A stretch of DNA of 63,829 bases, filler included, from Octopus bimaculoides (Eukaryota): NCBI RefSeq assembly GCF_001194135.2. It is 4 parts of 4 records of this genome, joined end to end, with 100 filler letters (N's around TTAATTAATTAA, not from the genome) between each part and the next. Parts side by side here need not be neighbours in the genome. Positions count along the whole stretch, not along the records: positions 14,333 to 31,580 come from NC_069010.1; 3 more parts are not named here. One strand, written 5' to 3'. This document shows positions 1 to 63,829 of this stretch, one piece after another (within the stretch, counting starts at the first letter, position 1; each line of letters opens with the position of its first letter). The position numbers and the translations under genes were made by a program. The notes under the pieces were generated by a model. That model did no database searches. It saw only the letters and a program-made list of their open reading frames with translations, and had not been told where the DNA came from.

Positions 1-289
<289 letters not shown>

Positions 290-690
290 TAGTGTTAATT
301 GAGAAAGAAAACAATCGATGCTGGATCATAGATATAGCATGCCCAGTTGACAACAAGATATGCGATAAGGAAGAAAGAAAAGTTGATAGATATGACATGT
401 TAGCTTGGGAGGTCAAGCAGTTGTGCTCACTGAAAAAGGTGGTAGTAGTACCAATAATTGTCGGAGCCCTGGGAACACTGAGTACAAATCTTGGTAAGCA
501 CATGGAACAAATAGGGGCTGCCGTAAGGGTGGAGCACTTGCAGAAAACAGCACTGCTTGGAACCGCTCGAATACTCTGGATGGTGCTCGAAAAATAAGAG
601 GTGTTACCTTTGTTCACTGGTAATGAACAGCTGGCACCGTAGTGCATCTCCAGCGTTAGAAGCTGTGCAAAGACAATAAATAGTAATAAT
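290..690 (+). mobile_element. 5'-truncated Dong/R4 element, restriction-like endonuclease (RLE) C-terminus and 3'UTR
   Basis: IVLIEKENNRCWIIDIACPVDNKICDKEERKVDRY..L..EV..L....VVVVPIIVGALG...QKTALLGTARIL; begins directly after (AAT)n. Confidence 0.8.
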
Positions 691-810
691 AAATCTTCGC
701 AGGGTTCTTGAAGCATGACCAATAAACTAGTGTCACCTTAGTCTGATGGCTGTGGATAGCTGACACTTTCCATCTTACCCAGCAAAATAAGCTGTGAGTT
801 TTCATATAAT

Positions 811-817
811 AATAATG

Positions 818-857
<40 letters not shown>

Positions 858-865
858 TAATAATA

Positions 866-916
<51 letters not shown>
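811..916. repeat. Compound (AAT)n(GAT)n microsatellite
   Basis: Direct reading. Confidence 0.95.
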
Positions 917-929
917 TCATAAAGGAGTT

Positions 930-1535
930 GGAACCCAGGGGTATTTGAAGGTGATGGAATAAAACATTCAATGATGAGGGAAAGGATCAGAAGTGAATAT
1001 TATCGCAGGGTAAGGTCAATACTCAAGACAGAGCTGAATGCAAGAAACATGATCTAAGCGATCAATACTTTAGCCATACCGGTCGTGACTTACAGTTTCA
1101 ATATCATTAACTGGTCAGTTACTGAAATATGTAATGTTGACAGAAAGATACGAAAATTGTTGAGAATGTATAGAATGCACCAGCCTAAAGCAGATATAGA
1201 ACGACTTTACCTGCCAAGAAAAGAGGGTGGCCGTCGACTTTTACAACTGGAATTAACAATGAAGATTGCCACAATTGGCCTAAACACCTACCTGAAAAAC
1301 TCTGATGACTGGATGTTAAAACTTGTCTTAAGGCATCAAAACAAGAAAGCATCATACTCAGTAACAAAACAGCCAAAAGAATATCTAAATGAATTCCAAA
1401 TACAACAAATCCCAGAATTAGACGTACTGGAAACAAACACAGAAAAAGCTAAGCGTATGAAAACGCGTGCTAAACCTGCTGTCTTAGACATTCTTACTGA
1501 AAAATGCAAGAAAAATCTCTCAATGGCAAATACCC
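930..1535 (+). mobile_element. Dong/R4 reverse transcriptase C-terminal fragment (frameshifted)
   Basis: AINTLAIPVVTYSFNIINW...DRKIRKLL.MYRMHQPKADIERLYLPRKEGGR.LLQLE. Confidence 0.8.
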
Positions 1536-1557
1536 AAAGAGAGTTAATAGTAGTTAA

Positions 1558-1990
1558 TAGCTTCCTAGGTCTAAACAACAGTAGTATTATTCCCTTCATG
1601 GGACTGTCACATTAAGCTGACAGCATACAATTACTTCAACGTATCACTACTGCATAAATCTCTCAGAGATTTAGAAATGTATTATTTCTAATTTTGAAAT
1701 CAGTGAATGTATTTCACTAGAATTATTATATATTTACAAGAGCTTGACAGGCATCTTCGACTAGCAAGTCATGTTACCCCAGACTGATGACGAGCAAAGA
1801 CTCAGAAACATGTTTCTGGATGTAGGCTTAGCTGGGTGGAGGTGCTTATCTTCCCCTTGTAAACATAAGGACACATGAAATGTGTCAAGGCCAACAGGAA
1901 GCGGTGCAGCTTCCTAGGTCTAAACAACATTAGCATCATTCCCTTCATGGGACTGTCACATTACATTGACAGCATACAACTACTTCAAGG
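1558..1990 (+). repeat. ~80-bp direct repeat pair (about 1558-1640 and 1909-1990) bracketing a hammerhead motif
   Basis: agcttcctaggtctaaacaaca...cccttcatgggactgtcacatta...tgacagcatacaa.tacttcaa occurs twice, about 350 bp apart. Confidence 0.9.
1779..1819 (+). ncRNA. Minimal type I hammerhead ribozyme motif (Penelope-style, palindromic stem III)
   Basis: CCAGA-CTGATGA-c-GAG(caaaga)CTC-a-GAAA-CATG-TT-TCTGG. Stem I is CCAGA/TCTGG, stem II is GAG/CTC, stem III is ACATGT. An extra A before GAAA may impair activity. Confidence 0.6.
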
Positions 1991-2141
1991 AAATGATAAT
2001 CATAAAAATAATCTAAAAGTAGAATCGATCAAAATCGACAGAAGAAATTCGTATGGACCAACGAAAGTAATCCCCAAGAACAGAGTTCAACGATGACATA
2101 AGATTGCAAATCTTTTCATCGCAGACTCAATATGAAAGCGT

Positions 2142-2366
2142 GTCATTTATTTATTGCCCACAAGGGGCTAAACATAGAGGGGACAGACAAAGGGATTAAG
2201 TCGATTACATCGACCCCAGTACGTAACTGGTACTTAATTTATCGACCGCGAAAGGATGAAAGGGAAAGTCGACCTCGGCGTAATTTGAACTCAGAACGTG
2301 ACGGTAGACGAAATACCGCTAAGCATTTCGCCCAGTTCGCTAACGTTTCTGCCAGCTCGCCGCCTT
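2142..2366 (-). mobile_element. SINE family A (tRNA-derived), full length, with 13-bp TSD
   Basis: Minus strand AAGGCGGCGAGCTGGCAGAAACGTTAGC...TTCTGAGTTCAAATT...CTTTCATCCTTTCG.GGTCGATAAA; TSD AATATGAAAGCGT at 2129-2141 and 2367-2379. Confidence 0.9.
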
Positions 2367-2379
2367 AATATGAAAGCGT

Positions 2380-4040
2380 AGCATTCTGCCCAATATGAAA
2401 AGAGTAATGCATACTTTGAATCTGAAGTATATAAAAAAAGTACTCGAGCATCAATGTCTTAAGAAATAATATATAAAGCAGTAGTAAAGAATGTAGGCGC
2501 TCTTTCAGATTTACTCATATAGAAATATCAAAACTTAAGTAAACATCGTGGAACACAACTATAGAGAAAAGAAAACAAATAAAATCAATAATGAAAAGAC
2601 AAAACTGAAAGGGAAAAAGAAAGACAAATACTACGAAAATATAGCATATAAAATGAAGTACTCGAAATAAAAGAATATCTGAAACAAGAAACCATCGCCA
2701 AATCGCAAAGAATATGTTGATAAAAAAAACGACAATGATTCTTTGGACAAAGCAAAGGGTTCGGCTCCAACCCAAAACAATTGAGCAAGAAGTGGCTTGC
2801 AATAAATAGAAATCAATAACACTAGCAGCTAGGGAAGTAGAATTCTGGAGAGAAATAAATACGCAGAGCAAAGGAATCACCTTCACAGTGCGTATTGAAA
2901 TTGTTCAACATAACAAATGCAGCTACTGAACAATCTAGACTATATCAATGCATAAAGTAACCTGGATGCCACAAAAAGGCACCACCTCCATCAACAGAAA
3001 AACACTTGGAAAGGATAAGATCAAAAACTTCTGGTTGAAATATTTAAAGGGACATGATACCGAAAAAGCATAATAAAAAAATGAAGGATCCAGAGACTGC
3101 ACACTGAAAAGAAAAATTACCTTAAACACCAGAAGGGTAGAATGATGCAGCAAGGTTCATCTGGTAATGATCAATTATTGATTAACAAAACTTTGACCAA
3201 AGCTTTAGCCAATGACTGTACGAGAAGCAAGACAGAGATGAGTATAGAATGGAATAACTACCAGAAGTATTTTAGCAGTGTTCCTCGCTTGTGGGTTCTG
3301 AAAATAGCCATGAGTAAGGTAGCATCAACGATAGGCAGTGACTTGATCTGAGACTGCGTATTGAAACAGAAGTAACTGAACCGTGAAAGGAAAGAACCAA
3401 TTAATAACACACAAAGCTTTTAATTTAAATTTATTTCATGAGGCGTCAAAATTTTCATCGTACAATGTGCGACCTATTCATCAATACAATTTCACTACAA
3501 CACAAGACAGACCCCAAGTGCAGAGTCCTTGATGCCCATGATGAAACAATTGACCAAAACGTATCTAGATGTTCAACCTTGGCTGCAATCGAATATAAAG
3601 CTAGACACGACATAATTGGCCAATAAATTCGCTGGATTTTGTGCAAAAGCCTCGATGCTGAACATGCGAGAAGCTAGTATGAATACCAACCTAAAACAGT
3701 TGTTGAATGTATCGGCATTACCATCCTTTAAGATTTTACAGTACATACTGTTCGCACAATGAATACCAACAACCCAAATATTATTCGAGACACCAAAAAC
3801 AGAGCTGCCAACTCATAGATATATCAATGGCAAGGAATATGATAAACTTGCCAAGCATTAAGACTTTGAAATTGAAATAAGCAGGATGTGGCGTCTAAAA
3901 AAGGAAACAATACTAGGTGTAATTGGAGCGCTAAAACTGAAAAAAACAAAAACAGCCTGTGGTTTCCTTAAAAAATCCCAGGAAAACCTATCATATATGA
4001 AATAAAGAAATAGAACTAAACAATAAAGCTCACACTCTAG
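2380..4040 (+). mobile_element. Degenerate Dong/R4-like element (RT N-terminus, CCHC and RLE remnants)
   Basis: IKNFWLKYLK, DQLLINK...KYFSSVP.LW, CRV....ETID...S.C..LA..EYKARHD.IG, IEISRMW.LKKETI.GVIGAL; many stops and deletions. Confidence 0.7.
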
Positions 4041-4084
4041 TTCTTGTCCTTGTAATCTCTCATTTCATCTCATCTTTCTTGCCC

Positions 4085-4660
4085 GGTTATTCTTGGGAGG
4101 GTCGTAGTGGCTCAGTTGATCCGGCTGGATCCTTAAGCGAGACCAACTGAGCTCATGGATATTATCCAACCACCTTGCTCGTAGCCTACACCTGAGTCTC
4201 CTGCCGGTTGGTTTTGTCCGTAAGACGTGTCCAGCGATTCTTTCCGCGACATTCTTACCACATGTACATAGTATCGGAGCTGTGATATCTAAATTCGGAG
4301 CACCTCTCTGATATCAAAATAACCCCATCTCGGTCGCTTGTATTGAATGACTTCGACTTAACACCATTCAACCGAACGCAAATGCTATGGCATTCGTATA
4401 GAGACTTCATGGCAACAAGAAGCTGTCCATCGATCCCATACACCTGCAGAACCTTTCCCAAGTCCTGTAGAACGTGGTCGTGTGCCTTTTCGAGGTCTAC
4501 AAAACAGGCATACACCACTTGACAACATTACCACGATTTCTCGAAAACCTGCCGCAGTGTGAATATTTGTCAGCTGTGCTGCGTCTTGAGCGAAAACCAC
4601 ATTATTCACCAATCAACGTGGATTCGACAATATCCCTACATCTCTTCGCCTTGTAATCTA
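4085..4660 (-). mobile_element. RTE-clade (Rex3/Expander-like) LINE fragment, internally deleted
   Basis: VYACFVDLEKAHD.V...KVLQVYGIDGQLL.AMKSLY...VRLNG; C-terminal ARWLDNIHELSWSRLRI. Confidence 0.75.
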
Positions 4661-4834
4661 TATTCTCAAAACTTTTGGTGTTATTTCTATTTATTCTTTT
4701 ATTTTATGTCGACTCTAGGTGACTAGTAGTCATTCGACAGGTACTTATTATCTTGCCGATGTCAAAAGAGTGGTAATTACCAACAGCAAATATTCTGCTC
4801 AATACCATCTTGGTATAAAAGCCAATATTCTGCT

Positions 4835-5281
4835 CAGTGCCGCAGATTTGCTTGTCAATTGTTTGACCTTAACCAGTTGAGCATGTCTGTTGGTGGCTGA
4901 CAATATGTGCCTCTCTGATCACGAGCAGAAATAGTGGGGAAGCGTCATAGCCATATGTTGAGAGGAATTCTTTGGGGTTCGAATAATTCACCTCTGGAAA
5001 CATGGGTATGTCGTTTAACATCCTTAAACAACCCTTATTCAGGAACCTTTTGAGCGGGATGGGTACTCGATCTGAAGAAAATTCTAACTGGGACCCATCT
5101 GCAAAATCATGCACTGTTTATCTTGACATAAGATCACCATGTCGCACACATTTGGTTGTGTGGAATGTACTCGGTGTACTCTTATCAGACTGGTAGTCAT
5201 GATGGATATATTGGGCTTTGTAGATTTGTAACCTGGTGTCACTTTGATGGTATGCACTGCATTCTCAATAATAATAATAAT
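4835..5281 (+). mobile_element. Interspersed repeat ending in (AAT)n, probably a LINE 3'UTR or SINE
   Basis: Higher GC than flanks, no credible ORF, ends ctcaataataataataa; recalled as an Octopus-type repeat, unverified. Confidence 0.4.
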
Positions 5282-5861
5282 TCTGTATTTTATTAACCTC
5301 AAGGGCCCACACACACAGTACAAAACGTTTCATATAAAGAGGTTACAAGACATGTGGGGCGCATGCTATAATTCTCCACTTCTTTTACTGCTTAAGAATT
5401 AATATTTTGATTAGAAGGCACTTCCTGCCCCTGGCGGTCCATGGTAATAGAAGAATAACAATACAGAAATGTAAGCATAATTCTCCATAAAATATGAAAT
5501 ATATCTGATAATATCACCGAAACTAACCCTAAGTTAATAAGGTCAATCCTAAGTTAAGAAGACTAGTACTATATGGAGCCCAATGCATGCAACTGACACT
5601 TATTATATGCGATTATTACATGCATGTACTTATATTGTTGAAATAGCATACATATGAGGAAATTAGGTCAATACAAGAGACAAAGAAAACAAAAGAGAAT
5701 GAACATTTGAATATAAAATCAAACAAAGCGGAACGACACCAGTATATACAACTGATACTTGTTTTTATATTATACGTATTACACATGAGATTCTTAAACA
5801 CTAAACATGCTGTTTAAATAGCGCACACAAACAAATACATCTAACACACACATAAATAGAG

Positions 5862-6094
5862 GAGGCGACAAGCTGGCAGAAACGTGAGCACGTCGGGCGA
5901 AATGCTTAGCGGTATTTTGTCTGCCGCTACGTTCTGAGTTCAAATTCCGCCGAGGTCGACTTTGCCTTTCATCCTTTCGAGGTCGATTGAACAAGTACCA
6001 GTTACGCACTGGGGTCGATGTGATCGACTTAATCCGTTTGTCTGTCCTTGTTTGTCCCCTCTGTGTGTAGCCCCTTGTGGGTAGTAAAGAAATA
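5862..6094 (+). mobile_element. SINE family A, full length, with 16-bp TSD
   Basis: TSD ACACACATAAATAGAG at 5846-5861 and 6095-6110. Confidence 0.9.
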
Positions 6095-6266
6095 ACACAC
6101 ATAAATAGAGAATAGATAAACGCTTGAGAAAATCACAGCAAAACGAAACGAAATTATGATTATATGCTACATTCAATGAAATAAGATAAAATCAACGCTA
6201 TTTTGAAAAAAATGTCCCGAGATATATCAGTCAGTAACAAAACTTTATCATCCAGGACAGGATATA

Positions 6267-7512
6267 TTGGGTTGGCAACTGAGTTCCCGCTGTTTTTTTA
6301 ATTCAAATTTTTTAAAAGGTTTAATAAAAAATAACAACTAATGAATCAATAATGTATTCACCTTTGTTGTTTACAACTTCTTCCCAACGTTCAACAAGAT
6401 TTTCAATACCTCGTTGGTAGAAATCACCCGATTTCGATTCGAAAAATTGATCCAACCAAGCACTCAATTCTGCATCAGTATTGAACGAAACTCCGCGCAT
6501 AGAAAGAGATCAAAAGAGGTGGAAATCCGTTGGTGCCAAATTAGGAGAGTACGGCGGGTGTGGTAGTACTTCCCAGCTATGCGTTTGAACGGCTTCCTTG
6601 GTCATATTGGCGATATGAGGGCGAGCGTTTTGCAGCAGAAGAACTCCATACTGTCGATTAGGTCTTTTCGCTTGAACAGCCGTGTTGAGTCGTTCCATCT
6701 GTTGAACATAGAGTTCTGCGTTGACCGTTTGGTTCCGTTCAAGCAATTCGTAATGAATAATCCCTTCTCAGTCCCACCATACGCACAACATCATTTTACG
6801 CGGATGAAGATCTTGTTTCACGCCCGATGTCGCTTGTTTACTGGGGTTAAGCCATTCCTTATGCTGCTTCATATTGATGTACAGGCACCATTTTTCGTTG
6901 CCGGTAACGATTCGGTAAAGAAATCGTTGCTTGTGTCCATGAGTTGAGTGGTGACGAGCAAGCAAACCAGCGGAGATTGTGGCTCGTTGATTTTTGTTGC
7001 TGTCACATGCGGAACTCATGTTCCATACTTCTGAACTTTTCCCATCGAGTGAAGATGCTTCTCTATAGCAGTGTAGGACCATTCCCTTTTCTCTGCCAGT
7101 TCCCTTGTCGTTTGACGAGAATTTTCGTGCAAACGTTGGTTTAATCGCTCTCCATCGAACCCAACTGTACAGCCAGAACGAGATATGTCTTCGAGGTCAA
7201 AATTTCCATCTTTGAACTTGGCATACCAATCACGAGCGGTACTTTCAACTATGGCACCCTTTCCATACACAGCACAAATGTCGCGAGCAGCTTTTGCAGC
7301 CTTAGAACCTTGATTAAAGGCAAACAAGAGGAGGTGTCAAAAATGCTCGCTTTTCTTAACTTGACATTCCATTTTAATGATCTGAAAATAAACAAAAATT
7401 AACTAAAATTAACTTGAAAAAAACCCCCAAAAAACAAAATAGATTCCAAAATTTAAAAACGCAATAAATTCCAAAATTTATAAAAACGGCGGGAACTTAG
7501 TTGCTAACTCAA
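6267..7512 (-). mobile_element. Full-length mariner (DD34D) transposon, transposase pseudogene
   Basis: 31-bp TIRs TTGGGTTGGCAACTGAGTTCCCGCTGTTTTT / TTGAGTTAGCAACTAAGTTCCCGCCGTTTTT (4 mismatches), TA on both sides. ATG at 7372 (MECQV); VPH, RIVTGNEKW, QNARPH and YSPNLAPTDFHLF motifs split over 3 ORFs. Confidence 0.93.
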
Positions 7513-7559
7513 TATCATGGATTTCGAAGCTTGAATTTATTGCGATCATGACATAAAGA

Positions 7560-8400
7560 ACACATGGTTCTACAGTTACTTCCTCGGAAAAGGTTAACCC
7601 CAATCAGAAAGGATTGTCTTTTACTGTTAGACCCAGAATAAAAGCAATATTAAAGCAGAACGCTGGATTTATGAACATAACATTAAAGTGTTACATGCCT
7701 ATTACATATCAACACATGAGTATCATGAAAGTGATGCATAAGTTATGGGAAAGAAGTGAGGGAAATATCACTGCAAGCAAATTTGCAAATGTACGGAGAT
7801 TATAATGAACAATAACTAGATTCCAAAATAAGAATAAAATAAATCTTATGGAAATGCATGCTAAACATAAAACGAAACCGACTGCACATAATAATAACCT
7901 TACACAAAATAATTACAGAATAATAATAATAAAATAATAAAGGAAATTTGCTCTAAATACGAGAAACAGAAGATTCCATAAATGTCAGAAAATAATCTAA
8001 CGGCTATATATAAAATAAAGGAGTCCTCATGATACAGTGAAAATACTACTGACACCTTCTCTTTACGATAAACAAACAAGGTATTACAGCAAATCAGAAA
8101 TAGAGACAGAAAAAGAAAAAAAAATAACTAAATCTCTAATAGACTGTGAAGGCCACAGAAATCCTCAAAGAAACACACGATCACAAGAATATAACCGTGA
8201 TCCCTTACTTAACAACAAATGCAATAAAAACATGTATCCCATCAGAAAAATCAGGATCAGCATTGAGAAGGGCCTAACTGAAATAATAGATAAAATACAA
8301 GAGAACATAACAAAAGAGATCGGCATAAGCACCTGCCTAAGCTACACACGAAAAAGTAGCTCTACAAATAAACATGTAAATAAATATGAATGTCTGCGTT
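7560..8400 (+). mobile_element. Possible highly degenerate Penelope-like ORF (N-terminus and RT start)
   Basis: KGLSF..RP resembles the PLE N-terminal L.KGL.F.P motif; K.LL...Y.K and P.......K..YP.R.I resemble the PLE RT start; A-rich strand. Confidence 0.35.
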
Positions 8401-9594
8401 AGAAATTCTATCCACAGCAATAAATTACCTGAAGTTCAACCACCCGTGTGTGTGTGTATCTGAGTGTGTGTCTCTGTGTGTGTGCATGTGTGTATCCAAC
8501 TATGCACACATGCGCGTGTACATAATGTTGAAACTATTGGTGCCTACAGAAGATAATCGTGTACTTTTTCATAAGTCTATGGAATGGTAGAATCATCCAC
8601 CATCTTTCCAACAATTTTGAATTCAGTAGCTCTACCAGCCGTGGGCATACTTCATATATATATATATATATATATATATANNNNNNNNNNNNNNNNNNNN
8701 NNNNNNNNNNNNNNNNNNNNNNNNNNNNNNNNNNNNNNNNNNNNNNNNNNNNNNNNNNNNNNNNNNNNNNNNNNNNNNNNNNNNNNNNNNNNNNNNNNNN
8801 NNNNNNNNNNNNNNNNNNNNNNNNNNNNNNNNNNNNNNNNNNNNNNNNNNNNNNNNNNNNNNNNNNNNNNNNNNNNNNNNNNNNNNNNNNNNNNNNNNNN
8901 NNNNNNNNNNNNNNNNNNNNNNNNNNNNNNNNNNNNNNNNNNNNNNNNNNNNNNNNNNNNNNNNNNNNNNNNNNNNNNNNNNNNNNNNNNNNNNNNNNNN
9001 NNNNNNNNNNNNNNNNNNNNNNNNNNNNNNNNNNNNNNNNNNNNNNNNNNNNNNNNNNNNNNNNNNNNNNNNNNNNNNNNNNNNNNNNNNNNNNNNNNNN
9101 NNNNNNNNNNNNNNNNNNNNNNNNNNNNNNNNNNNNNNNNNNNNNNNNNNNNNNNATATATATATATATATATATACTGTTAATGAAAACCAGGGTGTGT
9201 TGCGTTCCGTTACTTAAGAATTGAAGTCATATATAGTAAATGCATTTTTTCACTCACACACACACGCACATACATACATACATACATACATGCATGCATA
9301 CATACATACATATGATTAGATGCGTTCGAAGCTGGACGATTAAACCATTTAAGTCTTGGCTCTAATGTTAATCGCGTTAAAATCCCGCCGTCGTTTGTAC
9401 ACCCAGGTGGTCCGTATTCGAGGGTGAGCTGTGACATAATATAAAAAACGCAGCAATATTAAAAGAAAAGAGCATGTGCATTGACTTGGTATTTCCTTAT
9501 TTCACCCTGAGCACTGTTCTAAGTCAATAGCCACATAAGATGTCTCCACAGTTTATATGTCATACTTCACCGTTTCATCGACACACTGTCTATA

Positions 9595-9850
9595 CCTGTG
9601 GTTCGCAGCAGGGGTCTGCATGACCCTTGGAGGTCACATAAGATTTTGCTGTTAAAATTTATGTGTAATAATTTCGTTACGCTTCTACAATACGCAAAAT
9701 ATTTTAAGAATTTTTCTATGCATTTCCGAATAATATATAATTATAAAAATATAATGGGACTTTTTTTAAACAACGAATGTCTATGGGGGTCCAATGAAGT
9801 AAAATAGGAGTCAAAGGAATCTACAGGCAAAAAATGGTTGAGAACCACTA
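9595..9850. mobile_element. hAT-type MITE remnant
   Basis: Ends GGTTGAGAACCAC(T); degenerate tgtggttcgcagcagggg start; same terminus as 23310-23324. Confidence 0.45.
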
Positions 9851-9939
9851 ATCCTATACTTTAGAGGGAAATGGTCCAGCTCGCTAAGTCATTCCCTACC
9901 ATTTTCGATTTATAACGTTTTTGTGCATTAAACTATTCA

Positions 9940-10278
9940 TCACTTCGTCTTCTTCCTCTACCTTCTACTTCTTGCCAGTTTCCTCCCACGAATCTTTTTG
10001 AGTTAATCCTTTGAGAATCGCTACAGCAGCAGCAGCAGCACTGTCCTCATCATACCAGACATCTACAATTCAGAGATTATGTTTGGAAAAAAAAAACTAT
10101 AGTTAACTATCTCTCACACAGAGTGCAGATATGCTGAAAGCATTTTGGAAAACAAGCAAAGCAGCAACAGCAACAACAACAACAACAACAACAACAAAAA
10201 GATGATCTTGAGCAACAGAAACAACAACAAGAACAAAGAAAATAATAAGAACAGCTTAAAAGAGGAACAAGAATCACG
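9940..10278 (+). other. Candidate non-coding first exon of the AT-hook/zinc-finger gene
   Basis: (CAG)n/(CAA)n-rich UTR-like sequence ending at donor CACG|GTAAAC; the phase-compatible frame contains TAA, so it would be 5'UTR. Confidence 0.25.
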
Positions 10279-10559
10279 GTAAACATAATATGAATAGCAC
10301 AAGTAGCGACGTAAATAATTTCAGTAACTGCAAATTTATCAACAGCGACACCTGCGGTCGTTACAATAACAACGACAACAACAACTGCAGCAATAATAAC
10401 AACAACAACAGCAACAACGAAATATATACTTATATCTTCTTACTTCTTCCTGCTAACCATATCTTCGTTCCGCTTCTTTCTCAGAACTTTAATATTCTTT
10501 AACGGAATTTCAATACAACTGCGCATACCTCGACACATATCTCTCCCCTTTACACGCAC

Positions 10560-10581
10560 AAGCGCATAGATAGATAGATAG

Positions 10582-10640
<59 letters not shown>

Positions 10641-10768
10641 GTCTGCCTGTCTGTCTGTCTGTCTGACTGACTGTCTGTCTGTACGTATAGATATATACAT
10701 AAATGTATGCATATATACATACACATGCACAGACACAAAACTCATACATATAAGCACACACACATGCA

Positions 10769-10802
<34 letters not shown>

Positions 10803-10820
10803 TGTATTTGTGTGTTTGTG
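10560..10820. repeat. Compound microsatellite (GATA)n(TATC)n(CTGT)n...(TG)n
   Basis: Direct reading. Confidence 0.9.
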
Positions 10821-12112
10821 TGTTTGTGTGTTTGCGTTTGTGAAGTGAAAAATTTAGTGTATCTTACTACTCAAAATTTCTAGCTGCAAGCGCTCTTCAG
10901 TTGGAGTGTTTACTCCATAGATATTAGGGAAACTTAACAGATTTTCTTATCAAACCTGAAACAGAATTCAGAAAAATGGAGGGAAAAAGTGGGTGGATAA
11001 TAAGCGAATTCGATAATGTTCTTTTGATATAGATAGATTAAGAATTTTATCTGAAATCCAAATCCATTCGGAGAGAGACTTGCACAGTTATACCACTTGC
11101 TTCTAAAATTGTATGTAGAAATATTCATTAAGACTGCTAAATTAATATTGTGTAAACTAATCTTTGTTTATACTAAATATATAAATATAGAATGTGTGTG
11201 CGTGTGTGTGTGTGTGCGTGTGCGTGCGTGCGTGTGTGTGTGTGCGTGTATGTGTGTATGTATATGTATATGTGTNNNNNNNNNNNNNNNNNNNNNNNNN
11301 NNNNNNNNNNNNNNNNNNNNNNNNNNNNNNNNNNNNNNNNNNNNNNNNNNNNNNNNNNNNNNNNNNNNNNNNNNNNNNNNNNNNNNNNNNNNNNNNNNNN
11401 NNNNNNNNNNNNNNNNNNNNNNNNNNNNNNNNNNNNNNNNNNNNNNNNNNNNNNNNNNNNNNNNNNNNNNNNNNNNNNNNNNNNNNNNNNNNNNNNNNNN
11501 NNNNNNNNNNNNNNNNNNNNNNNNNNNNNNNNNNNNNNNNNNNNNNNNNNNNNNNNNNNNNNNNNNNNNNNNNNNNNNNNNNNNNNNNNNNNNNNNNNNN
11601 NNNNNNNNNNNNNNNNNNNNNNNNNNNNNNNNNNNNNNNNNNNNNNNNNNNNNNNNNNNNNNNNNNNNNNNNNNNNNNNNNNNNNNNNNNNNNNNNNNNN
11701 NNNNNNNNNNNNNNNNNNNNNNNNNNNNNNNNNNNNNNNNNNNNNNNNNNNNNNNNNNNNNNNNNNNNNNNNNNNNNNNNNNNNNNNNNNNNNNNNNNNN
11801 NNNNNNNNNNNNNNNNNNNNNNNNNNNNNNNNNNNNNNNNNNNNNNNNNNNNNNNNNNNNNNNNNNNNNNNNNNNNNNNNNNNNNNNNNNNNNNNNNNNN
11901 NNNNNNNNNNNNNNNNNNNNNNNNNNNNNNNNNNNNNNNNNNNNNNNNNNNNNNNNNNNNNNNNNNNNNNNNNNNNNNNNNNNNNNNNNNNNNNNNNNNN
12001 NNNNNNNNNNNNNNNNNNNNNNNNNNNNNNNNNNNNNNNNNNNNNNNNNNNNNNNNNNNNNNNNNNNNNNNNNNNNNNNNNNNNNNNNNNNNNNNNNNNN
12101 NNNNNNNNNNNT

Positions 12113-23974: not shown

Positions 23975-24415
23975 GGAATTGCGGAGCTTATCTAGACTGA
24001 GTAGACCATTAGTGATGGCCATAGGCAGGGCATTGATCCAGTGGCCAAAGAATTTTGTATGAGTAGAAGGTAGGCCACACCTTGGTCAGAATGATCAAGG
24101 AGAGAGTTGGAAGTGGTGCCTGAATGTCCCATACTCTTTGATTCCGTCTATCCTCAACTGAGGCAGAGCTTCATCCATCTCTCTCTTGGAACTTGTCCAA
24201 GCTGGAGAGGAAAGGATGTTACCTACTAAATGGGAGTAAGTGTGATAGAAGAAATAAAACAAGGAAGAGATAGAGACAAGCACTTGCATAGACCTAGGTC
24301 CCCAGACTGTTTGGACAAAGCAGCCTGATCAGAGGACTCTGCCGAGAGTTTGACATTGGCCAAGCTTTCGAGGTTCCTGAAGATTAGGCGATCAAAGCAT
24401 TGGAAGATGACAAGA
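23975..24415 (-). mobile_element. CRE-clade-like non-LTR retrotransposon fragment (RT thumb / downstream region)
   Basis: QAALSKQSGDLGLC (cf. QA.LP...GGLG) and GHWINALPMA..NGLLSLD (cf. G.WL.ALP...GL.L). Confidence 0.5.
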
Positions 24416-24419
24416 ATCT

Positions 24420-24523
24420 ATTTGGCACTCCGTCGCTTCCGACGTCGAGGGTTCCAGTTGATCCGATCAACGGAACAGCCTGCTGCTCGTGAAGTTAACG
24501 TGCAAGTGGCTGAGCACTCCACA
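24420..24523 (-). mobile_element. SINE family C 3' end (runs into gap)
   Basis: ttggcactccgtcgctt.cgacgtcgagggttccagttgatc matches 41630-41730. Confidence 0.85.
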
Positions 24524-26091
24524 NNNNNNNNNNNNNNNNNNNNNNNNNNNNNNNNNNNNNNNNNNNNNNNNNNNNNNNNNNNNNNNNNNNNNNNNNNNNN
24601 NNNNNNNNNNNNNNNNNNNNNNNNNNNNNNNNNNNNNNNNNNNNNNNNNNNNNNNNNNNNNNNNNNNNNNNNNNNNNNNNNNNNNNNNNNNNNNNNNNNN
24701 NNNNNNNNNNNNNNNNNNNNNNNNNNNNNNNNNNNNNNNNNNNNNNNNNNNNNNNNNNNNNNNNNNNNNNNNNNNNNNNNNNNNNNNNNNNNNNNNNNNN
24801 NNNNNNNNNNNNNNNNNNNNNNNNNNNNNNNNNNNNNNNNNNNNNNNNNNNNNNNNNNNNNNNNNNNNNNNNNNNNNNNNNNNNNNNNNNNNNNNNNNNN
24901 NNNNNNNNNNNNNNNNNNNNNNNNNNNNNNNNNNNNNNNNNNNNNNNNNNNNNNNNNNNNNNNNNNNNNNNNNNNNNNNNNNNNNNNNNNNNNNNNNNNN
25001 NNNNNNNNNNNNNNNNNNNNNNNNNNNNNNNNNNNNNNNNNNNNNNNNNNNNNNNNNNNNNNNNNNNNNNNNNNNNNNNNNNNNNNNNNNNNNNNNNNNN
25101 NNNNNNNNNNNNNNNNNNNNNNNNNNNNNNNNNNNNNNNNNNNNNNNNNNNNNNNNNNNNNNNNNNNNNNNNNNNNNNNNNNNNNNNNNNNNNNNNNNNN
25201 NNNNNNNNNNNNNNNNNNNNNNNNNNNNNNNNNNNNNNNNNNNNNNNNNNNNNNNNNNNNNNNNNNNNNNNNNNNNNNNNNNNNNNNNNNNNNNNNNNNN
25301 NNNNNNNNNNNNNNNNNNNNNNNNNNNNNNNNNNNNNNTTTTTTTTTTTTTTTTGCATGCCTCTTGGTTAATTCTGGGGGCGAAAGTCTAGAATTGATCG
25401 CCAACATAGGTTGGGATTTTCTCCGTTTTTGACAGGAGGAGAAGGGGTCAGATTTTCCATTCACCACGCATTTCTAAATGACGGGAGGGGAAACTTTATG
25501 AAAATGGGGAAAAAATAAATTTTAAAAAACTGAAATCCATAAAAATCCATAATTTTTGGCGAAACCATGAAGGCGATCTTTCGATCGCTTTCATGGTTTT
25601 TTTCGGTAAATATTTCGTAAGAGACCCCCGTTAAGTTACGGAGACGTAAACACAACAACAGCGGTTGTCAAGCGGTGACGGGCAGCACACACGCACATAG
25701 ATATATATACGACGTGTTTCTTTCAGTTTCTGCACCGTTTAACTTAATTCATCTTTAGCAAGTCTCAGTTATCTCCCTTAGTATTTGATCATCGTAAAAT
25801 ACCGCTAGAAATAGCAGTCAAATCCATGTGACATGGTACAGGTTATTGGACGAAATACTTAGTGCTATTTCGTCTGCCGCTACGTTCTGAGTTCAATACT
25901 TAATCCCTTTGTCTGTCCCCTCTATGTTTAGCCCCTTGTGGGCAATAAAGAGATAAGAAATAGCAGTCAAATCTCCCTCAAATTGCATTATGAAATATTT
26001 CTACTTGTAATAAATAGATTACAACTTCTTTAATACTACTTTCTGTTAAGCATTTTTTTAAATTTTGTTTTTTGTTCCCCCGTCCCCTCAG

Positions 26092-26200
26092 GACCTGAAG
26101 TCTTCACAACGACCCTGAACAAAGTGAGAAGAGAAAAATGGGTCCCTCTCAACGCCAAACAAAAGGAATATATATCGGATGTGATGAATTCAGGTATCAG
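26092..26200 (+). CDS. CENPQ: CENP-Q-like gene, internal exon (phase 1 to 2): PEVFTTTLNKVRREKWVPLNAKQKEYISDVMNSGI
   Basis: Acceptor ttttgttcccccgtcccctcAG, donor AG|GTAAGT; KWVPL...EYISDVMNSGI vs human CENP-Q TWQPL...DHLQTMMESVI (recalled). Confidence 0.7.
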
Positions 26201-26399
26201 GTAAGTTGTTGTCGTTTATTATTTAATCCTGGGTTAGTCTCGTTGAGGAAGTCTATGAATATCCAGGTAAGAAAATGGCGGTAGATGAACGATTTGTAAC
26301 AGCCGTGCAAGCAATGCACAGAGGTGAGTTTGGCATTCAGGTATCTCAGGTAGGTTGACGGAGAAGGGCTTCGTATGAAATACACACTGGAGTAGTTGT

Positions 26400-26690
26400 A
26401 ACATCATCATCATCATCATCATCATTTTGCATCTGCTTTCCATGCTGGCATGGGTTGGACAGAATTTGTCTGAAACTGTTAAGCTGCACCAGATGCCCTT
26501 CCTAATGCCGACCACTCCGAGAGCGTAACGAGTGCTTGCTTTTGTGTGTCACTGGCACAGGTGCCATTTGCGTGACACCAGTATTTGCCACAACTACGAC
26601 GGATCTTCTCAAGCACAGCATATTGCCAAAGGACTCGATCGCTTGTCGTTGCTTTCATGAGGCCCCCGAAAATTGTTTCCTGTTCTTTCA
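26400..26690 (-). mobile_element. RTE LINE 3' end with (GAT)n tail
   Basis: (CAT)n then tttccatgctggcatgggttggac...gatgcccttcctaatgcc. Confidence 0.75.
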
Positions 26691-26819
26691 GGTATGCATG
26701 CGTGTGTGTGTGTGTGTAGACATACATGCATGCATTCAATATTTGTACCTGTGTTTGTAGGTGCATTAGATTACGTACCAACAAATCTGCACAAAAACTT
26801 AGCACCACTTAGCTAATTT

Positions 26820-27150
26820 TTGGGGAAGGGGCCAATCAATTAGATTGACCTCAGTACGCAACTGGTACTTAATTTATCGACCCCGAAAGGATGAAAGGCA
26901 AAGTCAACCTCGGTGGAATTTGAACTCAGAATGTAAAGACAGACGAAATACTTATTTCTTTATTGCCCACAAGGGGCTAAACATAGAGGGGACAAACAGG
27001 GACAGACAAAGGGATTAAGTCGATTACATCGACTCCAGTATGTAACTGGTTCTTAATTTATCGACCCCGAAAGGATGAAAGGCAAAGTCGACCTCAGTGG
27101 AATTTGAACTCAGAACGTAAAGACAGATGAAATAGCGCTAAGCATTTCGA
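26820..27150 (-). mobile_element. Two nested or tandem SINE family A copies with different 3' tails
   Basis: atcgaccccgaaaggatgaaaggcaaagtc...gaatttgaactcagaa occurs twice. Confidence 0.85.
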
Positions 27151-27462
27151 CCAATCTATTAGTGGCACAGTGAAGATTTGTATGGCATTCCAAAGATTCT
27201 CCAACTCAACCACATATTTTCAAACACTGGGAAATCTGAACTGAAGAAGGCTTTTTGCTGTCTTCGCAACCAGGAAGAACTCTTTCAGGAAGAACTTGTC
27301 TAAAACTCAAAGAAAAAGCATACATACATACAGACAAATATACATACATACATACATGCATACATACTGTTATGCATACATACAGATATACATGCATACA
27401 TACTGATATACAAACATACAGATATACATACATATATAATTGTGTATATTCTTTTGTTGTAG

Positions 27463-27540
27463 TTTTGCTACATCAACTTTACCCAATTCCTCTGAAGAAA
27501 TCAGCAGTTTGGACTCTTTCCTGCATGCTGTGAAGAACAA
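27463..27540 (+). CDS. CENPQ: CENP-Q-like gene, internal exon (phase 2 to 2): FATSTLPNSSEEISSLDSFLHAVKN
   Basis: Acceptor ttcttttgttgtAG, donor AA|GTAAGA; EEISSLDSFL vs human EEIQYHLNFL. Confidence 0.7.
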
Positions 27541-27809
27541 GTAAGAACCCACGTTTATTATTGTTGTTGTTGTTGCTCTGATGTTTATGATGTTGTTTTC
27601 ATGCGGTTGTCACATGTAAACATACTGTGAAGTTATAAGTAAATATATACATGTAATGAATAGGGGTTTCGTCACTAACCAGCTGCAAAATCTAATGATT
27701 GTTGCTTCTGGTGGGATCCTATAGAAGTGCATGAGGACCCTAAACATAGACAACCTTGCTTGAACTTGTGTCTCAGGGTATTTTAGTTGCTCGTCTTCGT
27801 CTCTGTGTG

Positions 27810-27910
27810 TGTGTGTGTGTGTTTTTACAAAATTACTGGGAAACGGCTGAATGGATTTTCACCAAATTTGGCATTAGTGGCTCAAGATCATTAAATTTTG
27901 GTTTGGTTAT
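27810..27910. mobile_element. Helentron-associated (HINE/DINE-1-like) fragment
   Basis: (TG)n followed by aaacggctgaatggattttcaccaaatttggca. Confidence 0.5.
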
Positions 27911-27939
27911 CTTCAAAACTGGTGGATGGATGAATCAAT

Positions 27940-28300
27940 AAGTGGAGGCGCAATGGCCCAGTGGTTAGGGCAGCGGACTCGCGGTCGTAGGATCGTAGTT
28001 TCGATTCTCAGACCAGGCGTTGTGAGANNNNNNNNNNNNNNNNNNNNNNNNNNNNNNNNNNNNNNNNNNNNNNNNNNNNNNNNNNNNNNNNNNNNNNNNN
28101 NNNNNNNNNNNNNNNNNNNNNNNNNNNNNNNNNNNNNNNNNNNNNNNNNNNNNNNNNNNNNNNNNNNNNNNNNNNNNNNNNNNNNNNNNNNNNNNNNNNN
28201 NNNNNNNNNNNNNNNNNNNNNNNNNNNNNNNNNNNNNNNNNNNNNNNNNNNNNNNNNNNNNNNNNNNNNNNNNNNNNNNNNNNNNNAGTGCCAACACACA
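27940..28300 (+). mobile_element. SINE family C spanning a gap
   Basis: tRNA-like head AGTGGAGGCGCAATGGCCCAGTGGTTAGGGCAGCGGACTCGCGG...GTTTCGATTCTC; agtgccaac tail after the gap. Confidence 0.85.
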
Positions 28301-28461
28301 CAACACATATGCATAAACAATAAGCAGGGGAAATAAGTCTTCGTCTGGGAATATATTTATTTGATTAAATTTTATTTTGTCATATGTGCGCATAGAGTAT
28401 GCATCGTCCTTCCGATGCCCTTTTTTTTTTCTTCATTTCTTTCTTTCTTTCTTTCTTCCAG

Positions 28462-28534
28462 GTTGATGCAACAATTAGACCAAATCATTGTGCCTCCACT
28501 CAAATATTCTGGAATTGTTGATGTTGATAAACTT
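28462..28534 (+). CDS. CENPQ: CENP-Q-like gene, internal exon (phase 2 to 0): LMQQLDQIIVPPLKYSGIVDVDKL
   Basis: Long pyrimidine tract ttctttctttctttcttccAG, donor CTT|GTAAGT; KLMQQLDQIIVPPLK vs human RLLQQCETLKVPPKK. Confidence 0.75.
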
Positions 28535-28619
28535 GTAAGTACAACAGGAGCTGTTCCCTGGTGGACGTCGTTGTTGGGGATTCTCGGGGACCAATCCCGA
28601 TTCTCTTTTTATCTTTTAC

Positions 28620-29275
28620 TTGTTTAAAGTCATTGGACTGTGGTGGCCATGCTGGGGTACCACTTTTTTTTTTAAAGCTTGCTGCTAATTCTATTGCTAT
28701 CTTTTGCTGAACCACTAAGTTGTGTCAGATGTGAACAAACCAACACTGGTTGACAAGTGGTGGTGACACACACACACACACACAGATATTGAGAAGAGGA
28801 CCCACCAAGCCGAGCAAAATCGTTGAGAAGACCCATGTGCCAGTAGCATGCTGGTGGCACGTAGAAGCACCGGTTAAACTCTTGGAGTGGTTGGCATTAG
28901 GAAGGGCATCCATCCATAGAAAACCCTGCCAAACCAGACTGGAGTCTGGTGCAGCCTGCCAGCCATGTTCAAAACGTCCAACCCATACCAGCATGGACAA
29001 CGGACATTAAATGAAGATGATTTATACATACGCATCTATTTGAGTACTTAGTACACATATCTATTAGTTTGTGTCATCCTGATAAAGACTTTCCATATCT
29101 TTTACACACACACACACACACACATGACAGGCTTCTTTCAGTCTCCATTTCCCAAATCCACTCACAAGGCCCGGGGATGTAGTAGAAGACACTTGCTCAC
29201 GATACCGTGCAGTGGGAATGAACCCAGAATCATGTGGTCGGGAAGCAGCAAAGTTCTTACCACACAGCCATGCAG
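28620..29275. mobile_element. Fragmented SINE family B (minus) interrupted by an RTE 3' tail (plus, about 28790-29025)
   Basis: SINE-B 3' part at about 28620-28790, head at about 29120-29275; RTE tail aggaagggcatcc...cagcatggacaacggacattaaatgaagatgat. Confidence 0.7.
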
Positions 29276-29449
29276 CAGTGTCTATTCTGTTGATCTATAA
29301 TTCCCCATGGTGTCACTGGCACTTGGGTGCCAGTTTGATTGTGCCACTTACTCCTCATGTGTGCGTGTGTGTATTGCGATGTGGTTCTGTTGTGCACTGT
29401 GTTGTTTTTTGCAGAAGATTCTGACTTAAAAATATGTCTTTGTTTACAG

Positions 29450-29593
29450 GTAAACTTCAGCAACATAATCCAGGAGCTCGACGACAGGATCGAAACCTCG
29501 GATGGGGCGATCATCGAACAGGAAGAATTACTAGCAGAGAAGAAGCAAAGGCTGGAAAGTTTGAAGTTGACCAACAAATCTTCCCAGTTGTAG
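29450..29593 (+). CDS. CENPQ: CENP-Q-like gene, terminal exon (coiled coil): VNFSNIIQELDDRIETSDGAIIEQEELLAEKKQRLESLKLTNKSSQL*
   Basis: Acceptor tgtctttgtttacAG, phase 0 fits the previous exon, TAG at 29591-29593; IIQELDDRIET vs human LLQEEIDKMVET. Confidence 0.75.
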   Translation, partial: VNFSNIIQELDDRIETSDGAIIEQEELLAEKKQRLESLKLTNKSSQL

Positions 29594-29633
29594 TTTTTTT
29601 TAACTGTTGTCAATTAGTCTCAACTTGGCTCTG

Positions 29634-29653
29634 AATAAACAAGTCTGAATAAA
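29634..29653 (+). terminator. Tandem AATAAA polyadenylation signals of the CENP-Q-like gene
   Basis: AATAAA at 29634-29639 and 29648-29653, inside a 14-bp tandem duplication just after the stop. Confidence 0.6.
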
Positions 29654-30613
29654 TAAGTCTGTTGTCCGTGTTATGTTTTCTTTTGGTTCGGGTTGGGATA
29701 ATAAACAACTCACTGAAGGCATTATTATGATACTACGTGTTTATTTACTTGGCATGTTTACAAACAATATATATATATATATANNNNNNNNNNNNNNNNN
29801 NNNNNNNNNNNNNNNNNNNNNNNNNNNNNNNNNNNNNNNNNNNNNNNNNNNNNNNNNNNNNNNNNNNNNNNNNNNNNNNNNNNNNNNNNNNNNNNNNNNN
29901 NNNNNNNNNNNNNNNNNNNNNNNNNNNNNNNNNNNNNNNNNNNNNNNNNNNNNNNNNNNNNNNNNNNNNNNNNNNNNNNNNNNNNNNNNNNNNNNNNNNN
30001 NNNNNNNNNNNNNNNNNNNNNNNNNNNNNNNNNNNNNNNNNNNNNNNNNNNNNNNNNNNNNNNNNNNNNNNNNNNNNNNNNNNNNNNNNNNNNNNNNNNN
30101 NNNNNNNNNNNNNNNNNNNNNNNNNNNNNNNNNNNNNNNNNNNNNNNNNNNNNNNNNNNNNNNNNNNNNNNNNNNNNNNNNNNNNNNNNNNNNNNNNNNN
30201 NNNNNNNNNNNNNNNNNNNNNNNNNNNNNNNNNNNNNNNNNNNNNNNNNNNNNNNNNNNNNNNNNNNNNNNNNNNNNNNNNNNNNNNNNNNNNNNNNNNN
30301 NNNNNNNNNNNNNNNNNNNNNNNNNNNNNNNNNNNNNNNNNNNNNNNNNNNNNNNNNNNNNNNNNNNNNNNNNNNNNNNNNNNNNNNNNNNNNNNNNNNN
30401 NNNNNNNNNNNNNNNNNNNNNNNNNNNNNNNNNNNNNNNNNNNNNNNNNNNNNNNNNNNNNNNNNNNNNNNNNNNNNNNNNNNNNNNNNNNNNNNNNNNN
30501 NNNNNNNNNNNNNNNNNNNNNNNNNNNNNNNNNNNNNNNNNNNNNNNNNNNNNNNNNNNNNNNNNNNNNNNNNNNNNNNNNNNNNNNNNNNNNNNNNNNN
30601 NNNNNNNNNTATA

Positions 30614-30647
<34 letters not shown>

Positions 30648-31039
30648 CATATATATAGCTAGTGATATACACTGCGTGTCTGCCTTAGACACGGTTCACA
30701 CTGCTTAGTAGATAATCTTAAGAAAATAGAACTACTAGGGGGTGGAGGTGGATGTATTCATATATACGTATACCTATGCATACACTTAGAATAGGCATCG
30801 GATAAGCCCTTGCTGAAGGAAAATAAACCAAAAACATAGACGGAATTGAACGCACGCTTATCTGACACAAACCACGGACGGTGTAGGGGAGACAACTCGT
30901 ACATTCCCCAAATAACTTAGAAACAACAATCAGGAATTCAGCCAACAGAAAGTCGGAGACTTAACCCTCGACATGGTTACTTCGATCAGAGAGGGTGGGT
31001 CGGTTCTGGATTGTCGAATGCTTTTCATAGACTTCCTTT

Positions 31040-31580
31040 AAATATATATCTTCTTGAGTGCCCTCGTCTCTTCCTGGTCAATAGGAGGTTGGATCTTAGT
31101 TGGCAGGGTGGTCTTATATTTCCTGCCATTCAGTATTTCTGCTGGGGATTTCATGTCAGCCCTCAGTGGTGTTGCTCGTAGGGACAAAAGAGCCAGGTGT
31201 GGGTCTTCCTTACTTTCTCGGCATTTGACTAGTGTTCTCTTGCACCTGTCTTTCAATGAATCCATGACCTTTGGGGTAGTGTGGAGATGAGGTTACAATG
31301 TTGAACCCATACTCATCAGCTAGCTTTCTGAATTCCTGAGATGTGAACTGGGTTCCATTGTCACATATGATCTGCTCTGGTATTCCTTGCTCTGCCACAA
31401 GTCCTCGAGCCACTGTAGTTATTGTTCTGGCTCTCAAGTCTTTCACTTTCCTCACAAATGGGAATTTGGAGTGGTAGCAGACCATTATCAAGTACCATTG
31501 TTGGTTCTCTTTGAACAGGTCTACTCCAATAGTTTGCCATGGCCTTCTTGGAATGTCACTGGATATCATTTCCTACTTTT
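31040..31580 (-). mobile_element. Gypsy/Ty3 integrase fragment (frameshifted)
   Basis: PWQTIGVDLF...GIPEQIICDNGTQFTSQEF...TSSPHYPKGHGFIER...LSLRATPL...SPAEILNGRK. Confidence 0.9.
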
Positions 31581-31680
31581 NNNNNNNNNNNNNNNNNNNN
31601 NNNNNNNNNNNNNNNNNNNNNNNNTTAATTAATTAANNNNNNNNNNNNNNNNNNNNNNNNNNNNNNNNNNNNNNNNNNNN

Positions 31681-31718
<38 letters not shown>

Positions 31719-32384
31719 GGGGGGGGTGTACATATACACACGTACTCACATAGAAACACAGTAACATGCGCGCGCGAGCGCAGATGCATAATACAACTTC
31801 AGTTACTCCAGCTCACATCATACCAATGAGAATGAATATAATAAATGTGAATATAGCAAACTAAGCATACTGAAATTTGGTTTTGTTATCTCCGGTTCTC
31901 AATTTCTCTTCCTTCTTTCTGCTGACGATTTGTTTCTTTTACTCCTGTTACTTCAGTGCATTACTCCTCAATCAAAAGAACATACGGGAGCATTTTTAGT
32001 TATGCTTATATGTAAACAGATACATATTTGTATATATATATATCTGTGTATCTATAAACTGAAATGTATATTGTTGACAAACGTGTTGTAGCTTTACGAC
32101 AGTATATTTGCCGAAAACTGGTTGTTACCTTGACAACCAGACTACAGATTTGTCTTGCTTTCGAGTATTTGTTGATATCGTCACGCCAAACAAACAGTCC
32201 ATTGTCAATCAATAACATTCAGCATTTCTACATTTCTTTCTCTCTCCGATTGTCTCCCTCTTATTTTCTCTGTTTATATGCTTTTCTTATTTTGCCTTTG
32301 TCTTTCGTTTTCTTTCTCTCTCTCTCACACACACATTTTCACACTTCAGCAAACCCAGCACGAATATACTTTTTTTTTCTTTTC

Positions 32385-33530
32385 TACTCCAGGCACAAGG
32401 CCCGAAATTTTGGAGTAGGGAGCCAGGCGATTAGATCGACTTCAGTACGCAACTGGTACTTAATTTATCGACCCCGAAAGGATGAAACGCAAAGAAGACC
32501 TCAGCGGAATTTGAACTCAGAACGTAAAGACAGACGAAATACCGCTAAGTATTTCGCCCGGCGTGCTAACGATTCTGCCAGCTCGACAAAATTTGAAACC
32601 ATTATTAAGGTGGTAGATTAACAGAATCGTTAGAACCGCGGATAAACTGTCTTGTGGTATTTATTCCAATTCCTTACGTTCTGAATTTAATACCGCCAGG
32701 ATTAACTTAGTCTTTCATCCACCTGAGGTCGACAAAATAAAATACCTGTCAAGTTACCAGAGTCGAAGTTATCGACTAATCTTCATCCCTCAAACTACTG
32801 CTTAAACCAGGAACCATTATTAGAGTTCACATTCCGCCAAGCTCGACATTGCGTATTTACTCCTTATAGGTCGATAAAATAACGTTCCAGTCAATTACTG
32901 GGCTCAGTGATATCAGCTAACACTTTTCCTCAGTAAAGTAGCCAGAAGGTGTCACCTGAGGCAGCCCTTGCATCTGTCGCCACCCAGATCTCGAGGTATT
33001 ATACAGACTTATACAGCAGACCCCAAAAACCAGTCACATAAAAGCGTCGCCAGTTCGAAGCACCCCTCGCTCTCCCCACCGTTAATTTACCGAGGGGAAG
33101 GGCCAGTCTTTGTGACGTAGTCTATTGTTGATGATCTTTCCTTTGCCAGGAGAGGTCATCAGTGGCAGTGAGGTCCAGCACTATTAGCAACCTCGTGATT
33201 TCTAGTCCTGTGCTGTTCATATTGAGTAGGAATCGAAGTCAATATTATTTTTGCGATATGTACAATGTATTGATATTGCAATATGTACAAAGTTGAAGGA
33301 GACACGATTCACATGAGTTCATTAGTCTTTGAGATCAGGGTGGTGAATCGTTAGAACACTGGACAAAATGCTTAACGGAATTTTTTTCCGGCTTTACGTT
33401 CTGAGTTCAATTCCGCCGAGGGTCGACTTTGCTTTCACTCTTCGGGTCAATAAAATAAATGTCAGTTGAGTACCAAGGTCAATGAAATCGATTTGGCATT
33501 GCCATAAAAATTCTGGATTTGTACCAAAAT
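32385..33530. mobile_element. Cluster of SINE family A copies (32385-32585 minus; about 32605-32800, 32820-32920 and 33340-33530 plus, degenerate)
   Basis: Shared ttctgagttcaa.ttccgccgagg.tcgactttgc.tttca motif. Confidence 0.75.
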
Positions 33531-33617
33531 TTTGAAACAATTATCACTTGAGATCTTTATTCATTGAATTAGTTCGAGGTGTCAAAATTACACATGGTCA
33601 ACGCTTAAGTCCAGAAT

Positions 33618-33943
33618 GTTAGGAAGTAATGAGGACAAGTGTCATGTATATAGGAGTGGGCAGTGCTGGATGTGACCGCATGTATATTGACGTTGTTTAA
33701 GAAAAAGTATGCGGGGGACGAAGTCGAACTTTGGAATATACTAATTGTTATGGGAGTATCCTGAACACCCCCCACATGACTGAAGGTGGACTAACCTATT
33801 ACAATAAATAAGAACTGAGTGAACTGTCAGGAGGGTAGTTAACAGTGTCTGTTCGACGTGTGTTGGTTTAGCAGTCGATAGTTGAACCGTGAATACTGAG
33901 TATCGTAACTATGTTCGAGTAGTACGCAATGCGTTTTGTGTTA
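33618..33943 (+). mobile_element. Possible solo LTR
   Basis: Starts TGTTA, internal TATATA and AATAAA, candidate AACA ends; no TSD found. Confidence 0.25.
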
Positions 33944-34689
33944 ACATATTTCTGCGATAGGTTATTTTTAGATAACCACAACCAATTATTTATTTGTGTA
34001 ATATCATTTACACCAGACTGTAAAAGAACAGGAAGTTACTATAGAATGAGAGCTACTCCACAAACGCGCAATTTGTACAATCTTTATCTAATTTGTATTA
34101 CTTTTGATAAAGCTCTCGGATTTAACTATCATCAGGAAGTTATATCACAGCAAATGCATCGCCTGTAATTTCATCACAAAATATTCATATTGCCTTGCGA
34201 TACATTATCAATAAATTTCTCGTCTTTTTCTTTATCCACCGAGTATGTACATCGCTAAACATTATTTAAAACTTTTTATTCATTGAGGCACTGCATTTTG
34301 TTAAGAATGAAACAGAAATTCAAAAGGAAAAATATTTAACCCTACAATTTAGAAATTGTGAGAAACATTGAAAATGAAAGAATCAAGAAACGAAACAATA
34401 AACAAACAGTATATCGCAGGTAAAGAAATTCTTCATCACAAAAGTAAATGTAAAAAATGGTGAAGTGGGAATTCAATTCATCGTCAACATATATTAAACT
34501 CACAAGATATTGAATTGTATAAGAGACATTGGTCACAATTTATCGTTTGAAAATGTTTCTTCCATCTTCCAATATAAATTTGTGTTACATTTTTACGTTT
34601 TTTTTGTGATTATATTTTCAAAATAGCTTTTAGTATTTGTTTTTTTTTTAATTAATTAATTAATTTTGCCTTTTCTCTTTTACCATGTT

Positions 34690-35010
34690 TCAGTCATTGG
34701 ACTACGATCATGCTGGGGCACCGCCTTGAAGAATTTTAATCAAACACATCGACATCAGGGCTTGTTTTCTAGGCCTGGTAATCATTCTATAGATCTCTTT
34801 TACAGAACCGCTAATAAATAGAGATATAAACAAACCAACACCAGTTATCAAGCGGTAGTGGGGGACAATCATAAGCACAAAGAGACACAGACTTATATGA
34901 TGGGTGTCTACTCTTAAGGCATTAGCCAAACCAGGGCTATAGTAGAAGACACTTTCTCAAGATGCTGCGGGGTGGGACTGAACCTGAGACCATGTGGTCG
35001 CAAAACGAGT
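34690..35010 (-). mobile_element. SINE family B, old copy
   Basis: tttcagtcatt...catgctggggcaccgcc...gctatagtagaagacact...gggactgaacc. Confidence 0.8.
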
Positions 35011-35479
35011 TGCTGATATAAACGCGTTGCTATTATAAACCAGAGTATTTTAAGTATTCTGATCATCAATTATAATTGATATGACCCAGCTGTGGTATCG
35101 GGTAGTTTTTGAATTTTTCAGTGAATGTTAAATGCCACTTTTAATCTAGTCTAATTTAAAAGCATACATATTAATTACAAACGTACGTACATATATGGCG
35201 CTGTCAGTATCAGGCGGGCAGGTGTAAAGGAGTGTTCAAAATTCCTTTTTGAACGTTTTCCTTTATAAGTCTATAATTATGCCGGTTTCCCAACTTAAAT
35301 TACTAGCTGGTTTGTCCCTTCTGTTATAAATAAGAGAAACAAATTTTACTTATCAAACTAGCACCATTCAAACAGGATTATAAAATGTATCTTACACCAT
35401 GTGAAACACGACTCATGAATCATGGGTGAAATTTGATAACAATGTCAACATTGATACTAGCACAAGCGGTACTACGATA

Positions 35480-35868
35480 CTCTTTTACTTGTTTCAGTCA
35501 TTTGATTGTGGCCATGCTGGAGCACCGCCTTTTAGTCGAGCCAATCGACTCCATGACTTATTCTTTGTAAGCCTAGTACTTAATCTATCGGTCTCTTTTG
35601 CCGAACCGTTAATTTACGGGGACGTAAACACACCAGCATCGGTCATCAAGCGATGTTGGTTGTACAAACACAGACACACAAACATATACACACATACATA
35701 TATACGACAGGCTTCTTTCAGTTTCCGTCTACCAAATCCACTCACAAGGCTTTAGTTGGCCCGAGGCTATAGTAGAAGACACTTGCCCAAGGTGCCACGC
35801 GGTGGGACTGAACCCGGAACCATGTCGTTGGTAAGCAAGCTACTTACCACACAGCCACTCCTACGCCT
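35480..35868 (-). mobile_element. SINE family B, full length, young
   Basis: Reverse complement of the 21177-21545 type, ending ccacacagccactcctacgcc. Confidence 0.92.
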
Positions 35869-36607
35869 ATAAGTTACCTGTAAGTTATTGAGACAAAGTA
35901 TGCTTCTCGTTTTACTTGGCCTTCAAATTTAAATCATGATCATATATACAAAGGTACAAACGCGCGCCCGTGTACGCGCGCGCGCGCACATGCACACTTT
36001 GAAAATATGCTGTATATATGATGCAAGTTAAATGAATTGCAAGAAGTGATCAAATCTGATTTACCTCCCTTGAGAGGTTATATGAAGTTGCCTCCCTTTA
36101 ATTGATATAATTTTGTTTTTTGCTTTTTGCTCCATTCTGAAGTTACACGAATGCGTTAAATGTGAACTCAACACAAAAATCAAATGGAAATTTGATATGC
36201 TGAGAATCTATAGGTGCTCACAGTTTTTTTTTGTTTTTTATCTCTTTGCTAATTGTTCTACAATGGTCTTAGTGGAGGATAATAGTTGATAATATTGAGT
36301 GAACAAAAAAAGAGAAAAGTGTGTGTGTTTGTGCGTGTGTTTGTGTGCGTGTGTGTGTGTGTACATGCATACATATTTACATACTTACATGTACAATGAA
36401 ATATAAAGATGGCAAACGTGTAAGGACATTAGAACATAAAGTCATGTCTTATGCATTTACTCTCTCTCTCTCTCTCGCGCACACACAAACACTCTCTTTC
36501 TCTCACACGCACACTCTCTGACGCACACTCTGTCTCTCACACACTCTCTGTCACTCTTTCTCTCACTCACTCTCTATCTCTGTCTCTCTTTTACTCTTTC
36601 TCTCTTT

Positions 36608-36663
<56 letters not shown>

Positions 36664-36735
36664 NNNNNNNNNNNNNNNNNNNNNNNNNNNNNNNNNNNNN
36701 NNNNNNNNNNNNNNNNNNNNNNNTTGCGATCAATA

Positions 36736-37130
36736 GTGTCATGTGGCAACTTGCTGGGGCTGCCTACTGGACCCTAGCAGCGGGAAATTTAGACAGTGTC
36801 ACGTGACAACTTGCTGGGGCTGCCTGCTGGAGCTTAGCAGCAGGTATAAAAAGGGGAATTTGACAAGACAATCAGTCGGACGCTGACACTCGTTGACGTT
36901 GCATCGAAAAGGCCAGGGAATAGAAGAAAGAAGACACGCACCCAACACCAGAGCTGAAGACACCTCCGAAAGGGGGTACCCCGCCACATCAAAACGGTAG
37001 AGGAGTAGGGGCCGAAACCGGACGTGGTTCCTCCTGATGATGTCTTGAGCTAACTGGATCCTATAAAGGAGCTGTTGTGGTAGCAGACCACGAAACATGG
37101 TTGAAATTCCTCAGCTATGATCGGTTTACC
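36736..37130 (+). mobile_element. Terminal-repeat-like segment (Penelope pLTR or DIRS/Ngaro-like): ~60-bp tandem pair, TATA box, degenerate HHR-like cores
   Basis: agtgtca.gtg.caacttgctggggctgcct.ctgga...tagcagc x2; TATAAAAAGGGG; CTGAAGA...CGAAACCGG and CTGATGA...CGAAACATG. Confidence 0.35.
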
Positions 37131-37382
37131 TATCCCCATAAATTCTTTGCTCTGTGCTCTCAGCAGGCAGATATCGTGAGAGCGGCGTTAAAAATGCTTG
37201 GCTGTGTTGTTTCTGATTCTTCGTATTCTGAGCTCAAATCCTGTCGGACTCAACTTTGCATTTCATCCCTCGGGGGAAAATGAAAAAAAAAATCGTACTA
37301 GTCAACCGCTGGGATCGTTGGTACGGACCGCCTTCTCCCCGCAAAACTGCTATCCTTCTAATTAAATTAAATACAATAATTT

Positions 37383-37622
37383 TTAAAATGTCTTTATTGC
37401 CTACAGGGGGGATAGGCGTTGAGGGGACAAACAAGGACATACAAAGTGATTAGGTCGATTACATCGATCTCAGTGCGTAACTGGTACTTATTTAATCGAC
37501 CCTGAAAGGATGAAAACAAAGTCGACAGCGGCGGAATTTGAACTGAGAACGTAACGGCAGACGAAATGCCGCTAAGCGTTTCGCCCGGCGTGCTAACGTT
37601 TCTGCCAGCTCGCCGCCTTTAC
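37383..37622 (-). mobile_element. SINE family A, full length, with 13-bp TSD
   Basis: TSD AATACAATAATTT at 37370-37382 and 37623-37635. Confidence 0.88.
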
Positions 37623-38829
37623 AATACAATAATTTGTACGGAGGTTTGGTAAAATAGTCAGTGTTAAAACTTATTGAGGCTGATGGACGGTAGAATGAGT
37701 TAAGTGATGGCCTCGTCTGTGTGTCAACAAGAAATCATCAAAACTGGCAGAAGCTAGAATTAGTAAAGTAGCAGCTTTGTTATACACTATGGACACAGAT
37801 GAAAGGTAGAATGACTAGAGCTTTAGAACAAACAGTTTTCGTTATTTCAATTCTATATTTAAATCCATTGTTTAAATCCAGCAGGAATGAAATTTGTGTG
37901 AGATTAGACTGCTGTTTTTAACATGGTAAATGACGACTTACGGGATTTATCTTTAATTCACTGTGATTTCTGTTATTGTCGTTTATCCCTAAATCAACTT
38001 TGTTCGAACAAACTCATGATCGAACTGTCCCATCTTTTTATTGTATCTTTAGGTCTGCATTGCTCCATGTATACTTTCGTTCTTACGAAAGCCGGGTGTA
38101 ATAGGAACGCGATTTGGTTGCAGTTTCTTGCATGATGAAGAACAATATAGACTCAAGCTGAGGGCTCATCCCACGGCTGCGTGGGAAATTTCGCTACGTC
38201 GAATTTGAAACCCACCGACAAAGTACTCTAAAAATACAAGCGCATACACACTCGCATGCATGTGTGACGGTAGACCTTGCCGACATCTGATCTGCTAACC
38301 TTTCTATTTGCTTATAACAGAGATTTCGGCCTATCAATCTTGACATTTAAGGGTGAGATATAAAAGGTGCATTTGAAAGTTCTGCGCTTGAATTACACAA
38401 TATAAGCGGACATACAGAGGTCATTTCTTGCAGTTGTTGTCCTAGCTTTCTGCAAACACAACCACTAGGGATGAGATACTTTAACCCCAGGCCAGCTAAT
38501 CATCACTTCACGAAAGCGCCAAGCTACCTTTCTTCACATAATCTACTTCACGATCGCAAAAATTCCAGTTACTACTATGACTAATTTTGTCACACACAGG
38601 CAACAACCAATATGCTTGAATTAGTTGCGATAAAAATTATTAAGTTTTTTATAGGAGCGCTTCTCTTCCACTGAACCCAGCAATTAAAACAAATATTTTA
38701 ACCCTTATCACTAGAACTGTAAAGGAGTCGAAATTATGATAATATTTGGTCGACAACTGATGGGGGCTGAGCTTGTAAACAGTTGTTGTGTGCGTTCTGT
38801 TTTATTTCTTTTTTTTTTCCTGTAAATTA

Positions 38830-39035
38830 TAGTACCGTGCAAAAGTCTTCGGCCACTTTAAACTATTGTAAATTTCTAATTGTCAACTTAATTCGCTTTC
38901 TAATAAGCGAGAATTTGTCAGAAGGCCTTCAGGAAAGCGAAACGACCCACGTTACACGATGAAAAGAGTGAAGCTTCGGAGTAAGAGTCTGATGCTTAGG
39001 GGATACATAAAAAGTGATGGTTCAAGAACGTTCAT
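38830..39035 (+). mobile_element. Tc1-like terminal fragment
   Basis: TAGTACCGTGCAAAAGTCTTCGGCCAC TIR-like start; RYTMKRVKLRSKSLM resembles Tc1 RY..KTVK.GG.S.MVWG. Confidence 0.4.
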
Positions 39036-39039
39036 TATT

Positions 39040-39176
39040 TACATTATTTACATTTGACGGATATTTGTCCTCATCTTGTTTGTTGTTAACACAACGTTTC
39101 GGCTGATATACCCTCCAGCCTTGGTGTCTTGGGGGAAATTTCGAACATGGGTTCTCATTCCTAAGGTATTTTTCGA

Positions 39177-39180
<4 letters not shown>
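39040..39180 (-). mobile_element. HHR-containing tail of the tRNA-headed element (inverted copy of 40470-40538), catalytic core deleted
   Basis: Minus strand catcgaaaaataccttaggaatgagaacccatgttcgaaatttccccc.aagacacc[missing tgatg]aaggctggagggtatatcagccgaaacgttgtgtt. Confidence 0.8.
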
Positions 39181-39212
<32 letters not shown>

Positions 39213-39216
<4 letters not shown>

Positions 39217-39660
39217 TAGTTTTATTTTTATAACGTGCTTTCACTTCACTACCGAGCGCAGCTCTGTGCGCCTTGGGTATGTGCTGTGGTTTGCTGTGGT
39301 GCTCTTATGTTTACTGTATTGAAAGTGTTTTGCGTAGAATGTGTGCAGTACCCAGTAGTGCAATNNNNNNNNNNNNNNNNNNNNNNNNNNNNNNNNNNNN
39401 NNNNNNNNNNNNNNNNNNNNNNNNNNNNGATACATCAATTAGAAAGCATTTTTTTTCTTCATGATCTTTGACAACTATATCTGGTCTATTTGCCTTAATT
39501 TCTCTATCTGTGTGTATTGGCATATCCCAGAGTATGGTTGCTTTCTCGTTTTCTGTGACCTTTTCTGGCGTGTGTTTATACCATCTTTTTTCTGTTGTTA
39601 TTCCATAATGTTGGCATAGCTTCCAGTGTATATAGGTCCCAGCTCTGTCGTGTCTGTGAA
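39213..39660 (-). mobile_element. 5'-truncated Dong/R4 element flanked by (TAA)n on both sides
   Basis: IFTDTTELGPIYTGSYANIME (RHD..G.YIHW..C..Y region), PIHTDREIKANRPDIVVKDHEEKKCFLIDV (PD..D RLE), IALLGTAHILRKTLSIQ. Confidence 0.88.
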
Positions 39661-39668
39661 TATATTCC

Positions 39669-39760
<92 letters not shown>

Positions 39761-39763
39761 GTT

Positions 39764-40239
39764 ATTAGATAGAGAGATGAGTTCTTAACTTTTGTATACG
39801 ATTGCCAAATTCCATCACTAAGGTAAACATAGCTGACGTAATCCATCACTACGGCCAATTCAATGACAAAAAGCGCAACTCGAAAGTAACTTATTTATTG
39901 GTCCTTTAAACAACAATATTTCGACATCTCGTGTGTCTTCCACAAGTTCAAAATAAAATAAATGTCAGTCTAATTCATTTTTTAGTTTATATAAAGGATT
40001 GGTAACTCAGCGGAAAACTAAAAAATGAATTAGACTGATATTTATTTTATTTTGAACCTGTTGAAGACACACGAGATGCCGAAATATTGTTGTTCAAAGG
40101 ACCAATAAATAAGTTACTTTCGAGTTGTGCTTTTTGTCATTGAGTTGGCCGTGGTGATGGATTACGTCAGCTATGTTTACCTTAGTGATGGAATTTGGCA
40201 ATCGTATACAAAAGTTAAGAACTCACCTCTCTATCTAAT
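39764..40239. repeat. Long inverted repeat, ~225-bp arms (39764-39988 / 40015-40239), 26-nt spacer, each arm with an HHR-like motif and (TAA)n end
   Basis: Arms are near-identical reverse complements; ORFs 39598-39858(-) and 40127-40360(+) share AVVMDYVSYVYLSDGIWQSYTKVKNS. Confidence 0.95.
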
Positions 40240-40315
40240 AATAATAATGCTGAGTTACCAGTCCTATATAAACTATTATTATTATTATTATTATTATGAT
40301 TATTATTATTATTAC

Positions 40316-40538
40316 TATTCAGGTCACTGCCTGGAATCGAACTTGGAATCTTGTGGTTAGTAGCCCGCGCTCTTAACCACTACGCCATATGCCCGTGGTT
40401 AAGAGCGCGGGCTACTGACTGTAAGATTCCGAGTTCGATTCCAGGCCGTGACCTGAATAATGATAATAACAACATCGAAAAATACCTTAGGAATGAGAAC
40501 CCATGTTCGAAATTTCCCCAAGACACCTGATGAAGGCT
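40316..40538. mobile_element. Head-to-head palindromic tRNA-derived heads (65-bp arms 40316-40380 / 40395-40459) followed by (TAA)n and a hammerhead-bearing tail
   Basis: A-box TGGCGTAGTGG, B-box-like GAGTTCGATTC; tail GACAC-CTGATGA-AGGCT at 40522-40538. Confidence 0.85.
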
Positions 40539-40539
40539 T

Positions 40540-40830
40540 CAAGAGCTTTAGTCAAGCAGATTGACACCAGCACTTAGGATTTTTATCAAAGCGGTCTCTT
40601 TTGTGGAACCACTAAGTTATGGGACATAAACAAACCAACACCATTCGTAAAGCGATGAAGGTGTGACAAAGACTCACACACGCTCATTTCTATCTATCTA
40701 TCTATCTATCTATTCACTCGCAAAGCACTGGTCGGGCCGAGGTTATAATAAAAGACACTTGCCCAATGTGTCACGCAGTGAGACAGAACCCAAAACTACG
40801 TGGTTGTAAAGCAAACTTCTTAACCACACA
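40540..40830 (-). mobile_element. SINE family B, degenerate
   Basis: aagacacttgcccaatgtg.cacgcagtg.gacagaaccc...cttaaccacaca. Confidence 0.7.
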
Positions 40831-41623
40831 TCCATTCTGTAGTTGTGATGTTTTCTCGTTTTCACTTATTTAGCAACGGGTTAATCCTGATCAAGCAGAT
40901 CTATATGCAGAAAGCATTCCAGCTATCCTCTTTTTTTTCCTTCAGACACAGATGTTTTCTTTTATCGAAGGGAGATAAATCTGAGGGAAATTTGATTGTT
41001 ATTTCTAGCTGATCGACTTACCTCGTAGACGCTCTGATTCAGGGCCATCTTAAAGCATGCGCACTCTGGGCAGTTGCTTCGGGATTTCACAAATTTAGGA
41101 GCCCGTTTGGGAGTCCATACATCTAGATTGTGTATGTAAGGTCCCGTTATTGCTTTGTCCAAGGGCCTATAATACTGTTAAGACGGTCTTGCTTTGACTG
41201 CCTAAAATAATAGCCAAACTGCTTTCAAATTTTACTATAATAGTCTTTATAAAAAATAAAGGATGTATTGTATAATGTTGTTCTAGGTAACATGTTTCAG
41301 TTAGTTTTAACATACTTGATATAAGAAGCATTAAATATCTGACTAGAAATGTAGTTAGACAAACAGACTGACAGATGGACAGAAGGACGTACGAACGGAC
41401 AGACTGACAGATGGACAGAAGGACGTACGAACGGACAGACGGACGGACGGACAGTCAGACAGATAGGTAGATAGTTAAGTTAGTGTTAATATATTTAATG
41501 AAGAAACCATGGAAATATAATCAGCAATATGGTTGGACAGACAAACTGACAGATAAATTGATAGACAGACAAATAAATAGGTAAACAGATAGATAGATAG
41601 ATTACATACATACATACATACAT

Positions 41624-42003
41624 TTGTTGTTGTTGGCACTCCGTCGCTTACGACGTCGAGGGTTCCAGTTGATCTGATCAACGGAACAGCCTGCTCGTGA
41701 AATTAACGTGCAAGTGGCTGAGCACTCCACAGATACGTGTACCCTTAACGTAGTTCACGGGGATATTCAGTGTGACAAGGCTGACCCTTTGAATTACAGG
41801 CACAACAGAAACAGGAAGTAAGAGTGAGAGAAAGTTGTGGGGAAAGAGTACAGCAGGGTTCGCCACCATCCCCTGCCGGAGCCTCGTGGAGCTTTTGGTG
41901 TTTTCGTTCAATACACACTTACAACGCCCAGTCTGGGAATCGAAACCGCGATCCTATGACCGCGAGTCCGCTGCCCTAACCACTGGGCCATTGCGCCACC
42001 ACT
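41624..42003 (-). mobile_element. SINE family C, full length, inserted in (TACA)n
   Basis: tRNA-Arg-like head (ggactcgcgg), central CAAAGGGTCAGCCTTGTCAC...TACGTTAAGGGTACACG, (CAA)n tail. Confidence 0.92.
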
Positions 42004-42060
42004 CATACATACATACATACGTACGTACGTAGTACATACATACATACATACATACATACA

Positions 42061-42094
<34 letters not shown>

Positions 42095-43244
42095 CAAAAA
42101 TGCGTTCATAGACAATTTGGTGAGTGTTGAAGTTTTTCATGCAGAGAACATTAAAATCCTCAACAGGAGTGTGACAAGACAAGAAGGCAGGCAGGTACAT
42201 AAATACACAGGTATGTAGGTCAATATATGGGTAGTGCTAACATATTTAATGCAAGTTAAAAATAATAGTAATTATGCAATGAACTTAACAAAATTATTAA
42301 TTGACAAATATATTTTTATTTCAGTATGTACAAGCGATAATTCTAGACATGTTTTGGCATTATTCTGATCTCATCAACGAAACATAGACTGCACTATGAA
42401 TGACAACGATATGTGAGAAATGCCAATGATATTCCTTCTAAAATTTTGTGATCTTGTAGCGGAAGCTTCTCTCTCGGTTATATCCATTCTCCTTGGTTCG
42501 TACGGTCGTTCTTACAATCTCATCTGATCTATCAAATAATGCGTGAAAGGGTACCTGACTCTTCTAATACCTTGGCCTTGTGAGTTTTTGAGGTGTTCCA
42601 AGAGATTTTTAGCTGGAAAAACTAGCTTCCCTTGGTGTGATGTATAATTGAAAGTCTAAGCATGCTTTTATTTTGATCATTTAATGATTTCCTCTTCTTC
42701 TTTTTTCTTTGCCTATTACTGCAGTTTACTTCTACACTAATGTCCATGAATGCTTTTTATTATCAATGACAAGGATATTCCTGTATTCACATGGCAGTCT
42801 TCACAAACCGAGGTTCAGTATTTTTCTTTGAAGCAATCTAGATGCATTAATGATTCAACATGAACATCATTAATGTTTGTACGTCCACTTTTCCATACTT
42901 GCATGGGTTAGATGGAATGCATTGAGACAAATTTTCTGGATTCCATTGTTGTTGTCAACGCTCACCTGCTTTTGAAAAAAATTAATATTTCACCTTGATT
43001 TCATATTGTGTGTCTCTGCCAATAACAATAAAGTAACTGAGTGGTTGGGAGTCTTTAAAGGACAACATCTGGTATGGTCGAATACTCTGTACAATAGCAG
43101 TGGCCATCAAAGCCTACCATGCACTGAATAACAGCAATTTTGGGAAACATCCAAAAAACATCCAAAAAACATCCAAAACATCCCAAAGTCCTATAAAGGT
43201 AAAAAGTCTCTACTGGTAATTCATGAGAATCATTATTTATAAAT

Positions 43245-43460
43245 CTAAGGTAGCCGCTGGCAGAGTCATTAGCGTGGTGGGCAAAATACTTGGCATTTAA
43301 TCCACCTTTACGTTCTGGGTTCAAATTCCGCCAAGGTCAACTTTGCCTTTCATCCTTTGGAGGCTGATAAAATTAGTATCAGTCAAACATTGGGATTGAT
43401 CTAATTGACATACTCACTGCCTCTGAAATTGCTGGCCTTGTGCTAAAATTTGAAATCATT
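43245..43460 (+). mobile_element. SINE family A, degenerate
   Basis: ttacgttctgggttcaaattccgccaaggtcaactttgcctttcatcctttgg. Confidence 0.75.
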
Positions 43461-43519
43461 ATTTATAAATCTATGTTCTCACTGAGCTCTCCTTAAAAGT
43501 TTTATTATACTTATATATC

Positions 43520-46500
43520 TTGCTAATTAGAAAACCAAAAGTAGAGAGAAGAAAAATCTCAGGTTTCTTGCAGCTCATCTGCTATGAAATGCTACAAAAG
43601 TCTGCCAACCATTGTAATGAAAATGTTTTTGTGAAAAGATAGAAAAACATAAAATACTGCCGAAGAAACCAGATGAGATTTGTTTCGATGAAACAATTAA
43701 ATTGTTATCTAGAATTTTCAGTAAAAGAAGTTCCCTGTTCAATACTCGTTGGCAGTGTTTAAATGTAGTTAAAAAGAGTTTGAAGATTTCGTCACATATG
43801 CTGGGGTCGTTAACAGAGAGTGTGAAAAATTCAAATGAAATGCATTAACCCCAGATTTTGTTTAAATGTCTAATTTTTGTTCAAAGGTTAACTGCAAGAA
43901 AAGATTCTGATATACGTTCCCATATATTAACAAAATTAGAACAGGGCCAAAAAGTAACTCTACAGGCAGTGGCTGAAGAATGCCAGAGGATTATAAATTT
44001 AAGATATGATGCGGATAAGATTGAAAAAAAGATACATGCGTGTCAACCTGAAACGGATAAGAAAAAGAAAAAAAACAAATCTATTCTATGGTTGCGGAGC
44101 AAATCCATGCTATGGATGCGAAGGTTCACATTTTAGAAGTAATTGTCCTTTTAAAAATTGTAAATGTTTTGAGTGTGGAAAAATCGGACTTACAAGCTCA
44201 TGTTGTATAGCGAATCAAACAAAAAAGGGTCAAACAAAGAAATTCTAGAAAGAATGTATTGCTAACAAGGATTCTAAGCGAGGCTCAGAAAAGAAAATTT
44301 GTGTTCATAAAAATGAATAATGTGAATATTAAGTTACAATTGGATACAGGCAGTGANNNNNNNNNNNNNNNNNNNNNNNNNNNNNNNNNNNNNNNNNNNN
44401 NNNNNNNNNNNNNNNNNNNNNNNNNNNNNNNNNNNNNNNNNNNNNNNNNNNNNNNNNNNNNNNNNNNNNNNNNNNNNNNNNNNNNNNNNNNNNNNNNNNN
44501 NNNNNNNNNNNNNNNNNNNNNNNNNNNNNNNNNNNNNNNNNNNNNNNNNNNNNNNNNNNNNNNNNNNNNNNNNNNNNNNNNNNNNNNNNNNNNNNNNNNN
44601 NNNNNNNNNNNNNNNNNNNNNNNNNNNNNNNNNNNNNNNNNNNNNNNNNNNNNNNNNNNNNNNNNNNNNNNNNNNNNNNNNNNNNNNNNNNNNNNNNNNN
44701 NNNNNNNNNNNTTAAAAAAGAATAAAAAAAAAAATTCCTGATATTTTTTCTGATGATTTGGGTCTTTGCACCAAAATAGAGGCGAAGTTTCAAGTGAAAG
44801 AAAACGCCATACTGGTTTTTAAACAAAAAACGAACGGTGCCTTTCGCAGCATTGAAACAAATCAACGAAGAACTGGATAGACTTGAAAAGCTTGGCGCTA
44901 TTGAAAAAATTGATTATACAAAATGGAAATCCCCAACAGTTTATGTCAAGAAAAAAATAATAAAATCCGAGTATGCGCTGATTTTTCAACGGGATTAAAC
45001 GAATGTTTGATGTCATATAATTACCTGTTACCAAGTCCGGAAGAAATTTTCGCGAAGTTGAATGGAAGAAAATTTTTTTCAAAGTTGGACCTATCTGAAG
45101 CATATTTGCAGGTAAAAGTCGATGAAGAATGTCCAAAATTATTGACAATAAATACCTATAAAGGGTTGTATAAATTTAATCGACTCCTTTTTGGTATAAA
45201 GGTACACCTGACATTTTCCAACAAATTATAGACGTTATGCTCGCAGGTTTGGATTTCGTTGTAGCTTATCTTGACGACATACTCATGAAAAGTGAATCTC
45301 GGGTTCAGCATACTGAGCATGTTAAAAAGGTCTTTGAAAGAATAAAAGGTTATAGGTTTAAGCTCAACCAGGAAAAGCGTGAATTTTTTATGCCAAGAAT
45401 AAAATATCTAGGGCAGATTATTGATGACATTGGACGCAAACCAGACCTGTCTAGGGCGAGTGCAATAAAAATATGCCTCCCCCGACAAACATTAAAACGT
45501 TACAAGCATTTTTGGGGCTCGCAAATTACTACCAGGTATGCATACCGAATATGCACAATTTAAAAACACCTCTGAATAACTTGTTAAAAAAAGACGTTAA
45601 GTGGAACTGGCCAGACAAATGCCAAAAAGCTTTTGAAGAGATTAAAAACGTCTTAACGTTGGAATTGTCGTTATCATATTTTGACCCGAATTTAGAAATA
45701 GTAGTGGCAGCAGGTGATAGTGAAAGTGGTATCGGAGTTGTGATTTCACACAAATATGAAGATGGTAGATTGAAAGCAGTAGCTCATGCTTTGCGTTCAT
45801 TATTGTCGGCTGAGAAAAATTACAGTCAAATAGAAAAAGAGGCATTAGCCTTCATATTTGTGGTAAAAAAAAAATCCATAAATTTATACATGGAAGAAGG
45901 TTCCGTCTGCAGACAGACCACCGCCCATTATTGTCGATCTATGGATCAAAAAAGGGGTATCCCCACACATACAGCCAACAGACTGCAGCGCTGGGGAACG
46001 ATCCTACTGAACTACGACTTCAACATGGAGTATTTGCCATCGAAAAAATTGGGACATGTAGATGGTTTGTCAAGATTACTACCAAACTACTGTGAACCAC
46101 TAGAAGACACAGAGATAACGGTGTTAAAAGCCAAAAATGAAATAAAAAATATATTGTGCAATCTTGTGCGTGAATTGCCTGTGACATTAGAGGAAATAAA
46201 AATTAAGGCAGAGACGGACAAGTTTATCATAAAAATGAAAAAAATAGTGAGATCAGAAGAAACAAATAAAAAATATCTGTGACTGGACGTAACACGGTTT
46301 CGAATTTGTATTCGATATCTGATAATGTGCTTATGTATATATGCACAGAGGATCGTAATGCCTAGCTCACTACAAGGTCGAATATTAAAGGAATTCCATA
46401 TTGGACATCTAGGTATTTCTAGAATGAAGTCGTCTATGAGGAGTTATGTTTACTGGCCAAAAATGGATCTAGATATTGAGAAGTTGCTAAAATCCTGCAG

Positions 46501-47400
46501 AGGTTGTGCTCTTGCAGTGAAATCACCACCTATAAAATTTTAACCTTTGCTTAAGACCGATATTCCATGCTCCAGACTACACAGACTTCGCAGGACCGTT
46601 AAACCGATCATATTATCTAAGAGTGGTAAACAGCTTTACTAAATGGCTAGAAAGGTATAAATGTAGAAAACTGACATTCACGGTAACAGTAGAATTTCTA
46701 CACGAACTTTTTGCTAGGCATGGTGTCCTGGATACCATAGTCTCCGATGACGATACAGAATTCACGGTAAATGAATTTTAAAATTTTTGCAGGATGTACT
46801 CAATTGAACATATCACTACTCCTCCGTGTCATCCAAGGTTAAACGGGCAAGCGGAAAGGTTCGTGGATACATTTAAAAGAACACTAAAGAAATCAAGAAA
46901 CGAGCTAGTCGATGACGCAGCATTGACACAATTCTTGAGGATTTATAGGATAACACCAAACACCTGCGGAACTAATGTTTGCTCGAAAAATAGTCAATTT
47001 TTAACAAGCTGTTACCAGTAAGAAAAACAAATAGGGAAAATACTAAATATACGACAAAGCATTTTAATATCGGTGACAAGGTGTTTTTCAAAATATATAA
47101 AAATGGAAGGCAAGGTTGGGAAGACGGAGTAGTAACAAAATGAATAGGCAAAATGATATATATGATAAGAGGCGAAAATGGGAACACAAAAGGCATTTAA
47201 ACCAGCTAAAAAATAGATATACGGAAAAAAGAAAAGAGATACCCATGGAAGTATTCTATGGCACGTTTGATGTTCCAACGCCACAAGAAATTGAACCTAG
47301 GTGTAGCAGCACAAGAAAGAAGAAACAAACAGAACGGTTGGAAGTAGTACCTAAACGGGAAAAACATTAAACTCCCTTAGGAGGAAAATCTTAAAAGGGA
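43520..47400 (+). mobile_element. Degenerate Gypsy/Ty3 LTR retrotransposon internal region (gag-PR-RT-RH-INT)
   Basis: gag CCHC knuckles CYGCEGSHFRSNC / CFECGKIG; protease LQLDTGS; RT FSKLDLSEAYLQV, YLDDIL; RH EKNYSQIEKEALA; INT HIGHLG...YVYWP...CRGC, NGQAERFVDTFK; many frameshifts. Confidence 0.95.
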
Positions 47401-47467
47401 AATGTGATGAAAGAAAAATAAATAAATAATAATAATAATAATATTAACTTTCAACTTAGGTCAATCT

Positions 47468-47648
47468 CAAAGGGGGAGATGTTGAGGTGAGAGTCAATGA
47501 CACCCCTGGGGGATTGGAAGAATGGACTAGACGAACTCTAATAAAGAGTAGTGTATTGGTTGAGACGAGAGGTCGGTAGGAGTCGTTGAGAGGGCATTTT
47601 GCAGTCTCGTGGAGTACGTTGTGTGAATACATTGTTTTTACCCCCACA
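47468..47648 (+). mobile_element. Polypurine tract plus short LTR (TG...CA, 47480-47648)
   Basis: AAAGGGGGAGA|TGTTGAGG...AATAAA...CCCCACA. Confidence 0.55.
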
Positions 47649-47779
47649 TCGTTAAATTATATATCTGACGTTTGGCAAGGGTATAAAAGTAAGTAAGACT
47701 CAACCAAGAGTGATCTCAGGCTAAACAGCAACAACAACAACAATCTGGAAAGACATTGAGCTAAAGTTCTGACTATACA

Positions 47780-48170
47780 TAGGTTGCAGGTGTGGTTGTG
47801 TGGTAAGAAGTTTGCTTCCCAACTACATGGTTCTGGATTCAGTCCCACTACATGGCACCTTGGGTGTCTTCTACTAAAGCCTTTGGCTGACCAAGACCTT
47901 GTAAGTGGATTTGGTAGATGAAAACTGAAAGAAACCTATCATATACATGTGTGTGTTTCTGTCTGTGCTTGTCCCCTGCTGCTGCTTGATAACCTGTGTT
48001 GGTGTACTTACATCCCTGTGACTTAGCAGTTCACTAAAAGACTCATATAGAATAATTGACTGGTTTAAAAAACAAAAGTATTAGGGTTGATTCATTCAAG
48101 TAAAATTCCTCAAGGCAGTGCCCCAGCATGGTCGCAGTCTAATGATTGAGACAAGTAAAAGATACAAGAA
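47780..48170 (+). mobile_element. SINE family B, old full-length copy
   Basis: gcaggtgtggttgtgtggtaag...cagcatggtcgcagtctaatgattgagacaagtaaaaga. Confidence 0.8.
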
Positions 48171-48759
48171 TAAAGAAAATACTGAAGGTGAATGAGACCC
48201 AATTAGGTTGAAATCAAGTTATAACATAATAATTACCCAACACCGGATATATGTATAAATTTATGTACATTTTAACTTAGAACTACCCTATAATTTGGGT
48301 TAAATATTCCACATTTCTCCAACAGTTCTTTATTGTCATTTTTAATTTACTCTTTTCTTTTGGTTTAATTTTTTAATTAGATTTCTTTCTCTTGTTACTG
48401 AAAACCAAATCTCTGGAGAGATTGCAACTATTTCAATAAACTCACTATGTGACTTCTTACCCACAGCCCAATGAGATTTTGCATTGCTTTGACATTTTGT
48501 TACATTTGGGTTTATAAAGGTTTTTTTGTTTCTATTTTTCTTTTCTATATAAGAGTAAGAGCAACTGAATTTTCTTTGTTTGGTTGGTCTTCAGGAAGAA
48601 TTTATGTAATTCCTGTGTTTCAGTAATTTTTGTAATTTATGTAATTCTTTCTAATTAATTAGAGGTGGTGGGCTCACTAGCAAGCTAGTTATAATGGTTT
48701 GAAGAGACCTAAAAGAAACGGAATTTAAAAAGTAATGAATTTTGCCAGGCTGTGTTTCT

Positions 48760-50050
48760 TGTATTAGATTACATTACACATCAAGGGACACTACACACTA
48801 TTGTCTTACACGAAGCTGGACAACACAGCAGCCAACACAGTATGTCACATCATACAACATTGTGTTACATGGCACTGATGACATAATACCACAATATACT
48901 TCATAGCGTCACACTGCACTATGCCACACAACACAGTAATATACTGTAATGTGTCACATATGGCTCAGTGGTTAGAACGTTGGGCTTTCAATTGTGAGGT
49001 TGTAAGTTTGATTCCTGGACTAGACTGTGTGTTGTGTTCTTGAGCAAGACACTTTATTTCATGTTGTTCCAGCTTACTTAGCTGTAGAAATGATTTGCAA
49101 TGTCACTGGTGCCAAGCTGTATTAACCTTTGTCTTTTTCTCTTGGACAAATTGGTGGCATGGAGAGTGAGGACTGGTAAACATAAGCAACTGCTGTTCTT
49201 CCACAAATAACCTTGCCTGGGCTTGGAAGGGAACTTTCTGGGTGCAATCCTGGTCATTTGTGTTTGAAGGGAGTCTACAATATTACAGTGAATCACATTG
49301 CACTGATCATCTGACACCACAATACATCACATTATGTCATACTTTGGTTGACCATACAGCACTACAATACTATCATACTGCACTTCATTATTCTGCACTA
49401 ACACTGCAATACTCCATTCTGCATCACGCAATACAACACCATCGTGGCACACCACACAGTGTCACAATTGCATTAGCCACACTCCACAATACATACCACA
49501 TTATGTCACAGTGCACAACACCCCACAATGTCATAATATCTTGCGATATATCATTTTATGTTACACTGCACTGAATGCACATCACAAGATAATATACAAT
49601 GTAGTCACACTGTGCTAGAGAAGGCATGTGACTGAGTGGTTATCATTGGGCTCATGATGATAAGATTGTGGTTTCGAATCCTGGATCAAGCAACACATTA
49701 TGTTCTTGAGCAAAACACTTCATTTCACATTGTTCCAGTCCACTCAGCTGGTTAAAGTGTGTAATCCTGCAGCAGACCAGCATCCCATCCAAGTGAAAAA
49801 TATACTTACCTTAGAAACTGGTAAACTGGGCCTATGAGCTGGTGTGCCTCAAGAAGGTAAATTCACCTTTACTTTTATACTATGCTACACTGCAACACAA
49901 CAAAGCACAGCACCATGTCACATTGCACTTCACAACACTATCCCACAACTTTAAACTACACCATACTGCACAAGACTGCACAACACCACAATATATCTCA
50001 AAACACCCCACAATGACACATAGTTGATTACATAACACTACAATATGCTT
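48760..50050. repeat. Degenerate CA-rich low-complexity satellite carrying two SINE family D heads (about 48958-49250 and 49620-49850)
   Basis: Iterated cacact/cacaac/catac motifs; heads tggctcagtggttaga...gtgtt.ttgagcaagacacttt.atttca..ttgttccag. Confidence 0.7.
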
Positions 50051-50602
50051 CATTGTGTCACATGAGCCAGCTGGCAGGCAAGTGTTCCTCGGCAACTGTA
50101 CAATGGTTCAACATACAGGACAAACTAAAAATATAAATTAATAAAAATAGAAATATAAATTAATAAAATTATGGGCAAAGACGGGATTGTCATAGCTAGA
50201 ATGCCAGTTGAATGATAAATTTTTGATATGCAGGAAAATATGGTTTAACATGTGTTTGTCATTTAAGAACAATAGAATCAGAGAATGGCATTTAAGAACA
50301 TTAGAATCAGAGCATGGCAGCTTTAAACCTACTGCTTAGGTAATTTTTTTTTTTTTACTATTTCCTTCATTTTTTTCATTTTTTTTCTTTACAAAGTCTT
50401 CAAAACTAAGAACAATTAAAAAGTATTTAAAACATTTATATGTATCAGGCAATGCTTCATGAAACTCTGCTACTCTAATATATATATGCATGCCATACAT
50501 ACATACATTCATACATAAATACATTCATACATAAATACATACGTACATACATACATTCATACATACATACAAGTGTACAAACATATAATATAAATATAAA
50601 TA

Positions 50603-50820
50603 TTATAATCCTACAAGTTGTTTTGATTCAGACCCAATAATGAATTTATAAAAAAATTCAGGTTTATGGGTAAGAATCTCATCAAGGAAGTGTTTGACAA
50701 AAATTAGACAAAAATTACACATGAGGATTGTTAGCTCCTGATGAGATTCTTATCCATAAACATGAATTTTTTTATAAATTCATTATTGGTTCTGAATTGA
50801 AACAACTTGTTGGATTATAA
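50603..50820. repeat. Inverted repeat, ~85-bp arms (50603-50688 / 50736-50820), each arm an HHR-like unit
   Basis: Right arm CTGATGA-GATTC-(~45 nt)-GAATT-GAAA-CAACTTG-TT-GGA; left arm (minus) TCC-TTGATGA-GATTC...GAATC-AAAA-CAACTTG-TA-GGA. Confidence 0.85.
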
Positions 50821-51344
50821 AATTTGTATTTATATCATATTATAATAATGATATAATATTATGTTAATAAATTAGAATATATCAATCGTAAATCTCCATT
50901 TTCCTTTCATTTTTGTATATTTAATATATACCCATTTGAGGTGTGGAAAAGTTATTCTTGGCCATATTGGGTATTAAACTGCCAAACCAGTGAAAAATAG
51001 AATGTTTCCATCCCTATAAAGGAAACTGTTTTCCTTGTATTGGATTTTGATTTATATGTTTTTTTTTTATTCCTTTTACTTGTTTCAGTCATTTAACTTA
51101 TTCTTTGTAAGCCTGGTATTTATTCTATTGGTCTCTTTTGCTCAACGACTGTTATGGGAAGGGTGCTTAAAGGCACCAACATCAGTTGTCAAGTGATGGT
51201 GGGTGGGGGGACAAACACAGACACAAATACATACATATATATATATGTATATGTGTATGTATATGTATATATATATACATATATACATACACATACACAC
51301 ACATACACACGTAAGCGGACGTTAAACGATGATGATGATGATGA

Positions 51345-51383
<39 letters not shown>

Positions 51384-52575
51384 NNNNNNNNNNNNNNNNN
51401 NNNNNNNNNNNNNNNNNNNNNNNNNNNNNNNNNNNNNNNNNNNNNNNNNNNNNNNNNNNNNNNNNNNNNNNNNNNNNNNNNNNNNNNNNNNNNNNNNNNN
51501 NNNNNNNNNNNNNNNNNNNNNNNNNNNNNNNNNNNNNNNNNNNNNNNNNNNNNNNNNNNNNNNNNNNNNNNNNNNNNNNNNNNNNNNNNNNNNNNNNNNN
51601 NNNNNNNNNNNNNNNNNNNNNNNNNNNNNNNNNNNNNNNNNNNNNNNNNNNNNNNNNNNNNNNNNNNNNNNNNNNNNNNNNNNNNNNNNNNNNNNNNNNN
51701 NNNNNNNNNNNNNNNNNNNNNNNNNNNNNNNNNNNNNNNNNNNNNNNNNNNNNNNNNNNNNNNNNNNNNNNNNNNNNNNNNNNNNNNNNNNNNNNNNNNN
51801 NNNNNNNNNNNNNNNNNNNNNNNNNNNNNNNNNNNNNNNNNNNNNNNNNNNNNNNNNNNNNNNNNNNNNNNNNNNNNNNNNNNNNNNNNNNNNNNNNNNN
51901 NNNNNNNNNNNNNNNNNNNNNNNNNNNNNNNNTATATATATATATATATATATATATAGAAACTCTGTCTATGGTGGACCTCAATATATCTAACACAGCC
52001 ATCACCACTACCACCGCCAAGCAATCTTTTGGAAGCTTTGCAATGGCTATGGAGGGGGGGGGCCCCTTCTTCCTCACACTAAATCATACAATATAAAAGA
52101 GGGTCATGGAAATATATTTGTGCCTGTTTATCATTCCTTATCATCCAGACTGTAAACGGATCTGACTGTTGATGTGAACGTTCTTTCAGCAATCAAGAAA
52201 ACATGTTTGGTGTTAGTATGCTGTGGTGTGGTTGGTTAGGAGTGTGTATGATTTTTGTGTGATGTTGCTGTCTGAGTGTGGTGTGAGTGTTTGGTGAGTG
52301 TGGGTGTGCTGTGTGGTGTGAGGCCAATGATTTAGCTAAAAGCTTGTTCCAAAGATATGATATCTGTCTAATGAGTTCAGCATACATTTCCTTATTACAC
52401 ATCCAGATACACATGCATGCGCACAAATAAACACACTTGCACAGATGCACTCATGCACATACCAACAGATGTAAGTATATATATATATACACACACACAC
52501 AAACACACACACATGCACACACACCTACATATCTATATATATATATCTATATCTATATCTATTTATATATATATA

Positions 52576-52606
<31 letters not shown>

Positions 52607-52782
52607 ATATATATATATATNNNNNNNNNNNNNNNNNNNNNNNNNNNNNNNNNNNNNNNNNNNNNNNNNNNNNNNNNNNNNNNNNNNNNNNNNNNNNNNN
52701 NNNNNNNNNNNNNNNNNNNNNNNNNNNNNNNNNNNNNNNNNNNNNNNNNNNNNNNNNAGATATAGGTGTCTATGTGTGTGTG

Positions 52783-53095
52783 AAGGCATAGGACTTAGTG
52801 GTTAAGGCATTCAGCTCACAATTGTAAGGTCGTGAGTTCAATTCCTAGTGACACGTTGTGTCCTTGAGCAACACACTTTATTTCACGTTGCTCCAGTCCA
52901 CTCAGCTGGCAAAGATGAGTAGTACCTGTATTTTAAAGGGCCAGCCTTGTCACACTCTGTGTCATGCTGAATCTCCCTGAGAACTACGTTAAGGGTACAA
53001 GTGTTTGTAGAGTGCTCAACCACTTCATGAGCAAGCTGTTCCATTGACCTTATCAGCTGGGACCCTCATCATAGTAACCGACAGAGTGCTCCTTT
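52783..53095 (+). mobile_element. SINE family D: own tRNA-like head and body joined to the family-C 3' half
   Basis: Head taggacttagtggttaagg...gagttcaattcc; gtccttgagcaa.acactttatttcacgttgctccag; then agggccagccttgtcacac...tacgttaagggtac as in family C. Confidence 0.8.
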
Positions 53096-53096
53096 C

Positions 53097-53136
<40 letters not shown>

Positions 53137-53184
53137 GCATATATATATATATACATATATATATGTATAATATATGTATATGTA

Positions 53185-53733
53185 TAATCACAGAGGAGTT
53201 CAAGACAGGTTGCCCCTGGGAGCTCCTCTATGCTGATGACCGTGCACTAATTGTGGAGTCACTATCAGAACTAGAGGAGAAGTTTCAGGTGTGGAAGCAA
53301 GGTCTAGAATTGAAGGGCCTTAGAGTCAACCTAGCTAAAACCAAAATTCTAATAAGTATGCAGAAAAGGAGTAGATAGTAACTCTATAAGATATACCCGG
53401 TGCAAGCTATGGACACATAAGAGGTGCAGCAATATCAAAGGCAGGTTAACTAGGAAGTTAGTTTTTGTATGTGGCAGATGTTTAGGTGCAATAAAGACTG
53501 TAAACAAACAGGAAACAACTTCTATCTCATTCCAGGGTGAAAAACTAGAGGTAGTCGATAGCTTCCGCTATCTGGGTGACCAAGTTAGTAGTGGGGGTGG
53601 GTGCACTGAAAGTGTAGCTGCTAGAATAAGAATAGCCTGGGCAAAGTTTAGAGAGCTCTTACCTCTGCTGGTGATAAAGGGGACTCTCACTCAGAGTAAA
53701 AGTCAGACTGTATGATGCATGTGTACGAACAGC
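53185..53733 (+). mobile_element. RTE LINE reverse transcriptase fragment
   Basis: GCPWELLYADD..LI.ESL.ELEEKFQVWK.GLE.KGLRVNLAKTK; EKLEVVDSFRYLGD...RIRIAWAKFRELLPLL. Confidence 0.9.
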
Positions 53734-54144
53734 NNNNNNNNNNNNNNNNNNNNNNNNNNNNNNNNNNNNNNNNNNNNTTAATTAATTAANNNNNNNNNNN
53801 NNNNNNNNNNNNNNNNNNNNNNNNNNNNNNNNNATATATATATATATATATATATAGGCAATAGCAGAAGACACTTGCCGAAGGTGCCAGGCAGTGGGAC
53901 TGGACCTGGAACCATGTGGTTGGGAAGCAAGCTTCTTAACACACAGCCACTATATCTTTATTAATATTTAGCAGAAGCAACAGTGACTCAAGGGCTGAGA
54001 GTTTCATGTATTGACACTTATTTGATAAGGACCAATGCACAAAACTCTTGATGCTTGAGTCACTCTGTTGCTTCTGCTAAATATTAATGAAAATATATGT
54101 ATACTCATACTTTGAGTTCTATTTTTCCTGTTTGGATCACCATG

Positions 54145-54217
<73 letters not shown>

Positions 54218-54254
54218 NNNNNNNNNNTATATATATATTTATATATATATGTAT

Positions 54255-55010
54255 GCAGGAGTGGCTGTGTGGTAAGAAGCTTGCTTCCCAACCACATGGT
54301 TCTGGGTTCAGTCCCATTGCATGGCACCTTGGGCAAATGTCTTGTGCTGACTAAAGCCTTGTGAGTGGATTTGGAAGACAGAAACTGAAAGAAGCCTGTC
54401 GTATATATGTATTTGTTATTTGTGTCTGTAGTGGAGGCGCAATGGTCCAGTGGTTAGGGCAGCTGACTTGCGGTCATAGGATCGCGGTTTCAATTCTCAG
54501 ACCGGGCGTTGTGAGTGTTTATTGAGCAAAAACACCTAAAAGCTCCACGAGGCTCCGGCAGGGGATGGTGGTGAACCCTGCTGTACTCTTTCACCACAAC
54601 TTTCTCTCACTCTTACTTCCTGTTTCTGTTGTGCCTGTAATTCAAAGGGTCAGCCTTGTCACACTCTGTGTCACGCTGGATCTCCCCGTGAACTATGTTA
54701 AGGGTACACGTGTCTGTGGAGTGCTCAGCCACTTGCATTATAATTTCACGAGCAGGCTGTTCCGTTGATCAGATCAACTGGAACCCTCGGACGGAGTGCC
54801 AACAACATTTGTGTCTGTGTTTTTCCTCCCACCATTTCTTGACAACCGATGTTGGTGTGTTTATGTCTCTGTCACTTAGCAGTTTGGCAAAAAAAGGCCG
54901 ATAGAATAAGTACTAGGCTTACAAAGAATAAGTCCTAGGGTCAATTTGTTCAACTAAAGGTGGTGCTCCAGCATGGCTACAGTCAAATGACTGAAGAAGA
55001 ATAAAAGAAT
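54255..55010 (+). mobile_element. SINE family B interrupted by a full SINE family C (54430-54806, 12-bp TSD)
   Basis: TSD ATTTGTGTCTGT at 54418-54429 and 54807-54818. Confidence 0.9.
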
Positions 55011-55377
55011 ATATATATATATATGATACAGTGTGGACTAAAATCCCTGTAGACAGGCCACTAGTATTAAATAAAATGTTAAATATTTATGATATGCAAA
55101 TTAGTAGCTCCAATTCCTTGAAGCTGATGGATTTGTTGTGTACATAAACAGATCAGCTACTTGTTTCCCTGGGCTTGATCAAATGATGTAAGTGCCTAAT
55201 GAGAACCCTGATCTAGCTATATGTATGTATATATGTGTATATATATAGATATATATTGATATATGAAGATTATGAATTTGCAATAGAAAACCCTGTTTTG
55301 GAGGTATATAGTACACTGTTCTATGAGGGTCAGTTCAACAAAAAAGTACCTCATCTGTGTGTGTGTATATATATATA

Positions 55378-55930
55378 TCATCATCGTTTAACGTCCACTT
55401 TCCATGCTAGCATGGGTTGGACAATTTGACTGAGGACTAGCAAACCAGATGGCTGCACCAGGCCCCAATCTGATCTGGCAAAGTTTCTACAGCTGGATGC
55501 CCTTCCTAACGCCAACCACTTCGAGTTTGTAGTGGGTGCTTTTACGTGCAACGGGCACCAGTCTGGTGGTACTGGCAATGGCCACGCTCAAATGGTATTT
55601 TTTATGTGCCACCTGCACAGGAGCCAGTCCAGCGGCACTGGCAACGACCTCGCTTGAATGTTTTGTTCACGAGTCACCAGCACAAGTGCCAGTAAGGCGA
55701 CGCTGGTAACGATTATGCTCAAATGGTGCATTTTACGTGCCACCAGCACGGAAGCCAGACAGCTGCTCTGGCAGTAACCCCGCTCGGATGGTGCTGTTAG
55801 CGTGCCACTGGGACGGGTGCCAGTCATCGAATTTGGTTCAATTTCGATTTCACTTGCCCCAACAGGTCTTCGTAAGCAGAGTTTAGTGTCCAGTGAAAGA
55901 AGGTTGGCATGGGTGCCAGTCGTTGAATTT
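55378..55930 (-). mobile_element. RTE LINE 3' end with (GAT)n tail and internal ~65-bp degenerate tandem units
   Basis: catcatcgtttaacgtccactttccatgctagcatgggttggac; repeated gctcaaatggt...ttta.gtgccacc.gcac.g.agccag...ctggcaa. Confidence 0.8.
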
Positions 55931-56578
55931 GGTTCGATGTGTATATATATTAATGTTTTTATATTGAGTTATAATGAAACAGCTTAATATTAAGTTAAAG
56001 GATAACCCAGTACTTTTGGTAATGTACTTATTTATTATGCATTTATGTAAACAGTGGTGACAGTGACTTCCAGTTTTCAGACTGTCAGCTTTCCTCAGTC
56101 CTAGGAATGCTTATAAGTTGAAACTTCAGAATCACTGTTACCACTATTCTTGTAAATGTATGATAAATATATGATGTATACACATCGTCACCTATATACT
56201 TTCATTTACAAATGAAAGTGTATCAAGTACATGATGATGAAATTGTTTTTATTAGGAGTCAGCTGAGGATTCACTCTGTTGCTACTCAGAGTTTCACACC
56301 ACATGTGTTTAAACAAGTAAAAACAAAGATGAATCATGTTGCCAAAATGACTGCATCTCAGCTAACACTTATACAAGCACTCCCAAGTGTGTGTAGATGT
56401 ATGCATATGAGTGTACAAGTGCATAATTGATCGATTTTGGTTGTGATGGTAATATTTATTACATTAATGGTGAGTCTTTTACAGTGATAGCTAATGTCAT
56501 TAAAGTTATATGAGTGAAGTAAAATCTCTTGGGAAAGACATAAATAGCTACTCCTAGAAGTTCAGTCATCAGTATTAC

Positions 56579-56617
<39 letters not shown>

Positions 56618-56849
56618 TAGAAGCAACATACTTGTTTGCTGGACATACTGTATGAATAATTTAACAATGGAAGAATTATCTATTAAGAAATATATTTTAT
56701 TATCTCTCTGATACAAAGATATAGTCTTTTACTCAATGCTTAGAAATACTTAGTTTGGCTGAAGTAAATGTCTTCCAAGAGAAAAAAATGTAACCAACTT
56801 AAGCAGTTTCTTTTCTTTACTAGATGCAGATTAACAAAGTTAACTGGAT

Positions 56850-56898
<49 letters not shown>

Positions 56899-57689
56899 NN
56901 NNNNNNNNNNNNNNNNNNNNNNNNNNNNNNNNNNNNNNNNNNNNNNNNNNNNNNNNNNNNNNNNNNNNNNNNNNNNNNNNNNNNNNNNNNNNNNNNNNNN
57001 NNNNNNNNNNNNNNNNNNNNNNNNNNNNNNNNNNNNNNNNNNNNNNNNNNNNNNNNNNNNNNNNNNNNNNNNNNNNNNNNNNNNNNNNNNNNNNNNNNNN
57101 NNNNNNNNNNNNNNNNNNNNNNNNNNNNNNNNNNNNNNNNNNNNNNNNNNNNNNNNNNNNNNNNNNNNNNNNNNNNNNNNNNNNNNNNNNNNNNNNNNNN
57201 NNNNNNNNNNNNNNNNNNNNNNNNNNNNNNNNNNNNNNNNNNNNNNNNNNNNNNNNNNNNNNNNNNNNNNNNNNNNNNNNNNNNNNNNNNNNNNNNNNNN
57301 NNNNNNNNNNNNNNNNNNNATATATATATATATATATAGTGTGTGTGTGTATTTTTGTATATGCATACATATATTTATATGTACATGAAAACACACACCC
57401 ACTCATGCGCACGCACACACACACATGTATATGTATGTATGTATTAGTTCAGATTTAGAATCCTTATGAAGTATTCATCTTTTACCTTTTGTAGTTGAGC
57501 ATTTTCTTCCTTTATGTTGAAGTATGGAGAACTTCATTGTGAGATGTGTAAAATAATGGAGTAGGGCAAAACCCAAAAATTCAGGAATGAGAAGGAATTG
57601 AAGGTTAATGCAAATATAAGTTTCAAAACAAGAAATCTCATTTTCTGCATCATATATGCACAATGCATTATATTGGCCAAACAGGATGG

Positions 57690-58380
57690 AAGTTAATACA
57701 TTGGATTAGGATACATAATAGCACTTCTATGCCAATTCCTTGTCTTCGATATTGGTGGCAAGTATGCCTTCATCATTCCAAATACACTGTTGGCATCTTG
57801 TCTTCACACACTGTCTATGATCCCCATGCCTATGATCCCCATGTGTTAGGACCTGCTTAAATCTCTTCTTTTTTGCCTCCCCCCTAGCTAAGTATACTTG
57901 TTGCCTCACTGCCCTTTCAGCCATTTGGTAATATTCCCTACTATCATCTTCCTTCCAGACTTTCCTAGCCTGTCTCTTCGCCTTTACAGCCCTATCAATC
58001 TCCACCACCAAATTTCAGGTTGCCTGGGGCAATACATACATACATTCATACATACATACATACATACATACATACATACGTGTGTGTCTGTGTGTGCACC
58101 CTCTCCAATCTCACTGTCACTACCTTTTCCCACTCTCCACCTGAGGTAGCCATGTTTCCCCACTAATGCAAGACTCCTTTCCTTGTCCCTCAGTATTACT
58201 CTCACCTCAGTTGGAGGGTTTTGTCTTGCATTAAGAAGGGCAACCAGCTGTAGAAAGCATGCCAAAGCAGTCAGCAGAGATTGGTGTAGTCTTCTGGACT
58301 TGCCAGTTCTTGTGGAATTGTCCAACACATGCCAGCATAGAAAACAGATGTTAAATGATAATATTGATGATGATGATGAT
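57690..58380. mobile_element. RTE ORF fragment (minus, about 57690-58205) abutting an RTE 3' tail (plus, about 58210-58380)
   Basis: IDRAVKAKRQARKVWKE..SREYYQ.A.RA...QVYLARGEA; tail aagggcaaccagctgtagaa...gatgttaaatgat...(GAT)n. Confidence 0.75.
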
Positions 58381-58984
58381 ATATGATTCATATAGAGATC
58401 TATATATGTGTATATTTAATATATATAATGAGTTAAAATCCTAGTCAACTTTGCCTTTTATCCATCTAGGGTTGATAAAACATTGCTGTGGTTTAGTACT
58501 ACTATCAATGATTCAAATACAATTGCTATTTCTGAATTTATGTGGAGATGAAATGCAGATACTGCTGATGTACAGATTTTTCCAGATATTTCAAGTTTAG
58601 TAAACTGTTTTTGCCTACATAGTCTACTATTTGTCTATTCAAATGCTAGTTTATATCTTCATTCCTATGGGGTGGTATTTGTTTTTGAAAGAGCTGGATG
58701 AAATTATTATAATTTATTTGATCTTCACATTCACCCTTGAGTGTTAAGTGGTGCCAGTGGCATTAGTAATAGTATTGACACTTAAAGGTTATGTTGTTAG
58801 TGGATATATCATGATTCAGGTCCAAAAGAAGTCCTGAGTATAACATTATTACATGAAGTACAGTACCTGACAAAATATCCGGTAAGCTTAGGACTAGAAG
58901 TGGCCTGGACTTTTGGATTTCCTGGTATTCTGGAGACAGTTTAAATATATACTTAAAATATTAAATTAATAATTATATATATAT

Positions 58985-59181
58985 ACAATTGCAGCATGGA
59001 AGGTGTTTATAAGCCATTTAAAATAACACGCAAAAACTGTTAGATTCACTTCAGCATTTAAATTGAATTTGTCAAAATATTTTCGTCATTTTGACAAATT
59101 AAATTTAAATGTTGAAGTGAATCTAATGGTTTTTGTGTGTTATTTTAAATGGCTTATAAACACCTTCCACGCTGCAATTGT
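58985..59181. repeat. Near-perfect palindrome, 94-bp arms (58985-59078 / 59088-59181), 9-nt spacer
   Basis: acaattgcagc.tggaaggtgtttataagccatttaaaataacac...tttgtcaaaat followed by its reverse complement. Confidence 0.95.
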
Positions 59182-59576
59182 TTTCGTTCCAGTACACGAT
59201 CTCAGATCAGGTCACTTGCTATGCAGGTACATCTCCGTAATATATATATATATATAATTATTAATTTAATATATAAATTGCTTATAATTTTTAATCCATG
59301 CTGACTATCTGATAATAATCATTAACGTGATTTTTATCTTTATTTTATGAATATATGCTTAAAATATAAAATAAATTATAAAAGTAAAGAATTAAATTGT
59401 ATTTAAGTAACTCTAATTAATACATTTCTAAAGCAGAGTCTGTTTGATATCTATTAATCCATTTAAAATTCTCAAAATATATCATACTGTACCATATATA
59501 CAGTAAAATGTATAGTGGATGAAAATCAAATAAAGAAAAAGTAAAGAGCATTATTTTATTTAAGATATAGGTACAA

Positions 59577-59790
59577 ATTAACCCTTTAACATTTAAACCA
59601 GCCATATCTGGTCCCAATAGTCCACCTGTTTTATTTTCAAACCAACTGGATCTGGCCTCTCACACCTACCTTACAATGTAATTCTAAAAATGAATAATCA
59701 CATCATTAAAATCTTATAGCTTTGAGGTAATGCATGATTAATTGGAAACAATGTAAATAAATAAGCATTACATCAGACTGACTAATGTAA
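59577..59790. mobile_element. piggyBac-type MITE remnant
   Basis: TTAACCCTTTAACATT start; degenerate taatgtaaaggcta end. Confidence 0.5.
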
Positions 59791-60039
59791 AGGCTACTTC
59801 TAAAGAGTAAGGAACAAAAATATTTTTAACTATTTTTTATGCAAATTAACCAACTTCAAAAACAGGGTCTGTTTTCTCAGTATAGAGTACCGTATATGCC
59901 CTGTGTTGCTCAGTATTCTTGAATTTCTGGAGGCCAGAGGAGAGGTTCGTTATTGTACTAGATGGAGAAAATTGAAACATTCTATAACCTGTAAGGTGTC
60001 ATTACATTACCACTGAAGGCTTCTGTTCATAGTTTATAT

Positions 60040-61640
60040 AGTGTGTTAAGGCCAAGTCAGATTGAGAGAATCCATCCTAATCTGTTGAGTATGGACAGGA
60101 AACATCGATGTAAGGATAAAGTAGATGTTTTGCAAGCAACTTGCACATGCAAGTACTATCAGTCGAGAACTTCGCATACCCAAAGCCAGCAAGTGTATGA
60201 GGTCATCAGGAGAGAATGCGTGCCATTTTGGGGCCTACCTCTCAATGACATCAATGCACACCAGCCCCCCTCACTGCTATGAAGTCCCGCTTGCTAGGAT
60301 CAACTGGTTATTAAATAAAGCTCAATATTATTCTAGCCATTGCTCATCGTCTCTTTTTAACCAAATTCAGTGGCTAGCCTTTTCCACTGTAGTTTGGATA
60401 TCAGTCATGGTAGTATTTTCTTTATGATGAGTTAGGCCTAACAATAACAACAGTTGTCTCATACTATGTCCAACAGACCCTTTACATCTAACTTTGATTA
60501 GAAAATGCTCCACTTTCCAGTCTGTGTCTTCATATTCCTCAAGGAGGTTTACATAATGGTCAATCTGTCGAGCTCGAGCGGCATCCATGTTATCTTCATG
60601 AGGAACCGTTAACTCGTCGAGATTCACAACTTTCTTTCCTTCACACAACATTAAAATGTCTGGGTCTTTTGTAACTGAGATGGGAAAGAGTCCCTGGCAC
60701 CCTGATAAATCTGCAGTCTGTTGTTCTTGAAACAGATCTGCTGTCCTGAGTGCAAGAAGGTAATGAAATCTCTAATTGGTACTTTCAACAGTTTTTTTTT
60801 CACTTTGTTGAGATCAATTTGGTTTTTTATAGCATCGAAGATAACCTTAAGGACCAGATTGTGTCTCCATGTATACCTGTTCAATGCTAGTGAACAGCTG
60901 GAAAGAATATGTTTCAGTGTTCCAACCTTTCTGCATTTGCACATATTATTCTCTGAGACGTTCATATTATTCTCTGTACGGATCCTCCTGCTTGGTCCAC
61001 ACTTTCTTTTCCCTAATCAGATACTCTCTTTCACCCCAAATAATTCCTTTCCTGTATCATAAATTCAGCTTGTTAACTTTCCCAGTTTCTCCACTGTAGA
61101 GCATGTCATTTTATAAAGAGCTCAACATACCTTGTTTTCAAAATTTTTATACTTTCCTTTCTCATTAGCAGCAGGCCACAAAACCCTCGGTTTCCTCTGA
61201 GTGCTATCTGATGCACCAGTGTGTGCATAACCTGCAGTTTCCTGCCTGGAAGAGGTCTTTGCTGTAGCATTTATCGATTGGCTGTGGTTTGAGTCTGGGG
61301 ATGATTTGCCATGTGTTTTATGATCAGATGATCCATGCTGCTCTGCCCTCTTCTTATAGGTCTTTCCCTTATGTATCTTCAAACCTCTCTTGGTTGCAAA
61401 GGTCCTACAGCACAGCTTGCATCCAAAGTTGTTTGCACTTTGTTCGCTGTTTGAATGAATAGCTGTATTTGTGTCCAAGGTCATTTCTGTGTTAACTGGT
61501 TTTGATTGATTTCGACTCCCCACTCTTGGTCAATCATGGGGCTGTCATTCTCATTGATATCTGTTACAACATATCACAAAGTCCACAGCCTCTGCCAGTC
61601 TTTCTTGGTGTTGATAGTCTTTCCCACCAGGAATAAAATG
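60040..61640 (-). mobile_element. Hero-like (RLE) non-LTR retrotransposon with the RT region deleted
   Basis: N-terminal finger CKLCCRTFATKRGLKIH and RKPRVLWPAA; CCHC-like C.C.K.GTLKHILSSCSLAL.RYTWRHNLVL; RLE ELTVPHEDNM..A..RQ..HY..L...W.V..F...V.CKG.VG.S; no RT motifs in between. Confidence 0.75.
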
Positions 61641-62146
61641 AAATGAAATGGTTTATCTGGAAATTGAACCTTCATTATAGGCTTAGCTTATGGGTAGCTT
61701 AATAGTACTCAATGTTGCTTGCGTGACCTAATGAAATATTTGTCACTTTCACAGCACTGGCACTGCTAATAGTGATAATTCTACTTTGCAGTACTTTCTT
61801 GACAGCTTGAAGGTTAGGTCTGTTGTAGGTTAAGTACTTTGTCCATAGAAATAATGTAGGCCCTAAAGCCAGGATATAAATTGTAGACTCTTTGTTGCTG
61901 TATGTCCCTTCCCTGCTCATCATTTTCTTGATTTAATCAAGCTTCATTCTGTATGAATATACTTACTATAAAGGCATTATGTAATACAACCAGCTAGATT
62001 TGAACACATGATACTTGTGTTAGCAGCCAACGCCTGTAATCACTGTAGCACTGTAATTCTGATACTAATACCAATTATGTTGCAAAAAGAAAGAAAAATA
62101 AAAGAATGGAAAGAAAAGCCATTGTAAACTGCCTGTATTTAAGTTC

Positions 62147-62169
<23 letters not shown>

Positions 62170-62189
<20 letters not shown>

Positions 62190-62360
62190 CCACTACACTC
62201 TCTGAGTGGTTGGCGTTAGGAAGGGCATCCAGCTGTAGAAACTCTGCCAAATCAGACTGGAGCCTGGTGTTGCCATCCGGTTTCACCAGTCCTCAGTCAA
62301 ATCGTCCAACCCATGCTAGCATGGAAAGCGGACGTTAAACGATGATGATGATGATGATGA

Positions 62361-62365
<5 letters not shown>
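62170..62365 (+). mobile_element. RTE LINE 3' end, young, (GAT)n tail
   Basis: ggcgttaggaagggcatccagctgtagaaac...catgctagcatggaaagcggacgttaaacgatgatgat. Confidence 0.85.
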
Positions 62366-62401
<36 letters not shown>

Positions 62402-62915
62402 GATCATCATCATTTGTATTGTGGTTTCATAATGCATTGCACACTAAATCACTTGTGGTTGGGGGTAAGCTAGTTATGTCAGTGGCCTGTCTGAATATAG
62501 TTTGTGTATGAAGGTTCAGCTTTTGTCTGTATCTTTCTTTTTCTATTTTCACTGCTTAACTAATCAGTCAGACTTAATTTCATTAGTCTTCTTTGGCTAG
62601 TAGCCTAGCTTAGCCAGAGGAAAGAAGAAAGAATGAAGTAGGATTTTTGTAAAGCTTTCATGAGTGTGTGTTTTATATGTATTTTGCGTGTGTTAAAGAA
62701 TATATATCACTGAACTATACACATTAAACATGCATAAAATACATATATAACACACATATGTAATTGCATACAAATGTGTGCTCAGTACATCTGTGTTAGT
62801 ATAATGTATATGAAATAACATACATATATGGATCTAAACATATGAACAACTTGTATTAGTGTAAAAGTAATGTTGCTATTTATTATTAATGCGTGCACAC
62901 ACACACACTCACTCA

Positions 62916-62963
<48 letters not shown>

Positions 62964-62973
62964 NNNNNNNNNN

Positions 62974-63035
<62 letters not shown>

Positions 63036-63296
63036 GTTTTAAACATGTTCACTTGCTCAAACATGCATGTATTGTCTATATTGTCTACTCTTTTAAAATT
63101 TGCCCTGAGCCTGAATAAAAATATATGTATTTCACAAGCAAGAAACTTTTAGTGATTGCATCACAGATTTAAAATGAAGTTTATCAGCAAATATATATAT
63201 ATATGTATGCATATATATGCACACACACACATGCATACATACATATATATATATATATATATGCATATATATGCACACACATACATAGATACATAC

Positions 63297-63334
<38 letters not shown>

Positions 63335-63342
<8 letters not shown>

Positions 63343-63500
63343 AGAAGTGACTGTGCAGTAAGAAGCTTGCTTCCCAACTGCATGGTTCCAGGTTCAGTCT
63401 CACTGTGTGGCACCTTGGGCAGATGTCTTCTACTATAGGCTCGGGCTGACCGAAGCCTTGTGAGTAGATTTGGTAGGAAATTGAAAGAAGCTTGTTGTGT
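63335..63500 (+). mobile_element. SINE family B head
   Basis: gcagaagtgactgtgcagtaagaagcttgcttccc...ggcaccttgggcagatgtcttctactatag. Confidence 0.8.
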
Positions 63501-63506
63501 ATATAT

Positions 63507-63829
63507 CTATATATATATATATATAAATGAGAATGTGTGTCTGTCTGTCTGTCTGTCTGTGTGAATCCCTAAAACTCGAGAACTACGCAACCAATTTCAT
63601 TCAAATTTTACACATGCCTTACTTAGGGTTCCAGTTGTGTTTTAGTCAAAAAAGATTATTAACTTCTTGCAGAGTTCGAGCACACGGCAACATAATATCT
63701 CCTCCACTATTTAAGTATTACGTGTCAAAAGTGAAACAAAAACACTCATGTCAAATACTTTCACTTTAAAAATGAAACTATTCCACTAACTGAAACAATC
63801 ACATTTCGATACTGTAGTGACAGATACTT
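63507..63829 (+). mobile_element. Non-autonomous Helitron 5' portion (continues past the window end)
   Basis: A|TCTATATATATATATATATAAATGAGAATG start, (CTGT)n, caaccaatttcattcaaattttacac. Confidence 0.6.

What the first reader, a model, noticed from the sequence alone, without database searches (positions are those of the whole stretch)
26092..29593. Cryptic four-exon CENP-Q-like gene barely visible in the ORF track
Seen: four exons with canonical GT-AG sites and matching phases (1-2, 2-2, 2-0, 0-stop) give PEVFTTTLNKVRREKWVPLNAKQKEYISDVMNSGISFATSTLPNSSEEISSLDSFLHAVKNKLMQQLDQIIVPPLKYSGIVDVDKLVNFSNIIQELDDRIETSDGAIIEQEELLAEKKQRLESLKLTNKSSQL*. It lines up colinearly with recalled human CENP-Q motifs (W.PL, M.S.I, EEI...FL, L.QQ.....VPP.K, QE.D...ET). 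CENP-Q is fast-evolving and missing in flies and nematodes, so a cephalopod copy informs CCAN evolution.
Basis: partly seen in the sequence, partly recalled or inferred. Interest (0 to 1): 0.7.

Follow-up and report, generated by a model that had tools for sequence, protein, structure and literature searches.

The report
Octopus centromere protein Q gene
The four short exons are real and encode the Octopus bimaculoides version of centromere protein Q, a kinetochore subunit, but the gene is already in public databases and its first exon is lost in an assembly gap, so the finding is correct but ordinary.

Summary

The N gap at 28028-28286 lies inside an intron and inside a SINE. Both flanks are collinear with the fully sequenced O. 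vulgaris intron, so no coding sequence or frame is affected.

The CENP-Q reading is supported:
- The only significant matches among solved structures are human CENP-Q (E 5e-6 for the single sequence, 4.8e-10 for a cephalopod profile).
- hhalign against 18 mammalian CENP-Q sequences gives 96.6% probability (E 6e-10).
- A mammal-only HMM scores the peptide 30 bits, against at most 9.9 bits for 2000 shuffles.
- Pfam PF13094 does not hit. It models human residues 116-266, whereas the conserved block is human 69-143.

The gene is not cryptic. The same model exists as UniParc UPI0006952477 and RefSeq XP_014788348.1 (named "uncharacterized"), and the O. vulgaris orthologue is named "Centromere protein Q" in UniRef.

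The gene has five coding exons. Exon 1, a basic tail of about 92 aa, is absent from the readable sequence and most likely sits in gap 24524-25338.

Cephalopod CENP-Q ends about 80 aa earlier than the human protein.

The parts
24524..25338 (+). Assembly gap (815 N, length estimated) that most likely hides coding exon 1 (about 277 nt, basic N-terminal tail of about 92 aa) and the promoter
   Evidence: O. vulgaris exon 1 (L001 10001-10277) and O. sinensis exon 1 (L002 4572-4847) have no match in the readable window by tblastn or by blastn with word size 7. In both species the anchor that matches window 25357-25515 lies about 600 nt 3' of exon 1. The upstream anchor L001 1-499 matches window 22038-22586. 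The placement is an inference.
26092..26200 (+). Encodes (G)PEVFTTTLNKVRREKWVPLNAKQKEYISDVMNSGI(S).
   Evidence: AG|GACCTG ... TATCAG|GTAAGT. 94.5% identical to L001 18730-18838 with the same borders. This is the best ORF hit of a mammalian CENP-Q HMM in the window, at HMM positions 68-93.
27463..27540 (+). Coding exon 3, 78 nt
   Evidence: Splice sites. 97% identical to L001 19752-19829. The junction is used in RefSeq XP_014788348.1.
27944..28292 (+). Intronic tRNA-derived SINE interrupted by the N gap at 28028-28286 (head 27944-28027, apparent last 6 nt 28287-28292). Not coding.
   Evidence: The head is 92% identical to L001 19981-20067, and AGTGCC after the gap matches the last bases of the SINE tail. 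O. vulgaris has no insertion at this spot, with only 28 nt between the flanking anchors. ARAGORN calls no tRNA gene.
28462..28534 (+). Coding exon 4, 73 nt. Encodes LMQQLDQIIVPPLKYSGIVDVDKL with the invariant VPP motif.
   Evidence: Splice sites. 94.5% identical to L001 22989-23061. It hits mammalian CENP-Q HMM positions 114-144.
29450..29593 (+). Coding exon 5 (last), 144 nt, coiled-coil helix, stop TAG at 29591-29593
   Evidence: The stop is at the same codon in O. vulgaris and O. sinensis. AF2 predicts one long helix over residues 83-132.
29634..29653 (+). Two AATAAA polyadenylation signals (29634-29639 and 29648-29653), 41-60 nt after the stop
   Evidence: Their function is inferred.

Best explanation
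The window is Octopus bimaculoides genomic DNA, and this locus is the octopus orthologue of CENPQ (centromere protein Q; Okp1 in yeast). It is an ordinary five-coding-exon gene on the + strand.

Shown here:
- Exons 2-5 are intact.
- They encode a helical hairpin with the motif (K/R)R.KW.PL ... L(M/L)QQ ... VPP, which is homologous to human CENP-Q residues 69-143, followed by one long C-terminal helix.
- Exon 1 is absent from the readable sequence.

Inferred from the orthologues: exon 1 encodes a disordered, strongly basic tail of about 92 aa and lies in the assembly gap at 24524-25338.

Inferred from the human and yeast proteins:
- The protein pairs with CENP-U through the hairpin and the coiled coil.
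- The coiled coil forms the CENP-OPQU pillar of the CCAN.
- The basic tail contacts microtubules or DNA.

Cephalopod CENP-Q is about 80 aa shorter after the VPP motif than the mammalian protein. It has no counterpart of the C-terminal helices that hold CENP-R in humans.
For: Exons, phases and peptide.

Species and existing models:
- XP_014788348.1 [O. bimaculoides] is 100% identical over 103 aa.
- O. vulgaris CAI9744469.1 / A0AA36FPJ4 (225 aa, 87% identical) is named Centromere protein Q in UniRef.

Conserved exon lengths and splice sites, and dN/dS of about 0.5.

Homology to CENP-Q:
- phmmer against PDB, E 5e-6.
- Cephalopod profile against PDB, E 4.8e-10, CENP-Q only.
- hhalign, 96.6% probability, E 6.3e-10 over 107 columns.
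- Mammal-only HMM, 30.3 bits against at most 9.9 bits for 2000 shuffles.
- In a six-frame scan of the three loci, that HMM's best hits are exons 2 and 4, in the right order.
- The top three Foldseek hits for the AF2 model are CENP-Q chains 7qoo_Q, 7r5v_Q and 7pkn_Q (E 6e-3 to 0.1); the next hit has E 1.8.

Basic tail: O. vulgaris exon 1 has pI 11.1 and the human tail (residues 1-67) has pI 10.4. The human tail binds microtubules (PMC6162344).

A 32%-identical relative (P0005, 214 aa) is encoded without introns on 1.5-1.9 kb contigs from 8 sequencing runs. It has the same architecture and the same early end.

Roles of the human domains: PMC9235857.
Against: - Pfam PF13094 (CENP-Q) gives no hit at E<=10 for the window peptide or for any cephalopod orthologue.
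- There is no counterpart of human residues ~205-268. A C-terminal HMM finds nothing downstream in the window or in 10 kb of O. vulgaris sequence.
- No expression data for O. bimaculoides were available here.
- The partners CENP-U, CENP-O and CENP-P were not looked for in the octopus genome.
- The AF2 alignment contained mammalian CENP-Q sequences, so the Foldseek result is not independent.
- No bridging invertebrate homologues were recovered. A search of 1.8 billion representative proteins gave only cephalopod-like hits.
Confidence: 0.85

Rival explanations
1. It is a CENP-Q-derived gene that has lost its CCAN function. It could be a truncated paralogue with another role, or a slowly decaying copy, given the missing C-terminal third and the relaxed constraint.
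For: The protein is about 80 aa shorter after VPP than mammalian CENP-Q. dN/dS is about 0.5. The RefSeq models in two species are truncated, and O. sinensis exon 1 carries an in-frame stop.
Against: The reading frame, the four exon lengths and the stop position are kept in three Octopus species, and the splice sites were read and match in O. vulgaris. A relative only 32% identical keeps the same architecture and is found on intronless mRNA-like contigs in 8 runs. The truncated RefSeq models are explained by an assembly gap in O. bimaculoides and by a probable assembly error in O. sinensis. The searches found no second CENP-Q-like protein in Octopus.
Confidence: 0.07
2. The gene model is also incomplete at its 3' end. 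Further exons that encode the missing CENP-Q C-terminus would be reached by an alternative donor upstream of the TAG.
For: The human protein continues for about 65 more residues. The N gap at 29784-30609 lies 190 nt downstream of the stop.
Against: The stop is at the same codon in three Octopus species, in models made by at least two annotation efforts. The P0005 mRNA contigs end the ORF at the equivalent place and continue with 0.7-1 kb of 3' sequence. AATAAA signals lie 41-60 nt after the stop. A C-terminal CENP-Q HMM finds nothing in 10 kb of gap-poor O. vulgaris downstream sequence.
Confidence: 0.04
3. The resemblance to CENP-Q is a chance or compositional match of a generic helical, coiled-coil protein.
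For: There is no Pfam CENP-Q hit. Identity to human is only about 25%. Weak alpha-catenin and Prominin matches also appear.
Against: The matched block is mostly outside the coiled coil, and the bias score is only 0.2-0.5 bits. E-values improve from 5e-6 to 5e-10 when a profile is used. The reciprocal, mammal-only HMM scores 30 bits against at most 9.9 bits for 2000 shuffles. The other matches have E>=0.04.
Confidence: 0.03

Closest known systems
Human CENP-Q (UniProt Q7L2Z9; chains 7pkn_Q, 7qoo_Q, 7r5s, 7xho)
   Same: Both have a basic disordered N-terminal tail, seen in the octopus orthologue. Both have the motif KRK.W.PL, two helices ending in L(L/M)QQ ... VPP.K, and then a long helix. Identity is about 25-29% over 84-107 aligned residues.
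   Different: The octopus protein is 225 aa and the human protein is 268 aa. The octopus tail is longer (92 aa against 67 aa). After VPP the octopus protein has 59 aa and the human protein 140 aa. The alignment has an apparent deletion of about 29 aa in the coiled coil (human ~143-171). There is no counterpart of human ~205-268, which includes the short C-terminal helices against which CENP-R packs (PMC9235857).
Pfam PF13094 (CENP-Q, a CENPA-CAD centromere complex subunit) / yeast Okp1
   Same: Same protein family by descent. Human CENP-Q hits the model at E 5e-32.
   Different: The model covers human residues 116-266 only. The cephalopod proteins share just the first ~30-75 positions and score below the reporting threshold. 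Okp1 itself was not compared here.
Existing cephalopod gene models: XP_014788348.1 (O. bimaculoides), UPI0006952477, XP_029653101.1 (O. sinensis), CAI9744469.1 / A0AA36FPJ4 (O. vulgaris, 'Centromere protein Q')
   Different: The two RefSeq entries start at the internal Met (103 aa) and are named 'uncharacterized'. Only the O. vulgaris model is full length (225 aa).

Membership tests
CENP-Q / Okp1 (CCAN subunit) | Statistically significant sequence homology to an experimentally established CENP-Q | tested here: met
   Against human CENP-Q: phmmer E 5e-6 and cephalopod profile E 4.8e-10 with no other hit. hhalign against 18 mammalian sequences gives 96.6% probability and E 6.3e-10. The reciprocal mammalian HMM scores 30.3 bits, against at most 9.9 bits for shuffles.
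CENP-Q / Okp1 (CCAN subunit) | Match to Pfam PF13094 above its gathering score (28.5 bits) | tested here: not met
   No hit at E<=10 for the window peptide, P0001, P0002, P0003 or P0005. The model spans human residues 116-266, so it lies mostly outside the conserved block, and its C-terminal half has no cephalopod counterpart. This is an operational test of one model, not of descent.
CENP-Q / Okp1 (CCAN subunit) | Architecture: basic disordered N-terminal tail, then helical hairpin, then C-terminal coiled coil | tested here: met
   The AF2 model of the window peptide has helices at 21-40, 46-67 and 83-132. The tail is seen only in the orthologues (O. vulgaris exon 1 pI 11.1, P0005 pI 11.1, human pI 10.4), because in this window it falls in a gap.
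CENP-Q / Okp1 (CCAN subunit) | C-terminal helices (human ~205-268) that pack with the CENP-U C-terminus and CENP-R | tested here: not met
   The ORF stops about 59 aa after VPP in all three octopuses, and about 49 aa after it in P0005. No C-terminal HMM hit was found downstream.
CENP-Q / Okp1 (CCAN subunit) | Fold similarity to CENP-Q in solved CCAN structures | tested here: inconclusive
   The top three Foldseek hits are CENP-Q chains (E 6e-3, TM 0.46/0.31), and the next hit has E 1.8. However, the model's pLDDT is 75, the alignment used to build it contained mammalian CENP-Q, and the RMSD is high.
CENP-Q / Okp1 (CCAN subunit) | Heterodimer with CENP-U and assembly into CENP-OPQU(R) at centromeres | not testable with these tools
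   This needs AlphaFold-Multimer with octopus CENP-U, pull-downs and localisation.
CENP-Q / Okp1 (CCAN subunit) | Co-occurrence with the other CCAN genes (CENP-O, CENP-P, CENP-U and others) in the same genome | not tested
According to PMC5579357 the CCAN behaves as an evolutionary unit, so partner genes are expected.
CENP-Q / Okp1 (CCAN subunit) | Intron positions and phases shared with vertebrate CENPQ | not tested

The most novel reading that the evidence does not exclude
Cephalopod CENP-Q may be a naturally minimal CENP-Q. It keeps the basic tail and the N-terminal CENP-QU 'foot' hairpin (KRK.W.PL ... VPP), which would then be the ancestrally constrained part of the protein that Pfam's model omits. 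It has a much shorter coiled coil and lacks the CENP-R-binding C-terminal helices. This would imply a shorter pillar 1 and a CCAN without CENP-R in cephalopods, in line with CENP-R being a recent animal invention (PMC5579357).
Probability: 0.35. Interest if true: 0.35.

Novelty: already known. Interest (0 to 1): 0.15.

Why it matters
There is little new biology here. A CCAN subunit in a mollusc is expected, because the CCAN is ancestral in animals and was lost only in some lineages such as flies and nematodes (PMC5579357).

The practical value is in annotation:
- Two RefSeq entries (O. bimaculoides XP_014788348.1 and O. sinensis XP_029653101.1) are 5'-truncated and named 'uncharacterized'. They can be renamed CENP-Q and completed.
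- The cause of the truncation is identified in each case: an assembly gap in O. bimaculoides and an in-frame stop in exon 1 in O. sinensis.
- The Pfam CENP-Q model misses the best-conserved segment of the protein. This helps explain why divergent CENP-Q proteins go unrecognised.
- The short C-terminus of the cephalopod protein is a small, testable pointer for work on CCAN evolution.

Tried and rejected
- Pfam scans of the peptide and of all cephalopod orthologues found no CENP-Q hit, only sub-threshold noise (Prominin, SlyX, ArsC, Alg14).
- An exhaustive HMMER search of 1.84 billion representatives with the octopus profile gave only 3 hits. One of them, P0004 (1448 aa), is a spurious tandem-repeat protein. 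No bridging invertebrate CENP-Q was found.
- A joint human plus cephalopod profile search returned 193 hits, and the 120 listed were all mammalian. These served only as an independent mammalian profile.
- tblastn and blastn (word size 7) searches for exon 1 in the readable window found nothing.
- An HMM of the human C-terminus, run against six-frame ORFs downstream in the window and in the O. vulgaris and O. sinensis loci, found nothing.
- ARAGORN on the tRNA-like SINE head called no tRNA.
- A literature search for CENP-Q in cephalopods or molluscs listed no relevant paper. The main text of van Hooff et al. 2017 does not mention these taxa.
- I considered a hidden exon in the 28028-28286 gap and rejected it on collinearity and SINE content.
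Full report
**Observation.** I read 25800-29900 and spliced the four proposed exons.
- The exons are 26092-26200 (109 nt), 27463-27540 (78 nt), 28462-28534 (73 nt) and 29450-29593 (144 nt).
- Each is preceded by a polypyrimidine tract and AG. The first three are followed by GTAAGT or GTAAGA.
- AATAAA signals follow at 29634-29639 and 29648-29653.

**The flagged gap (28028-28286).** It lies in the intron between the second and third of these exons.
- blastn against the orthologous O. vulgaris locus (L001, fetched) shows that both flanks are collinear and on the same strand. Window 27774-27938 matches L001 22675-22856, and window 28346-28658 matches L001 22884-23182.
- In O. vulgaris only 28 nt separate those anchors. 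The additional window sequence is a tRNA-derived SINE.
- The SINE head (27944-28027) is 92% identical to a complete copy of about 395 nt at L001 19981-20375. What appear to be its last six bases (AGTGCC) resume immediately after the Ns.
- The gap therefore hides about 300 nt of SINE body, not coding sequence. The orthologous proteins align across the exon junction with no residue missing.

**Is it a gene?** Yes, and it is already a public one.
- A search of the 5.8-billion-protein collection returned XP_014788348.1, 'uncharacterized protein LOC106882251 [Octopus bimaculoides]'. It is 103 aa and 100% identical to the last 103 residues of the peptide, starting at the internal Met.
- O. sinensis XP_029653101.1 is 103 aa. 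O. vulgaris CAI9744469.1 / A0AA36FPJ4 is 225 aa, 87% identical, and UniRef names it 'Centromere protein Q'.
- The window is therefore O. bimaculoides DNA.
- In O. vulgaris and O. sinensis the four exons have the same lengths. In O. vulgaris the AG/GT borders were read directly and lie at the same positions.
- Exon identity to O. vulgaris is 87-97%. The Nei-Gojobori estimate is dN 0.074 and dS 0.141, a ratio of about 0.5. The gene is fast-evolving but constrained, though the counts are small.

**The missing first exon.**
- The O. vulgaris protein has 92 further N-terminal residues, encoded by one exon (L001 10001-10277) that ends ...AGTG|GT. That phase fits the acceptor at 26092.
- Neither tblastn (E<=10) nor blastn with 7-nt words finds this exon, or the ~290 nt upstream of it, anywhere in the readable window.
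- The nearest unique anchors bracket the 815-N gap at 24524-25338. L001 1-499 matches window 22038-22586. L001 10885-11038, about 600 nt 3' of exon 1, matches window 25357-25515, which starts 19 nt after the gap. The same holds for O. sinensis.
- The left edge of that gap is again a truncated SINE copy.
- I infer that exon 1 and the promoter lie in this gap. This explains why RefSeq starts the protein at an internal Met.
- In O. sinensis exon 1 is present (L002 4572-4847) but carries an in-frame stop. That is probably an assembly error, and it explains the equally truncated RefSeq model there.

**What is it?**
- phmmer of the 133-aa peptide against all PDB chain sequences gives human CENP-Q as the top three hits (E 5e-6 to 8e-6). 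Query residues 12-96 align to human 69-150, including RxKW.PL, M.S.I, L.QQ and VPP.K. The next hits are alpha-catenins at E>=0.05.
- A profile of four cephalopod sequences hits only CENP-Q, at E 4.8e-10.
- I verified my copy of the human sequence as identical to 7pkn_Q over residues 1-268.
- Profile-profile comparison of the cephalopod alignment with 18 mammalian CENP-Q sequences gives 96.6% probability and E 6.3e-10 over 107 columns.
- Reciprocally, an HMM built from the mammals alone scores the window peptide 30.3 bits and O. vulgaris 34.1 bits. The best of 2000 shuffles scores 9.9 bits.
- In a six-frame scan of the three loci, that HMM's best hits are the ORFs containing exons 2 and 4, in the correct model order.
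- An AF2 model (pLDDT 75) shows a helical hairpin (21-40, 46-67) and a long helix (83-132).
- Its three best Foldseek matches in the PDB are CENP-Q chains (E 6e-3 to 0.1), and the next match has E 1.8. This last result is not independent, because mammalian sequences were in the alignment.

**Why Pfam fails.**
- PF13094 gave no hit at E<=10 for any cephalopod sequence.
- On human CENP-Q, however, the model covers only residues 116-266. The block conserved between octopus and human is 69-143, and the cephalopod proteins have nothing to align to the model's C-terminal half.
- The failure therefore reflects the model's boundaries and a real shortening of the protein, not a lack of homology.

**Anatomy and likely mechanism.** The following is shown.
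- The protein has the hairpin plus one long helix.
- It has 59 residues after VPP, against 140 in human.
- The stop codon is at the same position in three Octopus species.
- P0005 (214 aa, 32% identical) has the same architecture. It is encoded without introns on 1.5-1.9 kb contigs from eight sequencing runs, so it comes from mRNA, in an organism I could not identify but take to be another cephalopod.
- hhalign and MAFFT place a gap of about 29 aa opposite human ~143-171, and nothing opposite human ~205-268. The register within the coiled coil is uncertain.

The following is inferred from the human proteins.
- The human N-terminal tail (1-67) is basic, disordered and binds microtubules (PMC6162344). 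The O. vulgaris tail has pI 11.1, against 10.4 for human.
[quoted passage not shown] CENP-R packs on a short helix pair at the C-terminus of CENP-QU (PMC9235857).
- By analogy, the octopus protein should pair with CENP-U in the CENP-OPQU pillar, but without the CENP-R docking helices. CENP-R is reported to be a recent animal invention (PMC5579357).

**Novelty and verdict.**
- The CCAN is ancestral in animals and was lost in particular lineages such as Drosophila and C. elegans (PMC5579357). A molluscan CENP-Q is therefore expected.
- The gene model is public, and the sister-species orthologue already carries the name.
- What this analysis adds is annotation-level. It links the two 'uncharacterized' truncated RefSeq entries to CENP-Q, explains why they are truncated, places exon 1 in a gap, clears the flagged gap, and documents the short C-terminus and the Pfam blind spot.
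- Interest is low.

Noticed in passing
window 14585-19819 (+): One uninterrupted open frame of at least 1745 aa runs into the N gap at 19820-20587. It has five C2H2 zinc fingers near the C-terminal end (aa 1352-1723), four RGRP AT-hook-like cores (aa 693-836) and long homopolymer runs (E, S, N, T, H). It is a large zinc-finger gene immediately upstream of CENPQ on the same strand.
   Followed up: partly
window 31210-31569 (-): A 119-aa ORF matches the Pfam integrase core domain (rve, E 2.8e-12). It is a retroelement remnant at the edge of the piece.
   Followed up: partly
window 27944-28027 and 24400-24523 (reverse); L001 19981-20375: This is a tRNA-derived SINE family of about 395 nt. Truncated copies abut both assembly gaps (28028 and 24524), which suggests that these repeats caused the gaps. 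ARAGORN does not call the head as a tRNA.
   Followed up: partly
window 26836-27152; L001 12497-13720: A 176-nt element is present as two adjacent copies in the window, in the intron after exon 26092-26200. In intron 1 of the O. vulgaris gene it forms a 6.9-copy tandem array with 95% matches. So a SINE-like unit has been amplified in tandem in one species.
   Followed up: partly
L002 4572-4847 (O. sinensis): Exon 1 of the O. sinensis orthologue contains an in-frame stop (RPPE*EPNN against RPRNENQNN in O. vulgaris). This is probably an indel error in the assembly, and it explains the 103-aa truncated RefSeq model XP_029653101.1.
   Followed up: partly
L001 against window, introns: The O. vulgaris introns are much longer than those in the window: about 0.9, 3.2 and 4.9 kb against 1.26, 0.92 and 0.92 kb. 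Intron 1 is 8.4 kb in O. vulgaris. The difference is almost all SINE and repeat insertions. Some of it may reflect repeats collapsed in the gapped O. bimaculoides assembly.
   Followed up: no
window 21128-21600, 29102-29270, 28847-29021: Further dispersed repeat families have many copies in the O. vulgaris locus (75-92% identity). They are often flanked by (CA)n, (TA)n or (ACAT)n microsatellites.
   Followed up: no
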